A stretch of 64,000 nt of DNA, from the NCBI GenBank assembly GCA_965262725.1, contig OZ253555.1, positions 1,088,001 through 1,152,000 of the forward strand, given 5' to 3'. Below are positions 1 through 64,000 of this stretch, in pieces; position 1 is the stretch's first letter; the number at the start of each line of letters is the position of its first letter. The position numbers and the translations under genes were made by a program. The notes under the pieces are model-generated. The model ran no database searches. It saw only the letters and a program-made list of their open reading frames with translations, and was not told the origin of the DNA. Origin of the DNA: Dehalococcoidia bacterium (GTDB lineage: Bacteria; Chloroflexota; Dehalococcoidia; UBA2979).

Positions 1-174
1 GCAGTGAACATCCCAGAGCACACGTCATGATATCGCGCACGGGCGCCTACGCTGTATTGGCGGTTGCGTGATCTCCGACGGGAGTGCCGGGGAGCCGTGC
101 GTCGTCGTCGGGCCCACCGTCGCGCCGCGATGCGGACGGTGCCGAGCCGGGGCGGCCGACGAAGGGCTCGCCCG

Positions 175-663
175 CTACAGAGGCAGGTAGAGGGAACGGC
201 GGCGCTCGTCGAGCCCGCACGCCCGCCAGAACGCAAGTGCACCGGGGTTGCCGCTCAGCACGTCCGCCTCGAGCCGCGCCGCACCGAGCGCCCGACATCG
301 TCTCGAAAGCGCGCCGACGGCGGCACGTCCGATGCCCGTGCGTCGGAAGCGGGGAAGGACATAAAATTCGCTCACCTCGGCGACCAGCGCGGCGCCTGGC
401 CAGTCGGTGTCGAGGCGCGTGAGTGCGAATCCGGCGCGTTCGCCCCCGGCCACGATCCAGAGGAACTCGCGGCCCTCGCTGTCGTCGAGCAGCGCGCGGT
501 GGTACTCGGGGACGCCGTACGAGAGCGGCGAGAGCGGATCCGCCGCGTCGAGTTCCCTCCAGTAGTCGGCGAATATCGAGAAAAGCGCGTCCAGCTCGCC
601 CTCGGCGACGGGCTCGAGCGCGACGGTCGGCACCGCGCCAGGTCTCCACACGCGCTCGCCCAT
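175..663 (-). CDS. GNAT family N-acetyltransferase
   Basis: 162-aa ORF with acetyl-CoA motif A (EFYVLPRFRRTGIGR) and motif B (NPGALAFWRACG). Confidence 0.85.
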   Translation of the reverse strand: MGERVWRPGAVPTVALEPVAEGELDALFSIFADYWRELDAADPLSPLSYGVPEYHRALLDDSEGREFLWIVAGGERAGFALTRLDTDWPGAALVAEVSEFYVLPRFRRTGIGRAAVGALSRRCRALGAARLEADVLSGNPGALAFWRACGLDERRRSLYLPL

Positions 664-675
664 CGGGCTCCTAGC

Positions 676-1404
676 TCATTCGCCCGCGCGCTCGCCGTCG
701 AGCGATGGCAGATCCCAGAGGCTCGCGATCGCGTCGTCGCGGCCCGACGAGACGCTGCGGTCGATGAGCAGCGCCGCCATGCCGGCCCGTCGCGGCCCCT
801 CCACATCGTGGTCCCAGGAATCGCCGACGAAGAGTGCCTCGCTGGCCGCGACGCCGGCGGCGCGGAGCGCCGCCCCGTAGATGGCGGGATGCGGCTTCCG
901 GTAGCCGACTCGTGCGCTCGTCAGCACCGACTCGATGACCCCGTCCAGCCCGAGGGAGGTCGCGACCTCCGGCAACTCCCACAGGTGGTTCGAGACGATG
1001 AAGCAGCGAACGCCGCTCGCGGTGAGCGCGGTCAGGGCGGGAAGGGTGTCGTCGAAGAGGAGGAAGTGGCGTGGGTCGCTCTCGAGCTCGGCAATGCGGT
1101 GCGCGATCGACTCGACGACCGGGTCCCTCACTCCGGCGGCGGTCAGGCGCCGGCGCGTGAGCCGCACCCGCAGCTCGCGATAGGTCGCGGCGTCGGCGGA
1201 CGACGCGGAGTGGTCGACGCCGATCGGCGTGCGCCACTCCTCCCATGCGTCTTCGATCCACGGCAGCCGCGCCAGCCCGTCGAAGGCCCTTCGATCGAGC
1301 GTCACTCCGTACTCGGAGGCGGCCTGCTCGTAGAGGGCGACGTGCCGCGGCTCGTAGCACCCGAGCGTGTCGTGGAAGTCGAAGAAGACGACGCGTGGCA
1401 GCAC
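676..1404 (-). CDS. HAD-IA family hydrolase
   Basis: HAD motif I (FFDFHDTL), motif II (IVSN), RKP and VGDSWDHD motifs; start moved to the GTG at 1404, just before motif I. Confidence 0.88.
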   Translation of the reverse strand: MLPRVVFFDFHDTLGCYEPRHVALYEQAASEYGVTLDRRAFDGLARLPWIEDAWEEWRTPIGVDHSASSADAATYRELRVRLTRRRLTAAGVRDPVVESIAHRIAELESDPRHFLLFDDTLPALTALTASGVRCFIVSNHLWELPEVATSLGLDGVIESVLTSARVGYRKPHPAIYGAALRAAGVAASEALFVGDSWDHDVEGPRRAGMAALLIDRSVSSGRDDAIASLWDLPSLDGERAGE

Positions 1405-1503
1405 GTCCCCACGGTAGCGCCGAACACACGTAGCAGCAGGCTCATCCGAGCCGCGGCGCACTCATTCGGGCCAGCCGCGTCCGACCTGCCGGGCCCGGGT
1501 GCC

Positions 1504-4500
1504 TCACCGCCCCCCGCGGCGGCCGTTGAGGCGGCCGTGTCCAGAGGCGGCGGGCGTGGGAGTCGCGCCGGAACTACGTGGGCGCTGACTAGACGCCGAC
1601 GCTGGCGCACCCTCCGGCGGGAGCGGGAGGTCACCCGATGCGGCGGAGGAGTGCTCGGCGCCCATTGAGCGCGTCCCCTCGCTGGAGCGGGACCGTCCGG
1701 GCTCCCCGGCGAGGAGGCGAAGCAGCCCCTCGAGCGCGTCGAGCCACCCCTCACCGAGCGCGGCGCGATCGACGCGGAGGCGGGTGGGTCCGCGCCGCGC
1801 GCCCGGCGGGAGCGCGGCTAGACGCCGCTGGGCGAACGGGCGCTCCTCGCTGGCGGTGAGGATGATCTGCGCGCCCTGCTCGCGGATGGAGATGATCTCG
1901 GCGGCGCGGGCGAGCAGCCGCAGTCTGACGAGCGCGTGCAGCCGCTCGAGCGGCGGCGGCGGCGGTCCGAAGCGGTCGCGCATCTCATCCTCCAGCTCCT
2001 TGGCGGCCTCGAGCGTGGTGAGTCCCGCGATCTGCTGGTAGAGGGCGATCCGTCCCTCGATCTCGGCGACGTGGCTTTGCGGGATGAACGCCGCGACCGG
2101 CAGATCTAGGACGACGTCGCTCTCCCGGGCGGCCCCGACCGGTGCCGGCTGGGACGAGCCCGCGCGCTCCGTACCGCCGCCCCCGCCGTGCGCGGCCTTC
2201 ATCGAGTCGACGGCCTCGGCCAGCATCTGCGTATACAGATCGAAGCCCACGGCCGCGATCTGCCCGCTCTGCTCCGCGCCGAGCAGGTTGCCGGCGCCGC
2301 GGATCTCGAGGTCGCGCAGCGCCACCTGGAATCCCGAGCCGAGTTCGCTAGCCTCGAAGATCGTCGCGAGCCGCTGCTGGGCGGTTTCGGTCAGGGCTCG
2401 GTTCCGGTGGTAGAGGAGGTATGCGTACGCGTGGTGGGCTCCGCGGCCCACGCGCCCGCGGAGCTGGTAGAGCTGGGCGAGACCGAGGGCGTCGGCTCCG
2501 TCCACGATCAGCGTGTTCACGCGCGGGTTGTCGAGGCCGGATTCGATGATCGTCGTGCAGATCAGCACGTCGAACGACCCCTCCGCGAAGCGTTCCATGA
2601 CGCTCTCGAGAGCACGCTCCGGCATCTGCCCGTGCGCCACGGCGACGCGCGCCTCGGGGACGAGCTCGCGAAACCGTTCGGCGAAGGAGGCGATCGTGCG
2701 TACCCGGTTGTGCACGAGGTACGTCTGCCCGCCCCGCTCGATCTCGTGGAGGACGGCGTCTCGGGCGAGCTGCGGGTCCCACTCCGAGACGTAGGTCTGG
2801 ACCGCCTGCCGACCCTCGGGCGCGCTTTCCATCATCGAGAGATCGCGGACACCGGCGAGCGCCATGTGAAGCGTACGCGGGATGGGCGTCGCCGAAAGCG
2901 TGAGCACATCCACCTCTAGGCGCATCCGCTTGAGTAGCTCCTTGTGGTGCACGCCGAAACGCTGCTCCTCGTCGATGACCACGAGGCCGAGGTTCGCGAA
3001 CTCGACATCGGGCGAGAGCAGGCGATGCGTGCCGATCAGCACATCGACCCCGCCCGCACGCAGCGACGCCAGGATCTTCGCTACTTCGGCGTCGGTGCGG
3101 AAGCGGGAGAGCGCCTCGACGTGGACGGGGAAGGCGCCCAGCCGCTCGCGGAACGTCCGTAGGTGCTGCTGGGCGAGCACAGTGGTGGGCACGAGCACCG
3201 CCACCTGGTGCCCGTCGCGAACCGCCTTGAAGGCGGCGCGCACAGCGACCTCCGTCTTCCCGAAACCGACATCGCCGCAGATCACGCGATCCATCGGCCG
3301 CGGTCGCTCCATGTCGGCCTTCACCGCCTCGATCGCCGACTGCTGGTCGGGCGTCTCTTCGTACGGGAAGGCCGCTTCGAGTTCGCGTTGCCACTCGTCG
3401 TCCGGGGGGAACGCGCGTCCGTGAAGCAACTGGCGTGCCGCGTAGAGCTGGACTAGGTCGGCCGCCACGCGGATGACGGCGGTGCGGGCCCTGGCGCGTG
3501 CGCGGTTCCACTCCGCCGTGCCGAGCCGTGTCAGGTGCGGTGGTTGATCGGACGGACCGACATAGCGCGCGACGCGGTCGAGGTGCTCGATGGGAACGTA
3601 AATCCGGTCGGCGCCCGCGTAGCGCAGCTCGACGTAGTCTCGCGGCTCTCCCGAGACCTCACGACGGACGAGCCCGCCGAAACGGGCGATGCCGTGGTCG
3701 GCGTGCACGACGAAGTCGCCCGGTGAGACCTCGGTGAGGAAGCGCGAGCGGTGCGTCGGTCGTCTCGCGAGCCGACGGCGTTGCTTCGTCACGCCGAAAA
3801 GCTCGCGGTCCGTGACGAGCGAGACGACACCGCTCGCGTCGCGTAGCTCCCAGCCTGCCGGCAGCGCGCCTTGGAGCAGGGCGAGCGAGCCGCGCGCCGG
3901 CACCGCGTCGAGCCCGCTCTCCACGGCGGCGTCGATGTCGGCCGCCTCGAGCAGTTCGCGGTAGCGCTGCGCCTGTTGCGTCACGACGATCACCCGGTCG
4001 CCGCGCCGCAGCTGGCGGGCGGCATCGGCCGCGTGGTGGTCGAGGCGGCCCGCGTAGGCGTCCGCCGGCTGGAACGGCAGGCGAATCTCATCCGCTTCGC
4101 GGCCGGTCGCCCATCGAGCGAGCAGCGCACGGACAGCCCGCCCCTCGATCGCGGCCGTCAGGTCGGCCAGCGGCGCGTGCGGCAACGGAGCGTTCTCCGG
4201 CAACTGACGACGAGCGGCGAGCTCCCCGGCGCGCTCGCGGGCGAGTTCGTCCAGATCGGCCGACGCCGCCTCGACGGCCTCGCGCTCGTCGATGATAAGG
4301 AGGGCGTCCGGCGGAAGGTGATCGAAGAGCGTCGGCCGGTCCAGAAGGGGGCCGTAGAGCGAGGCCACGGGGAGGGCGCCGCCTCGAAGGGCCGCAAGTT
4401 CGGCCGCGAGCTCTCCTCCCCCCTCACGGTCCGCACCGCCGTCGGCGAGCCGGGCGGCAAGCGCGACGAGTTCCTCGCGGGAGGCGAGCCACTCGGTTGC

Positions 4501-5178
4501 GGGGCCGATGTCGACGCTCGCCAGACGCGTGGCCGTCCGTTGCGTGCCCGGCTCGAAGGCGCGGATCGACTCGATTGTGTCCCCGAACCACTCGATGCGG
4601 ACGGGGGTGTCGCGGTCTGGTGGGAAGACATCGAGCAGGCCGCCGCGGCGCGCTGCCTCGCCTGGCACCTCGACGAGCGGCCCCACCGCGTAGCCGGCCT
4701 CTACCAGTCGCCTCGCAACCGCTTCGAGCGGCATCCGCTCGCCGATCGTGACCGTGCCCGGGCCGCGGGAGAGATCCGCGGGGGCCAGCGTGCGCTCGAC
4801 GGCGGCCGCGACCGACGCGACGAGCAGGGGCGGCCCCGTCGCGGAGGCGCTCGCGAGGTGCCCCAGCGTGGCAATGCGGCGGGCGGTCGCCGCCGGCGAC
4901 GGCCCACGCTGGTAGGGAAGGTCACCCCTCGCGGGCAGGTGGATCGCGGCATCCCCCACCCACGCGGCGAGCTGCTCCGCGACGCTCTCGGCGTCGCTCT
5001 CGCGCGGGAGCAACAGCAGAGTCGGTCGGTCCAGCGCCCTCCAGAGCAGGGCCGCCGTCACCGGCTTCGCAGGGTCAGCGGCACCGAGAACGACCGGACG
5101 TCCGGCTCTCAGACGCCCGGCCGCCCGGGCGAGAGGCTCCGTGTTGATGAGCACCTCGAGCAGCGGTCGCAGATCCAC
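1504..5178 (-). CDS. mfd: transcription-repair coupling factor Mfd
   Basis: UvrB-homology module, CarD/RID domain (GDFVVHADHGIA), GDVGFGKT, DEEQRFG, SATPIPRT, QLRGRVGR, TRG motif DLEIRGAGNLLG; start taken at GTG 5178 (ORF open to 5229). Confidence 0.97.
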   Translation of the reverse strand: MDLRPLLEVLINTEPLARAAGRLRAGRPVVLGAADPAKPVTAALLWRALDRPTLLLLPRESDAESVAEQLAAWVGDAAIHLPARGDLPYQRGPSPAATARRIATLGHLASASATGPPLLVASVAAAVERTLAPADLSRGPGTVTIGERMPLEAVARRLVEAGYAVGPLVEVPGEAARRGGLLDVFPPDRDTPVRIEWFGDTIESIRAFEPGTQRTATRLASVDIGPATEWLASREELVALAARLADGGADREGGGELAAELAALRGGALPVASLYGPLLDRPTLFDHLPPDALLIIDEREAVEAASADLDELARERAGELAARRQLPENAPLPHAPLADLTAAIEGRAVRALLARWATGREADEIRLPFQPADAYAGRLDHHAADAARQLRRGDRVIVVTQQAQRYRELLEAADIDAAVESGLDAVPARGSLALLQGALPAGWELRDASGVVSLVTDRELFGVTKQRRRLARRPTHRSRFLTEVSPGDFVVHADHGIARFGGLVRREVSGEPRDYVELRYAGADRIYVPIEHLDRVARYVGPSDQPPHLTRLGTAEWNRARARARTAVIRVAADLVQLYAARQLLHGRAFPPDDEWQRELEAAFPYEETPDQQSAIEAVKADMERPRPMDRVICGDVGFGKTEVAVRAAFKAVRDGHQVAVLVPTTVLAQQHLRTFRERLGAFPVHVEALSRFRTDAEVAKILASLRAGGVDVLIGTHRLLSPDVEFANLGLVVIDEEQRFGVHHKELLKRMRLEVDVLTLSATPIPRTLHMALAGVRDLSMMESAPEGRQAVQTYVSEWDPQLARDAVLHEIERGGQTYLVHNRVRTIASFAERFRELVPEARVAVAHGQMPERALESVMERFAEGSFDVLICTTIIESGLDNPRVNTLIVDGADALGLAQLYQLRGRVGRGAHHAYAYLLYHRNRALTETAQQRLATIFEASELGSGFQVALRDLEIRGAGNLLGAEQSGQIAAVGFDLYTQMLAEAVDSMKAAHGGGGGTERAGSSQPAPVGAARESDVVLDLPVAAFIPQSHVAEIEGRIALYQQIAGLTTLEAAKELEDEMRDRFGPPPPPLERLHALVRLRLLARAAEIISIREQGAQIILTASEERPFAQRRLAALPPGARRGPTRLRVDRAALGEGWLDALEGLLRLLAGEPGRSRSSEGTRSMGAEHSSAASGDLPLPPEGAPASASSQRPRSSGATPTPAASGHGRLNGRRGGR

Positions 5179-5310
5179 GCGCGCACCACCCTCGTCTCGC
5201 GCGGTCACACGAACCGGGGACGCTGGCAACGCGTCCCCCCGCAGCGAGCGCCGCCGCCCGATGCACTCAGTGTAGCCCCGAGACCACGGCGCGGCGCCGC
5301 GCGCACCGGC

Positions 5311-6081
5311 CTATTCGAGCGGCGAGGGATTCTCGTCGGCTCCGGGCGATGCCGTCCCACCGACCTGGTTGAAGCGCCGCATCGCCGCCTCCACACCGTG
5401 AAGCGCGGCGAACTCGATCGCGTCGGCGGCGCGCTCGGCGGCGGCGTCGAGCACGATGCGCTCGGCCTGATGTGGACGCGACAACACCCAGTCGGCGACA
5501 CGATCGGGGTCGCGGATGGGAACGCCGTCGTCGTAGGGGCGGTCGATGCCGACGCGCACACGCGGCACGTCCGTTCCGCCGAGTGCATCGAGCACCGACT
5601 TCACACCGCGATTCCCGCCGTATCCGCCGCCGGGGCGCACGCGGACGCGACCCGTCGGCAGGTCGAGATCGTCGTAGACGAGGAGCAGTTGCGTCCGGTC
5701 AAGCGCCCAGCGCCGTCTCTCGGCGGCGATGGGCGGTCCACTCTCGTTCATGTACGCCCTCGGGCGAACCAGATGAATCTCTCTCTCGCTCAGGCGGATC
5801 GTGGCGCGGTCGACACGGCCGTGGCGCGTGAGCGCGGCCCCGTGCCGCCGCGCGAGCAGCGCGACGCAGCGGGCCCCCACGTTGTGCCGTGTCTCGCCAT
5901 ACTGCGCGCCCGGATTCCCGAGGCCGACGACGAGCGCCGGGAACCGCTCTCCGACCGCCCGTCCGGAATCCTCGGCGAGGCCGCCCGGAGCATCAGCAGC
6001 GGATGCGCCGGGCGGCGAGGCTGCGGCTGACGCCCGCCCGGAGTTGCGATGGCGAAAGAACGCGGCGAATCGTCGGGGCAT
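5311..6081 (-). CDS. pth: peptidyl-tRNA hydrolase
   Basis: VVGLGNPG..Y..TRHNVG, YMNESG, YDDLDLP and GGNRG motifs; ~45-aa N-terminal extension, start uncertain. Confidence 0.92.
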   Translation of the reverse strand: MPRRFAAFFRHRNSGRASAAASPPGASAADAPGGLAEDSGRAVGERFPALVVGLGNPGAQYGETRHNVGARCVALLARRHGAALTRHGRVDRATIRLSEREIHLVRPRAYMNESGPPIAAERRRWALDRTQLLLVYDDLDLPTGRVRVRPGGGYGGNRGVKSVLDALGGTDVPRVRVGIDRPYDDGVPIRDPDRVADWVLSRPHQAERIVLDAAAERAADAIEFAALHGVEAAMRRFNQVGGTASPGADENPSPLE

Positions 6082-6417
6082 GCCTCGATCGTCAGCGGGT
6101 CGCCTCTCCCGCGCAACCGCCCGCCGGTCGGCTGCGATGGGCCGGCGTCCCCCGGTCGACGAGTCGGAGCACCGCCAACGCGGGCGACGACTCCGCTCGG
6201 CGAGTGGCGTCGAGCGCCGGCGGGGGATTGGCACTCGGCGGCGGCCGGATGGGCTCATCGCGATCGCCGCGGTGCGGGCTGATGGCCATCCGCGGGTGCC
6301 GGGGCCTGAGGTTCGCACGTGGACCGGCATCTGTTGCCGGTGGCGGATGGACGCTCCTATGCTGCGGCCACGCCGCGCCATGCGGCACCGCGGTTCGAGT
6401 TCGAGGGGACGGGTCGG

Positions 6418-7146
6418 ATGAGCGACGTGCCGGCCGACATCGTGGCCGCGGCGCGGGCCGCTGGCCGGACGCTATTGAGCGAGGTGGAGTCGAAGGCACT
6501 CCTTGCGGCGGCGGGGATCCCCGTTACGGAGGCCCGGCTCGCGACGTCCGCAAGCCAGGCGGCATCGATCGCCGTGGAGGTGGGCTTTCCGGTCGTGCTG
6601 AAGGTCGCATCGGCCGATGTCGCGCACAAGTCGGATGTCGGGGGTGTCCTCGTCGGTATCGCCGACGCCGAGGCCGCACGCGCCGGCTACGATCGCATCA
6701 TCGCCGAGGTCGGCCGCGCCGTGCCGGGGGCGGGCCTCGACGGCGTCTCGGTGCAGCGGCAGGCAGACGTCGGTATCGAGGTGATCGTCGGAATGACGAG
6801 CGACCCGCAGTTCGGACCCGTGGTGATGTTCGGCCTCGGCGGCATCTTCGTGGAGGTGCTGAAGGACGTCGCGTTCCGGTTGGTCCCCCTTGCGCCTCGC
6901 GACGCGGCGCAGATGCTGCGCGAGATTCGCGGCTTGCCGGTGCTGGAGGGCACGCGCGGGCAGCCCGGCGCCGATCTCCAGGCGCTCGAGAGACTGCTGC
7001 TCACGGTCTCGGCGTTCGTCGAGGCCCACCCGGAGATCGTCGAACTCGACCTGAACCCCGTCTTCGCGTACCCGGCCGGCCATCCAGACGGCGGCGCGGT
7101 CGCCGTGGACGCCCGTGTCGTGCTGAGTGAGGCGGTGCCCGCATGA
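6418..7146 (+). CDS. acyl-CoA synthetase (NDP-forming), beta/ATP-grasp subunit
   Basis: LSEVESKALL, GFPVVLK, HKSDVGGV, FGPVVMFGLGGIFVE, ELDLNP and VDAR motifs; ATG at 6418. Confidence 0.92.
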   Translation: MSDVPADIVAAARAAGRTLLSEVESKALLAAAGIPVTEARLATSASQAASIAVEVGFPVVLKVASADVAHKSDVGGVLVGIADAEAARAGYDRIIAEVGRAVPGAGLDGVSVQRQADVGIEVIVGMTSDPQFGPVVMFGLGGIFVEVLKDVAFRLVPLAPRDAAQMLREIRGLPVLEGTRGQPGADLQALERLLLTVSAFVEAHPEIVELDLNPVFAYPAGHPDGGAVAVDARVVLSEAVPA

Positions 7147-8639
7147 CGTCCGTCTCGTCCGGTGGGGAGCGGATGCCGGTCGACCGTGCCCGCCTCGATC
7201 GCATGCTCAACCCGCGCACGGTGGTCGTGATCGGGGAGAAGGGGCCGGGCTACCAGTTCCTCAGGAGCCAGCTGGAGTACCGAGGACACCTCTACTCCGT
7301 CCAAATCGACGAGAAGGAGATTCCCGGCATCGAGGAGATGGGCGTCACCAACCTCACATCCCTGAGCGAGGTGCCAGGCGAGATCGACCTGGTGATCTCG
7401 GCCGTGCCCCGGCAGGTCGCGCCGTTCATTACCAGGCAGGCCATCGCGCGCGGCGCAGCCGGCGTGCACTTCTTCACCGCTGGCTTCGCCGAGACCGGCG
7501 ACGAGCAGGGCCTCGCGCTGCAGGGGCAGATCCTGGAGTTGCTGCGCGAGGACGGGATGCCGGCCATCGGGCCGAACTGCATGGGTGTCTACAACCGCGC
7601 GCTCGGTCTCCGATTCCATTCCGCTCAGGACGTCGGTGTCGACGAACTGGAGGGGGGCTCGCTCGCGATCCTCTCCCAGAGCGGGACGCACGGCGTGAAC
7701 CTGACGGTGGGCGCGCAACGCGCTGGCGTGCGCGTGGGGCGCACCATCTCCTTCGGGAACGCGCTCGTCGTCAGCGAGAGCGACTTGCTCGCCTACCTGC
7801 GCGATGACGACAGCACCGAGGCGATCGCGATCTACCTGGAAGGCGTGCGCGAGGGACGGCGATTCTTCGAGTTGCTCCGCGAGACGACACGTCGCAAGCC
7901 CGTGGTCCTGTGGCGGGGGGGCGAGTCGTACGCCGGGGCGCGCGCGGTGCGATCGCACACTGGCTCGCTCGCCTCCCAGAAGGCGGTCTGGGATGCGATG
8001 GTGCGGCAGGCAGGCGCCATCCCGGCCGGCTCGCTCGACGACGCCGTCGACGCCATTGCCGCGCTCGGCCACACCGATGCTCCCTCGGGCCGTCGCCTCG
8101 CACTGATCACCATGACGGGCGGTCAGTCGGTGGCGATCACCGACGAGTTCGAGCGGGCTGGCTTCGAGGTCCCGGAGCTGAGCGCCGCCTCTTACGAGAG
8201 GCTTGCCCAGTTCTACAACGTCATCGGCGGCTCCTACCGCAACCCCTTCGACGCCGGCGGGACGATCCGAGAACTCGAGAACCTCGGTCGACTGCTCGAG
8301 GTCGTCGAGGCGGATCCCGCCATTGACGGCGGCGTCGCCATCGATCTCAACGTGCGTCTCTTCGCCGACGAGCCCGAGCAGTTCACGCGCATGCTGGATG
8401 CGCTGGAGCGCTTTCGCGAGAGTAGCGGTCAGCCGGTCATCGCGACGCTGCACATTCTGGTCGCGACCCTCCAGATGACCGACCGGGAGGAGGAGTCACG
8501 CGAGGCGGTGCTCGGCCGCGCCCGCGAGCACATCGTGGCGCGGGGCTTCGCGGCGTACCCGGACTTTCGCCGTGCCGCCGCCGCGCTGCGCCGCATCGTC
8601 GACTACCACGCGTGGCGGTCGGCCGCGGTAGACGAGTGA
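7143..8639 (+). CDS. acyl-CoA synthetase (NDP-forming), alpha/CoA-binding subunit
   Basis: AGFAE, IGPNCMG, SQSG, SFGN, YLEG and phospho-His motif SHTGSL; ATGA overlap with the beta subunit. Confidence 0.9.
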   Translation: MTSVSSGGERMPVDRARLDRMLNPRTVVVIGEKGPGYQFLRSQLEYRGHLYSVQIDEKEIPGIEEMGVTNLTSLSEVPGEIDLVISAVPRQVAPFITRQAIARGAAGVHFFTAGFAETGDEQGLALQGQILELLREDGMPAIGPNCMGVYNRALGLRFHSAQDVGVDELEGGSLAILSQSGTHGVNLTVGAQRAGVRVGRTISFGNALVVSESDLLAYLRDDDSTEAIAIYLEGVREGRRFFELLRETTRRKPVVLWRGGESYAGARAVRSHTGSLASQKAVWDAMVRQAGAIPAGSLDDAVDAIAALGHTDAPSGRRLALITMTGGQSVAITDEFERAGFEVPELSAASYERLAQFYNVIGGSYRNPFDAGGTIRELENLGRLLEVVEADPAIDGGVAIDLNVRLFADEPEQFTRMLDALERFRESSGQPVIATLHILVATLQMTDREEESREAVLGRAREHIVARGFAAYPDFRRAAAALRRIVDYHAWRSAAVDE

Positions 8640-8676
8640 GCGATCCGCTCGGGGCGGCCTGGACGCACCGGTCGCT

Positions 8677-9900
8677 GTGAACAACCACCCCGACCCGCGC
8701 CTCTACCTCGACAACGCGGCGTCCACGCCCACTCGACCCGAGGCGGTCGAGGCGATGCTCCCGTTCCTCGGGACCAGCGCGACCAACCCGTCGGCGCTGC
8801 ACGCCAGCGGCCGGCGTGCCCGCGAGGGACTGGAGCACGCGCGGGAGCAGGTCGCCGCGGTGCTGGGTGCGACGCCTGAGGAGGTAGTCTTCACCTCGGG
8901 CGGCACCGAGAGCATCAACGCCGCGATCAAGGGCGTGGCGATCGCCCAGCGCAATGCCGGCGCTGGCTCCCACCTCGTGACCACCGAGGTGGAGCATCAC
9001 GCGGTGCTGCACTCGATGCACTACCTTGAGCGGTTTGGCTTCGATGTCGAGTACGCGGCCGTCGACGGGGAGGGGCGGGTCGATCCCGCCGCTGTGGGGG
9101 CGGCGATACGCCCCGACACCGTGCTCGTCTCGGCGATGTACGCGAACAACGAGGTCGGGACGATACAGCCGATTGCCGAGATCGCCGGGGAGGTGCGCGC
9201 GCGCTCGCACGCCCTCGGCCGCCGGATCCCGCTGCACACGGACGCCGTGCAGGCGGTGAGCAGCCTCCCCCTCGATGTCGACGCTCTCGGCGTCGACACG
9301 CTCTCGCTCTCGGGCCACAAGTTCGGCGCCCCCAAGGGAACGGGCGTCCTCTTCCTGCGCCGCGGCGTGCCGTTTCTTGAGCAGCTCTCTGGCGGCGGAC
9401 AGGAGCGGCAGCGGCGCTCGGGTACCGAGAACGTGGCCGGTGCCGCCGCGCTCGCGACCGCGCTGTCGCTGGCGCAGGCCGAGCGTCATGAGTTCGTGCG
9501 CGTGACGAGCGCTCTGCGCGACCGCCTGCTCGCGGGTCTGCTCGAGGCGTGTCCCGACGCGCGTCTGAACGGCCCGCGAGAGGAGCGGTTGCCCCACAAC
9601 CTGCACCTCTGCTTCCCCGGGGTGGAGGGTGAGAGCGTCGTGCGGGCGCTCGACGAGCGCGGGATCGAGTGCTCGGCGGGGGCTGCCTGCACGTCGGGGG
9701 CATGGGAGCCCTCGCACGTGCTGCTCGCGATGATGGTGCCCCTAGAGTGGGCGGTCGGCTCTGTGCGGCTCACGCTCTCGCCGGATCTCTCCGCGGAGGA
9801 TATCGACCAGGTCGTCCGCGAGCTGCCGGCGGTCGTGCGCCGACTCCGTGAGGAGGGAGGCGCGGTGCCCGCGGTGCCCGCACAGGGAGCCGCGCCATAA
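8677..9900 (+). CDS. iscS: cysteine desulfurase (IscS/NifS class)
   Basis: YLDNAAST, FTSGGTES, HTDAVQ, PLP lysine SGHKFG, RSGTENV and catalytic SAGAAC. Confidence 0.93.
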   Translation: MNNHPDPRLYLDNAASTPTRPEAVEAMLPFLGTSATNPSALHASGRRAREGLEHAREQVAAVLGATPEEVVFTSGGTESINAAIKGVAIAQRNAGAGSHLVTTEVEHHAVLHSMHYLERFGFDVEYAAVDGEGRVDPAAVGAAIRPDTVLVSAMYANNEVGTIQPIAEIAGEVRARSHALGRRIPLHTDAVQAVSSLPLDVDALGVDTLSLSGHKFGAPKGTGVLFLRRGVPFLEQLSGGGQERQRRSGTENVAGAAALATALSLAQAERHEFVRVTSALRDRLLAGLLEACPDARLNGPREERLPHNLHLCFPGVEGESVVRALDERGIECSAGAACTSGAWEPSHVLLAMMVPLEWAVGSVRLTLSPDLSAEDIDQVVRELPAVVRRLREEGGAVPAVPAQGAAP

Positions 9901-9942
9901 CTGTATATACTCTTTACAGTTCGCGCTATCGCAAGCTATCAT
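9899..9942 (+). promoter_or_regulatory. sigma70-like promoter with overlapping inverted-repeat operator
   Basis: TTTACA (9913-9918), 18-bp spacer, TATCAT (9937-9942); AACTGTA-N9-TACAGTT palindrome at 9899-9921; AT-rich patch in high-GC DNA upstream of the HTH gene. Confidence 0.6.
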
Positions 9943-9994
9943 CTGCCTACGTCGATGATCCCTGTCGATGCGAGCAACGACTGGATGACTCCCC

Positions 9995-10210
9995 GTGCCG
10001 AACAGCGTCTTCGACGACTATCTCGACCTCGTAGAGGCCGCCCGCGAGCTGAACATCCATCCGCAGAGCCTGCGCCGTCTCATCAAGCAGAAGCGCATTC
10101 CGGCGACGATGTTTGCGGGGAAGTACCTCATCGAGCGCGACAAGCTCGAGATCTTCAAGTCCAGCTACGATCCTCGCCCCGGTCGCAAGCCGATCCGGCG
10201 CTTGCTCTGA
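9995..10210 (+). CDS. small helix-turn-helix DNA-binding protein (excisionase/HTH_17, BldC-like)
   Basis: 71 aa, YLDLVEAARELNIHPQSLRRLIKQKRIPA matches the HTH_17 pattern; typical high-GC codon usage. Confidence 0.85.
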   Translation: MPNSVFDDYLDLVEAARELNIHPQSLRRLIKQKRIPATMFAGKYLIERDKLEIFKSSYDPRPGRKPIRRLL

Positions 10211-10265
10211 GTTCGCCCCGCCGAGCGGGCGCGGCCGACGAACCGGGAGGCGAGTCCTCCGGGGC

Positions 10266-10946
10266 CTAGTCGAACTCGGACCGGGATCCGTCCATGCCGC
10301 GGAGATACCGGATCGCCGAGGCATGATCGTCGTCGGAGATCCGTCCTTGGCCGTGCAGGAACGTGAGGAGCACCTCGAGGGTGAGGATCGGGTGAAGTCG
10401 AACACCGATCTGGTGCAGGCGGCGTTCCGCGCCCTGCTCGCGGTCGATCAGCACCACCGCGTCGCGCACGTAGATTCCCGCCTCGCGCAGCTGCAGCACC
10501 GTCTCGACTAGGGATCCGCCCCCGGCCGCGAGGTCGTCCACCACCAGCGCGGTGTGCCCCGGCCGGTAGATGCCCTCGATCTCGACACGCGTTGCCAATG
10601 TGTTCCACTGGGGTCGCGGCCGCACGTAGAGCAGCGGCTGGCCCATCTGCAGGGAGAGCGCCGTCGCGATGTGCAGCCCGCCAATGGGGACGCCGGCAAT
10701 GAGCTGGAATGGCTGTACCGGCCGGGTGCGCATCGACAGCGCCGTGCGCAGCTCATCCTCGATCAGCCTCGCGATCCGCGCGAGTCCGCCCGGGCGCGCG
10801 ATGATCAGCTTGGGGTTGATGAAGACGGGTGAGTTCTGCACCGTGCGCCCGAGCGTATAGTCCCCGAACTGCACGCAACCGAGTCGCCACAGGAGGTCGG
10901 TCAGCCAAAGTCGCTCCCCGCTCCCGCGACCGCTCGGGCCGTTCAC
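10266..10946 (-). CDS. pyrE: orotate phosphoribosyltransferase-like type I PRTase (divergent)
   Basis: VQFGDYTL, IAGVPIGG, PRPP loop VVDDLAAGGGS, VLIDREQG; GTG start overlaps the upstream TGA. Confidence 0.7.
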   Translation of the reverse strand: MNGPSGRGSGERLWLTDLLWRLGCVQFGDYTLGRTVQNSPVFINPKLIIARPGGLARIARLIEDELRTALSMRTRPVQPFQLIAGVPIGGLHIATALSLQMGQPLLYVRPRPQWNTLATRVEIEGIYRPGHTALVVDDLAAGGGSLVETVLQLREAGIYVRDAVVLIDREQGAERRLHQIGVRLHPILTLEVLLTFLHGQGRISDDDHASAIRYLRGMDGSRSEFD

Positions 10947-11935
10947 GCCCCTGCTCCGGTGCTTGCCCGCTCCCAGGCCGCGGGGTTGACCAGGTGCTGT
11001 GGTCGCTCGCCGCGCAGCGCGGAGAGAAGGCCGTCGACGCTGCGCTCGGCCATCCGCGCGCGCGTCTCGCGGGTCGCCGATCCGAGATGCGGGAGCACGA
11101 GCAGGTTGGGCGCCGACAACAGCGGGTGGGCGGGCGGGAGCGGTTCGGGGACCGTCACATCGAGTGCGGCCGCGCCGAGCTGCCCGCTCTCCAGCGCGGC
11201 ACGCAGCGCCTCCTGATCGACGATCCCTCCGCGGGAGGTGTTCACGAAGATCGCTCCCCGCTTCATCGCCGCGAACGCGGACGGATTGAACAGCCCGGCG
11301 GTCTGATCGGTGAGCGGCACGTGCACAGAGACCACATCCGCCGTGCGGAGCAACTCCCCCCAGCGCACGCGGTGGCCGGGAAACCCCTCGACGTCCCGGC
11401 GACCGTGGTAGATCACCGTCATGCCGAAGGCCTGCGCGCGCCGCGCCACCGCGGTGCCGATGCGCCCGGGCCCGACGATGCCCAGCGTCGAGCCGTTGAG
11501 GTCGCGCCCGAGGAGCCAGCCCGGCTCCCACGGCCCCCAGCGCCCCTCCCTGACGGCCGCGCTCCCCTCGGGCAGGCGTCGAACCGCCGCGAGCAGCAGG
11601 CCGAACGCGAGGTCGGCGGTTGCCTCCGTCAGCACTCCCGGCGTGTTCGTGACCAGCACGCCGCGCGCCGTGGCCGCCCCCACGTCGACGTTGTCGAAGC
11701 CGACGGCCATGTTCGCGACAACGCGGAGGTCGGGGCAGCGGTCGAGCAGCGCCTCGTCGACGCGCTCGGTCAACATCGTGAGGATCCCCGAGCAGGGGGC
11801 GGCGCGCTCGGCGAGCTCGTCGTCGGTGGGCGGCCGCGGTTCCCCCCAGACCTCGACCTCGAGGCCGCGCTCGGACCGAAGCCGCGCCAGGGCCGCATTC
11901 GATGGGAGACGGCGCGTCACGAGGACGCGGCGCAT
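10943..11935 (-). CDS. D-glycerate dehydrogenase / glyoxylate reductase (2-hydroxyacid dehydrogenase)
   Basis: AVGFDNVD, NTPGVLTEATAD, GPGRIG, NTSRG, LDVTVPEP, PHLGSAT. Confidence 0.92.
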   Translation of the reverse strand: MRRVLVTRRLPSNAALARLRSERGLEVEVWGEPRPPTDDELAERAAPCSGILTMLTERVDEALLDRCPDLRVVANMAVGFDNVDVGAATARGVLVTNTPGVLTEATADLAFGLLLAAVRRLPEGSAAVREGRWGPWEPGWLLGRDLNGSTLGIVGPGRIGTAVARRAQAFGMTVIYHGRRDVEGFPGHRVRWGELLRTADVVSVHVPLTDQTAGLFNPSAFAAMKRGAIFVNTSRGGIVDQEALRAALESGQLGAAALDVTVPEPLPPAHPLLSAPNLLVLPHLGSATRETRARMAERSVDGLLSALRGERPQHLVNPAAWERASTGAGA

Positions 11936-12107
11936 CCCGCCGTCCGCAGTGCCCGGGGATGATGAGCGGGGCGGCTCCACGGCGGCATTGTATCGCTCGT
12001 GCGCGAGGAGCGAGGCGTATGCCTGCCGAATGGAGGGACCGACCGTCGGCGATCAAGCGGCTCGCGACCGGCCCGTTCGCGACCCGGCTAGGGGATCGCC
12101 GGGGGGC

Positions 12108-12446
12108 TCAGGGCATCTCCATCGCGTAGCCGGCCTCGCGCCAGGCGTCGTGGCCGCCCTCGACGTTGTAGAGCGCGGAGAGACCAAGAGCGGAGGCGAA
12201 CTCGGCCGCCACCGCCGAGCGCTGACCCGATTTGCAGATGAAGAGGATCGGTCGGTCGGTGGCGAGCTCCGCCGCCCGGGGCAGCGTCGACATGTGCGGA
12301 ATGTTCACTGCACCGTGGACGTGGCCCTCGGCATGCTCGTGCGGCTCGCGGGTGTCGACGACTTGAACGCCGCCCTCGTCGACCATGCGCTTCGCTTCGC
12401 GCACGTCGATCCGGATGAAGGGCTCGACCTCGTTCTTGTTCGCCAT
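12108..12446 (-). CDS. single-domain rhodanese (sulfurtransferase)
   Basis: VVDTREPHE..EGHVHGA, active loop ICKSGQRS, NVEGGHDAW. Confidence 0.9.
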   Translation of the reverse strand: MANKNEVEPFIRIDVREAKRMVDEGGVQVVDTREPHEHAEGHVHGAVNIPHMSTLPRAAELATDRPILFICKSGQRSAVAAEFASALGLSALYNVEGGHDAWREAGYAMEMP

Positions 12447-12633
12447 GGCTGCTTCCCGTGCTGCGTTCGACGCGGAGCGAGATGCCGACCATCGCTCGCG
12501 CCAGATGGGGATCCCCAGCCCGCGGAGTGTAGCAAGGCCCGCTCCCCTCCGCCCCGCCACGCACCGCGGGCGCTCTCCCCCGGCGGAGTCGGACTGCCGC
12601 GGCGGCCGTCGGCGGGTCGTGACGACGAGTCGT

Positions 12634-13314
12634 TCAATTGAAGCGCTCACGGGCCTTGAGCCGCGTCGCCGCGACGAGGGACTCCAGTTCGCGGGCCGTC
12701 TCGAGCATCCCGGCGAGAATCGGGCCGGCCTGGCGAAGCCGCTCGCCGACGTCCAGCGCTTCGAGCACCGCTTGGAGGTCGTGGGGTGGGGCGAAATGCG
12801 TGCCTTCCCACGCGAGACGATCGGCGAGCGCACCGTCGTTGGCGGGGAGGAGGGGTTCGCGCTCGTAGCCCCCCACGATGGCAGCGCGCAGCCGGAGGAG
12901 TTGCGAGTAGTCGGCGCGCATCGTCCGCGCCCGCTCCGGGCTGGCGGCGTCGCGCTCCTCGGGATAGTCGACGTCGGCCCGGAGGTAGGAACGGTCCCTG
13001 TGCAGCGTGCGGATCACGAAGCGCCGCTCGCCGACCACGCTCAGCGCGATGTCGCCGTCCGGGTCCGTCCCGTGCTCGACGATGCGCGCGGTCGTGCCGA
13101 CGCTCCGCGGCGTCACGTTCGCGTCGCCGACCGAATGGCCCTCGGCGATGAGCACGACGCCGAAGGGCGCCCCCTCATCGACGCATTCGGCGACCAGCTG
13201 TCGGTAGCGGCTCTCGAACACGCGCAGCGGAAGCGTGGCGCCCGGAAAGAGGACGATCTCGAGCGGAAAGAGCCGGAGCTCGGCCGGAGTCTCGATGCGG
13301 GCCGCGTCGCTCAT
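12634..13314 (-). CDS. LON peptidase substrate-binding domain protein
   Basis: LFPLEIVLFPG..LPLRVFESRYRQL, FGVVLI, VGTTARI, GERRF. Confidence 0.88.
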   Translation of the reverse strand: MSDAARIETPAELRLFPLEIVLFPGATLPLRVFESRYRQLVAECVDEGAPFGVVLIAEGHSVGDANVTPRSVGTTARIVEHGTDPDGDIALSVVGERRFVIRTLHRDRSYLRADVDYPEERDAASPERARTMRADYSQLLRLRAAIVGGYEREPLLPANDGALADRLAWEGTHFAPPHDLQAVLEALDVGERLRQAGPILAGMLETARELESLVAATRLKARERFN

Positions 13315-13718
13315 GGGCCGGCCATCAGCCGGGCGAGGCCGACCCCGACCACGACCGCTCCGGCCGCGAGCGCGATCAGTGCGCCGCGCAGCATCACGCC
13401 GGTGCCCGGCTGATGGGGACTCGATCCGTCGCCGCCGGGCCCGGCAAGTTCGGCGAGCGTGCTCGCGGCCCGCGCACGATCGGCGGCGGGAACGCGGACC
13501 TCGTAGGCGAACATCGAATCGACGGGCCCGCCAGCGGTCGCGAGCGTCGAGGCCGGGATAAGACTTTGCGCGTCGCCGATCTCCACGTCGGCCTCGATTC
13601 CAGCCTCGCGCAGCGACTCGGCCCAGCGCGCCGCGAGCTCTCCGTCCTTGGTAACGGCGATCGGGACCAGTGAGCGACTCTCGTCGCGATTCACGTCCTG
13701 GGGGGTCCAGCGTGGCAT
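13311..13718 (-). CDS. hypothetical membrane-anchored protein (DUF2007-like N-terminal domain, C-terminal TM helix)
   Basis: AARWAESLREAGIEA...YEVRVPAAD pattern and hydrophobic C-terminus; ATGA overlap with the LON-domain gene. Confidence 0.65.
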   Translation of the reverse strand: MPRWTPQDVNRDESRSLVPIAVTKDGELAARWAESLREAGIEADVEIGDAQSLIPASTLATAGGPVDSMFAYEVRVPAADRARAASTLAELAGPGGDGSSPHQPGTGVMLRGALIALAAGAVVVGVGLARLMAGP

Positions 13719-13847
13719 GCGTCGATGATAGCGGTCGCCGGCGACGTCTCCGGCGCGCGGAGTCCCAGCGGGACGATCACCCGCGCCGGGCACGGGTGGC
13801 GAGCTGCGCATCCGGCAAGCCAATCGGGTGTCGTCCGGGTGCCGCGG

Positions 13848-16454
13848 CTAGGCAGGGGTGAGGGCGACCACCCGGAGTGCGCCTGCCGGCTCGCCGTCGA
13901 GCGGCAGCAACGTCATCAGTGCTCCGCCTGCGGCGTACTGCGGAACGTAGACGGTCCCCGGCGCCACGCCCTCGTCCAGCCTCGCGCTGATGTGCAACTC
14001 CCGCCCGTCGAGTGAGAGTGCGATTGACTCGCCGTCCCCGATGCCAGCCGCCCCCGCATCCCGGGGGTGGAGATGGGCCGCCTCCTCGCGGTGGAGGGGA
14101 TCGGCTTCGGGCGATCCAATGGAAGCGGCCTCCCGACTCGTGTAGAGGGAGCGACCGGTCACGAGCGCGAGCCCGCCCTCCGCGTGGACGCTGCCGTCAT
14201 CGTCGAGCGGAATTCGGCGCGGCTGTGGCCAGGTCGGAATAGGGTCGGGGAGCGCGCGGGTCCTGCCCGAGCGCGTGTGTTCGTGCGGCACGTAGCCGGG
14301 CACCTCCGCGGCGGCCTCCGCCATGATCTCGGCGGGGCTCCCCGCACCGAGCCGGGCGCCGAGTGCCTCCGCCAGCACCGCGAGCAGCGAACTGGCAGGG
14401 CGCTCGTCCCCGAGGGACGTCGCGGCGGGACGCTGTCGGACGACACGGCGGTCGGCTGTGGTGATCGTCCCGTCCGTGGCGAGGAAGGGAAGCGCGGCGA
14501 GCACGACGGTCGCGAGCTCGGCGGTCCCCGTGCGCAGGGAGTCGACCACGATGAGCGTCTCGAGACCCTCGAGCGCCGCGCGCACCCGTTCGGCGCCAGC
14601 GACGGCGAGCAGGGGATCCTCCGCGTGGATCAGGAGGGCGCGGATCTCGCCGCGCTCGATCGCCTCGACCATGCCCCGGAGATCATGCCCCCCCTCGCCG
14701 GGCATCATCCCCATGTCGGCGACGCCGAGCACGTTCGCCTCGGTCGGTAGGTAGTGTAGAGCGGAGGCGGCGTCGGCGCCGCGCACGGCGATGGCGAGGT
14801 TCGCGCAGGCACGGGCCTCCCGCCCCGTCTGCCGCGGTGCCCCGAGCACGGAGACGGCCGTCGGCGCGAACAGCACGGAGAACGGTCCCCGGGGCTCGTC
14901 CTCGTCGCTTGCGGCGGCGCGCACGATCTCGACGGCGCGCGTGAGCTGCGCGGTCTCGGACTCCGGGGCGAGCGCGTCGAGTTGAGAGACGGCGGCCTCG
15001 GCGTCGAGCTCGCCGGCGGCGGCCTCGGCGAGGGCGTTGACGGCGGCCGCCTCGCGTCCCGGGAGGGGCCGCACCCACGCCTGCGCGAACGGGACGAGTT
15101 CGCCCCAGCGCGGTGAGACGACCACCAGCGCGGCCTCCCGCTTCACGACGGCATCCTTGACGCGAAGCGCCACCACCTGGTGCGACTCCTCGAGGTCACC
15201 CGCGACGGCGACGATCGTATCGGCGTGCTCGATGTCAGTCAGGCTCGAGGGCAGCCGCTCGTCGCCGAAGGCGGCGGCGAGGGCACCCGCCGCCGCGCGG
15301 TGCACGCCTCCGTGCGCAAAGTCGAGGTGGGGCGTCCCGATGGCTTCCACGCCGAGGCGTACCAGGACCCGCGCCTCCTCGTTGGTTGCGTGGGGCGAGC
15401 CGAGCACGGCAATCGCCCCCGCGCCATGCTCGCGCCGGATGCGCGCGATGGACTCCGCCGCCTCACCCAGCGCCTCCTCGGTGGCGACGGGCAGCAGCCG
15501 ATCACCGCGCCGCGCGAGAGAGCGGGTCAGTCGCTCGCGCTCCGGGACGGCGGTGTACCCGAAGCGCCCGCGCACGCAGATCTGATCGCGCGACACGGGG
15601 TTCACCCGGTCGGGCCGGACGATGACCGGGCGGTCGTTGGCGACGCCGTAGGAGATCGTGCAGCCGACCGAGCATCCGTTGCAGGCGGAGTTGGTCCAGT
15701 CCTCGGCGAGTCCTACCCACTTGTTCGGCTTCTCCATCAGGGTGGCTGTGGGGCAGACATCGATGCAGGCGCCGCAGAAGTCGCAGTCGGACTCGTGCAC
15801 GGGCCCGCCCGTCCCGAAGGCGATCTGCGTCTCGAACCCCTTTCCGGCGAGCGAGATCGCGCCGGTGTGGCGGATGTCGGCGCAGGCACGGACGCAGCGC
15901 GTGCAGATGATGCACATCTGCGGGTCGAATTCGAGGAACGGGTTGCCGCGGTCCGGCTCCGGGGGCGGCGTCTCGTAGTAGGAGCGGGCCTCGCCGACCC
16001 ATGGCTCTTCCCATTCGCCCATGTCGATCATCTCGCACGAGGTCTGGAGCTCGCAGCGGTAGTTCTTGGAGCAGGTCAGGCAGCGGTGTGTCACGACGTC
16101 GTCGCGCAGACAAATGTCGCCGGGCATGCAGTGCACGCGACGGTGGCACGTCAGGCAACGATCCGGGTGATTCGCGAGGATGAGTGACATGACGGACTGC
16201 CGGGCCTCTTTCACCTTCGCCGTCTCCGAGCGCACGACCATCCCGTCCGCAACGACGGCCGTGCAGGAGAGCTGCATCGGCGTCGGGCGCCCCCCCTCGA
16301 TCTCGACGAGGCAGGTGCGGCAGCCCGCATAGGGCTCGAGGCCATCGATGTAGCAGAGATTCGTGATCGCGATCCCCTGCTCCTTGAGCACCTCGAGCAG
16401 GGAGAGCCCGCTCTCCACCTCGATCTGGCGGTCGTTGAGCGTGATCGTCGCCAC
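13848..16454 (-). CDS. nuoG: NuoG-like / formate dehydrogenase alpha-like Fe-S protein (molybdopterin oxidoreductase fold)
   Basis: N-terminal 2Fe-2S cysteines, HxxxCxxCx5C, CIICTRCVRAC, CDFCGACIDVCP, CNGCSVGC...C; no Cys/Sec at the apparent Mo-ligand position; follows nuoI. Confidence 0.75.
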   Translation of the reverse strand: MATITLNDRQIEVESGLSLLEVLKEQGIAITNLCYIDGLEPYAGCRTCLVEIEGGRPTPMQLSCTAVVADGMVVRSETAKVKEARQSVMSLILANHPDRCLTCHRRVHCMPGDICLRDDVVTHRCLTCSKNYRCELQTSCEMIDMGEWEEPWVGEARSYYETPPPEPDRGNPFLEFDPQMCIICTRCVRACADIRHTGAISLAGKGFETQIAFGTGGPVHESDCDFCGACIDVCPTATLMEKPNKWVGLAEDWTNSACNGCSVGCTISYGVANDRPVIVRPDRVNPVSRDQICVRGRFGYTAVPERERLTRSLARRGDRLLPVATEEALGEAAESIARIRREHGAGAIAVLGSPHATNEEARVLVRLGVEAIGTPHLDFAHGGVHRAAAGALAAAFGDERLPSSLTDIEHADTIVAVAGDLEESHQVVALRVKDAVVKREAALVVVSPRWGELVPFAQAWVRPLPGREAAAVNALAEAAAGELDAEAAVSQLDALAPESETAQLTRAVEIVRAAASDEDEPRGPFSVLFAPTAVSVLGAPRQTGREARACANLAIAVRGADAASALHYLPTEANVLGVADMGMMPGEGGHDLRGMVEAIERGEIRALLIHAEDPLLAVAGAERVRAALEGLETLIVVDSLRTGTAELATVVLAALPFLATDGTITTADRRVVRQRPAATSLGDERPASSLLAVLAEALGARLGAGSPAEIMAEAAAEVPGYVPHEHTRSGRTRALPDPIPTWPQPRRIPLDDDGSVHAEGGLALVTGRSLYTSREAASIGSPEADPLHREEAAHLHPRDAGAAGIGDGESIALSLDGRELHISARLDEGVAPGTVYVPQYAAGGALMTLLPLDGEPAGALRVVALTPA

Positions 16455-16467
16455 TGGCCGTCGCCTC

Positions 16468-17043
16468 CTAGTTGCCGGGCGGGTCGCTGTGGCGATCGGG
16501 CTTACCGGGGAGATGCTGGGGGCCGTGTGGTCCGTGGACGCCGGCTGCCGGGACGCGCGACCTGGCGGTGGGGATCGCGGTGCTCAGCGGATCGACGCCC
16601 TGCTGCGTCTGCCCGTTCGGGTAGCGCCCTCCCGTACTCCCGAGGTAGCTCTTCGCCTCGCGGGTCAGCGCCTCCTTGTCCCGGTACATGTTCTCGAAGA
16701 TATAGACGGCGTCGTCGTAGCGCCCACCCGACTGTATCGCCTGGTACGGACAGGCCTCCGTGCAGAGCCCGCAGTACATGCAGATACGGAAATCGATCTC
16801 ATAGCGGTCGACGTGGAGCGAGCCGTCCGCTCGCGGCGTCGTCTGCACCAGGATGCAGCCATCCGGGCACGCCTGCGCGCATGTGGAGCAGCCCGTGCAG
16901 CGCTCTTCGAACCAGAGCAGATTCGTGCGGGCACGCACCGGCACGTCGCGTGTGCTCTCCGGGTAGTCAATCGTGATCGGTGGGCGCCCGAGGTGGCGGA
17001 GCGTCACGAGCATCCCACGCAGCACGCCGAGACCGAACGCCAC
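16468..17043 (-). CDS. nuoI: NADH-quinone oxidoreductase subunit I
   Basis: TIDYPE, CTGCSTCAQACP and CMYCGLCTEACP, YEIDFRIC; SD GAGGAG before the GTG. Confidence 0.88.
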   Translation of the reverse strand: MAFGLGVLRGMLVTLRHLGRPPITIDYPESTRDVPVRARTNLLWFEERCTGCSTCAQACPDGCILVQTTPRADGSLHVDRYEIDFRICMYCGLCTEACPYQAIQSGGRYDDAVYIFENMYRDKEALTREAKSYLGSTGGRYPNGQTQQGVDPLSTAIPTARSRVPAAGVHGPHGPQHLPGKPDRHSDPPGN

Positions 17044-17570
17044 AGCTCCTCGTCTCCTTCATGGGTGCGGCTGGATCGTCCCTTGCTCGTCACCCCCCGC
17101 CGAGGATAGCGGACACGACGCCCTTGGGCATAGCAGCGCGGGCGCGCCTGGGTGCGCCCACTCGGCCATGCGTCGTTCCGGGTGACCTGGCGCTCTCTAC
17201 GGGTTGTCGTGAACGGTTCGGGGTGCGTGAGGAGCAGCCGCGGCACCGTCGGAGGTTGTTCGCGCAACCCGCACTCGTCGAGGGGTTGCCCGGAGGGGGC
17301 TAGGGTGCATGGGAGGGCCCGCTCCTTCGGCCTTGCCGTCCAGCGGCCCTCCCCGAAGGGGCAGAGCAACGCCTCGACGGCGCGGTGGAAGATGCGGCTC
17401 AGCCGCGGCGAGCGGCCGCGCCCTGAGCGCCCCCGCGCACGCGGAACCTCTCCGAACGTCTGCCGGAGCGCTGCCGTTCTGAAGCGTGGTTCGAGCACCC
17501 ACCGCCGCACCGGCGTCGAGCACTCAGGCGCGGGTGTGGCGGTCCGCCCAAATCGAGGCAGACGGCGGAC

Positions 17571-17597
17571 GGGGGGAGAGGCGTGCCGCCTCCCCCC
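17571..17597 (-). terminator. GC-rich hairpin downstream of the solute-binding protein gene
   Basis: GGGGGG(AG)AGGCG-TGC-CGCCTCCCCCC about 50 bp after the stop; no U-tract. Confidence 0.35.
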
Positions 17598-17647
17598 TTA
17601 GCGGTCCGCGCCGGGCTCGCAGCCGAGCCCCGGATCACGCCACGCAA

Positions 17648-19258
17648 CTACGCCGGCACGACCTCGTCGAGGTAGATGCTGCTGTTCCCGCCGACGCGCA
17701 TAGGCGCCCCGAACTTGTTCGTGTAGTAGGCGTTCGCACGCCCCCGGCTGATGAAGTACCCCGCCGGCGGGTCGTCGTGCATGATCTGGGTGACCGGCCA
17801 GTAGGCCTTCTCGCGCTCCTCCGGGTCGAGCGTGGCGCGGGCCGCCTTCAGCGCCGCGTCGAAGTCCTGGTTGCCGTAGTAGCCGCTGGGGTGGTCCGAG
17901 AGGTACCACTGCAGCTGCGTCGAGGGCTCGTGGATCGCCTGCGAGGAGAACGTGCTCCACAGCAGGTGGTCGTGCTCCGCGCGGCCGTAGAGCTGCTCGC
18001 GCCAGAGGTTGGTCTCGACGGGGTTGAGGTCGATGTCGATCCCCACCTCTGCCCACATCCCGGCGCATGCCTCCGCCCATGGCTTCTGCTCGGCGCTCTG
18101 CTCGAAGAGCGTCGTCGCCTTCAGGCCGCTGAGGCCGTTCGCGAAGCCCGCGTCCTTCAGGTACTGCCGGGACTTGTCCGGGTCGAAGCCCCACGGCTTC
18201 AGGTTCGGGTTGTGGCCCGGTGTCGCCATGTGCAGGATCTGACCCTGCATGACCTCGGAGCTGTTCGCCATGATCGTCTCGTTGATCGTGTCGTAGTCGA
18301 TCGCGTGGATGAGGGCGAACCGGACGCGCAGGTCGGACGTCGGCTCCTTGAACGGGCTGATGTCCCAGCTCCAGGAGGTAGTCGGCGGGCTCTGCACGAT
18401 GGTGCTGCTCGGCAGTCCCCCGATGCGCTGCTGCTCGGCGATCGGGATGGCCATCGCGAAATCGAGCTCGCCCGTCTCGTAGGCGGCGAGCCGCGTCGTC
18501 GTCTCGGTGATCTCCTGGAGCGTGACCTCGGTCATGCCGGCCGTCCCGCGCCAGGAGTTGGGGCTCTCGGCGAGCACAGTCGTCTGGTCGCGCACGTAGC
18601 TCTTGATCGCGTAGGAGCCGGTGCCGACCGCGTTGATGGCGGCGTACTCCGGCCCCTTCGAGGCGTCCTCGAAGATGTGCTTCGCGAACTGTTGCTGCAG
18701 CGTCGTGCGCCGCGGCAGCGCCGGGTCGATGTCTGCGGTGATGACTACCACCGTGCGGTCGTCGATGATTTCCGCGGACTCCTCCGTCGATACGCGGGAC
18801 ACGAGGTTCGACTTGTTGTCCGGGTTCTTGATGTACTCCTGGGCGAACTTGATGTCCGCCGCGGTGAATGCGACGCCGTCCGACCACTCGGCCTCGCGCA
18901 GGTGGTAGATCCACCGCTTCGGGTCGTTGGGGTCCAGCTCCCAGCGCTCCGCGAGGCCGGGCTGTAGCCCGGCATTCTCGTCCAGCCTCACCAGCTGGTC
19001 GAAGATCGCCGTGTACATGGGGCCGGTGTTCACCGTCGAGTTCGGGTCGAGGTTCGGCACCGAGCGGGACGAAATGCCGACCGTGAAGCTCCCGGTCGTG
19101 CGGGCCGGTGCCGCCGGTGCCGCCGATGCCGCAACTTCGTCGTCGTCGTCGTCATCGCCGCAACCGATCACGGCCGCCGTGGCGAGACCAACGCCGCCAA
19201 GCGCCGCTCCACGCAGCAGCGACCGCCTCGAGATTCGATCCGCCCAAAGCCGCTCCAT
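17648..19258 (-). CDS. ABC transporter substrate-binding lipoprotein, family 5 (peptide/nickel type), Tat-exported
   Basis: Tat motif SRRSLL, lipobox VIGC, PGLAERWE..LREAEWSDG..FTAAD, VGTGSY; G-rich SD before ATG 19258. Confidence 0.92.
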   Translation of the reverse strand: MERLWADRISRRSLLRGAALGGVGLATAAVIGCGDDDDDDEVAASAAPAAPARTTGSFTVGISSRSVPNLDPNSTVNTGPMYTAIFDQLVRLDENAGLQPGLAERWELDPNDPKRWIYHLREAEWSDGVAFTAADIKFAQEYIKNPDNKSNLVSRVSTEESAEIIDDRTVVVITADIDPALPRRTTLQQQFAKHIFEDASKGPEYAAINAVGTGSYAIKSYVRDQTTVLAESPNSWRGTAGMTEVTLQEITETTTRLAAYETGELDFAMAIPIAEQQRIGGLPSSTIVQSPPTTSWSWDISPFKEPTSDLRVRFALIHAIDYDTINETIMANSSEVMQGQILHMATPGHNPNLKPWGFDPDKSRQYLKDAGFANGLSGLKATTLFEQSAEQKPWAEACAGMWAEVGIDIDLNPVETNLWREQLYGRAEHDHLLWSTFSSQAIHEPSTQLQWYLSDHPSGYYGNQDFDAALKAARATLDPEEREKAYWPVTQIMHDDPPAGYFISRGRANAYYTNKFGAPMRVGGNSSIYLDEVVPA

Positions 19259-19561
19259 TATGTTCCCCCCCCTTGCCGCCCCGTAGTGGCGGAGCATCTC
19301 CCCGACAGATAACCACATGAGGACGTCTGATGTCCATCTCACGTGAGGGATCGAGATCATGCCGGGCGACGAGCGGATGGTCGTTCCACGAGAACGTGGG
19401 GTAGCGGGCAGCGCCCCCGATCAGAGGCTCCTCTAACGCGCCACCAGCGGGGCCCCATCCGGGTGTTCGGGCGCGATCTCCATCGTTCATTGGCGCCTGG
19501 CGCCCGCGGCCCTCGACGTGCCATCCCGATCGCCCCGGCCGCGCGCTACGGGGTGCCCTCG

Positions 19562-20296
19562 CTACAGCTCGTAGCGCGCGAGATCCTCTGCCAGCTCGAT
19601 GCCCGGGAGCGAGGAGCGCTCGGGAGCGGTCATGTGGTCGTAGTGGGTGACGAGCACTCGCGTCGCCGCCGGCAGTCGCCCGCGCAGCTCGCGCACGTCG
19701 TCCCATTCGAAATGGCCGCGCTCCCGCGCGCCGCCGCACTCGACGATGAGGAGGTCCGACCCCGCGGCGAGCTCGTCGATGGCGGGCGTGAGGCGGGCAT
19801 CACCCGTGTAGGCGAGGGTGCGGCCGCCGATGCGGACGCGGTAGCCCAGGGCCGGAAGGTCGGGCGCATGCTCCACCGAGATGCACTCGATTCGCATGTC
19901 CCGCCACGTGAACGAGCTGCCGCCCCCCTGCTCGAACCAGCGCAGTCTCGGGTCACCCGGGGCCGGTAGTCTCGGAGAGGCGCCAATCAGCTCGCGGATC
20001 CGGGCGTGGATTCCGGGCGGGCCGGCGATGGCTAGCGGGCGTTCCCTCAGTCGCTCGCCGTGCGCGACCACGACGTCGAGCAGCAGCAGGTCGATTCCCC
20101 CGATGTGGTCGGAGTGCGCGTGTGAGAGCAGCACGAGATCGAGGTCGTCTGGACGTCCGCCCAGCTGGTAGAGATGCGCCAGCGCCTGTGGCGGGCAGTC
20201 CAGAAGGAGGCGGCCGTCCACCAGGAAACCCGACCAGTAGCGACCGTGCGAGAAGGCGTGGCCCGATCCGAGGCAGCCGAGGCGGGGCGGCGTGAT
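19562..20296 (-). CDS. MBL-fold metallo-hydrolase (RNase Z/ElaC-like)
   Basis: LGSG N-terminal motif, LLDC, SHAHSDH (HxHxDH), YTGD, VTHY; no ATG/GTG/TTG before LGSG, start tentatively placed at ATC 20296. Confidence 0.8.
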   Translation of the reverse strand: MTPPRLGCLGSGHAFSHGRYWSGFLVDGRLLLDCPPQALAHLYQLGGRPDDLDLVLLSHAHSDHIGGIDLLLLDVVVAHGERLRERPLAIAGPPGIHARIRELIGASPRLPAPGDPRLRWFEQGGGSSFTWRDMRIECISVEHAPDLPALGYRVRIGGRTLAYTGDARLTPAIDELAAGSDLLIVECGGARERGHFEWDDVRELRGRLPAATRVLVTHYDHMTAPERSSLPGIELAEDLARYEL

Positions 20297-20305
20297 CGCG
20301 GCTGC

Positions 20306-20911
20306 CTACTCTACGCCGAGCAGCCGGCGTCCCGCTTCAACGGTATCCGGCGTGTCGAGGTCAATCCGAACGACCGGCTCGTCGTCCATCGCAATCAGGA
20401 CCGGGGCATGGCGCTCTCGGACCGCGCGGATCCCGTGAGTCCCCTCGCTGACCGTGGCGAGCTCGCCGAGCAACGCCCCCGCGATCACGAGCGGGTGGCC
20501 GGCTCGGCCCCCGAAGCTCGGTTGCACGATGGCGGCGCCGCATGAGCGGAGTTCGCCGATCAGCCGGTCGACGATATCGGCGCGGGTGGGTTGATCGACG
20601 TTCTGCACGACGATCATCTCGGGCGGCTCGCGCCCGGGTGCGGCCAGAGCGCGAGCACCGGCGGCGAGCGACGTGGCGCGTCCCTGCGGCCATTCCGGGT
20701 GGAAGACGCAATAGCGCGCCCGCTCGCCGAGCGAGCGGCGCACCTCCTCGGCTCGCGAGCCGGTCACGACCACGACATCGTCGACCATGGAGCGATCGAG
20801 TTCGTCGAGTTCCCACTCGATGAGGGTGCGATCGCCCCAGGGCAGCAGGGGTTTGGGTTCTCCCATGCGCCGCGAGGCGCCGGCAGCGAGCAGCAACGCC
20901 GCGACTCCCAC
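20306..20911 (-). CDS. molybdenum cofactor cytidylyltransferase-like nucleotidyltransferase (MocA family)
   Basis: LLAAGASRRMGEPKPLL, VDQP, GHPLVI, DLDTP; directly follows the Mo-hydroxylase large subunit. Confidence 0.85.
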   Translation of the reverse strand: MGVAALLLAAGASRRMGEPKPLLPWGDRTLIEWELDELDRSMVDDVVVVTGSRAEEVRRSLGERARYCVFHPEWPQGRATSLAAGARALAAPGREPPEMIVVQNVDQPTRADIVDRLIGELRSCGAAIVQPSFGGRAGHPLVIAGALLGELATVSEGTHGIRAVRERHAPVLIAMDDEPVVRIDLDTPDTVEAGRRLLGVE

Positions 20912-20925
20912 CGTCCGCGCGCCCC

Positions 20926-23253
20926 CTAGTCCGAGACGCGACCGAGCGCGCGCAGAACGCGCTCCGGCGTCGCGGGCATCTCCGTCACGCGCACACCGAG
21001 CGCGTCGTGGATGGCGTTGGCGATCGCCGCAGGGCCCGCCGTGATCGAGGGCTCGCCGACGCCCCGCGCGCCGTACGGACCCTCCTCGGAGGGCACCTCG
21101 ACGATCACCGAATCGATGTCGGGCGTGTCGGCGGCCGTCGGCATCCGGTAGTCCAGCAAGCCGGCGTTCCGGAGGTGACCCTCGTCGTCGTAGAGGTACT
21201 CCTCGGAGAGGCCGATGCCGATCCCCATCCCTGTCCCGCCCTCCATCTGTCCCTCGACGGAGAGCGGGTTGATGGCGTAGCCGGCGTCCTGGACCGTCGC
21301 CCAGCGCGCGAGCGTGATGTTCCCGCTCACCGTATCCACCTCCAGCTCGGCGAGCTGCGCGGTGAATCCCGGCGCCTGCACGCGCGCCGAGATGGCGCCC
21401 TTGCCCACGATGGGGGTGTACAGCGACCCGAAGCCCGTCGTGATCGCGGCGAGCCGGCGGAAGGTGAGCGCCCGGTCCGACGACCCGGCGACCCGCACTT
21501 CGCCCTCCGCGAGTTCCATGTCCCCGGGGTTCGCCTCCAGCTGATCGGCGGCGATCGAGAACATCTGCTCCCGCATGTCGATGGCGGCCTCGCGCAGCGC
21601 CCGTCCCATGGTGATCGTCGTCTTCGATCCGGCAGCGATCCCCGCGTAGGGCGAGGTCCTGGTGTCGCCGGTGCTCACGGAGACCGCCTCGACCGGGATC
21701 GCGAGCTCCTCGGCGACGATCTGCGCGAAGCTCGTGTTGACGCCGGAGATGTCCATCACGCCGACGAGGGCGTTGACCGTGCCGTCCGAGTTGAGCATCA
21801 ACTCGCATGTGGCAGGCTGGAGCCCACCGAGCCAGCCCGAGACGGCCAGCCCCACGCCGACCTTCGTCCTCTCGGTCGAGCGGGCGCGCGCAGACTCGCG
21901 TGCCGTCCAGATAGGGTGCGCGGCGGCCGCCTCGATCGTCTCGACCATGCCGATCGACGGGAAGGGCTTCCCGGACGCCATCGGATCCCCCGTGCGGGCG
22001 GCGTTGCGGAGCCGCACCTCGGCCGGGTCGAGCCCGACACCCCGCGCCATCGCGTCGATTTGCTGCTCCACGGCGTGGGTGATGTTGTGGATGCCGGGGG
22101 CGCGGATCGCGCCGACGGAGACGTGGTTGGTCAGCACCTCGTAGCCGTCGGTGCGCAGAGTGGGCCAGCGGTAGAACGACGAGATCAGGAGGGAGCCGAC
22201 CGCCGCCGGCGCGCCGGGGAAGGCGCCCGCGTCGTAGATCACCGTCGCCTTGAGCGCGGTGAGGTCGCCGTCTGCCGTGATGCCGCTCTTCAGCCGCACG
22301 ACCGAGCCGGGCGTGGGCGTTGCCGCCAGCAGATCCTCTCGCCTCGTGAAGACGAGCTTGACAGGGCGCTCGGCCACGAGCGCACAAGCCGTGGCGATGG
22401 TGGCGCTCTGGATCATTTTCCCGCCGAAGCCGCCGCCGAGCTCGCAGCCGGTGACGCGGAGCTTCGTCTCGGGCAGCTTGAAGAGGCGCATCAGCGTGTC
22501 GCGCACGTGGAACTGACCCTGCGTCGACGTCCACACCTCAACCTCGCCCGTGGCGGGGTCGTAGTCGGCGACCGTGGCGTGGGGCTCGATGTAGCCCTGG
22601 TGCACCAGAGCCGCGCGGTAGGCGCGCTCGACCACGAAGTCGGCCTGTGCGAAGCCCTCGTTGAGGTCGCCTCGCTCGAACGAGACGTGCGAGGCGATGT
22701 TGGTCGCCCGGCCTTCCGCCTCCTCGGACCGGACGTCGATGGTGACGTGCGCATCCTCTTCAGTGTGGTCGATATCGGAGACCGGTGATCGCGCGAGCGG
22801 GGAATCGGGCTCCATCGCCGCCTCCATGTCGAGGACGGCGGGGAGCACGTCGTACTCGACGTGGACGAGCTCGGCGCCCTCCTCGGCGGACGCGTAGCTC
22901 TCGCCCAGCACCGCCGCGACCGGCTGTCCCGCGAAGACGACCTCGCGATCGGCGAAGAGCGCATCGGCGCGGTTGGAGGCGCCCCGCGCGGGGTTACTCC
23001 CGTCGCGGGTGGCGCGCGCGAGGTCGTCCGCGGTGACCACTGCAACGACGCCCGGGTGCGCCATCGCGGCGCTCATGTCCAGGGCGGTGATGCGCGCGTG
23101 CGGGTGCGGGGAGAGCACGAGACGCGCGTGGAGCATCGCGGGGAGCTGCACGTCGGCGGCGTAGACGCTGCGGCCCGTGACCTTGTGCAGGCCCTCCACG
23201 CGCGGCACTCGCTCGCCGACGGCGTTGTACCGCGGGCGCTCGATCGTGGTCAT
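20926..23253 (-). CDS. xanthine dehydrogenase family molybdopterin-binding large subunit
   Basis: KVTG..YAAD, QGYIEPH, GGGFGGK, GAIRAPG, EGQMEGG, DYRMPT, GARGVGE. Confidence 0.93.
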   Translation of the reverse strand: MTTIERPRYNAVGERVPRVEGLHKVTGRSVYAADVQLPAMLHARLVLSPHPHARITALDMSAAMAHPGVVAVVTADDLARATRDGSNPARGASNRADALFADREVVFAGQPVAAVLGESYASAEEGAELVHVEYDVLPAVLDMEAAMEPDSPLARSPVSDIDHTEEDAHVTIDVRSEEAEGRATNIASHVSFERGDLNEGFAQADFVVERAYRAALVHQGYIEPHATVADYDPATGEVEVWTSTQGQFHVRDTLMRLFKLPETKLRVTGCELGGGFGGKMIQSATIATACALVAERPVKLVFTRREDLLAATPTPGSVVRLKSGITADGDLTALKATVIYDAGAFPGAPAAVGSLLISSFYRWPTLRTDGYEVLTNHVSVGAIRAPGIHNITHAVEQQIDAMARGVGLDPAEVRLRNAARTGDPMASGKPFPSIGMVETIEAAAAHPIWTARESARARSTERTKVGVGLAVSGWLGGLQPATCELMLNSDGTVNALVGVMDISGVNTSFAQIVAEELAIPVEAVSVSTGDTRTSPYAGIAAGSKTTITMGRALREAAIDMREQMFSIAADQLEANPGDMELAEGEVRVAGSSDRALTFRRLAAITTGFGSLYTPIVGKGAISARVQAPGFTAQLAELEVDTVSGNITLARWATVQDAGYAINPLSVEGQMEGGTGMGIGIGLSEEYLYDDEGHLRNAGLLDYRMPTAADTPDIDSVIVEVPSEEGPYGARGVGEPSITAGPAAIANAIHDALGVRVTEMPATPERVLRALGRVSD

Positions 23254-23299
23254 CGCTTCCTCCTCGGCTCGCTCCCCGGCGGTGGGGCTCCTGTCGGTC

Positions 23300-23779
<480 letters not shown>

Positions 23780-23804
23780 CGCGACCTTCCCCCGGTGTGC
23801 GGCG

Positions 23805-24674
23805 CTACCCGCGCGCCCGCTCGGTAGTGCGCAGCACGCTCGCGCTCGTCATCTTCTCCACCAGGTATCGGCGGAAGGCAGCCGATCCGCGTACGTCGTC
23901 GATCGGGGTGGCCTCGGTCGCGGCGATCCGCCCGGCCTCGGCGGCGGCCTCCTCGGTGAGTTCGCGCCCCACGAGCGACTGCTCGGCCCGGGACGCCCGA
24001 ATCACGGTCGGTGCCACCGCACCGAGCACGATCCGCGCGGCCACGACGAGCCCGCCGGCGTCGAGCTCGAGATAACTCCCCACCCCGACGACGGCGATGT
24101 CCATCACCTTGCGGGGCGTGTGGCGTTCGTAGTGCGAGCCGGATCCCGGCGGTGGTGCCGGCACGACGAAGGCAGTGACGATCTCGCCGGGCTCGAGCGT
24201 GGTCCGCCCCGGACCGGCCCAGAGATCCTCCACCAGGATCTCGCGTTCGCCGTCAATCCCGGCGATCTGAGCGCGAGCGCCGAGAGCGACGAGCGGCGGG
24301 CTGGTGTCGGCGGAGGGCGCCGCGTTGCAGACGTTGCCGCCGATCGTCGCGGCGTTGCGGGTCTGGTACGAGCCGACCACCGCGGCGCCGTCGGCGAGGC
24401 CGGAGAACCTCTCCCGCACGGTCGCGTGATCGGCGACCTCTTGCATCGTCGCGCGGGCGCCGACGCGGAGTGAGCCATCCTCGCCGACCTGGACGCCCGC
24501 GAGCTCGGGGATCGCGGCGAGCGAGATGAGCGCTGCGGGCCGGAGGTGACCCTCCTTCACCTGCACGAGGAGGTCGGTCCCGCCGCCGAGCGGGCGTGCG
24601 CCCTCACCGAGATCGCGCAGCGTCATCACGGCCTCGGCGAGCGACATCGGTCGCGCATAGTCGAAATGCCGCAT
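23805..24674 (-). CDS. xanthine dehydrogenase family FAD-binding medium subunit (CoxM/CutM-like)
   Basis: GGGTDL, RNAATIGGN..NAAPSAD, PIDDVRGSA. Confidence 0.93.
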   Translation of the reverse strand: MRHFDYARPMSLAEAVMTLRDLGEGARPLGGGTDLLVQVKEGHLRPAALISLAAIPELAGVQVGEDGSLRVGARATMQEVADHATVRERFSGLADGAAVVGSYQTRNAATIGGNVCNAAPSADTSPPLVALGARAQIAGIDGEREILVEDLWAGPGRTTLEPGEIVTAFVVPAPPPGSGSHYERHTPRKVMDIAVVGVGSYLELDAGGLVVAARIVLGAVAPTVIRASRAEQSLVGRELTEEAAAEAGRIAATEATPIDDVRGSAAFRRYLVEKMTSASVLRTTERARG

Positions 24675-24722
24675 GGCACTCCCTCGGTTGTGTGGTGCTC
24701 GCTGCCGCCGCCGGGCGCCAGT

Positions 24723-25133
24723 CTACTCCGCGCCGGCACTTTCTCGCTCGACGTGCGCGCGCCAGCCGGCGAGTGCGTTGCGAACGGCGGCGGCGGCGAG
24801 CACGGAGCAGTGGAGCTTCGAGCGGGGCAGGCCGCCCACGGCGGCGGCGTAGTCCTCGCGCGTCAGCCCCACCGCCTCGTCGAACGTGGCTCCCACGAGC
24901 ATTTCGGTGGCGGCGGAGGAGGTGCCGATCGTCGCCGGGCAGCCGGAGGAGAGGAAGGATGCGGCGGCGACCCGGCCCCCCTCGATGCGGAGGAAGAGCC
25001 GCAATGAGTCACCGCAGACGGGGTTCGTGACGTACGCGCTGGCGTTGGCGTCGGGCATCTCGCCGGCGTTGCGGGGGTGTTCGAAGTGGTCGATCAGCGT
25101 CGCGCTGTAGTGCTCGGCATCCACGCGCCCCAT
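24723..25133 (-). CDS. iscU: Fe-S cluster scaffold IscU/NifU N-terminal type
   Basis: YS..LIDHFEHPRN, NPVCGD, GC, LP..KLHCSVLA. Confidence 0.9.
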   Translation of the reverse strand: MGRVDAEHYSATLIDHFEHPRNAGEMPDANASAYVTNPVCGDSLRLFLRIEGGRVAAASFLSSGCPATIGTSSAATEMLVGATFDEAVGLTREDYAAAVGGLPRSKLHCSVLAAAAVRNALAGWRAHVERESAGAE

Positions 25134-25189
25134 TGTCGCACGGCTCGATAGAAGAATGATGCCGGACCGGGCCCCTGGCCGTCCCTCTT

Positions 25190-26422
25190 TTACGATGCCG
25201 CGTCCGGGATCGGGCGCAGGCAGCGCAGCCCGGCGAGCGGTGCTTGCCGCGCCGCCGCGAGCACGCGCATGCGGCCGAGGCCGGCCGGATCCACGAGCAC
25301 CTCGGCGGCGCGCCGCATGCGGGCGTAGGCGGCGACGTCTCCGGACATCCACGTCCGTGCGGCGGCGATCGCCTCCCCGAGGCCGAGCGCGATCAGCGCC
25401 TCCCCCTGCGGCACGGTAGGTGCCGTCGTGAGGCCCTCGTCGGCGAGCGCCCGCGCGAGGGCTCCGAGATCGACGTGCGCGGTGAGATCCGCACGTCCCG
25501 GCTGCGCGAGCGGGTCCGGTTGGAGCATGTGATTGCGGATGGCCATCAGCGTCCCGTCGCGCCGCCAGGGGGCGTAGAGGTGGGCGCTCTCGTACCCGTA
25601 GTCCAGCGTGAGCAGGTAGCCGCGACCGATTCGCCGCGCGAGGGCGCGCGCGACGGCGGGCACGGCGAGCGAGAGCTCCTGGCGGCACCCGTCTGCGGGC
25701 CGCATGCCGATCCAGTCGAGGTGGCGCGCGAGCTCCGGGGTCGACGGCGCTCCCGGTGCGAGCACGAAGCCGCCGCCGCGCGCGCGCCTCACGTGCCACT
25801 CGACGAGCGCCTCCGGCCCGTGCTCATCACCGGCGGGCCGGCCGACGAGGTGGACGGGGAGAGCATCGAAGAACTCGTTGGAGTAGAGCACGCCCGTGAT
25901 CGTGCCCGGCTCCGCGATCCAGTCCTCGAGCAGCGCGTGGCGCGCCGCGAGCCCGCGTTCCGACAGGGCGGCGCGCTGCTCCTCCACCCGGCGGCGGAAC
26001 CCGTCGAGGAGCACCGGGCGGCAGGCGGCGAAGCAGTCCGCATGGTGCTCGCGGAGGGAGTGCAGGATCGAAATCGCGAGTGCGCCGGAGCCCGCCCCAG
26101 CCTCCACCAGTTCGAAGCTGGCCGGGTGGCCGAGAAGCTCCCAGCACTCGGCGATCTGCCGCGCCCACAGGGAGCCGAAAATCGGGTGCACTTCAGCCGA
26201 GCTCTCGTAGTCACCGGCAGCGCCCCACGCGAGCCCGGCACGGGCGTAGTAGCCGTGCTCGGGGTGGCCGAGGGCGAGTTCCATGAAGCGGGCGAAGGGG
26301 ATGGAGCCGCCGGCTGCGTCGATGGCGCGCTCAATGGCCCGCGCCGCAGGCGTGGGCGGCTCCGCGCGCGTCAGGTCGTCGCTGCCGCCGGCCGGCATCC
26401 GCGGGGCGGCCGCGTCGCTCAT
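25190..26422 (-). CDS. SAM-dependent methyltransferase, MidA/NDUFAF7 family
   Basis: GSIPFARFMELAL..GYY, VEAGAGSG, SNEFFDALP, LDYG, PG.ADLTAHVD. Confidence 0.88.
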   Translation of the reverse strand: MSDAAAPRMPAGGSDDLTRAEPPTPAARAIERAIDAAGGSIPFARFMELALGHPEHGYYARAGLAWGAAGDYESSAEVHPIFGSLWARQIAECWELLGHPASFELVEAGAGSGALAISILHSLREHHADCFAACRPVLLDGFRRRVEEQRAALSERGLAARHALLEDWIAEPGTITGVLYSNEFFDALPVHLVGRPAGDEHGPEALVEWHVRRARGGGFVLAPGAPSTPELARHLDWIGMRPADGCRQELSLAVPAVARALARRIGRGYLLTLDYGYESAHLYAPWRRDGTLMAIRNHMLQPDPLAQPGRADLTAHVDLGALARALADEGLTTAPTVPQGEALIALGLGEAIAAARTWMSGDVAAYARMRRAAEVLVDPAGLGRMRVLAAARQAPLAGLRCLRPIPDAAS

Positions 26423-26494
26423 GCGCCCATCGTATCAGCGCCCGCGCGCGCGGCGACCCGGCGGGCCAGCCGTCCGGCCCCAGGATCCGGCGCT

Positions 26495-27433
26495 CTACGT
26501 GCGGGAGGAGCGCGCCCGCGCTCGCTCGTGCGCCCGCGCCGTGCGGAGAGCCTCGGCGACCGTGTGCGCATCCGGCGCCGCGGGACGGTAGCGGACGTAG
26601 GCCTCGAGGTCGGGGATCGCCTCGGCGTAGCGTTCGTAGCGTTCGCGTAGCAGTCCGCGCTCTCGGATTCCGTCGAGGTCCCAGGGGAAGAGCGCGAGTT
26701 GTAGCTCAAGGGCGCGCCCGCGGCGCTCGTCGGTGTCGTCCTCGAGCGTCAGGGCCTTCAGCGTGAGGATCATCCGCTGCAGCACTTGTCGCGACGTGAT
26801 CGCGGCCAGCATGTGCGGAGACGCGACGGTGCGTCCGCCGTAGATGCGCCGCACGATGGTGCGGCAGTCCGCGGTGGAGAGCAGGCGCCCCCCGCCGAAC
26901 ACGTCGACGTGGGTCGGCACCCCGGCCTCCCCGGTCGGCGCTCCGGCGTCGCCGTCCCGAGGGGGTTCGGCGTCTGGCTCCGGCGGCGCGCCGAGGCGCG
27001 CGACCACGTAACCGGGAAGACCCACTACGTCGGCCGGCAGCCCGGCGCGCCGACCGATCTCCGCGTAGAGCAGGGCGAGGGTGATCGGCATGCCCCGCCG
27101 CGAGTCGAGGACATCGGAGAGCAGCAGCGTCTCGCCCGAGCCAGAGTGCTGCTCGTCGCCGTGGAAGGCGAGCTCGTCGAAGAGCAGCTCGTGCAACGGC
27201 GCGGCGCGCGCGGGAAGCGGATCGCCCGCCGTCGCGCTCAGCCGGCGACGCGCCTCCTCGGCGATGCGGGCGATGCGCTGCTCGTATGCGTTCACATCCA
27301 GACCGGGGCGCTCGGCAAGCGCGATCAGCAGGGCGCCGCGCGCGAGGGGCACCTCGTCGGGTGGGCCGTGCACAGCCGTCCTGAACATCGAGCAGGCGTC
27401 GGCGAATGCGCGCTCCACGCCTGCGCCGCTCAC
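26495..27433 (-). CDS. SirB1/YchA family transglutaminase-like protein with C-terminal TPR
   Basis: LFDELAFHGD, VLDSRRGMPITL, VGLPG, VDVFGGG, RERGLL. Confidence 0.8.
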   Translation of the reverse strand: MSGAGVERAFADACSMFRTAVHGPPDEVPLARGALLIALAERPGLDVNAYEQRIARIAEEARRRLSATAGDPLPARAAPLHELLFDELAFHGDEQHSGSGETLLLSDVLDSRRGMPITLALLYAEIGRRAGLPADVVGLPGYVVARLGAPPEPDAEPPRDGDAGAPTGEAGVPTHVDVFGGGRLLSTADCRTIVRRIYGGRTVASPHMLAAITSRQVLQRMILTLKALTLEDDTDERRGRALELQLALFPWDLDGIRERGLLRERYERYAEAIPDLEAYVRYRPAAPDAHTVAEALRTARAHERARARSSRT

Positions 27434-28056
27434 CTGCCCCGACCCATCGGCGTCCGGTTCTCGCGTCGCGGCCGCGAGAGGGAGAACCCCTCCGCCATCC
27501 CGATCTTGATCATCGTCACCATGACCAGCAGCATCGCGCCTGCGACGCGCATGTGGGGCTCACCGAGGGCGTAGGCAACGGGCGCAAAGGCCAGCAGCGC
27601 CACCATCCCGGCCGGGCGCCTCGAGTGCAGGAGCAGGTAGAGGCTGAGAGCGCCCGCGGTCGTGATCAGCCCGGTCAGCGGCGAGAGCGCATAGAGCGCG
27701 CCCGTGGCCGGCGCCGTTCCGTTGCCGCCGTGGAACCGAAGGAAGAGGGAGTAGTCATGCCCCGCGACGACGGCGAGCCCTGCGGTGATCGCGCCGACGT
27801 CACCCACGCCCGCGACGTGGGCGACGCCCACTGCCGCCGACCCCTTGGCGATGTCGACGATTCCCACCACTAGCCCCGCGCGCCGTCCGATGCTGTCGAT
27901 CACATTCATGGTGCCGGGATTGCCGGAGCCGATCTTGCGGATGTCCTGCCCGGTGAGGCGGTGCACGAGGAGATAGGACGTCGGGAAGGATCCGAGCAGA
28001 TAGGCGATCACAAGGACGACGGCCAGCGTCACGACGGCCTCCCGCATCTGGATCAT
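27430..28056 (-). CDS. plsY: glycerol-3-phosphate acyltransferase PlsY
   Basis: AYLLGSFP, DIRKIGSGNPG, DIAKG, GHDYSLFLRFHGG. Confidence 0.88.
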   Translation of the reverse strand: MIQMREAVVTLAVVLVIAYLLGSFPTSYLLVHRLTGQDIRKIGSGNPGTMNVIDSIGRRAGLVVGIVDIAKGSAAVGVAHVAGVGDVGAITAGLAVVAGHDYSLFLRFHGGNGTAPATGALYALSPLTGLITTAGALSLYLLLHSRRPAGMVALLAFAPVAYALGEPHMRVAGAMLLVMVTMIKIGMAEGFSLSRPRRENRTPMGRGR

Positions 28057-28197
28057 ACGGACGCGCTGTCTATCCCGACAACATCGACGGCCGGCCGTGC
28101 CCCGCCTCCGAGGGGGCGACCGGCGGCACGAGGCCGTGTTGGAGCACCGGTGCGCGCGGGGCGCATGCCGGAGCGCAGGCGGTGCTCGGGAGCGTAA

Positions 28198-28686
28198 TCA
28201 GTAGGCAGCGCGCTCCGGCGGCGTGGAGGGAGGGGAGCCCGGCCCGGCGGAGTCGTCGGTGACCTCGCGGACGTCGATGATGGGCTCATCGCTCGCCGGG
28301 GCGCCTGGCTCCCACGCCGGGGTTCCCCGGTCCTGCGGGGGTCGGACGTCCATCAGCTCGTCGAGTTGAGCGAGTTCACGCGCGAGCACCGCCGCACCGC
28401 AGTTCACACTCAGGGCCGCGAGCCACGGCGGGACGTGCAGGTAGGACCATGGCACGTCTCGGGCGCGTACGGCGGCGACGAGGCCGGGGACGAGTTCCCG
28501 GGGAGCGAGGGTGCGCGGGTCGAGCGAGATCTCGTCGAGCGCGCCCACCAAGTCGTCGCCGCTCTCGGCTCGGTGGCGCAGCTCCGCGGCCAGTCGTCCG
28601 AGCAGTGCGCCGACGACGGCGGCGAGCGCGATCCACAGCGTCGTGTGGAGCCACCTGAGCACGATCGCAACTCCATCCGGCGGCAT
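28198..28686 (-). CDS. hypothetical membrane protein
   Basis: N-terminal hydrophobic helix, protein-like composition, co-oriented with the plsY operon; start uncertain. Confidence 0.6.
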   Translation of the reverse strand: MPPDGVAIVLRWLHTTLWIALAAVVGALLGRLAAELRHRAESGDDLVGALDEISLDPRTLAPRELVPGLVAAVRARDVPWSYLHVPPWLAALSVNCGAAVLARELAQLDELMDVRPPQDRGTPAWEPGAPASDEPIIDVREVTDDSAGPGSPPSTPPERAAY

Positions 28687-28848
28687 GGGCGGGCGATCGC
28701 CGGCGGCCGCCCGCACGGTAGGTGAGCGACGCAATGAAGGTCAACGCCGTCCGAATCGGGGCTAGTGGCCCATCCTCACTCCTCGGGTGCTCCCGACCGC
28801 GCGGCGGGTGAGAGCCGCGGCATTGTGGCCCGGCCGATCGCTCCCTAG

Positions 28849-30056
28849 GGCAAGTCTGATCAGGTGGGTCTAGCGACCCAGTTTCGCCGCGGTCAGGCGC
28901 TCTCAGGCGGATTCCCGATGACAGTGGTCATATCCGCCCCCTCGCGGGCCCCTGTGGCTCCCCTCCTCGCCCCGTGTGGGGCGGGGAGGGCGCACTCCAC
29001 CCACGGTCAGGCACGGTGCGGCTTCGCGGTGAGCAGGTTGTGGAACCCCAGCAAGACCGCACACCGCTCGTGGTTCTTGAAGAGACCCCGGTACCGCACC
29101 TTGGCGTAGCCGAAGCGCCGCTTCACGCTGTAGAACGGGTGCTCCACCAGCGCTCGCACCGATGCCTTCCGCTTCTCCTCGACGGCCTCAGGACTCTCCG
29201 GGTCGAGCGCACGCCGGAGGCCCGGGCGCATCGCCACGTTCCAGTCCTTGACCCTGGAGTCCGCGTTCTCGGGTCTCTTCTGCACGCCCCGGTACCCGGC
29301 GTCGCCGTAGACCTCGGCTTCCTCGCCGTGCAGCAGGCGGTGCGTCTCAGACACGTCCGACACGTTCGCAGGCGTGGTCGTGAAGTTGTGGACCAGTCCA
29401 GTATCCCTGTCGGCGCCGATGTGCAGCTTCATCCCGAAGAACCACTGTTTCCCCTTCTTGGTCTGATGCATCTCCGGGTCCCGCGCCCGCCCGCGATTCT
29501 TCGTCGACGATGGCGCCGAGATGATGGTCGCATCCACGATGCTGCCCTCGCTCAGCTTCAATCCCTTGCTCGTGAGGTGCTCGTTGATGAGTTGGAGGAT
29601 CCTGCTACCCAGGGAGTGGCGCTCGAGCAGGTGCCGGAAGTTGAGGATCGTCGTCTCGTCGGGGATGGGCTCGGAGAGCGTGAGGAAGCAGAAGGCTCGC
29701 ACCGACTCGGCCTCGTGGAGCAGATCCTCCATGCCGGGGTCGCTGAGGTTGTAGCAGAGTTGCACGGTATGGATGCGCAGCATCACGGAGAGCGGGTAGG
29801 GCCTCCGCCCGCGGCCCGGTTTCGGGTAGTGGGGCTCGATGGCTGCTTCGAACCTCTGCCACGGGACGAGGCCATCCAGCCGTTCGAGGAACTTCTGGCG
29901 GCGCGTCTTGTAGCCATCCCGCTCGAACTCGACTCTCGCGAATGTCGGCTGATGCATGGCAGCGCTCCCCTTTCCCGGAGGAGTGCCATGATCGCATATA
30001 GTCATCGGAGTGTGCATGTGCTCCAGTAACGACGCGGCGACCTGTTCAGAGAACCC
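28849..30056 (-). mobile_element. IS5-family insertion sequence (1208 bp)
   Basis: imperfect TIRs GGCAAGTCTGATCAGGT / GGGTTCTCTGAACAGGT; CTAG duplicated at 28845-28848 and 30057-30060; carries a transposase. Confidence 0.9.
29007..29957 (-). CDS. IS5 family transposase
   Basis: GRRPYPL..MLRIH, PDETTILNFRH, IVDAT, KGKQWFFGMKLHIG, YGDAGY, RALVEHPF, KVRYRG. Confidence 0.96.
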   Translation of the reverse strand: MHQPTFARVEFERDGYKTRRQKFLERLDGLVPWQRFEAAIEPHYPKPGRGRRPYPLSVMLRIHTVQLCYNLSDPGMEDLLHEAESVRAFCFLTLSEPIPDETTILNFRHLLERHSLGSRILQLINEHLTSKGLKLSEGSIVDATIISAPSSTKNRGRARDPEMHQTKKGKQWFFGMKLHIGADRDTGLVHNFTTTPANVSDVSETHRLLHGEEAEVYGDAGYRGVQKRPENADSRVKDWNVAMRPGLRRALDPESPEAVEEKRKASVRALVEHPFYSVKRRFGYAKVRYRGLFKNHERCAVLLGFHNLLTAKPHRA

Positions 30057-30124
30057 CTAGGGTCTAAGCGGTCTTCCGCAGTGCGAGCCGCGAAGGCAAC
30101 CCCGGGGCGCGAGGGGAGCGTCGG

Positions 30125-31417
30125 CTGCGCAGCACCTCGAGAACGGCGGGCGCCCCGCGCGGGCTCTTCTACGGCTGGGTCGTCGTCGGTGCCGGGACGG
30201 CATCGGCGTTCTCGGCGGTCGTCTTCTTCAACCCGATCCTGGGTGTCTTTGTCTCCGAGCTGCACGCCGAGTTCGGATGGACGCGTGCCCAGCTCGCGCT
30301 CGCGATCACGATCGGCAGCGTGGCCGCGGGGCTGGGCGGGCCGCTTGCCGGCTGGGCCGTCGACCGCTGGGGCGGGCGCTGGGTGATCGCGGCGGGAGCC
30401 GCCGTGCTCGCGATCTGCCTCGTGCTCCTCTCCGGGATGAGCGAGCTCTGGCAGCTCTACGCCCTCTACTCAACCGGCCGCGCGATCTCTTTCGCCCTCG
30501 TGGCGAGCGCCGCGTACGTGGCCGTCTCCAACTGGTTCTTGCGTCGCCGCGGCCTCGCCGTCGGGATCGTCGCGGCCGGCTCTCGCGCGGGCATGGCGAT
30601 TCTGCCGCTTCTGGTCGCCGTCGTCATCAGCGCGACCGGTTCGTGGCGCGCCGGGTGGCTGGCTCTCGCCGCGGTCGCAGCGGCGATCGGCATCCTTCCC
30701 TCCCTGGTCCTGATCCGTCGTCGCCCGGAGGACATGGGGCTGCGCCCGGATGGCGATGTTGCCCCGCTCGAGGGGACCGGGGGGACGGCGGCTGCCGCCC
30801 TGGAGGTCGACCTCGCGTTCGACTACGACCTGAGACAGGCGCTGCGGACCCGCGCGTTCTGGCTGATCGGGATGTCGCTCGCGTTCGCGATGTTTGCCCA
30901 GGGATCGGTCAATTTTCACCAGATTCCGTACCTCCAGGATCAGGGACTCTCGCGCACGCACGCAGCGCTGGTGGTCTCCATTTTTTCCTCGATCGGAGCG
31001 CTGGGAGGCCTCGCCGGGGGACTGCTCTCGGCACGGTTGCGCATGCGGTGGACGATGGTGCTCTCGCTGATCGGGATGGCCGGCGGCATTCTGCTTCTGC
31101 TCAACGTGGAGACGATCGCGGAGGCCCTGACGTACGCGGTCATCTATGGCTTCTTCTTCGGGTCGAACTTCACCCTGGTGCAGGCTATCTATGCGGATTA
31201 CTTCGGGCGCCGCTCGCTCGGGTTGATCCGCGGCGCGTTCCAGCCCGTGCAGCTCGGCATGAACGCCGCCGGCCCGTTCGTGGCCGGGCTCTGGTTCGAT
31301 CGCACGGGGTCCTATGCCGCCCCCTTTGCGCTCTTCGCGCTGCTCTTCCTGGTCGCCGCCGTGGCCATTGCGTTCGCGAGCTACCCGTCGCGCAGCGTGC
31401 CCGGCGAGAGCTCGTAG
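30125..31417 (+). CDS. MFS transporter (OFA/MCT-like)
   Basis: multi-TM ORF with FYGWVVV N-terminus, GWAVDRWGGR, WFLRRRGLA, DYFGRRSLG; start proposed at CTG 30125 after SD GAGGGGAG (first canonical start, 30320, truncates TM1-2). Confidence 0.85.
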   Translation: MRSTSRTAGAPRGLFYGWVVVGAGTASAFSAVVFFNPILGVFVSELHAEFGWTRAQLALAITIGSVAAGLGGPLAGWAVDRWGGRWVIAAGAAVLAICLVLLSGMSELWQLYALYSTGRAISFALVASAAYVAVSNWFLRRRGLAVGIVAAGSRAGMAILPLLVAVVISATGSWRAGWLALAAVAAAIGILPSLVLIRRRPEDMGLRPDGDVAPLEGTGGTAAAALEVDLAFDYDLRQALRTRAFWLIGMSLAFAMFAQGSVNFHQIPYLQDQGLSRTHAALVVSIFSSIGALGGLAGGLLSARLRMRWTMVLSLIGMAGGILLLLNVETIAEALTYAVIYGFFFGSNFTLVQAIYADYFGRRSLGLIRGAFQPVQLGMNAAGPFVAGLWFDRTGSYAAPFALFALLFLVAAVAIAFASYPSRSVPGESS

Positions 31418-31579
31418 TCGGAGCGTGCCGGTCGCCCTGAGGTTTGGGAGGCTCGGTCCGGATCGCCCGCCGCGGGGTCCCGGCGCTCAATTGTCAAGGT
31501 GAGTTGACTTCTTCACGGATCCGTGCTTGTATCCCGATGCTGGTGCCCGGCCGCAGGGGCTCTCGCTGGCGGGGAAGTG

Positions 31580-32287
31580 ATGTCGATGGGTCCGCTTGCC
31601 GCTCTCGACGTGCGTCAACTCGCCGCTGAGTTTATCGGCGCGTTCGTGCTCATCTTTGCCGGCGCCGGCTCGATCATCCTCTTCTCCGGCAATGCCGCCG
31701 GGGTGGTGGTGATCGCGCTCGCGCACGGACTGGCGATTGCCGTGATGGTCTCGACCTTCGGCCACATCTCCGGCGGACTGTTCAACCCGGCGCTCACCGT
31801 CGGCCTCTGGGTGACGCGTCGGCTCGACACGCTGACCACCGCGAGCTTCGTGCTCGCCCAGCTCGCCGGGGCGACAGTGGCCGCTTGGGCCCTCCTGCCG
31901 CTCTTCCCCGAGGTGCAGCGCGAGGCCGTGAACCTCGGGGTTCCTGAGCTCGGCCCGGCGACGACCTTCGCGCAGGGCGTCGGCCTTGAGGCGGTGATGA
32001 CGCTGATCCTGATGCTCGTCGTCTTCGGCACGGCGATCGACGGCCGCGGGCCCAAGCTCGGCGGATTCGCGATCGGCCTGACGATCACGCTCGACATCCT
32101 CTTCGGCGGGCCGTTGACCGGCGCTGCGATGAACCCGGCCCGGGCGTTCGGTCCGGCGCTCGCGCAGCTGTCGTGGGATAGCCATCTCGTCTACTGGATC
32201 GGGCCGCTAGTTGGCGCCGTGGCGGGTGCCCTGATCTACCACTACGTCTTCATGCCCGACGAAGAGGAGGTCATGGCCACCGGCTGA
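31580..32287 (+). CDS. MIP/aquaporin family channel
   Basis: AEFIG, ISGGLFNPA and MNPARAFGP (two NPA motifs), YWIGP. Confidence 0.93.
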   Translation: MSMGPLAALDVRQLAAEFIGAFVLIFAGAGSIILFSGNAAGVVVIALAHGLAIAVMVSTFGHISGGLFNPALTVGLWVTRRLDTLTTASFVLAQLAGATVAAWALLPLFPEVQREAVNLGVPELGPATTFAQGVGLEAVMTLILMLVVFGTAIDGRGPKLGGFAIGLTITLDILFGGPLTGAAMNPARAFGPALAQLSWDSHLVYWIGPLVGAVAGALIYHYVFMPDEEEVMATG

Positions 32288-32370
32288 TCCGCGGTACGCC
32301 GCGGCCGCACCCACAGAAACCAGCATCTGCCCCACCCAACTACCCCCGCCGCGCGGCAGATGTCTGGTCA

Positions 32371-32407
32371 GAGAGCGGGCCTCGGTGGCCCGCTCTCGCT
32401 CTCTCTG
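32371..32407 (+). terminator. probable intrinsic terminator between aquaporin and dut
   Basis: perfect 11-bp stem GAGAGCGGGCC-TCGGT-GGCCCGCTCTC followed by a pyrimidine run. Confidence 0.5.
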
Positions 32408-32491
32408 GCGCGATGGCACCGAGGGGCCGGCCTCGGGCAAAACGCTCCGCGACCTGGCACGCCGCCGCGGCGCGCGTGCGGTTGATCGTGA

Positions 32492-32995
32492 CTACCGGCC
32501 GGTCGAGCCGTGACCTCCCGCCCCTCGAGACGTCGCGTCGAGCTCGGAGACGACTCTCCAGTTGACGGGCTCGAGGCGCGCCACGACGAGCTGCGCGATG
32601 CGGTCGCCGTCTCGCAGCATATGTCCCTCGGAGCCGGGCAGGCAGTACATGGTCACGAACAGCTCTCCGCGGTAGTCCGCGTCAAGCGTTCCGAGGGTCG
32701 TCATAACGCCGCGCAGCGAGAGCCCGGAGCGCGGCCGGATCTGGACATCCACCCCCGGGGGAGCGCCGACGGCGAGCCCGGTCGGTACCATCGTGGGCGA
32801 TGCGCGGAGTCGGAGGTGGCCGCCCTCCAGGCAGGCATGCAGGTCGTAGCCCGACGCGAGGGCGCTCTGGCGCTCGGGCAGGCGCGCGCCCGGACGCAGG
32901 AGCACGACGTCAAGCGTCGGCTCGCCGGTGCCGGGCACCGTCTCTGGTGAGCGCGCGCCCACCTCCGCGTGGTGGGTGCGTCCGGTCGTGGTCAT
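32492..32995 (-). CDS. dut: dUTP diphosphatase
   Basis: ASGYDL, RPRSGL, GTLDADYRGE, GDRIAQL, RGAGGHGSTG. Confidence 0.95.
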   Translation of the reverse strand: MTTTGRTHHAEVGARSPETVPGTGEPTLDVVLLRPGARLPERQSALASGYDLHACLEGGHLRLRASPTMVPTGLAVGAPPGVDVQIRPRSGLSLRGVMTTLGTLDADYRGELFVTMYCLPGSEGHMLRDGDRIAQLVVARLEPVNWRVVSELDATSRGAGGHGSTGR

Positions 32996-33105
32996 CGCAG
33001 GGCACGCTAGCGGGCAGCGTCCCGCCCGGGGGGCGACTGCCCACAGCCATATCGACGGCATGCGAACGCCGGGCGGCGATGATCCCGCGTGGCGGTGGGC
33101 GAGGG

Positions 33106-33618
33106 CTAGGTGGTCTGACGCTCGCGGGCGCGTGCGATGCCCTTCCCCTTCTTGGGGGTCAGCACCTCGATCGGGTAGATCGTCTTCTTGAGCATCTCGC
33201 GCGGCGGGTCGATGTAGATCGCCGCCCAGCCGCACGCCTCCTCACAGAGACGGCAGCCGACGCACTTCTTCGCGTCCACGATGGTGATCCCGTAGAAGTC
33301 GTGGCTGTTGGGCGCGTCGGAGAGAGAGAGGGCATCGAACGGGCAGATGTTGATGCAGAGTTCGCAGCCAGAGCCGATGCAATTCTCCTCGACGACCTTC
33401 GCGAGGGGAAGCTCCTTCCGCGGGAAGGTGCGGCAGATGTCACCGATCTCGTCGAGGATCGCCTCCGGCGGGCACACGGCTCCGCACGCACCGCAGTCGA
33501 TGCACAGCTCGGGGTCGATGACGTGCAACTCGTCCCGCAGCCCGGTGATCGCCTCGACGGGGCACTTCAGGGTGCACGCTGTGCAGCCGATGCAGGTCTC
33601 GATGATGGTGTAGGTCAC
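33106..33618 (-). CDS. 4x[4Fe-4S] polyferredoxin-like protein
   Basis: CIGCTAC..CP, CIDCGAC..CP, CIGSGCELC..CP, CVGCRLC..C; SD AGGAGG. Confidence 0.88.
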   Translation of the reverse strand: MTYTIIETCIGCTACTLKCPVEAITGLRDELHVIDPELCIDCGACGAVCPPEAILDEIGDICRTFPRKELPLAKVVEENCIGSGCELCINICPFDALSLSDAPNSHDFYGITIVDAKKCVGCRLCEEACGWAAIYIDPPREMLKKTIYPIEVLTPKKGKGIARARERQTT

Positions 33619-33869
33619 GAGTCCTCCTGCGATGCCGCGCGCCGCTCACCCTGTGCGCGGTCAGGCTAGCATCGGCAGGTATGGCCAGCAAGAAAGGACC
33701 GGAGACCGGCGCACGCGGACATCCGACCGTACTCCGACGCGTCGACTGGGCCGCGCGGCCGAGGCGCCCGGCCTGAGGCGCCCGCGTGACCGGCATGAGT
33801 CCTATCCCGGTGTCCACGCCACCGGACGGCGCGGCCGCTGGTAGGATTTCGGGGCGGGAAGGGCGAGCG

Positions 33870-34730
33870 GTGGGGGTCACTGTCGGCGCGCACGTCTCAA
33901 GCTCGGGCGGCATATTCACGGCGGTCGAACGCGCGGTGGCGATCGAGGCGGAGGCCGTTCAGATCTTCCCCAGCGCGCCGCAGATGTGGCGGCCCACCAA
34001 CCACAAGCCCGAGGCCATCTCGCGGTTCCGCGAACTCCGCGAGCAGCACGGGATCGTCCAGGTGTGGCTCCACAACATCTACCTCGCGAACCTCGCGGCG
34101 GAGGATCCGGAGCAGCTGAGGAAGTCCGTCGATTCCGTCGTGAACGCGCTGCGCGTCGCCGATGCGATCGGCGCCGACGGTGTAGTCCTGCACACCGGTT
34201 CCCACCGGGGCCGTGGTTTCGACGCGGTGGTCGAGCAGGTGGTCCGCGCGCTCGAGCACATCCTCGAGGCGGCTCCGGGAGACGCTCTACTGGCGCTGGA
34301 GAACACCGCGGGACAGGGGGGCACGATTGGCGCGCGGTTCGCGGAGGTCGGCGTCCTCCTCCACGCCGTCGGCTCTGCTCGTCTCGCTCTCTGCTTCGAC
34401 ACCTGCCACGCGTTCGCCGCTGGCTACGATGTCGCCCGTCCGGAGGGGCTCGACGCCACGATGGAGGAGGTCGACCGGGAAGTGGGTCTCGATCGACTCG
34501 TCGTCGTGCACGCCAACGACGCGATGATGGAGCTGGGCAGCGGGCGGGACCGTCACGAGAATATCGGCGACGGGCACATCGGGCTCGACGGCTTCCACGG
34601 CCTGCTGGCGCACCCGGCGTTCGCCGATCGCGCGTTCATCTTGGAGGTGCCGGGCCTTCCCCCCGAAGGCGGGGGGAAGGCGGACGGTCCCGACGTCGAG
34701 AACGTGCGCCGCCTGCGCGCACTCCTTTAG
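33870..34730 (+). CDS. nfo: endonuclease IV
   Basis: GAHVSSSGG, YLANLA, LHTGS, LENTAGQG, CFDTCHAFAAGYD, HAND, DRHENIG. Confidence 0.95.
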   Translation: MGVTVGAHVSSSGGIFTAVERAVAIEAEAVQIFPSAPQMWRPTNHKPEAISRFRELREQHGIVQVWLHNIYLANLAAEDPEQLRKSVDSVVNALRVADAIGADGVVLHTGSHRGRGFDAVVEQVVRALEHILEAAPGDALLALENTAGQGGTIGARFAEVGVLLHAVGSARLALCFDTCHAFAAGYDVARPEGLDATMEEVDREVGLDRLVVVHANDAMMELGSGRDRHENIGDGHIGLDGFHGLLAHPAFADRAFILEVPGLPPEGGGKADGPDVENVRRLRALL

Positions 34731-35906
34731 GGATGGTCTGAACAACTCGCCTGAGGGAGTGAGCGGATGCGATCATGGGGCGACCCGGAGAGGGGTGCCT
34801 GATGCAACAGCGTTCGTTCGGCAGCGTCGAGTACGAGTACAAGAGGGTCAAGACGAAGCGGCAGACGTTCCTCGAGCGCATGGACAGGCTCGTCCCCTGG
34901 GCTGAGCTGGAGGAGCGCATCGCGCCCGTCTACCCGAAGCGCGGCCGCGGACGCCGCCCCTACCCGCTGCGGGTGATGCTACGCATCCACTGCCTCCAGC
35001 TGTGGTTCAACCTCAGCGACCCCGGCATGGAGCAGGAACTCTACGATTCCCGTTCGATGCTCGAGTTCGCCGGTCTCAGCCTCTCCGAGCCGATTCCCGG
35101 TGAGACGACGATCCTCCATTTCCGCCACCTGCTGGAGCGTCACCAGTTGGGAACGGCGCTGTTTGCCACGATCAACGCGCACCTCGCAGCGCGCGGTCTG
35201 CTGGTGCGCGAGGGGACGATCGTGGACTCCACGATCATCAGCGCGCCGTCATCGACGAAGAATCAGGAGCATGAGCGCGACCCCGAGATGCATCAGACCA
35301 GGAAGGGCCGGCAGTGGTTCTTCGGGATGAAGCTGCGCACCGGCACGGATGCGCGGACGGGGCTGGTCCACAGCGTGAGCACGACGGCGGCGAACGTCTC
35401 CGACGTGACCGAGGCGCATCGCCTGTTGCACGGAGGTGAGACCGCGGTGTGGGGCGATGCCGGCTACCAGGGAGCGGAGAAGCGCCCGGAGCACGCGCGG
35501 TCGGGGGTGAGCTGGCAGGTGGCGATGCGCCCGGGTGTGAGGCGGCAGCTGGTGCCAGGGGGCGATGAGGCACAGGCGGAGCGGCGGAAGGCCTCGGTGC
35601 GTGCGAAGGCTGAGCATCCGTTCCTCTACGTGAAGCGGCACTTCGGGTACGCGAAGGTCCGCTACCGGGGTCTTGAGAAGAACCGCCAGCGTCTCGCGCT
35701 GCTGCTCGGTTTCACGAACCTGCTGCGAGCCGAGCCTCAGCTCGCCTGATCGCGGGAGCGCTGCGTCCGGAATCGCTCGTGCGGGCGATCCCGCAGCGGA
35801 ATGGGAGCGGGATCGCCCCCTGCACCGCGGCATCGGCTCCCGCAGCGCAGCGCGGCACGCCGATCGGCCCGCACCGCGCCCGATACGCCACCTGTTCAGA
35901 CCATCC
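34731..35906 (+). mobile_element. IS5-family insertion sequence (1176 bp)
   Basis: perfect 14-bp TIR GGATGGTCTGAACA; TTAG duplicated at 34727-34730 and 35907-35910. Confidence 0.93.
34802..35749 (+). CDS. IS5 family transposase
   Basis: GRRPYPL..MLRIH, IVDST, QWFFGMK, WGDAGY, RAKAEHPF, KVRYRG. Confidence 0.95.
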   Translation: MQQRSFGSVEYEYKRVKTKRQTFLERMDRLVPWAELEERIAPVYPKRGRGRRPYPLRVMLRIHCLQLWFNLSDPGMEQELYDSRSMLEFAGLSLSEPIPGETTILHFRHLLERHQLGTALFATINAHLAARGLLVREGTIVDSTIISAPSSTKNQEHERDPEMHQTRKGRQWFFGMKLRTGTDARTGLVHSVSTTAANVSDVTEAHRLLHGGETAVWGDAGYQGAEKRPEHARSGVSWQVAMRPGVRRQLVPGGDEAQAERRKASVRAKAEHPFLYVKRHFGYAKVRYRGLEKNRQRLALLLGFTNLLRAEPQLA

Positions 35907-36001
35907 TTAGCTCCTCGCCGCCGGTGAGCGGTCGCGTCCGTGCGCCGCTCGGCGCCGCTGCTCCGGCCGGTCCCGTGGCGGAAACGGAACGTGAGTCCGG
36001 T

Positions 36002-36364
36002 CTACGCGGACGGGCGGACCCGTCGAGCGTAGCCGGCGAGACTCAGGAACTCGTCCTCCCAGTGGAGCAGCTCCACCAGTACCTCGCGTGTGAGGGCGCC
36101 AGGCTTCACCGGCACGCCCTCGGCCTCGAAGCGATCGACGAGGTGAAGCGACATCGAGTGGTGGTCCATCTCGGGATCGTCGAAATCGGCCCGGACCACC
36201 CGTTCCAGCTCCATCATGAGGTCGACCAGCTCGGCGGGGACGAAGCCGCCCAGCTCCTCGGAGACCTGCTCGGCGATCCAGTCAGCGCCCTCTTCGGTGA
36301 GCCGCGGGGGCAACGCGCCGGAGTCGCCCGTCGCTGGCTCGTCCGCTCCCGGGGGCGGGGGCAT
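36002..36364 (-). CDS. hypothetical acidic protein
   Basis: 120-aa ORF with protein-like composition and SD GGAG; co-oriented downstream of the CoA-transferase pair. Confidence 0.7.
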   Translation of the reverse strand: MPPPPGADEPATGDSGALPPRLTEEGADWIAEQVSEELGGFVPAELVDLMMELERVVRADFDDPEMDHHSMSLHLVDRFEAEGVPVKPGALTREVLVELLHWEDEFLSLAGYARRVRPSA

Positions 36365-36384
36365 CGCGCTCTCCTGCCCGGCCG

Positions 36385-37632
36385 CTACTGCAGGACCCCC
36401 TCGGCAACGAGATCCGCGATCTCGTCGGCCGAGAGGCCGAGCAGGTCGAGCGCCACCTCGAACGTGTGCTCGCCGAGCATCGGTGCGGCGCGCTCAAGCC
36501 CCACCGGACTCTCCGACATCTCCCATCCGGGGCCGTCGTACCAGCGCAGGCCGGCTTCGGCGTGCTCGAGCTGGACGAAGTAGCCCCGCTCGCGCACGTG
36601 CTGATCCTCCAGCACCTCGCGCGCGTTCTGGACGAGGCCCGCGGGGATGCCGGCGCGCTGGAGCCGGTGGACCAGCTCGTCGCCGTCCTGCTCGGCAGCC
36701 CATCCGGCGATCAACTGGTCGAGGCTGTCCTGGTTTGCGAGGCGGTCGTCGAGGGTGCGGAAGCGCGCATCATCCGCCCACTCCGGGTATCCGCAGATCT
36801 CGGCGGCGAGGGTGCGCCACTGCCCCTCGTCGAGGCAGGCGAGCGCCACCCAGCGGTCCGAACGATCGGGCGCATCCTGTGTTCGATAGGCCCCGTGGGG
36901 CGCGGCGTAGGGAACGCGGTTTCCGGCGCGCACGTAGGTGCCGCCTCCGTTGTCGTGGGCGAAGAGCGCCAGCGACATGGCGGCGATCGACGACTCGTCC
37001 TGCGAGACATCGATCATCTGGCCCTCGCCGGTCTTGCGCGCGTGGCGGAGCGCCGCGAGCGTGGCGATGTAGGCGTGCATCGGGTTGACGACGTAGTCGG
37101 GGTAGTTCGTGCCCACGCCTACGGGACGGTTCCCGGCGAAGCCGGAGAGGTAGTTCATTCCGCTGATCGCCGTGAGCATCGCGCCGAATCCCTGGAAGTC
37201 CTTGTGTGGGCCAGTGGTCCCCATCATCGGCATGTAGACGGCGACGAGGCGCGGGTTCTCGCGCGACACGACGTCCCACCCCATGCCGACCTGGCGCACG
37301 GCGCGGTTGGTCATGTTGGTGATCATCACGTCGGCCCAGCGAATGAGACTGAGACCCAGTTCATGACCGCGCTCGGTGGTGAGATCGATCGTGACCGATC
37401 GCTTGTTCGCGTTGTAGTTGTTGAAGTAGCCGGAGAGGTTGTAGCCGCGCGCGCCGCGCGGACGTGGCGCCATGGCGCGCAGCCCGTCGATGCGCTTGAC
37501 CGTCTCGACCTTGATGACATCCGCGCCGGCGGCGGCGAGCGCCCGTCCGGCGATCGGGCCGGCGCCGAACCACGAGAGATCCAGCACGTTGACGCCGGCG
37601 AGCGGCTTCCCGGTCGTGGGCGCACTCGTCAT
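36385..37632 (-). CDS. CoA-transferase family III (CaiB/BaiF), catalytic-type subunit
   Basis: PLAGVNVLDLS..GAGP, GADVIKVE, NANKRS, NYPD (catalytic Asp position), APMLGEHT. Confidence 0.92.
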   Translation of the reverse strand: MTSAPTTGKPLAGVNVLDLSWFGAGPIAGRALAAAGADVIKVETVKRIDGLRAMAPRPRGARGYNLSGYFNNYNANKRSVTIDLTTERGHELGLSLIRWADVMITNMTNRAVRQVGMGWDVVSRENPRLVAVYMPMMGTTGPHKDFQGFGAMLTAISGMNYLSGFAGNRPVGVGTNYPDYVVNPMHAYIATLAALRHARKTGEGQMIDVSQDESSIAAMSLALFAHDNGGGTYVRAGNRVPYAAPHGAYRTQDAPDRSDRWVALACLDEGQWRTLAAEICGYPEWADDARFRTLDDRLANQDSLDQLIAGWAAEQDGDELVHRLQRAGIPAGLVQNAREVLEDQHVRERGYFVQLEHAEAGLRWYDGPGWEMSESPVGLERAAPMLGEHTFEVALDLLGLSADEIADLVAEGVLQ

Positions 37633-38906
37633 GCCGTCACCTCCAGGGCTGCGATCTCGTCGTCGTCGAGACCGGCCTCAGCGAGTACCTCCGAAGTGTG
37701 CTCGCCGAGCAGCGGCGCGGGGCGGCGCAGCGTAGTCGGCGTCGCCTGCAGGCGGAAGGGGAAGCCGGGATAGCGCAGGGTCGCCCCCCGGGCGGCGTCC
37801 TCGATCTCCAAGAACCAGTCGCGTGCCAGGAGGTGCGGGTCGGCGGAGATGTCGGCCGGCGTTGCGATCAGGCCCACGAGTACCCGGCGCCTCTGCCCCT
37901 CCTCGTAGATGTAGCGAGCGGCGTGGGCGCGCATGAACGCGGTGACTAGCTGCTCCAGGTGGTCGAGAAAGCGCTGAACATCGGTGCGGCTCTCGTCGTC
38001 GGTCAGGAGGCGACGGAGGTTCGCGCCGTCCATCTGCGTCTGGATGAAACTCCAGTGCGGCTCATCTTTCAGGTCGCCGGCCTGTCCGTGCTCGTCCATC
38101 ATCTCGACGAGGCCGGCGAAGCCGGCGCCCGCCGTGCCGGTCGTCATGATGTAGACCATCCCCTCCCGGCACTCGTAGAGCCCGAACCCGGGGAGGTTCA
38201 TAGGGTTGACTTGGCTCGCCTCACCGAGTCGCTCGAGGATGACATCGCGGATGTCATAGTTCTGCAGCGCGGTCTCCTGGGCGATGCTGAGTGCCTCCTG
38301 CATCGAGACCTCGACGAGCTGTCCGGGTCCCCCGAGGTCGCGATGGAGCAGCGCCGTCAGCGTGCCGGCCACGGCGTCCAGAGAAGCGCAGTGGTAACCC
38401 TGGTGGTCGGGCAACGACTCGGGCGGGCCGTCGGGGAACCCCGCGAGGTTCATCACCCCCGACGTCGCGACGCCGACGATATCCGCGTAGGCCCACTCGG
38501 CGTGCGGGCCGCTCAGCCCGAAGCCGGTGATCGAGGTGTGGATCAGCGCCGGATTCGCCTCGCGCAGCTCGGCGTCGGTCAGGCGCAGCCGCCGCGCCTC
38601 CTGGGGCCGCCACGATTCGAGGACTATGTCGGCGCCCGCGACGAGGCGGAGAAGCGCCGCCCGGCCGCGCTCATGGTCGAGGTCGAGCAAGGCTCCGCGC
38701 TTGTTCGCGTTCAGCAGCAGGAACTGGAGCCCGCCCTCCAGCGGTGCGATCTGCGGAAGCGCGGGCCTGTAGCGGCGGGCGGCATCGCCCCCGGGAGGCT
38801 CCACCTTGATCACATCGGCGCCGAGATCGGCCAGTAGACGGCCCGCGTAGTGGCCGATCGGACCCGTGATGTCGAGCACACGCACGTCGGCGAGCGCTCC
38901 GCTCAC
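37629..38906 (-). CDS. CoA-transferase family III (CaiB/BaiF), BbsE-like subunit
   Basis: LADVRVLD, LADLGADVIKVEPPGGD, NANKRG, SITGFG..GP, APLLGEHT; ATGA overlap with its partner. Confidence 0.92.
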   Translation of the reverse strand: MSGALADVRVLDITGPIGHYAGRLLADLGADVIKVEPPGGDAARRYRPALPQIAPLEGGLQFLLLNANKRGALLDLDHERGRAALLRLVAGADIVLESWRPQEARRLRLTDAELREANPALIHTSITGFGLSGPHAEWAYADIVGVATSGVMNLAGFPDGPPESLPDHQGYHCASLDAVAGTLTALLHRDLGGPGQLVEVSMQEALSIAQETALQNYDIRDVILERLGEASQVNPMNLPGFGLYECREGMVYIMTTGTAGAGFAGLVEMMDEHGQAGDLKDEPHWSFIQTQMDGANLRRLLTDDESRTDVQRFLDHLEQLVTAFMRAHAARYIYEEGQRRRVLVGLIATPADISADPHLLARDWFLEIEDAARGATLRYPGFPFRLQATPTTLRRPAPLLGEHTSEVLAEAGLDDDEIAALEVTA

Positions 38907-39205
38907 GACTGCACCCGCGACCGTCCGCCGTTCATGCGCGCCTCCCTGAGCGGCGCCAGCTACTCCCAGGCCGCATTGGCAACGTGGGCGGGCGCCCGCC
39001 CATTCTGTTGGCGGCTGTGTGGGCCGTCAACGACGCACCAACGGTGATCATCGCGGGGACAAGCCTGACGTTGACGGGAAGATCACCCGAACCTAGGCTG
39101 GCGCAGCCTTCACGATCTCGGTCGTGTCGCGTTCGACGCGAGACGCGGCACCGGGCCACGCCAACACCGCGGAGCGGTTTCCACCCCGGACGAGGATTGA
39201 GCGCC

Positions 39206-40480
39206 GTGCGCCTACCTGCCGACACCGGCCTCCGCGAACGCACCTTCGGGTCACTGCGTCACCGCGGATACCGGCTGCTCTGGTTCTCGATGCTCGCCTC
39301 GTTCGTCGGCAACCAGATGAGCATGGTGGCGCGCGGCTGGCTCGCGTTTCACCTGACCGGCGAGGCGAGCGCGATCGGCCTCGTGATGGTGGCGTGGGGA
39401 GTCCCGATGGCGGCGCTCGCGCTGATCGGCGGCGTGGTGGCGGATCGCTACAACAAGCGCCGCACGCTGCTCGGCACGCAGAGCGCGCAGGGGCTGATGG
39501 GCGTGGCCATCGCGATCTTGCTCTTCGCCGATGGGCTGGAACTGTGGCACCTCGTGGCATCCGGGTTCCTACAGGGCACGATGTTCGCCTTCATGGGGCC
39601 GACCCGGCAGGCTCTGCTTCCGCTGCTCGTGGGACCGAACCAGCTCGGCAACGCGATCGCGCTCAACAACGCGGCGATGAACCTCACGCGCATTCTGGGT
39701 CCCACCGCGGCCGGCATCCTGCTCGGCGTCGGCGGCGCGGCCTGGGTCTACGTGACTATGGCCTCCGCGTTCGCTCTGGTCGTGCTCCTGATCTGGCTCC
39801 TTCCCGACCCCGAAAGGGGCGCCGAGCACCGCGCCGCGCGCGCGGCGCAGGGCAGCGTGCTTGAGGAGATGGGGAAGGGGCTGCGCTACGTCTTCCACGA
39901 CAACCGGCTTCTCGCGTGGCTGATCGCGCTCGGGATGGTGCCGGTGATCCTCGGCTTTCCGTACCAGATGCTGCTCCCGGTCTTCCAGGAGGTCGTCTTC
40001 GAGGTCGAGCCATGGGGCCTTGGCGTCATGTACGGCGTCGGCGGCGTCGGCGCCCTCGTCGGTTCGCTTGTGGTCGCGGCCTACGCCGATCATCCGCGGG
40101 CGCCGCTGCTTCAGATCGCGGCGGGCGTCGGCTTTGGGGCCACGCTCGCCGCCTTCGCCTGGTCGCCGAGCTTCTGGGCGGCGCTGCCGCTCCTGGCCGT
40201 CGTCGGGCTGGTCTCGATGATGTTCATGTCGCTCAACAACACCCTCGTGCTCGGGGCCGCCGATCCGGGCTACCACGGGCGCGTGATGAGCATCTACATG
40301 ATGACGTTCTCGCTCGTGCCGCTCGGCGTGGTCCCGCTCTCTCTCGCGACCGACGCCTTCGGTGCGCCCGGCACGGTGGGCGCGTGCGGGATCGCGATCG
40401 CGGTGTTCATCGTGCTGATGGCGCGCCCGATGTTCGGGGCTGCCGAGCGCTCCCGCGTGCCGCACCCGGTGCGGAGTTAG
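39206..40480 (+). CDS. MFS transporter (DHA3/EntS-like)
   Basis: TFGSLRHRGYRLLW, GGVVADRYNKR, NAIALN..NLTRILGP, YHGRVMS; start GTG 39206 (or TTG 39197). Confidence 0.88.
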   Translation: MRLPADTGLRERTFGSLRHRGYRLLWFSMLASFVGNQMSMVARGWLAFHLTGEASAIGLVMVAWGVPMAALALIGGVVADRYNKRRTLLGTQSAQGLMGVAIAILLFADGLELWHLVASGFLQGTMFAFMGPTRQALLPLLVGPNQLGNAIALNNAAMNLTRILGPTAAGILLGVGGAAWVYVTMASAFALVVLLIWLLPDPERGAEHRAARAAQGSVLEEMGKGLRYVFHDNRLLAWLIALGMVPVILGFPYQMLLPVFQEVVFEVEPWGLGVMYGVGGVGALVGSLVVAAYADHPRAPLLQIAAGVGFGATLAAFAWSPSFWAALPLLAVVGLVSMMFMSLNNTLVLGAADPGYHGRVMSIYMMTFSLVPLGVVPLSLATDAFGAPGTVGACGIAIAVFIVLMARPMFGAAERSRVPHPVRS

Positions 40481-40627
40481 TCTCCTGCCGGCGTCCCGGC
40501 GGGCATAAGCTCGGCCCCGCCCGGCGGGTCGGCGCGCGGGCCACGCCGGGGGAGGCGCTGATGCGATGGCCCGGATCACCCCCGCGCAGAGCCGCGCGGA
40601 CCGGCGCCGTGGCGCCGAAGTCGGGTC

Positions 40628-41611
40628 TCAGCTCCCGAGACCGAGCGTCTCGATGAGCTCCCGCCATTCGCGGGGAGCGAGCCCGGAGCCCGGCCGCAGC
40701 GCCTCCGCTTCCTCCCGGCGGCCGGCGAGGAGTGCTCTGATCACGTCGAGCGCTCCCGCGGAGAGGTGCGCTCCCCCCAGCCGATAGTCGCAGAACGCCT
40801 CGTAGGCGGCGGGAACCCAGCGCCTCACCACCTCGTTCAGGATCGTCTCCGCATAGACCCGGATCTCGTACTGAGCGTGCGCGTCCGCCCGGAGGGAGAG
40901 GAAGTGCAGCAGGTTGTGCAGGTCCACCTTCCAGTACCATTGCGTGTAGAAGTTGAGGGAGATGCTCATGCGTGCGAGTTCGCGCGCGAGGCCGGACCGG
41001 TCGGGGTCGCGCGCACCGCCGCCGGGCCGCTCGTTCACGAGTTCCTCGTAGCGATCGTAGGCGCGCTCCGCATCCTCGCGCAGCAGCGCGAGGACCCGCC
41101 CCGCCTCCTCGCTTCCCATCAGCTCACCGCGCCCCTGCCGGTTGCTCGTGGACTGCTCCGCGAGCTGGGCCTCCTCCGGGACGTAAAACTCGCGGTCGAG
41201 GATGGAGTAGCGCGCCGAGTATTCATTGACGTTCGCGGTGCGGTGCCGGATCCACTGCCGCGCCACGAAGATTGGCAGCTTGACGTGCAGCTTGAGCTCG
41301 CACATCTCGAACGGTGTCGTGTGCCGGTGGCGCATCAGGTAGCGGATGAGCCCGCGGTCCTCGGAGACGCGACGCGTGCCCCGTCCGTAGGAGACGCGCG
41401 CCGCCTGGACGATCGCACCGTCGTCGCCCATGTAGTCGACGACGCGAACGAAGCCACGATCGAGGACCGGGAATGGGGTGTAGATCACGTCTTCGAGCGC
41501 AGGGACGGTGGCGCGCCTAGTCTCGCGGTGCTGCTCACGCAGCGCCTCCACCTCGATGCTCTGCTCCGGCGTCAGCCGTTCCTCGCCCGTTCTGCCGCTC
41601 CCCGCTCGCAT
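40628..41611 (-). CDS. thyX: FAD-dependent thymidylate synthase
   Basis: [14 protein letters not shown], ThyX motif [29 protein letters not shown]. Confidence 0.96.
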
Positions 41612-41711
41612 CGCTCTCTCGCCAGCCGACGCATTCTATCGGTGCGCGCGTTTCCCGCGAGCACGGCACCGCCCGGTCCTCACCGCCGACCGTGTCGGCT
41701 ACCATGCCGCC

Positions 41712-42149
41712 ATGGCGGTCGGAGCGGGCCGGATCCGCGGCGAAGTGGTCCAGCGGCAGGAGCTGCTGGACGGGACCGTTCACCTCGTGCTCGAGGGCGG
41801 TGCGGGCGGGCTGCACCTGTCGGCGACCTTCTCGTGGCGGCTCGCCGGGGCGGGCGACGTCGAGCTCCGGGAAGGCGATCTCACGCTGGAGGACGGCTCG
41901 GATCCCGACGCCGCGAGTGAGCTCTATGCGCTCCTGGACTCGGGGACGTGCAGGGCCGACCCGGAGTCCGGCGATCTCCGCATCGAGTGCCTCTACCTGG
42001 TCGACGGCGTCGTCGGCGAGTGGCTGGTGCTGGGAGGAGCCGGCCGGGAGAACGGGCGCCTGACCTGTCGATTCGAGGTCGCTGCTGCCGAGTGGGTGGG
42101 CGAACTGGACGTTCCGGCTCCCGAGCTCCCCGGCGTTCCGGTGGGCTAG
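41712..42149 (+). CDS. hypothetical protein (beta-rich, acidic)
   Basis: 145-aa ORF with protein-like composition, divergent from thyX; stop is the TAG of the IS481 target. Confidence 0.6.
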   Translation: MAVGAGRIRGEVVQRQELLDGTVHLVLEGGAGGLHLSATFSWRLAGAGDVELREGDLTLEDGSDPDAASELYALLDSGTCRADPESGDLRIECLYLVDGVVGEWLVLGGAGRENGRLTCRFEVAAAEWVGELDVPAPELPGVPVG

Positions 42150-42659
42150 CTCCACTGCCCACGAACGTTGTCTACAGACGCGAGGCGTGGACAGCGTCGT
42201 CGATGCCGCCGTGCGGTCGTCGCGCATTGTATCGATAGAGCCACCGCGGGAGCTCGCGTAGCCGCTGGGCGTTGGAGCGGTACGGACGGGCATACGCCCA
42301 CTCGTCTTGCAGTATCCGGATGAAGCGCTCGGCCTTCCCGTTGGTCTGCGGGCGGTTCGGCCGCGTGTGCAACAGGCGCACGTGGGACGCCTCGGCCGCC
42401 GCAGGAAGGCTCGGGCGCTGGTGTAGTTCTTGGCGTTGTCGGTGAGCATGCCGCGCACCGCGCAGATGGCGCGCTCCAGCTGCGGCGCGATGCGCCGGGG
42501 GTGGGGTGCCGGGCTGCGGTCCTCGAGGCCCGGGGTTCCCGCCTCGCGGTAGCGGCGCACCCACATCGCGACCGTGGCGCGGGAGACTCGGAAGCGTCGG
42601 GCGACCGCGGCCTGAGACGACCGCCCCCTACCTGTACACAACCTCTATGGGAGCGACAG
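42150..42659 (-). mobile_element. internally deleted IS481-family element (~510 bp, non-autonomous)
   Basis: CTAG (in GCTAGC) at both ends; imperfect TIRs CTGTCGCTCCCATAGAGGTTGTGTACA / CTCCACTGCCCACGAACGTTGTCTACA; transposase fragments inside. Confidence 0.85.
42172..42620 (-). pseudogene. IS481 transposase remnant
   Basis: HTH (AAVARRFRVSRATVAMWVRRYR..GLEDRS) joined directly to LTDNAKNY, then a frameshift to RPNRPQTNGKAERFIRILQDEWAY..YNARRPH; first catalytic Asp region missing. Confidence 0.88.
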
Positions 42660-43931
42660 CTAGCCCCCGACGTACCGTCGGAAGAGGGCGCTCGCGTTCT
42701 GGCCGCCCAGGCCGAAGGAGTTGGAGAGCACCGCTCCCAGCCCGGGGGCCGGGCGCGCGTCGTTGGGGACGATATCCAGATCGCACTCCGGATCGGGCGT
42801 CTCGTGGTTGATGGTGGGCGGAATGCACTCCCTGGTGATCGCGAGCACCGAGGCGATCGCCTCGATGCCACCCGCCCCCGAGACGAGGTGCCCCGTCATC
42901 GACTTCGTCGACGAGATCGGGATCGCGTGCGCCCGCTCCTCGCCGAGCGCGAGCTTGATGGCGGCCGTCTCGGTGCGGTCGTTCAGCAGCGTGCTCGTCC
43001 CGTGGGCGTTGATGTAGTCGATCTCGCCCGGCGTCAGACCGGCGTCCTCCATTGCGCGGAGCATCGCGAGTGACTGGCCCTCGGCGTCAGGTGCCGTGTC
43101 GTCGGTGGCGTCAAAGGACCAGCCGACACCGGCCAGTTCGGCGTAGATGCGCGCTCCACGCGCCCGCGCGCCGTCCTCCGTCTCCAGCAGCAACACGCCG
43201 GCCCCCTCGCTGAGCACGAAGCCGTCCCGCCGCGCGTCGAACGGGCGGGAGGCGTGCTCCGGGTCTCCATTGTTCCTCGAGAGCGCGCCGAGGCGGCCCA
43301 TCGAGGCGAGCGCGAGGGGCGTCACCATTGCGTCGGAGCCTCCGGCCAGCACGGCGCGCGCACGCCCCAGGCGTATGAGCGAGAGCGCATGCCCGAGCGC
43401 GTCCGTCCCGGAGGCGCAGGCCGTGTTGATCGTCGTGTTGGGCCCGCGCACGCCCAGCAGACGCGCCACGCGCGCTGCGGCCATGTGCTGGCCGCGCTTG
43501 GTGATGATGAAGGGGTCGGCGCGGCCGGGACCGCGCTCCTCCGTGAGCTTCCACTCCTCGCCCATCTTGAAGGCGTCGCCCGAACTGGCCATCACCACGC
43601 CGAGCTCGTCGCGGACCGCGGGGTCCGCCGCGCCGTCCTCAAGCAGACCCGCATCCTCGAGCGCCTGGACGGCGGCTCCGACGGCGAGCTGGGCGAAGCG
43701 GCCCGTGCGCCGCGCCGTGCGTCGATCGAGATAGCGCTCGGGATCGAAGTCGAGCACTTCTCCTGCGATCTGGACGGGGTAGTCCGCGGGATCGAAGCAG
43801 CGGACGCGGCCGATCCCGTTCCTGCCCGAGCGTAGCCCCTCCCAGTACGACTCCACGTCGGTGCCGATCGGCGTGATGGCTCCGAGACCGGTGACGACCA
43901 CGCGGGGTAGAACGCGCGGCCCGCGGGTCAT
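42660..43931 (-). CDS. fabF: beta-ketoacyl-ACP synthase II
   Basis: RVVVTGLG, TACASG (Cys), RPFD..RDGFV..EGAG, INAHGTST, STKSMTGH, SNSFGLGG.N. Confidence 0.92.
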   Translation of the reverse strand: MTRGPRVLPRVVVTGLGAITPIGTDVESYWEGLRSGRNGIGRVRCFDPADYPVQIAGEVLDFDPERYLDRRTARRTGRFAQLAVGAAVQALEDAGLLEDGAADPAVRDELGVVMASSGDAFKMGEEWKLTEERGPGRADPFIITKRGQHMAAARVARLLGVRGPNTTINTACASGTDALGHALSLIRLGRARAVLAGGSDAMVTPLALASMGRLGALSRNNGDPEHASRPFDARRDGFVLSEGAGVLLLETEDGARARGARIYAELAGVGWSFDATDDTAPDAEGQSLAMLRAMEDAGLTPGEIDYINAHGTSTLLNDRTETAAIKLALGEERAHAIPISSTKSMTGHLVSGAGGIEAIASVLAITRECIPPTINHETPDPECDLDIVPNDARPAPGLGAVLSNSFGLGGQNASALFRRYVGG

Positions 43932-44803
43932 ACAGAGTTCGCTTGGAGGTTCTGCAGGAACTCGCGGATGTTCAGGGCGAGATGGGCCGGCTGATCGGAG
44001 GGCACCGGATGGCCGGCGTCCTCGATGAGCGACACCCGCGACCCGACGATGCGTCGGTGCAGCCGCTGGATCGCCTCCGGCGTCAGCATGTCCGTCTCCG
44101 CGCCGCGCACGATCATCACCGGGCACTGCACGCGATCGGCGCACTCCCAGAGATCGGCGAGCCGGCGCTGTCCGGGATCGGGCTCCGGCGGGCGCAGGGA
44201 CGCGTCGCGCAGTGCGGGGTCGAAAGCCCACACCAGCCCGCCGTCCGTCCCCTCGGCGAGCGCGCTGCGCGCGCGGCGCCCCAGCTGCTCGTCGGTGGCG
44301 TAGGGGAAGAAGGGTCGCATCGACTCGACGGCCTCATCGAGGCTCTCGAACTCGTCGGCGCTGCCAACCATGCGGCGCAGTCGCTCGACGCCCCCGCGCA
44401 GAACCTCCGGAGCCGCCTCGACCACGATCAGCGCCGTGACGATGTCCGGGTGCTCGCTTCCGTAGCAGAGGGCGTTTGCGCCTCCCATGCCGTGGCCGAC
44501 GAGCGTGAGGCTGCGCAGCCCCAGGTTCTCCACGAAGGCCTCGATGTCCTCGACCTGCGTGGCACGGGTGTAGTCGAAGTCGGGAGCGTGAGCGCTCTGC
44601 CCGTGGCCACGCTGGTCAAGCGCGAGCACGCGGTACTCACGTGCGAGATCCTGGGCAGTCTCGTCCCAGACGGAGGCCGTCTCCGCGTAGCCGTGAAGCA
44701 TCAATACAGCTTGCCGAGTACGGACGTCGCTCCACTCGCGGTAGTGGAGGCGCAAGCCGTTGACCTCGACGAACTCGTCGCGTGCCTTGTTGCTGCTCGC
44801 CAT
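43928..44803 (-). CDS. alpha/beta fold hydrolase-like protein lacking the nucleophilic serine
   Basis: LHG, LDQRGHGQS, LVGHGMGG at the nucleophile elbow, C-terminal DAGH; ATGA overlap with fabF. Confidence 0.88.
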   Translation of the reverse strand: MASSNKARDEFVEVNGLRLHYREWSDVRTRQAVLMLHGYAETASVWDETAQDLAREYRVLALDQRGHGQSAHAPDFDYTRATQVEDIEAFVENLGLRSLTLVGHGMGGANALCYGSEHPDIVTALIVVEAAPEVLRGGVERLRRMVGSADEFESLDEAVESMRPFFPYATDEQLGRRARSALAEGTDGGLVWAFDPALRDASLRPPEPDPGQRRLADLWECADRVQCPVMIVRGAETDMLTPEAIQRLHRRIVGSRVSLIEDAGHPVPSDQPAHLALNIREFLQNLQANSV

Positions 44804-45010
44804 GGGCGGGCGTATCCCTTCGGTGGCGCTTCGCTCGGTCCGCTGCTGCCGCATCCACCCGGGAATCGGCCGGGCCTGGTGCGCGACCATCCGATGAGCG
44901 ACGGGCGGGATCGGCTTCGCTCTGCGGCCTCTCGTCGTGGCCGGGGGGCTCGGATCTCATCCTAGCATCGCCTGCTGCAAGCCGCCCCGCGGGCCGCGGC
45001 GACCCGAGAC

Positions 45011-45991
45011 CTAGAGCACGGCCACGAGCGCGAGCGCCTCGGGCACGCTCTCAGCGAGCATGCGCCACTGTCCGCCGCGGTCGTGGGAGGCCCAGAGGCA
45101 TCCGCCCGCGGCCACGAAGGCAGTGTCGGCGACGCCGTGCAGGCGGCAGATGGCGGGCAACGCTGGCCAGGAGTCGGCGTCACCCAGCGTCACCCGCCGC
45201 CACGCGACCCCGCCGTCGGTCGAGCGGAAGAGAGCGGCCTCCGAGCCCTCCCGGCCGGGGCGTGATCGTCGGGCGGCGGCCAGCAGGATCACATCGCTCA
45301 CCCCGGGGAGAACGGCCGCGTCCCCAATCAGGCTCCGGTCGAGTCCGCCGAGCGACTGCACCCAGCTGGCGCTCCCGTCCTGGCTGCGGAAGAAGCCGGC
45401 CCTGGTGGCGGCGTAGGCGTACTCGGGCTGCTCGGGGTGCTCCCAGACACCGCGCACGTCGGAGGGGAGGCCTTCTGCGGAGCGCAGCCAGCTCCATCCA
45501 CCATCGTGGGAGATCCACGCGCCAGCGCCGTCGACGCCGGCGAGCCAGCCGTCGCCGGCGAAGCAGAGCCCCGTCACCGCAAGCGCCCCGTGGACGGGTC
45601 GCCGGACACTCGGTGTGTTGCGGAGCGCGGCGCCGAGACCCGGGCGCTCCTGCCAGCTCTCCCCTCCGTCGTCCGAGGTGACGACGCCGGCTGGCTCGAC
45701 TCCGGCGAGGAGCAACCCGCCCGGTCCGACACGAACGCAGTGCGCCGATCCTTCCCGGCATCGACGCCAATCGCCAGCTCCGCGGCGAACCCAGATGCCC
45801 GCCGTCGACCCGGCGATCGCGAGAACGCTCGGCAGCCGTCCGTCGCGGCCGGTCTGCGGTGCGGCATCGAGCGAGGTGACGGGCACGCCGCCGAGCTCGG
45901 CGGACGAGAGCTCTAGGACGAGCGGCTCGCCCGGGACGAGGCGCGAGATGCCCTGGGCGCCGCCGAGGAGCACGCCGAGCGCGGGATGCAC
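45011..45991 (-). CDS. beta-propeller protein with BNR/Asp-box repeats
   Basis: repeated SxDGGxxW: SDDGGESW, SHDGGWSW, SQDGSASW, STDGGVAW, SHDRGGQW. Confidence 0.8.
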   Translation of the reverse strand: MHPALGVLLGGAQGISRLVPGEPLVLELSSAELGGVPVTSLDAAPQTGRDGRLPSVLAIAGSTAGIWVRRGAGDWRRCREGSAHCVRVGPGGLLLAGVEPAGVVTSDDGGESWQERPGLGAALRNTPSVRRPVHGALAVTGLCFAGDGWLAGVDGAGAWISHDGGWSWLRSAEGLPSDVRGVWEHPEQPEYAYAATRAGFFRSQDGSASWVQSLGGLDRSLIGDAAVLPGVSDVILLAAARRSRPGREGSEAALFRSTDGGVAWRRVTLGDADSWPALPAICRLHGVADTAFVAAGGCLWASHDRGGQWRMLAESVPEALALVAVL

Positions 45992-46003
45992 CGGCTACCG
46001 TGC

Positions 46004-46852
46004 TCAGGTGCGCGCGGCTCGACGCGCGCGCACCGCGGATATCAGCTCCGGCAGGATGTCGCCCGCAGGGCCGCGGCAGCTCACCTCGGCGTATCCGGTG
46101 AGCGGCGTCGGCTCCGGGTTCACCTCGACGAGCGTCGCACCGCGCTGCCACGCGAGCAGCGGGAAGCCCGCAGCCGGCATCACGACGGCCGATGTGCCCA
46201 CGACGAGAAAGCAATCGGCGCGGCGCGTCTCGGTGTCGCATCGTGTGAGCGCCTCGGCGGGAATCGGCTCGCCGAACATCACGGTGTCGTCCTTCACCAC
46301 GCCCGCGCAGCCAGGGCGGCTGCACCGCGGCGGGAGCGTGCTCTCGTCGACGGGGAACTCGCGCGCCGGCCAGCGCGCGCCGCAGTCCAGGCAGCGCATC
46401 CAGTGCCGGTTGCCGTGGATCTCCGTGATCTCCTGCTGCCCCGCGCGGCGGTGCAGGTCGTCGACGTTCTGCGTGATCAGGTGACGCACGATGCCGAGGC
46501 GCTCGAGTTCCGCAATCGCCTCGTGGGCGGCGTTCGGCTGCGCCTCGTCCACGGCGCGCGCGAAGCTCTCCGGGTCTGCCTGCTCCGTCCGTCGCCGGTC
46601 GAGCCGTTGCCGCCACCATCCAGCGGTGTCCTCGAGGAAGACTTGGAAGCCGTTCATCGGCGGCTCGCCGTTGACCGTCCACAGTCCGCCCTCGCCGCGG
46701 AACGTCGGGATGCCCGACTCCTTCGACACGCCGGCGCCCGTCAGCACGACTACGTACTGCGCCCGGGCGAGGAACTCGCCGGCGCGATCGATCTCCGCTG
46801 CGAGTCCGCCGTCGCGCTGCCCGTCGGCCGCCGAGGAATCCGCGTCGCCCAT
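46004..46852 (-). CDS. cobB: NAD-dependent protein deacylase (sirtuin)
   Basis: [31 protein letters not shown], CxxC...C..C zinc motif, FGE, VGTS. Confidence 0.93.
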
Positions 46853-46967
46853 GGAGCCATCGTAACGGCCCGGCGAGCAGGGACGCGACGGTCTGTCTCC
46901 GACGCATCTCCTATGCTGTCTATGGTGAGAAGGCCGCGCAGAGGGCGGAGCATGCAGGAGGCAGGCG

Positions 46968-47579
46968 GTGGCGCGGTTGCGTGATGTCAGGACGCTGGGC
47001 CGCGCCGCGGTCGTCGCCGCCGTCGTGCTCACGATCGCGGGGATCGTCCTCCAGCGCGAGGTGCTGACCCGGGACGACGGTGAGCGGATCGGCGCCACCG
47101 ACGGACAGCGCCCCCGCGAGGGGGAGCCCGCGCCGGACTTCACTTTGCTCTCCGCGGAGGGGGAGCGCGTCGCGCTCTCCGACTTCCGCGGCAAGACGGT
47201 CGTCCTCAATTTCTGGGCGACTTGGTGCCCCCCTTGCCGTGCCGAGATGCCGGAGCTGCAGGCGGTGTGGGAGGAACGCGGCGAGGGTGAGGACCTGGTC
47301 GTTCTCGCGGTCGACGTCGGGGAACGTGCAGATGAGGTGCTGGCCTTCGTCGAGAACTTCGAACTGACGTTCCCCGTCGCTCTCGATGTCGACGGCTCCG
47401 TTGCCGACCACTACGGTCTCCCCGGGCTCCCGTCGACGTTCTTCATCGACGCCGAAGGCGTGCTGCGCTCACAGGTTCTAGGCCCCGTCTTCGGAGATCT
47501 CCTGGAGGCGGGTATCGCGGCAGCGGACGCGGGCGGCGCCCCCGAGCGCCCGACCTCTGCTCGCCCGCCGGCGCGGTGA
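46968..47579 (+). CDS. TlpA/ResA family thiol-disulfide oxidoreductase, membrane-anchored
   Basis: N-terminal [33 protein letters not shown]; SD AGGAGG. Confidence 0.93.
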
Positions 47580-47595
47580 GCGTCGGGGACGCGCG

Positions 47596-49236
47596 GTGTT
47601 CGTCTACCGCTACGAGGATCTGCGTTTCGAATCGCGACGCTCGCCGCTGATCACGCGGCGCGCCGCCGTCGCGACCAGCCAGCCTCTCGCCGCTCATGTC
47701 GGTCTCGAGATCCTGCAATCGGGCGGCAACGCTGCCGACGCCGCCGTCGCCACGGCGGCCGCGCTGAACGTCGTTGAGCCGACGATGACGGGGATCGGCG
47801 GGGACTGCTTCGCGCTCTACTTCGATGCGGCGAGCCGGGCGGTGCACGCCGTCAACGGGAGCGGACGCGCCCCGGCGGCACTCACCCTCGCCGAGCTCAA
47901 GCGCCGGGGCGTGCGCGGCGTTCTGCCGCAGCGGAGCGCGCTGGCGGTCACAGTGCCCGGTGCCGCGGCGGGGTGGTCCGACACGGTGGATCGGCACGGG
48001 CGCCTCGCGCTCGCCGACGTGCTCGCCCCGGCGATCGCGCTCGCCGAGGAGGGGGCTCCGGTCTCGCCGCTCGTGGCCTACCTCTGGGCCCAGGGGGAGC
48101 CGCACCTTAGGCAGGGGCCGCACGCGGACGAGATGCTGCTCGGGGGCCGCCCCCCCCGGGCCGGGGAGATCTGGCGCAATCCGACTCTCGCGCGAACCCT
48201 CCGAGCCGTAGCCGGAGGCGGAGCCGAGGGCTTCTACACCGGTCGCATCGCCGAGGCGATTTGCGCAGTCGTGCACGAGCTCGGCGGCGTGCTGACGACC
48301 GGCGACCTCGCCGCGCACCGCTCGACCTTCGAGGCGCCGATCCGCGCCCGCTACGGGGATCACTGGATCTACGAGTGTGCCCCGCCCGGGCAGGGTCTGG
48401 CGGCGCTGATGGCGCTTCAAATCGCCGCAGGACTCCCGCTGGAGGGTCGGGAACCGCGCTCGGCCGAGGCGCTCCATCTGCTGATCGAGGCGATGCGGCT
48501 TGCCTTCGCTGACGCCCGACGCTATGTCGCCGATCCGGCCTTCGCCGACGTGCCGGTCGAGGCGCTGCTCGATCCCTCCTACGCCGCCGGACGGCGCGCG
48601 CTCATCGACGCGACGCGCGCGACGATCGACCCGGTTGCGGGCTCGCCGGGTGCGACATCGGACACGGTTTATCTCGCCGTGGTCGACGAGGAGGGGAACG
48701 CCTGCAGCTTCATCAACAGCAACTACAACGGGTTCGGCACCGGCATCGTGCCGGAGGGATGCGGCTTCACGCTGCAGAACCGCGGCCGGGGATTCTCGCT
48801 CGATCCGGCGCATCCGAACGCGGTGGCGCCCGGGAAGCGGCCGTACCACACGATCCTTCCCGGGCTTGTGACGCACGCCGATGGAGAGCTCTACGCCTGC
48901 TTCGGCGTGATGGGCGCCTTCATGCAACCGCAGGGCCACCTGCAGCTACTGGTGAACCTCCTGACGCACCGGATGGATCCGCAGTCGGCCCTCGACGCGC
49001 CGCGCTTCCGCATCGTTGCCGAGGAGGAGGGCGGTCGCATCCAGGTCGAGGACGGGATCCCCGATCACGTGATCGAGCGGCTCGCTCGGCTCGGCCATCC
49101 CGTGGAGCGCGTGACCGGCGTCTATCGCGCGAGCGGTAGACTGGGCCGCGGGCAGGTGATCGCGCGCGATCGCGACTCCGGGGTGCTGTGGTCGGGGTCG
49201 GACGGGCGCGCCGACGGCGCGGCGGTCGGCTACTAG
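47596..49236 (+). CDS. ggt: gamma-glutamyltransferase
   Basis: GGNAADAAVA, GIGGDCF, VPG, nucleophile SDT, LQNRG, PGKRPYHT, MGAFMQPQG. Confidence 0.93.
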   Translation: MFVYRYEDLRFESRRSPLITRRAAVATSQPLAAHVGLEILQSGGNAADAAVATAAALNVVEPTMTGIGGDCFALYFDAASRAVHAVNGSGRAPAALTLAELKRRGVRGVLPQRSALAVTVPGAAAGWSDTVDRHGRLALADVLAPAIALAEEGAPVSPLVAYLWAQGEPHLRQGPHADEMLLGGRPPRAGEIWRNPTLARTLRAVAGGGAEGFYTGRIAEAICAVVHELGGVLTTGDLAAHRSTFEAPIRARYGDHWIYECAPPGQGLAALMALQIAAGLPLEGREPRSAEALHLLIEAMRLAFADARRYVADPAFADVPVEALLDPSYAAGRRALIDATRATIDPVAGSPGATSDTVYLAVVDEEGNACSFINSNYNGFGTGIVPEGCGFTLQNRGRGFSLDPAHPNAVAPGKRPYHTILPGLVTHADGELYACFGVMGAFMQPQGHLQLLVNLLTHRMDPQSALDAPRFRIVAEEEGGRIQVEDGIPDHVIERLARLGHPVERVTGVYRASGRLGRGQVIARDRDSGVLWSGSDGRADGAAVGY

Positions 49237-49281
49237 GGAGTAGACGCGGCCGGACGAGCGTGCGGCGGCGAGGAGGGCGAG

Positions 49282-49716
49282 ATGGTCGACTCGATGACGG
49301 CGAAGGAGATGCTCTCCTTCCTCGATGAGAAGCCGCGCGCCGGCTATCTGGTCTTCACTTCGATCGGTCCCCGCGGCTACCCCCACTCGGTGCCGCTCTC
49401 CTACTTTCGGGTCGGCACCGACCTTGTGATGGGGGCCCGCGCTGGCACGCAGAAGCTGCGCAACGTGGAGCGTGACCCCCGCGTCTCAATCTCCCTAGAA
49501 GACGGCAACTCTCTCGATACGCTGCGCGGCCTGCTGATCGAGGGGGACGCCCGCGTCGTTGCCGGGGGCGCGGAGTCGCTGGAGCTAGCACGGGAGGGCG
49601 CGCGGGCACGCGGTACGCCCGAGTCGGAGCTCCCGACGGAGCTTCGGCCCGGCACCGCCTACATCCGCGTCACGCCGCGGCGGTGGATCTCGTGGGACTA
49701 CTCGAAGAGCGAGTAG
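49282..49716 (+). CDS. pyridoxamine 5'-phosphate oxidase (PPOX/FDOR) family protein, probably F420-binding
   Basis: G.PHSVP, QKLRNVERDPRVS, IRVTPRRWISWDYSK. Confidence 0.85.
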   Translation: MVDSMTAKEMLSFLDEKPRAGYLVFTSIGPRGYPHSVPLSYFRVGTDLVMGARAGTQKLRNVERDPRVSISLEDGNSLDTLRGLLIEGDARVVAGGAESLELAREGARARGTPESELPTELRPGTAYIRVTPRRWISWDYSKSE

Positions 49717-49782
49717 GATTGCACTCGGACGGTGCGCTGCTTGACTGCCCGCTCAGCGGAGGCGCAGAGGGGAACATCGGTG

Positions 49783-50592
49783 ATGAGGGCTTCGCGTCGT
49801 TCCCTGTGGCCCCTAACCCTAGGGCTGGCGATGCTGGTCGCCTGCACCTCGTCTGCCGACCAACCACCAGCTGTGACGGCGCCGGCAGAGTCCGGGAGGA
49901 CGGCTCCGACCGCCTCCGCGGCCGCGGTGCCGACGGAGTCCGGGAGGACGGCTCCGACCGCCTCCGCGGCCGCGGTGCCGACGGAGTCCGGGAGGACGGC
50001 TCCGACCGCCTCCGCGGCCGCGGTGCCGACGGAGTCCGGGAGGACGGCTCCGACCGCCTCCGCGGCCGCAGCGCCGACGGAGTCCGGGAGCACGGCTCCG
50101 GCCGCGCCCGCCGGCACAGCTCCGACCTCCTCCGGGAGCGCGGCACCGAACGCGCCCGCCGCCGTAGCGACCGCGCCTCCGGACGTCGGCTTCCCGACTG
50201 GCCCGGCCGTCCTGGTCGTGGCCAACTATGAGCCGCCGCCCGACCGCGTGGACTCGACGGGCGCCTTCCTGCCGGCGAACGGGAAGCCGACGCTGGTCTT
50301 CGTCGATGCGATTTGGTGACCGTCCTGCGCGCTCGCGCGGCCCGTCGTGCACGGGCTTCGGAACGAGTACCAGGACCGAGTGAATTTCGTCATTCTCGAC
50401 TTCGACCGGGACGACGAGCGCGACCTCGCGAGTGCCATGGGCGTGGGACGGCATCCGGCGTATGCGGTCGTGCCACCCGCCTCGCCGCCCGGTGATGCCC
50501 TCCTGCAGCGATTCGGACCGCTCACCGAGGATCATCTGCGTGCTTTGCTCGTGGAGGTCGCGGAGCTCTTTCCGACCGAGGGGGGCAGCTGA
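49783..50592 (+). CDS. thioredoxin-fold lipoprotein with UxxC motif, probable selenoprotein (TGA 50317-50319 read as Sec)
   Basis: lipobox LVAC; Ala/Pro/Thr repeat stalk; GKPTLVFVDAIW-TGA-PSC continues in frame into RPVVHGLRNEYQDRVNFVILDFD..HP; hairpin downstream of the TGA. Confidence 0.82.
49888..50100 (+). repeat. 48-bp coding tandem repeat (~4.4 copies; ESGRTAPTASAAAVPT)
   Basis: units start at 49888, 49936, 49984, 50032 and 50080; first three identical, fourth with V>A, fifth partial. Confidence 0.95.
50320..50367 (+). promoter_or_regulatory. candidate bacterial SECIS element
   Basis: stem GCCCGT (50340-50345)/ACGGGC (50351-50356), loop CGTGC with G in second position, 26 nt after the UGA; possible lower stem CTCG/CGAG. 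Confidence 0.6.
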
Positions 50593-50604
50593 GGACCGGG
50601 GTCG

Positions 50605-51933
50605 CTACGCCGGTTCGCACACGGCCCGCACGCCGCAGAAGAGGATCTCGATCCCGAGGCGCAGGTTCTCGATCGAGAGGCGCTCGTCATTGCCGTGGGC
50701 CCGTCCGCTCTCCCCCTCCGAGAGGAGCACCGGCACGAAGCCGTAGGCGGGGATGCCGCGCCGTCGGAAGACGCGAGAGTCGGTGAAGCCCGTCGAGACG
50801 CCGGGGACGACCGCCGCCGCCTCGACGACCGAGAGCGCTGCCGCCTCCAGAGCACGGTAGAGTTCGGTATCGACGGATGAGGCGCGCGTCGACGACGAGA
50901 ACACGGTCTCAACCTCGACCGTCGGATCGTCGATCACACGCGCGAGCTCCGCGAGAAAGCCCTGCGGGTTGTCGCCGGGCAGGAGCCGGACATCGAGCGT
51001 CGCCTCGGCGAGCGAGGGGATGACGTTGTGCTTCACACCGGCCGTGACGCTGGTGACGGCGATGGAGGCGCGCTCCAGCGAGCGTAGCCGGGGCTCAGTG
51101 GCTGCGAGCCTGGCGAGCGCCTCGACCGTGGGCGGGCCCTTCAGCGCGCCGGCCCGGTGCAGCGCCCTCAGGTATGCGGTGACCTCCGGCACGAGCCGCG
51201 CCGGGCGCTGCCACCCCTCGATCCGCGAGAGCGCGCGCACCAGCCGCTCGATCGCCGCGTCGGCGTGCGGCACCGACCCGTGGCCGGCCTGGCCCGTCGC
51301 GCGCAGCGTGAGCCAGAGCGGTCCCTTCTCGGAGACGCCGATGGTGAAGATCGGGCGCTTCACCCCGAACGTCTCCTGAGCGCCCATGCCGCCCTCGTTG
51401 ATCACGTAGGCGCAATCGAGCAGTTCCGGGTGGTCGCGGTCGAGGAACTCGATCCCCCAGCCGCCACCAGCCTCCTCGTCGGGCACGGCCATCAGCATGA
51501 GATCGCGCCCCAGCGGGAGCCCGAGTCGCCGGTGCAGGAGCAGCACGAGCAGCTCCATCACGCCCATCCCCTTCATGTCGATCGTGCCGCGTCCCCACAC
51601 GTGACCGTCGCTCACGGCGCCCGCGAACGGATCGACCGACCAGTGACCGCGCTCGGCGGGAACGACGTCGGTGTGATGCAGGAGCACCAGCGGTCCGCCG
51701 CGCGAGCCGTCGCCGGCGAGCTGCGCGATGAGGCTCGTGCGCGAGGCACCCGCCCCGGGGCCCGGGTCGATCCGGCGCGACGGTATTCCCTCGGCGTCAA
51801 GCACCTCGGCCAGCCAGTCGCAGGCACCGATTTCGTTGCCCGGCGGGTTCGTCGTGTCGATGCGCACGTACGTCGAGAGCAGCTCCACCGCCTCGGCGGT
51901 GACGGCCTCCCAGTCCACCTGCGGAGGGCTCAT
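50605..51933 (-). CDS. M20/M25/M40 family metallo-hydrolase
   Basis: IDTTNPPGNE, HHTDVVPA, WGRGTIDMKG, PDEEAGG, NEGG, GHGS, GFTDSR, HGNDER. Confidence 0.92.
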   Translation of the reverse strand: MSPPQVDWEAVTAEAVELLSTYVRIDTTNPPGNEIGACDWLAEVLDAEGIPSRRIDPGPGAGASRTSLIAQLAGDGSRGGPLVLLHHTDVVPAERGHWSVDPFAGAVSDGHVWGRGTIDMKGMGVMELLVLLLHRRLGLPLGRDLMLMAVPDEEAGGGWGIEFLDRDHPELLDCAYVINEGGMGAQETFGVKRPIFTIGVSEKGPLWLTLRATGQAGHGSVPHADAAIERLVRALSRIEGWQRPARLVPEVTAYLRALHRAGALKGPPTVEALARLAATEPRLRSLERASIAVTSVTAGVKHNVIPSLAEATLDVRLLPGDNPQGFLAELARVIDDPTVEVETVFSSSTRASSVDTELYRALEAAALSVVEAAAVVPGVSTGFTDSRVFRRRGIPAYGFVPVLLSEGESGRAHGNDERLSIENLRLGIEILFCGVRAVCEPA

Positions 51934-52814
51934 CCGCCGACCCCCGCCTCCCGGCAGCACCCGGCGAAGACGGTCATCGCCTCGATGTGGGACCCCGCGC
52001 CGCGCAGCCCCGCCCCCATCGTGTTCAGTGTGAGGTGCGTGGCCCCCGCCTCCTCCCAGGCGCGGGCTGCGGCGACCTGTTCACGCACGTTCCGTCCAGC
52101 GATCTGCACGCGCGTCTCGACGCCGATCGAGGCGGGGTCGCGCCCCGCGCGGCGGATCTCGCGGTGCAGTTCCGTGAGCGGGCCCGCGAGCGAGGCCGGG
52201 TCCCCGCGCAGGCGGGGCGTGATCAGCCATCCGTCGGCGTGGCGCGCGATCCGGGAGAAGACGGCGGGCGCGCCGCCACCCATCCAGAGCGGTACCCTCC
52301 CGCCGGGTGGTCGGGGCTTCACGCCGGCCGAGCTGACGCGATGGAAGCGGCCCTCGAAGCGCACGGACGGCCGCTCCCACAGGGCGCGCATCAGCGCGAT
52401 CTGCTCCTCGATTCGCTTGCCTCGCGTGTGGTAGTCGACGTCCAGGGCCTCGAACGGCGGACGCTGCGAGCCGACGCCGACGCCGAGCCAAAGGCGGCCG
52501 TCGGAGAGCACGGCGAGCTCTGCGGCTTGCTTCGCCACGAGGGCGCCCTGTCGCGGCGGCAGGACCAGCACGCCCGTCAGGAAGCGCAGGCGGCTTGTCA
52601 CGGCCGCCATGTACGCGAAGAGCACCAGCGGCTCGTGCCGGGTCCGCTCGGCGGGATCGCGCAGCACGCCCGGGTGGTCGGGATCCGCGCCGAAGACGTG
52701 GTCGAAGGCGACGGCGTAGTGGTAGCCGGCCTCCTCGGCGGCGCGCGCCCACTCGGCGACGGCGTTCGGCTCTGTGATCGGATCGAGCTGCGGAAAGACC
52801 ACACCCAGCGGCAT
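51930..52814 (-). CDS. LLM class (probably F420-dependent) oxidoreductase
   Basis: GVVFPQ, FDHVFG, HEPLVLFAY, VLVLP..VAKQAAEL..LSDGR..LGVGVG. Confidence 0.88.
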   Translation of the reverse strand: MPLGVVFPQLDPITEPNAVAEWARAAEEAGYHYAVAFDHVFGADPDHPGVLRDPAERTRHEPLVLFAYMAAVTSRLRFLTGVLVLPPRQGALVAKQAAELAVLSDGRLWLGVGVGSQRPPFEALDVDYHTRGKRIEEQIALMRALWERPSVRFEGRFHRVSSAGVKPRPPGGRVPLWMGGGAPAVFSRIARHADGWLITPRLRGDPASLAGPLTELHREIRRAGRDPASIGVETRVQIAGRNVREQVAAARAWEEAGATHLTLNTMGAGLRGAGSHIEAMTVFAGCCREAGVGG

Positions 52815-52822
52815 TGCCCCGC

Positions 52823-53713
52823 CTACTCCATCCGGTCCAGCGCTTCGCGGAAGCGCTCGAGGACCTCGGCATGTTGTTGTGGCGCGCTCCAGCCGGCGCC
52901 CATTGTGTTGACGGCGAGGTGGCTGACGCCGCTCTCCTCCCATCGGCGCGCCTGCTGCGCGGCGCCTTCATAGTCGATCGCTGCGCCGCGACTCTCGCCC
53001 GGTGCGAGAGGGAGGTGGACCTCGACGCCGATGGAGCTTGGCTCTCGGCCGGCGGCGGCCGCCGCCTCGTGCACGCGGGCGAGATCGGGCGCGAGGGTCT
53101 CGGGCTCGCCGTGCGGTGGGAACCACCCCTCCGCGAGTCGTCCCACACGCGACAGAACGCGGGGTGCCGTCCCCCCCATCCAGATCGGGATCGCACCCCT
53201 GGCCGGACGGGGGCGCATCGGCCCGCGGACGCGGTGGTAGCTCCCCTCGAACGTCACCTCGTCCTGCGCCCAGAGTGCCCTGACCAACGCAATCTGCTCC
53301 TCGATGATCCGACCGCGCTGCGCAAAGTCTACGCCGAGCGCCTCGTATTCGACGGCGTTCCAGCCGACACCGACGCCCAGCCTCAGCCGACCCCCGGCGA
53401 GCTGCGCGAGCGTCGCGGCCTGCTGTGCCACCAGCACCGCCTGCCGCTGGGGCAGGACTAGGACGTCGGTCACGAACTCAAGCCGCTCCGTGCACGCCGC
53501 GAGGTGAGCGAACAGCAGCAGCGGCTCGTGGAACGGCGTCTCGTGGGTGTAGGCACCGCGCCAGCCCCCCGGCCGGACGGGGTCGACTCCGAGCACGTGG
53601 TCGAAGGCGAGGAGGTGCGAGTAGCCCGCCCGCTCCACGTCTCGCGCGAATCCTCGCAGCGCCGCGGCGTCGCCCTCGATCTCGGTCTGCGGGAAGATAG
53701 CGCCGAGCCGCAC
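52823..53713 (-). CDS. LLM class (probably F420-dependent) oxidoreductase
   Basis: GAIFPQTEI, FDHVLG, FHEP, LPQRQ, GVGWNAVEYEALG, PIWMGG; tandem paralog of the downstream gene. Confidence 0.9.
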   Translation of the reverse strand: MRLGAIFPQTEIEGDAAALRGFARDVERAGYSHLLAFDHVLGVDPVRPGGWRGAYTHETPFHEPLLLFAHLAACTERLEFVTDVLVLPQRQAVLVAQQAATLAQLAGGRLRLGVGVGWNAVEYEALGVDFAQRGRIIEEQIALVRALWAQDEVTFEGSYHRVRGPMRPRPARGAIPIWMGGTAPRVLSRVGRLAEGWFPPHGEPETLAPDLARVHEAAAAAGREPSSIGVEVHLPLAPGESRGAAIDYEGAAQQARRWEESGVSHLAVNTMGAGWSAPQQHAEVLERFREALDRME

Positions 53714-53837
53714 GGATCGCCTCCGCCCTCGGGGCGCGCATCGCGCCTCATCGCGAGGCACTCTATACACCGGATCCGCTCCGGTACGCAGGGACACCGC
53801 TCTCCCGCGCGCCGAGGCGGGCCCGTACGCTGCTCGC

Positions 53838-54728
53838 GTGTACGTCGTTGTTCTTGTTGCCGCAGTCGTCGCGATCTCCTGGGCGGCGCCGTTGATCCGG
53901 CTGGCCGAGGCACCGGTACTCGTCATCGCCGCTCTCCGGATCGGCTTCGCCGCCGCGCCGATGGCGGCGGCCGCGGCCTGGTGGCGTCGCGATGAGCTGA
54001 GGATGCTCGGCCGAGACGGGCCCGCTCGTCGCGACGCGGCGTTCGTCGCGTTGGCCGGCGCGGCGCTCGCCGGCCACTTCTGGGCATGGGTGTCGGCCAT
54101 CGATCGGACGTCGGTGATCACGAGCGTCGTGCTCGTCGCCCTCCAGCCCTTGATCGCCGCGCTTGGCGCGTGGCTGTTGCTCCGCGAGCGGCCTCCACGC
54201 GTGACGCTCGTGGGGATGGCGATCGCGTTCGGCGGGGCGTTGCTCCTCATCGCCGACGACCTCGGCGAACGCGGCTCGCTCACGGGTGACGGCCTCGCGC
54301 TCCTCGCCGCGGTGCTGGCGAGCGGCTATCTGGTCGCCGGCCGCCGCGCGCGGCGCCGACTCTCGAACCTCACCTACGGGGCCGTCGTCTACTCCGGGGC
54401 GGCGGCGATCCTGCTCGTGGCGATCGCCGGCTCGGGGACGCGCCTGAGCGGCCACCCGGCCGAAGCGTACCTGTTGATCGTCGCGCTCGCGCTCGGGCCC
54501 CAGATGATCGGACATAACGCTCTCAACTGGGCGCTCGGCGCGCTGCCGGCTGCGACGGTGGCGGTCGTGACTCTGGGCGAGCCGGTGGGCGCGGCCGTAA
54601 TCGCCGCACTCTTGCTCGACGAGCTGCCGAGCGCATCCGAGATCTTGGGTTCGGTGGTGGTGCTCGTCGGGGTCGGTGTGGCCCTGGCGCCTCTGTATTC
54701 GCCGGCGACTCGTCGCCAGCTTCTTTGA
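53838..54728 (+). CDS. DMT/EamA family transporter
   Basis: about 10 hydrophobic helices, ALR, HFWAW, QP, GDGLAL, PQMIGH, GEPVGA. Confidence 0.9.
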   Translation: MYVVVLVAAVVAISWAAPLIRLAEAPVLVIAALRIGFAAAPMAAAAAWWRRDELRMLGRDGPARRDAAFVALAGAALAGHFWAWVSAIDRTSVITSVVLVALQPLIAALGAWLLLRERPPRVTLVGMAIAFGGALLLIADDLGERGSLTGDGLALLAAVLASGYLVAGRRARRRLSNLTYGAVVYSGAAAILLVAIAGSGTRLSGHPAEAYLLIVALALGPQMIGHNALNWALGALPAATVAVVTLGEPVGAAVIAALLLDELPSASEILGSVVVLVGVGVALAPLYSPATRRQLL

Positions 54729-55017
54729 TGCTCCATGACTCCTCCGCCCTGCCTCAGGGGTGCGCACGATTCGCGCGGCACGGAGGCGGGGCTATCGTTA
54801 TTCTCGTCACGTGCCGGAGTGATACCAAGATGTCGCGCGAACTCGAAGAACGGATCGTTGCGTACGTCTCGCACTTGTTGTAGATCTTGAGTCGTTCGCG
54901 ATGACCTTCAACGCCGCCGTCGTGCCGTGGCAGGACTGTCAGATAGAATGGCCGGTTCCCAAGGAATCGATCTTGGGTTAGTCTGGTAGAAACTGGTTGT
55001 CTAGAAGGGGGCGTTTC

Positions 55018-55269
55018 ATGCCGAAGTTTGAGAAGGTGGATCCGAAAGATGTCGCCGTCGGCCGCGGGCGAGCGGCGATGGCCGAGCGCGCGCCCTACAT
55101 CGAGGCCCTGAAGGCCGGAGCCGCCGGGCGCATCGAGCTCCAGCGCGGGGAGAAGCAGGCGATCGTCAAGCGACGGCTCCAGGAGGCGTCCCGCGAGTGC
55201 GGGATCAAGATCCGCTCCTCCTGGGAGAACCCCCGCATGCTCGTCTGGAAGCGAACCCGCACGAAGTAG
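55018..55269 (+). CDS. small basic hypothetical protein (83 aa)
   Basis: K/R-rich, typical codon usage, SD AGGGGG, upstream TAGAAT -10 (54944-54949). Confidence 0.75.
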   Translation: MPKFEKVDPKDVAVGRGRAAMAERAPYIEALKAGAAGRIELQRGEKQAIVKRRLQEASRECGIKIRSSWENPRMLVWKRTRTK

Positions 55270-55410
55270 CACCCCGGCGCGCCCCTCTGCGACATCGCAG
55301 CCGATCACGCGGATGGCGGGGCGGCGCCGCCGAGCGATCGGGCTCCGCGCACGGGCCGCGCGCGCGCGGAAGGGCGCCCCTCAGGGTGCCCGGACGGCGA
55401 CGGCGCGCGC

Positions 55411-55472
55411 TTGCCGGATTGTGAGAGATCGCGCAATATGAGAGGCCGTCCGGCGCGACGGACGGGTATGAT
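55411..55472 (+). promoter_or_regulatory. putative gltB promoter(s)
   Basis: TTGCCG-17 bp-CAATAT (55411-55439) and a second -10-like TATGAT (55467-55472). Confidence 0.35.
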
Positions 55473-55530
55473 TCTCTCCTCGGAGTGCAGCGGCCGGAAC
55501 CTCCCGATCGTTGGGTAGCGAAGGAAGCCC

Positions 55531-58500
55531 GTGGTGGCACAGGGCAGAGCCCCGGTATTCCCCGAACGCTCCGGTGGCGGGCTGTCGCGTGGGGCCTCCG
55601 TCGAGGAGGTGGCCGCCGGACGCCTGCTCTACCATCCAGCGCACGAGCACGACGCGTGCGGCACGGGTTTCATCGCGCGGGTGGACGGCACACGTTCGCA
55701 CCGCATCGTCGAACTCGCCGTCGAGGGTGTGGTCAACCTCACCCACCGCGGCGCCGTCTCCGCGGATGCGACCTCCGGCGACGGCGCGGGCGTCACCATT
55801 CAGATCCCCTTCGAGCTCCTGGTGGAGGACGCGGCGCGTCTGGGTCGGACGCTGGTTGACCGCGATCGGCTCGCGGTGGCTATGGTCTTCCTGCCGCACG
55901 AGGAGGCGGATCGACCGTCGGCGCGGGCGATTCTGGAGGAGTCGCTTGCTCTCACCGGCGTCGATGTTATCGGGTGGCGCGCGGTGCCGACCAACCCCTC
56001 GGTCCTCGGTGGATTGGCGCTCGACAGCCTCCCCGGGATCGAGCAGTTGCTTCTCGCGCGGCCCGACGGCCTCCAGCCCGGTCCAGACTTCGATCGTGCG
56101 CTCTACCTCGCGCGACGGCGGGCGGAGCAGCGCTACCGCGAGGAGGGCGTCGACTGCTATGTCGTCTCGCTGTCGGCGCGCACCGTCGTCTACAAGGGAC
56201 TGATGGCGGCGCCGCAACTCGGCGCCTTCTACCCGGACCTCGGCGACAAGCGCACGGTCTCCGCGCTCGCGCTTCTACATCAGCGCTTCGCGACCAACAC
56301 GCTGCCGAACTGGAAGCTGGCGCAACCCTTCCGGATGGCTGCGCACAACGGCGAGATCAACACGCTCCTCGGTAATCGCAACTGGATGAGCGCGCGCGAA
56401 CCGGAGCTCACGTCCGCGCTGTGGGGTGAGCAGCTGTCGGAACTCCTTCCCGTGATCTGGCCGATCGGTTCCGATACGGCCTCCTTCGACGAGGCACTCG
56501 AACTCCTCGTTCACTCCGGCCGCGGCCTCCTCCATGCGCTGATGTTGCTCATCCCGGAGGCCTGGGAGAACATGCCGCAGATGGACGCCACGCTACGGGC
56601 GTTCTACGAGTACCATGCGTGCCTCTCGGAGCCGTGGGACGGGCCCGCCGCTGTCGCCGTCACTAACGGGAGCATGGTCGCCGCGGTGCTCGATCGCAAC
56701 GGGCTGCGTCCCGCGCGGTACCAGGTGACGCGCGACGGTCTCGTCGTGATGGCGTCCGAGGTGGGTCTGGTCGACATTTTCCCCGGCGATATCGTGGAGT
56801 CGGGGCGCCTCGGCCCGGGTCAGATGATCGCCATCGATACCGCCCGGAGGCGGCTGATCCACAACGACGAGATCAAGCGCGAGATCTCCTCGCGTCGTCC
56901 CTACGGGGAGTGGGTGAGCCGCAACCTCCACCACCTCCCCCGCGCCTCCGGCCGCGCCGGCGAGGCGCGCGAGGAGGTGGCTCGAGGAAACGGTCGGGCA
57001 CCCGGCGCCTTGGATGGCACGTACCTGGCCGATGCGGATGTCGCACGGCTGCAGCGCCTCTACGGCTACACGCGCGAGGAGCTGCAGTACGTCATCAAGC
57101 CGATGGCCGTTGACGGCAAGGAGCCGACGGGCTCCATGGGTGACGACACGCCGCCGTCCACTCTGCAGGACGACTCGCGGCTGCTCTACACCTACTTTCG
57201 CCAGCGCTTCGCGCAGGTGACCAACCCACCGATCGACTCCGTCCGCGAGGAGATCGTGATGTCCCTCGACACCTACCTCGGGCGTCGCCATTCACTGCTC
57301 GAGGCAACGCCCGAGGCGGCGCGACTGGTCCACCTGACGAGCCCGCTGATGACGGACGAGGAGATCGTGGCTCTCAGGCAGGTGCCGCTCGCGGACATCT
57401 CCGTGACCACGTTGCACGCGCGCTTCCTCGCCGCCGATGGCGAGGCGGGGCTGCGGCGGGGGCTTGAGGAGATCTGCTCCGCGGCCGTTCTCGCCGTCGA
57501 CGAGGGGCAAACGGTGCTCATCCTCAGCGATCGCCTCACCGACGAGCAGTGGGCGCCGATCCCGCTGTTGCTCGCGGTTTCGACCGTGCACCACCACCTG
57601 ATCCGCGAGAGACGACGGATGCGCGTGAGCATCGTGGCGGAGGCGGGCGACGCCCGCGACGTCCACCATCTCGCCTGTCTGGTCGGTTTCGGGGCCTCGG
57701 CGGTGAACCCGTACCTCGCATTCGAGACCCTGCGGCAGATGCACGAGCAGGGGGAGTTCGGTGAGCGCCCGCTCGACGAGACGCTCCAGCGCTACGAGCA
57801 GGCCGTCGACACCGGGATCCTAAAGATCATGTCGAAGATGGGGATCTCCGCCGTCTCCTCCTACCACGGAGCACAGATCTTCGAGGCTCTGGGCATCTCC
57901 AACGAAGTCGTGGAGGCGAGCTTCCCCGGAACGACTTCGCGCATCGGCGGCATCGGATTCGCCGAGATTGCCCGCGACGCGTGCGAGCGGCACGAGGCCG
58001 CCTATCGCGAGACCAACCTCCCGCACGGCGGTTGGTACAAGTACCGCCGGGACGGCGACTATCACGCGAACGAGCCTCCAGTGTGGCGCCAGCTTCAGAA
58101 GGTCGCGCAAGGATCCGGTGCCGAGGGGTACCGCGACTTCACCCAGCTGGTCTACGAGCGCCCGCCGACCGCTCTCCGCGACCTGCTCGAACTGGTCCCC
58201 GACCGCGAGCCGATCGCGATCGAGCGAGTCGAGCCGGTGCACGCGATCACGCAGCGCTTCCAGACGGGGGCGATGTCTCTGGGCGCGCTCTCGCCCGAGG
58301 CGCACGAGGACATGGCGCGCGGCATGAACATGCTCGGCGGGCGCTCCAATACCGGCGAGGGCGGCGAGGACCCCCAGCGCTACCTGCCGCGTGGTGAGAA
58401 GCGGGACGCGAACTCGCTTGTGAAGCAGGTCGCGTCGGGCCGATTCGGCGTCACGCCGGCCTACTTGGCCGCGGCCGCCGAACTCGAGATCAAGATGTCG

Positions 58501-60192
58501 CAAGGCTCGAAGCCGGGTGAGGGCGGGCAGCTGCCCGGGCACAAGGTGTCGCCGTACATCGCGCAGCTGCGCCACGTCATGCCGGGAACGACCCTGATCT
58601 CACCGCCGCCGCATCATGACATCTACTCGATTGAGGATCTCGCGCAGCTCATCTACGACCTCAAGATCGCGAACCCGCGCGCCCGCGTCTGCGTGAAGCT
58701 CGTGGCGTCCGAGGGGGTCGGCACGATCGCGGCCGGCGTTGCGAAGGGCTACGCCGACGTGATCCAGATCTCCGGCGCCGACGGGGGCACGGGTGCGAGC
58801 CCTCTCTCCTCGATCAAGTACGCGGGGGCGCCGTGGGAGCTCGGTCTGGCCGAGACCCAGCAGGTGCTCGTGATGAACGACCTGCGCGGCAGAGTGATCC
58901 TGCGCGCGGACGGCGGCATGCACACGGGGCGCGATGTCGTGGTCGCGGCCCTGTTCGGCGCGGAGCAGTACGGCTTCGGCACGGCCGCGATGGTGGCGCT
59001 TGGCTGCAAGATGGCGCGCCAGTGTCACCTCAACACCTGCCCGGTAGGCGTCGCGACCCAGCGCGAGGATCTGCGCGAGAAGTACTTTGGCGAGCCGGCG
59101 ATGCTGCACAACTACCTTTCGCACGTGGGCCAGGAGGTGCGCGAGATCCTCGCCTACCTCGGGTACGAGCGGCTCGACGATCTGATCGGCCGAGCCGGCC
59201 TGCTCCGGCAGCGCACAGACCTCGCCCCCGGGCACCGCTACGAGGGCGCGGATCTCTCGCGTGTGATCACGGCGGTCGATCCGGAGGAGAGCCGTCCGCA
59301 CCGCCAGCTCCAGCCTCGGAACGACCGTCCGGGCGACGAACCGCTCGACGACCGCGTGCTCGCCGACATCGGCGACGCGATCGACCGCGGCCAGCAGGCG
59401 GCGCGCTCCTACCCCATTCGCAACACCGATCGCACCGTGGGGGCGCGGATCTCCGGGATGATCGCGCACGAGCGCGGCGACGAGGGCCTCCCTGACGGCA
59501 CCGTCGACCTCACCTTCCACGGCTCCGCTGGGCAGTCCTTCGGCGCCTTCCTGGTGCGCGGGGTGCGCTTGCGGCTCGTTGGCGAGGCAAATGACTACGT
59601 GGGCAAGGGGATGGGGGGCGGCGAGATCACGATCCGCCCGTCCGACGACGCTGGCTTTCCCTCGCACGAGGGCGTGCTGGTGGGAAACACCGTCCTGTAT
59701 GGCGCCACGGGCGGGAACCTCTTCGTCGCCGGCCGGGCCGGGGAGCGCTTCGCGGTGCGTAACTCGGGTGCGCGCGCCGTGGTCGAGGGGATCGGCGACC
59801 ACGGCTGCGAGTACATGACGGACGGCGTCGTCGTCATCCTCGGCACCACCGGGCGGAACTTCGGCGCCGGCATGTCGAACGGCGTCGCCTTTGTCCTCGA
59901 CGAGGCGGGGGATTTTCGCACGCGCGTGAACCCGGAGCTGGTCGGTCTGGAGCAGGTCACCACGCCGGAGGGCTTGGAGCTGCTCGAGGCGCTGATCCAA
60001 CGCCACCTCGAGCTCACGGGCTCCGCGCGCGCCTCCCAGATCCTCCGCGACTGGCGGCACTACCTGCCCCAGTTCTGGCGGGTCGCGCCGAAGTTTGCCG
60101 TCACCGAGGACGGTGCGATGGTGGTGGTCCGGCGTCATCTCCACACGCTGCGGGCCATCCAGCAGGGCACGACCGCCGTCGCGAGGCGCTAG
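55531..60192 (+). CDS. gltB: glutamate synthase large subunit
   Basis: EHDACG (N-terminal Cys after processing), HQRFATNT, HNGEINT, EPWDGPA, SNTGEGGE, QGSKPGEGGQLPG, CxxxRxCHLNTCP, GXGXG domain. Confidence 0.97.
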   Translation: MVAQGRAPVFPERSGGGLSRGASVEEVAAGRLLYHPAHEHDACGTGFIARVDGTRSHRIVELAVEGVVNLTHRGAVSADATSGDGAGVTIQIPFELLVEDAARLGRTLVDRDRLAVAMVFLPHEEADRPSARAILEESLALTGVDVIGWRAVPTNPSVLGGLALDSLPGIEQLLLARPDGLQPGPDFDRALYLARRRAEQRYREEGVDCYVVSLSARTVVYKGLMAAPQLGAFYPDLGDKRTVSALALLHQRFATNTLPNWKLAQPFRMAAHNGEINTLLGNRNWMSAREPELTSALWGEQLSELLPVIWPIGSDTASFDEALELLVHSGRGLLHALMLLIPEAWENMPQMDATLRAFYEYHACLSEPWDGPAAVAVTNGSMVAAVLDRNGLRPARYQVTRDGLVVMASEVGLVDIFPGDIVESGRLGPGQMIAIDTARRRLIHNDEIKREISSRRPYGEWVSRNLHHLPRASGRAGEAREEVARGNGRAPGALDGTYLADADVARLQRLYGYTREELQYVIKPMAVDGKEPTGSMGDDTPPSTLQDDSRLLYTYFRQRFAQVTNPPIDSVREEIVMSLDTYLGRRHSLLEATPEAARLVHLTSPLMTDEEIVALRQVPLADISVTTLHARFLAADGEAGLRRGLEEICSAAVLAVDEGQTVLILSDRLTDEQWAPIPLLLAVSTVHHHLIRERRRMRVSIVAEAGDARDVHHLACLVGFGASAVNPYLAFETLRQMHEQGEFGERPLDETLQRYEQAVDTGILKIMSKMGISAVSSYHGAQIFEALGISNEVVEASFPGTTSRIGGIGFAEIARDACERHEAAYRETNLPHGGWYKYRRDGDYHANEPPVWRQLQKVAQGSGAEGYRDFTQLVYERPPTALRDLLELVPDREPIAIERVEPVHAITQRFQTGAMSLGALSPEAHEDMARGMNMLGGRSNTGEGGEDPQRYLPRGEKRDANSLVKQVASGRFGVTPAYLAAAAELEIKMSQGSKPGEGGQLPGHKVSPYIAQLRHVMPGTTLISPPPHHDIYSIEDLAQLIYDLKIANPRARVCVKLVASEGVGTIAAGVAKGYADVIQISGADGGTGASPLSSIKYAGAPWELGLAETQQVLVMNDLRGRVILRADGGMHTGRDVVVAALFGAEQYGFGTAAMVALGCKMARQCHLNTCPVGVATQREDLREKYFGEPAMLHNYLSHVGQEVREILAYLGYERLDDLIGRAGLLRQRTDLAPGHRYEGADLSRVITAVDPEESRPHRQLQPRNDRPGDEPLDDRVLADIGDAIDRGQQAARSYPIRNTDRTVGARISGMIAHERGDEGLPDGTVDLTFHGSAGQSFGAFLVRGVRLRLVGEANDYVGKGMGGGEITIRPSDDAGFPSHEGVLVGNTVLYGATGGNLFVAGRAGERFAVRNSGARAVVEGIGDHGCEYMTDGVVVILGTTGRNFGAGMSNGVAFVLDEAGDFRTRVNPELVGLEQVTTPEGLELLEALIQRHLELTGSARASQILRDWRHYLPQFWRVAPKFAVTEDGAMVVVRRHLHTLRAIQQGTTAVARR

Positions 60193-60229
60193 CGCCGGGC
60201 GGCTTCCCCGATCCGCGGGTCCGGAGGCG

Positions 60230-63200
60230 CTACTCGTAGCGCAGCGCCTCCGCGACTGGTACGCGCGACGCGGCGCGTGCCGGTGCCAGCGTCATCAGGG
60301 CCGAGGCACCGTAGGCGATCCCCGAGATCAAGAAGATGCGGAGCCACGGGACGCGGAAGGCAACATCGGTTCCTCCGGTGAACGCCGGATCGGTCAGCAG
60401 GTTGTAGGAGAGCGCGGTCCCGAGAACCAGTCCGAGCACGATGCCGGTCAACGCGATGAAGGACGATTCCATGAAGAACGAGAGCGCGACGAGCCTCCGG
60501 GAGTAGCCCAGGGCGCGCAGCATGCCGATCTGCTGGCGCCGCTCGACCACCGTCCGGAAGGCGATCACACCGAGCGCGGCGATCCCCACGATGAGTCCCA
60601 GGCCCATGAAGCCCTCGAACAGCAGCTGGAACTGCGTGGAGGCGCTCGCCTGGTCATCGATCACCTGCTGGATCGATGTGGCCTGAACGCCGCGCTCGAG
60701 GAGCGTCGACTCGATGCTGTCGGCGAGCGCGCGAAGCTCGGCCGTCGAGGGCGTCCCCGAGGCCGCGACGAAGAACGTCTCGGGGATCCGCCCATCGGAG
60801 GAGAATCTCTCGATGCCCGCGTCGTACACGAAGATCCCGCTGAGCTGAGGGAGGATCCCGGAGACCTGAGCCTCCATGAATCCGATGATTCGGAGCTCCA
60901 GCTCGTTCCCGCTCTCGGGATCGATCACCGTCACGCGCACGGGCTCGTAGAGGACGCCCTGGCGGATGGACGCGGAGAGATCGCCGGAGAGGGCGAAGAG
61001 CTCCTCCGCTCCTCCGAAGCCGTCCGTGCCGAGAATAGCATCGTCGGCGATCGCCGTGCCGGGATCGCTGCGCAGCGCCTCACGCACGTCGGCATCGCTG
61101 TCGTAACCCAGCGCGCGGCTCGCCAGCGCGATGTCGGCGACATCCAGGAACTCTCCGTCGATCTCGACGAGGCGATAGAAGCCGTCCTCCAGCGGAGCCG
61201 GCCGGGCCTCCTCTAGGATGCGGAGCGAGAGCGCACGCGTGCGCCCGACGCCAGCCAGCTTCTCGTCGTTGCCGAAGCCACCCTCGGCGAGTGTGCGCCT
61301 CAGGTCGCCGATCGGGTTCGAGGCGTTGCCGTCGACGACGATGTCGAATCCTGCCTTCGCCTCGTTGCTGAAGAAGAGCTGGGAGAAGTTGTAGTTGAGC
61401 GTCGCCATCACCACGAGGCTGAAGACGATGAGCACGAACATGGCAAGCGTCATGCCGGTGCGGAAGCGTGCCGCGAGCGGATAGGCGATTGCCATCTTCA
61501 CGGCCGGGGCGATGCCGCGCAGCACCGTTCCCGCGGCTCCGACCCCCGCGAGGAGCAGCTGTGCGTTGAAGACCACGAGCAGCGTGGAGGAGATCGTGAT
61601 CGCCATCCCCGAGACGAAGAACATCTCGACGTTGCCCTCGATCTCCCGTGGCTCGTCGAGGAAGGGGATCAGGGCGGCGAGCCATCGCACCGGGTCGGTG
61701 TCGGTAGCGGTCACGTCGGCGAAGAGGGAGAACGGTAGCGGGCTCAGCCAGAAGAGCAGCAGCAGCCCCGCCGAGATGGTGAAGGCGACCCGGGTGGCCG
61801 CACCGAAGTAGACGGCGAGCATCGCCGCGGCCAGAAGCAACAGCGTCAGGCCGGCCGTGTACGGGGCGGCCTGTCCCCACACCCAGCCGCCGAGCCAGAG
61901 ACCGACCAGACCTGAGATCAGCATCCAGACCGCCCAACCGCCTGCGTTGCGGTGCCGGGCCGACCAGCCCCGCGTGCGCAGGAGCAGCCAGGTCGTGAGG
62001 GCGAGGAGCGAGAAGAGCAATATCCAGAGCGCCCACAGGAGCCGGCGCCGCCAGCCGCCCCTCGGGAGGAAGCGGTCCCGCGGGACGCTACGCGCCCCCA
62101 GGACAAAGAGCGTCGCCCCAAGGAGCAGGGCGAGCATGCCCAGCCCGTACGTCGCTAGGGCGACAAGGAAGGCGCCGAATCCGATGGCGGCCCACAGGCC
62201 GACGAGCGCGAGCCACGCGAGCACCCAGAGCGCGCCGACCGTGGCACGCGCGAGACCGGCGACGGAACGATCGGCGCCGCGCAGCGGCTGCGGCTCGGGC
62301 AGGTCGCGGATCGCGCGCACGATGTTCAGGTTGGCGGCGCGAATCGACGAGAACGCGATGGTGGCGAAGGTCAGGACGATCCCCAGGGAGAACGCGATCA
62401 CGAAGCCCTGGGGATTGAAGTGGAACGCGATGGAGATGCCGAAGTCGTCGAAGGCGATCCCGAGCAGCCACGTGATGCCGAAGGCCACGGCGACGCCGAG
62501 CAGCGCCCCGACCACCGCGGCGCCGAGGTTGTAGCCGCTCCCCTCGGCGAGGAACATCTCGGTGAGGTGCAGGCGCCTCATCCCGATGGCGCGCGCCATC
62601 CCCATCTCCGAGCGCCTCTCGGCCGCCAGCATCACGAAGATCAGAAAGATCAGCATCACCCCGGCCGCGATTGAGAAGAGACCGAAGAGGAGGAAGAACG
62701 TCACGAAGACCGAGCCGATGAGCTCGGCAATCGCGACGCTCTCCGCCTTGGTGAACGCGATCTCGGCCGGAGCCCCGGTGCGCTCGAGATAGTCATCGAC
62801 GCGGTCTTCGACGGCGCTCGCGGCGTCGAGGGAGCCGCGGGTGCCGCCGAACGCCGAGAGAAGGATGAAGGTCAGCTCGTCGGGCTTACCATCGAGATCG
62901 CGCATCGTGTCGATGTGGCCGATGAGGCCGCCGCCCGTCACGTTGACGCCGATCCCCGTGAGCGACGAGTCCTGCACGATGTCGAGCACGCGAACGGTGT
63001 ACGGCTCGTTGCCGGCGAATAGCTGGAGGCCGGAACCGGGTTCCGCGTTGATCTCCTCGGCGAGCTGCCTTGAGATGAACACGCGATCCCCGGTGAGCGC
63101 TTGCGCACTGACGTAGCCGCCGTCGAGCCTCCGCAGCGCTTGGAATGGATCGATCGTCGCCGGGTCAACGCCGACCACGACGGCCCTCGGCTCCGACAGG

Positions 63201-63640
63201 CGAGCCTCGGAGTTCAGAGCGGGGAGCTCGCGAAGGAAGACTCCCGTGATGGCGTCCACGTCGGGATCAGCAGCGAACTCATCGTGGAGGTCGGCGAGGA
63301 GGTCCGAGGTGATGTAGCCCGACGAGCCCCCCAGGACGCGCTCGCCGTCGTGCGCGACGACGAGGTCGATCTCCTCGAAGGAGTCGTAGACCGCGGATGT
63401 GATCGAATAGCCGACCGTATCGCCGGTGGCGAAGGCCGCGCTGACGATCAGCGTGGAGAGCGTGAGGCCCACGACGATCAGCGTCGTCTGCGCGGGGCGA
63501 CGACCGAGGTTGCGGATGCCCATCCGGAAGAGGATTGGCTGGCGGACCCACACCCAGCCGACGACGGCGAGCGAGAGCCCTAGGAGGATCAGAAGCCCGA
63601 TCAGAATGCTCGTGAGGGGAACGCCGAAGAGGCTATCCAC
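60230..63640 (-). CDS. FtsX-like/MacB-type ABC transporter permease (duplicated architecture)
   Basis: two FtsX signatures ([14 protein letters not shown]; [13 protein letters not shown]), two periplasmic domains, C-terminal PVAEALRYE. Confidence 0.9.
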
Positions 63641-64000
63641 CGATCGCGACTTCGCTCCGGGTCTCCTCCCGAGTGATGAGACCGTCCTGCATGTGGATCG
63701 TGCGGTGGCAGCGCGCCGCGATGTCCGGGTCGTGCGTGACGATCACGAACGTCTGGTGCCGCTCCCGGTTCAGCTGCTGCATGAGGGACATGATCTCGTT
63801 GGCGTTGGCCGTGTCGAGATCGCCGGTGGGCTCGTCGGCCCACACGATCGCGGGGTGGTTGACCAAGGCCCGCGCGATCGTGACGCGCTGCCGCTGGCCG
63901 CCCGATAGCTGCGCGGGTCGGTGCTCCTGCCACTCGGTCAGCCCGACCCGCGCGAGGGAGGCGAGGGCCCGCTCGCGCGACTCGGCGGCGGGGATGCCGG
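63633..64000 (-). CDS. ABC transporter ATP-binding protein (LolD/MacB type), 5'-truncated by window edge
   Basis: [29 protein letters not shown]. Confidence 0.92.

Follow-up and report, generated by a model that had tools for sequence, protein, structure and literature searches.

On the + strand of the window (the whole 64,000-nt stretch of Dehalococcoidia DNA that was analysed), the ORF listing made with translation table 11 places two reading frames one behind the other, 49732..50319 (195 aa, ending in ...FVDAIW) and 50347..50592 (81 aa). The question raised by this locus is whether they are two genes, a single broken one, or a single intact gene in which the TGA at 50317-50319 is decoded as selenocysteine. 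The first-pass annotation had proposed the last of these, describing two same-frame pieces parted by this TGA, a joined product of 269 aa and a TGA standing at the first Cys of a WCxxC site, and each of these points agrees with the ORF list and the read-through. Translation of 49732-50592 with TGA taken as U yields one product, ...GKPTLVFVDAIW-U-PSCALARPVVHGLRNEYQDRVNFVILDFD...GRHPAYAVV..., the TGA at 50317-50319 being the sole internal stop of the frame. The whole gene (49783..50592, + strand), from the ATG at 49783 to the terminal stop at 50590-50592, comprises 269 codons including the one Sec codon, which occupies the first, nucleophilic position of a W-U-P-S-C redox motif. It is strongly supported that the two called ORFs form one gene, which encodes a thioredoxin, predicted to be membrane-tethered at the cell surface, with a UGA-encoded selenocysteine at its active site (called here Sec-Trx).

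The ATG at 49783 was taken as the start codon; the N-terminus of its product lines up with the Met of the homologs in the alignment, and a purine-rich, RBS-like AGAGGGG lies about 8-15 nt upstream. The gene's own terminator (50590-50592) is also a TGA, and TGA ends 7 of the 14 ORFs examined in the window (13 Pfam-supported neighbours and the Sec-Trx gene itself). TGA is otherwise a stop codon in this genome.

The N-terminal part of the joined product has the features of an exported lipoprotein. The segment 49783..49845 (+ strand) encodes the putative signal sequence M-R-A-S-R-R-S-L-W-P-L-T-L-G-L-A-M-L-V-A-C, which ends in a lipobox L-V-A-C (49834-49845, Cys codon 49843-49845) and fits the bacterial consensus [LVI][ASTVI][GAS]C. 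Most family rows with enough upstream sequence have a hydrophobic segment ending in L/I/V-A/V/L-A/G-C, and a lipobox followed by a linker appears, as read from these sequences, to be a common architecture across the family. In Sec-Trx the linker is an Ala/Pro/Thr/Ser-rich, low-complexity stalk (49846..50178, + strand) that includes a tandem repeat at 49877-50105 (Tandem Repeats Finder: period 48 bp, 4.8 copies, 96% matches) encoding a 16-residue unit; the linkers of relatives differ greatly in length and composition. Short-read contigs leave 49972-50039, inside this tandem repeat, uncovered. The stalk is followed by an N-terminal extension of the domain, FPTGPAVLV...STGAFLPANGKP (50179..50289, + strand), which is conserved in alignments A1 and A3 and is modelled by AF2 with pLDDT values of 72-92 and zero DSSP elements. 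From the lipobox, the precursor would be exported and lipidated at Cys21, and the Ala/Pro/Thr-rich repeat stalk, about 110 residues long, would hold the protein to the cytoplasmic membrane on its outer face.

The remainder, 50290..50589 (+ strand), corresponds to a thioredoxin-fold core with the order beta-alpha-beta-alpha-beta-beta-alpha, as indicated by its PF00085 match, the AF2 model and PDB matches. Sec-Trx scores 27.4 bits (whole protein) and 29.6 bits (domain) against PF00085, whose gathering cut-off is 23.5, and all 66 family members match this Pfam model with E no higher than 0.01. The AF2 model of the domain of the joined protein has a pLDDT of 89.8 and a pTM of 0.85, and among PDB entries it is the classical thioredoxins that match best, with E down to 4.6e-14 for the family profile and Foldseek TM-scores of 0.72-0.75. 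The C-terminal domain is thus confidently predicted to fold as a classical thioredoxin. Four columns are invariant in alignment A3, W46, C/U47, C50 and P93; the resolving cysteine of the UxxC motif (TGC, 50326..50328, + strand) is column C50, and the Pro codon (50455..50457, + strand) of an H-P dipeptide encoded by 50452-50457 is column P93, both in 66 of 66 aligned domains. In the model the redox motif lies at the start of helix 48-64 and this proline just before strand 94-98, positions that would be those of the active site and the cis-Pro of the thioredoxin family. By contrast, the score against TIGR01068, the thioredoxin TrxA equivalog, was 25.6-27.5 bits, below its curated cut-off of 96.8, and Sec-Trx is a thioredoxin-fold relative and not a TrxA ortholog. 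Redoxin (PF08534) gave 14.7-16.3 bits against a cut-off of 26.6 and matched 7 of the 66 members; AhpC-TSA (PF00578) gave no match to Sec-Trx and matched one member of the 66. The signal peptide with LVAC, the repeat stalk and the cis-Pro-like HP had all been singled out at first pass from the letters, and a model of the joined protein had been suggested as a check; the first two are present, the proline stands at the cis-Pro position of the fold, and the modelled thioredoxin domain is a confident one.

In this domain, of about 135 residues, Sec would replace the attacking cysteine with the resolving Cys and the cis-Pro kept, and because of this arrangement the protein is expected to cycle between selenol/thiol and selenenylsulfide forms, exchanging with disulfides of extracytoplasmic proteins. 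As to direction, the U-P-x-C motif has parallels on either side, in CcmG-type (reducing) and in DsbA-type (oxidising) motifs. We lean, by a narrow judgement, towards the reducing side as the place where Sec-Trx works: electrons would be exported by a CcdA-type protein, directly or via the TlpA-like protein whose gene lies 2 kb upstream (46968-47579, motif WCPPC), and would serve to reduce or isomerise the disulfides of surface proteins. The same selenoprotein could instead, though we think it unlikely, be an oxidase that forms surface disulfides in the manner of DsbA and is re-oxidised by a VKOR homolog. The genome holds a VKOR gene (92 bits) as it holds a CcdA-like gene, neither of them near the Sec-Trx gene. 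The Pro at the first x of the motif, as in the CPHC of DsbA, and the U-P-H-C of one paralog in a relative would suit an oxidase, whereas profile and structure are closest to the classical reducing thioredoxins, the DsbA helical insert is absent, and PF01323 (DSBA) matches only 2 of the 66 members, weakly. The surroundings of the gene in relatives also favour the reducing role over the oxidising one, for the conserved cluster there consists of DUF3179, two TlpA-like genes, two to four Sec-Trx genes and EamA, and TlpA-like proteins act on the reducing side in other bacteria. In the window itself, the immediate neighbours (GGT, PNPOx-like and M20 peptidase) point to no definite role.

For the UGA itself, we considered that it might simply be the stop codon that table 11 takes it for, leaving a lipoprotein stub that lacks the active site, perhaps accompanied by a separate C-terminal peptide of 81 residues, and hence a pseudogene by recent nonsense mutation or two genes. 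The two ORFs of the listing, the normal use of TGA as a stop in this genome and the many such fragments among public gene calls would fit this account. However, the codon is conserved. We found 49 related Dehalococcoidia/Chloroflexota loci with search patterns that did not cover the codon, each from a species-level genome (one genome per species in the collection), and all 49 hold the family. TGA stands at the codon in 62 of their 64 gene copies and TGC in the other two. This final count used a relaxed pattern and includes L057, L062, L069 and L078, which a stricter pattern had missed because R-S replaces R-P; in the stricter search the overlap of L019 and L029 produced duplicate matches. Pattern matches in L032 (minus strand) and in L058 at 2694 were spurious. 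Homology holds on both sides of the TGA in the relatives. In other families of the phylum, homologs with no more than 24-34% identity carry W-U-x-x-C as well, and their similarity persists past the motif. Cys occupies the Sec position in all 15 full-length homologs from the databases, and two close relatives stop exactly at ...DAIW. Termination would thus require that a stop be kept at one exact codon across 49 species-level genomes and in these distant homologs, with purifying conservation downstream of it, and that the stub do without the entire thioredoxin core; we give this account very little credence.

The phylum-wide search found the family in at least 15 of 401 genomes, a floor because this first look was stricter, and nine places with an internal TGA. 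In two of these nine, L024 and L025, each with one TGA inside the match, no W-U-x-x-C motif was found; among the distant matches, L022 has no family motif and L027 is a Cys relative. In a quick tree three small groups of Cys forms stand among Sec forms; Sec may have been used from the origin of the family, which is a parsimony reading only since the tree has no outgroup root.

The TGA at 50317-50319 is not an assembly error. In contigs from three sequencing runs of three other studies the codon is TGA with 0 differences, and a fourth run covers it by a 61-nt piece only; no other letter occurs at the codon in the contigs of the four runs.

Directly behind the UGA, within the coding sequence, comparative pairing reveals a SECIS-like hairpin (50336..50360, + strand). 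It consists of a 7-bp stem (50339-50345 with 50351-50357) closed by the loop CGUGC (50346-50350), and two lower pairs (50336-50337 with 50359-50360). The apical loop begins 26 nt after the UGA; bSECISearch reportedly asks for a loop 16-37 nt after the UGA and a G among the first two loop bases. Pairing of the stem holds in 92.0% of 486 cells, compared with 15.0-45.5% when the partners are slid. Compensatory changes were seen at three pairs, in 16 cells, against a mean of 2.3 in shuffled data, and none of 500 shuffles reached 16, a control that is inflated because the sequences are related. L057, L062, L069 and L078 show compensation at a fourth pair, with a change of CG to UA. The hairpin is kept in the distant Sec forms L015-L017, L021 and L028, weakened in L026, and absent in the eight Cys-form sequences examined. 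It should be noted that the hairpin lies inside codons of a conserved helix, and part of its conservation is therefore protein constraint. Folded as a single sequence, 50311-50375 does not exceed its shuffled versions in stability (z = -0.63), so that the argument for the hairpin is purely comparative. Rfam models, compared with 49000-51500 under an E limit of 10, gave no SECIS or other credible family; the best match, an antisense Twister-sister (22.1 bits against a cut-off of 34), was taken as chance.

The SECIS is written into the codons of helix 1, and the residues encoded there are visibly under the constraint of its pairing. One Gly, whose codon is paired with the Pro codon, was found in 54 of 61 Sec forms and in 0 of 10 Cys forms. 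The RNA pairing would dictate residues such as a Gly at +12 and the coupled changes of Pro to Ser, Val to Ile and Gly to Arg.

The genome also has the complete machinery for selenocysteine: selA (542.9 bits), selB (284.9 bits) and selD (356.9 bits), all above their curated cut-offs, and a tRNA-SeC with anticodon tca. The selD gene has an in-frame TGA of its own, in C-A-G-U-A-G-K. By analogy with established bacterial decoding, SelB carrying Sec-tRNA(Sec) would bind the mRNA hairpin at 50339-50357, and the ribosome would place selenocysteine at the UGA (50317-50319) rather than terminate; translation would then run on to the terminal TGA at 50590-50592, which has no such hairpin behind it. The covarying hairpin and the full machinery argue once more against termination at the internal UGA. 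A selenium-free read-through by near-cognate Trp or Cys, giving W-W/C-P-S-C with the hairpin as a mere stimulator, can appeal to the Cys forms of the family, which are presumably functional, and is scarcely credible in a genome that retains selA, selB, selD and tRNA-Sec, for a position at which Trp in place of the catalytic Cys would abolish activity, and with a hairpin that has the place, the size and the G-U-containing loop reported for bacterial SECIS elements. The first-pass annotation had made its selenoprotein reading depend on Sec genes in the genome and on relatives with TGA or Cys at this codon and conservation on both sides; both were found, and the covarying hairpin and the confident fold of the joined protein point the same way. 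That the locus is one gene, that its UGA is read as Sec and that its product is an exported thioredoxin-fold redox protein is, as a joint claim, very probable.

By domain and motif, Sec-Trx falls within the UxxC thioredoxin-like selenoproteins, which have been known for about twenty years. 'Thioredoxin (Trx) PF00085 UxxC' is an entry in the selenoprotein family table of PMC13188914, Table 2 of PMC2398784 gives 'Trx-like 1, COG0526, UxxC, 321 sequences', and the thioredoxin of Treponema denticola is cited in a review as the tested example. As far as these sources describe them, the UxxC thioredoxins share with Sec-Trx the PF00085 domain, a Sec at the first position of CxxC, Cys homologs and a SECIS directly behind the UGA. 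Set against the same descriptions, Sec-Trx differs by a conserved N-terminal extension of 37 residues and by U-P-x-C in place of U-G-P-C. Sec is moreover the rule in its clade (62 of 64 copies). The tested thioredoxin of T. denticola is cytoplasmic, whereas Sec-Trx is predicted to leave the cytoplasm and to sit on a long repetitive stalk with a lipid anchor. With TlpA, ResA and CcmG (DsbE), whose true TlpA-like representatives lie nearby, it would share a membrane-tethered extracytoplasmic thioredoxin fold and the W-C/U-P-x-C motif (WCPTC in CcmG). Unlike TlpA and CcmG, it is modelled as a minimal thioredoxin fold without central insert, and in contrast to this group its best PDB matches are thioredoxins and its Redoxin score is below the cut-off. 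Selenoproteins have been listed on that side too, 'Redoxin family protein PF08534 UxxC' and 'UGC-containing TlpA family cd02966' being entries of the PMC13188914 table. The same table names the thioredoxin-like models DsbG-like NF041057, HUIPC-motif NF047660 and SaoT NF040730, with which Sec-Trx has in common, by their description there, an exported or lipoprotein thioredoxin fold with UxxC. None of NF041057, NF047660, NF040730 and NF041383 matched the protein (E up to 1) or the 66 members (E up to 0.01), and none of the selenoprotein-specific NCBIfam models matched any of the 66. A full-text literature search for Chloroflexota thioredoxin-like selenoprotein lipoproteins returned solely a preprint by Haft, on other families. 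The suggestion of a possibly uncatalogued selenoprotein family accordingly stands in part: there is no selenoprotein-specific NCBIfam model for it and an ortholog is misannotated, but its domain and motif are those of the long-known UxxC thioredoxin-like proteins.

A broader and distinctly speculative reading, to which we attach a low probability, is that a Dehalococcoidia-wide surface Sec-Trx family, probably using Sec from its origin, supplies the last, selenium-dependent step in a dedicated thiol relay at the surface of these monoderm bacteria, some genomes having two to four tandem Sec paralogs in an extracytoplasmic module of DUF3179, two TlpA-like proteins, Sec-thioredoxins and an EamA transporter. 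In the present genome a link of this relay to the salvage of thiols or glutathione is conceivable, since GGT and the M20 peptidase flank the gene.

The finding leaves knowledge of selenocysteine decoding and of thioredoxin chemistry unchanged; Sec-Trx offers a clean example of a selenoprotein, predicted to be exported and lipid-anchored, in which Sec is the rule. Ordinary gene calling splits or truncates the Sec-Trx gene and its relatives in 47 of the 49 related loci, and one ortholog appears in public records in truncated form as a 'hypothetical protein'. The tally of both the selenoproteome and the surface redox equipment in the Dehalococcoidia is therefore too low. A model made for the family from alignment A3, used with the conserved hairpin, would mend these gene calls.

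The stretch 49732-50592 on the forward strand forms a single reading frame whose sole interruption is the TGA codon at 50317-50319. An ORF listing made with translation table 11 gives two ORFs at this locus, 49732..50319 and 50347..50592; translation with read-through yields one product containing ...NGKPTLVFVDAIW-U-PSCALARPVVHGLRNEYQDRVNFVILDFD...GRHPAYAVV.... Alignment shows that the ATG at 49783, which is preceded by a purine-rich stretch, is the counterpart of the initial Met of the homologs, giving a protein of 269 residues. Its N-terminus carries a basic-then-hydrophobic signal sequence ending in a lipobox, L-V-A-C (Cys codon at 49843-45), and a 48-bp tandem repeat at 49877-50105 (4.8 copies, 96% matches) codes for part of the following Ala/Pro/Thr/Ser-rich linker. 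The first-pass annotation had proposed the joining of the split ORFs through the TGA, the signal peptide with its LVAC lipobox, the repeat stalk, the length of 269 residues and the later HP, and the read-through translation bears out each of these. The repeat copy number rests on the source assembly, since the short-read contigs of four sequencing runs do not bridge the repeat and leave 49972-50039 uncovered. The terminal stop of this gene, as of its closest relatives (L031-L033), is also TGA, the codon recoded 90 codons earlier; most Sec-form genes of the family (loci L031-L079) terminate in TAG or TAA.

A protein database search gave 19 matches among 748 candidates. All 15 full-length homologs (P0002-P0016) carry Cys at the UGA position, as W-C-P-x-C or W-C-F-F-C, and the two closest relatives (87-91% identity over the covered part), one of them recorded as 'hypothetical protein', stop exactly at ...DAIW. 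Among the other matches, P0020 is a distant TlpA-family protein and P0019 is a frame-hybrid ORF of 204 residues from a relative (compare L053:3459-4022). The latter begins with the true signal peptide of the family, shifts into the +1 frame ahead of the domain and regains the frame of the gene just after the Sec codon, a route that bypasses the TGA; this frame switching probably reflects indel errors in the contig rather than biology. An exhaustive profile search brought up just 6 proteins with E <1e-30, together with a series of 72-81-residue 'proteins' beginning at profile positions 53-59, which are the orphan C-terminal halves produced by gene callers from such genes.

Genomes were scanned at the species level (one genome per species) with the peptide patterns TG[AV][YFH][LI]PxNGK and [TA]LV[FL]VDAIW, neither of which includes the Sec codon, so that this codon was absent from the query. 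This yielded 49 loci, every one in a Dehalococcoidia/Chloroflexota MAG and each holding the family on recount, with one gene copy in 40 loci and two, three and four tandem copies in 4, 4 and 1 loci, respectively. The codon is TGA in 62 of the 64 copies and TGC in 2, and 47 of the 49 loci hold a Sec form. A whole-genome search of the phylum (401 genomes), whose counts are floors because a stricter first look was used, added far more distant homologs with 24-34% identity over the domain. Six of these (L015-L017, L021, L026 and L028) have W-U-x-x-C followed by continued homology downstream, and a sister group carries Cys at the position; no W-U-x-x-C motif was found in L024 and L025, where the phylum search had flagged an internal TGA. 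The homologs with TGA or Cys at this codon and with homology past it, by which the first-pass reading could be judged, thus exist.

In the window, the codon is covered without differences by contigs from three other studies (one run each) and by a 61-nt piece in a fourth run, and the contigs of these four runs show no alternative letter at 50317-50319. In run X16, the depth summed over contigs climbs about 20-fold across 50278-50345 (VDAIW-U-P-x-C to the hairpin start), and up to 9 contigs vary at 50313, 50323 and 50324 but keep the TGA itself; this conserved stretch is common to many related organisms or paralogs in the sample.

The source genome, a single contig of 3.67 Mb, contains the full set of Sec genes: selA (542.9 bits), selB (284.9 bits), selD (356.9 bits) and one tRNA-SeC with anticodon tca. 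By its gene content, the organism is able to decode UGA as Sec. A reassigned genetic code is rejected as the explanation because TGA is otherwise an ordinary stop, ending 7 of 14 window ORFs that were checked, the terminator of this gene included. The selD gene, outside the window at G000:C1:2792527-2793462 on the reverse strand (L001), has one in-frame TGA of its own, in C-A-G-U-A-G-K, followed by stable hairpins.

An alignment of 54 distinct Sec-form sequences, anchored at the TGA, revealed a SECIS-like hairpin on the forward strand. Its stem pairs alignment columns 23-29 with 35-41 (window 50339-50345 with 50351-50357) around a CGUGC or CGUGA loop, and two more pairs lie beneath a one-base bulge. 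Pairing holds in 92.0% of 486 cells, compared to 15.0-45.5% with the 3' partners shifted 1-3 columns. At three pairs both bases have changed in a compensatory way (CG to UA in 5 sequences, GC to AU in 8, UA to GC in 3), and four loci show a fourth such pair, again CG to UA; the 16 compensatory cells of the first three pairs exceed the shuffled mean of 2.3 and were reached by 0 of 500 shuffles, a control that is inflated because the sequences are related. The loop starts 26 nt past the UGA and has G as its second base, both of which fit the criteria for bacterial SECIS elements. The same hairpin is found at the same offset in the distant Sec forms L015-L017, L021 and L028, is weakened in L026 and is not formed in eight Cys-form sequences. 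As a single sequence, the fold is no more stable than shuffles (z = -0.63), and Rfam holds no matching family. Because the hairpin consists of the codons for R-P-V-V-H-G-L of helix 1, the RNA pairing is visible in the protein: 54 of 61 Sec forms have the Gly encoded by the partner of the Pro codon in the stem, a residue that 0 of 10 Cys forms have. Conservation of the hairpin is due in part to coding constraint; some compensatory changes also change residues (Val to Ile, Gly to Arg, Pro to Ser).

Pfam PF00085 (Thioredoxin) is matched at 27.4 bits by the whole protein and at 29.6 bits by the domain, against a cut-off of 23.5; each of the 66 family domains in the alignment matches it at E up to 0.01, and few or no members match Redoxin, AhpC-TSA or DSBA. 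The AlphaFold model that the first-pass annotation had suggested, based on the alignment of 66 sequences, has high confidence (pLDDT 89.8, pTM 0.85) and displays a minimal beta-alpha-beta-alpha-beta-beta-alpha thioredoxin fold, ahead of which lies a conserved extension of 37 residues that lacks regular structure. Classical thioredoxins, not TlpA, CcmG or DsbA, come top in both a PDB profile search (best E = 4.6e-14) and Foldseek (TM to target 0.72-0.75). W46, U/C47, C50, R54, P55, L60 and P93, the Pro at the cis-Pro position, are invariant in the alignment. Most family rows that extend far enough upstream begin with a signal peptide and lipobox, then a Pro/Thr/Ala/Glu-rich linker of hugely variable length, in some made of dozens of TPEPTPTA-like repeats. 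A quick maximum-likelihood tree built from 80 domains (58 Sec and 22 Cys) places the Cys forms in three groups amid the Sec forms; at least three Sec/Cys changes are required, and well-supported branches force at least two. Sec-to-Cys replacement would be the parsimonious reading, and only that, since the tree is rooted only at its midpoint.

Catalogues of UxxC thioredoxin-fold selenoproteins go back to the Sargasso Sea and GOS analyses ('Trx-like 1, COG0526, UxxC', 321 sequences; PMC2398784), and 'Thioredoxin (Trx) PF00085 UxxC' stands beside several exported thioredoxin-like families in the table of a 2026 review (PMC13188914); according to BSepDB, there are Dehalococcoidia genomes in which selenoprotein genes number 46-49 (PMC13326102). 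The suggestion of an uncatalogued family therefore holds insofar as no curated selenoprotein-specific NCBIfam model matches this subfamily, and fails for the PF00085 UxxC proteins at large. The gene joins these already known selenoproteins, a solid but unsurprising placement that is useful for annotation. Particular to its family are the almost complete dominance of Sec, the tandem arrays in some genomes and the SECIS imprint in the protein sequence.

What the data show is a single gene whose Sec codon is conserved, together with a hairpin that covaries, the Sec machinery and a thioredoxin fold. By established knowledge, SelB would direct Sec insertion at the UGA, and the product would be exported by the Sec pathway and then lipidated; it would work through a selenol/selenenylsulfide cycle in which Sec attacks and Cys50 resolves. 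The genome encodes a CcdA-type protein and a VKOR, both distant from the window, and a TlpA-like gene (46968-47579, forward strand; W-C-P-P-C, N-terminal membrane anchor, AhpC-TSA/Redoxin domains) lies 2 kb upstream. Somewhat favoured, on weaker grounds than the preceding steps, is a place on the reducing side, with electrons from CcdA and the TlpA-like protein; a VKOR-coupled oxidase is a rather unlikely alternative. A subset of relatives has the gene order DUF3179, TlpA-like, TlpA-like, two to four Sec-thioredoxins, EamA (for example L035, L040 and L053, with two TlpA-like genes directly upstream of 2-4 tandem Sec-thioredoxin genes), which looks like an extracytoplasmic thiol-redox module.

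In the window, a gamma-glutamyltranspeptidase gene (47596-49236, forward strand) and a PNPOx-like gene (49282-49716) precede the selenoprotein gene, and an M20 peptidase gene (50605-51960, reverse strand) is convergent to it. Linking the flanking transpeptidase and peptidase genes with salvage of glutathione or Cys-Gly would be guesswork; the M20 neighbour recurs at 28 of 50 loci compared. Beyond it lie two luciferase-like oxidoreductase genes and, further on, an EamA transporter gene (53838-54728).
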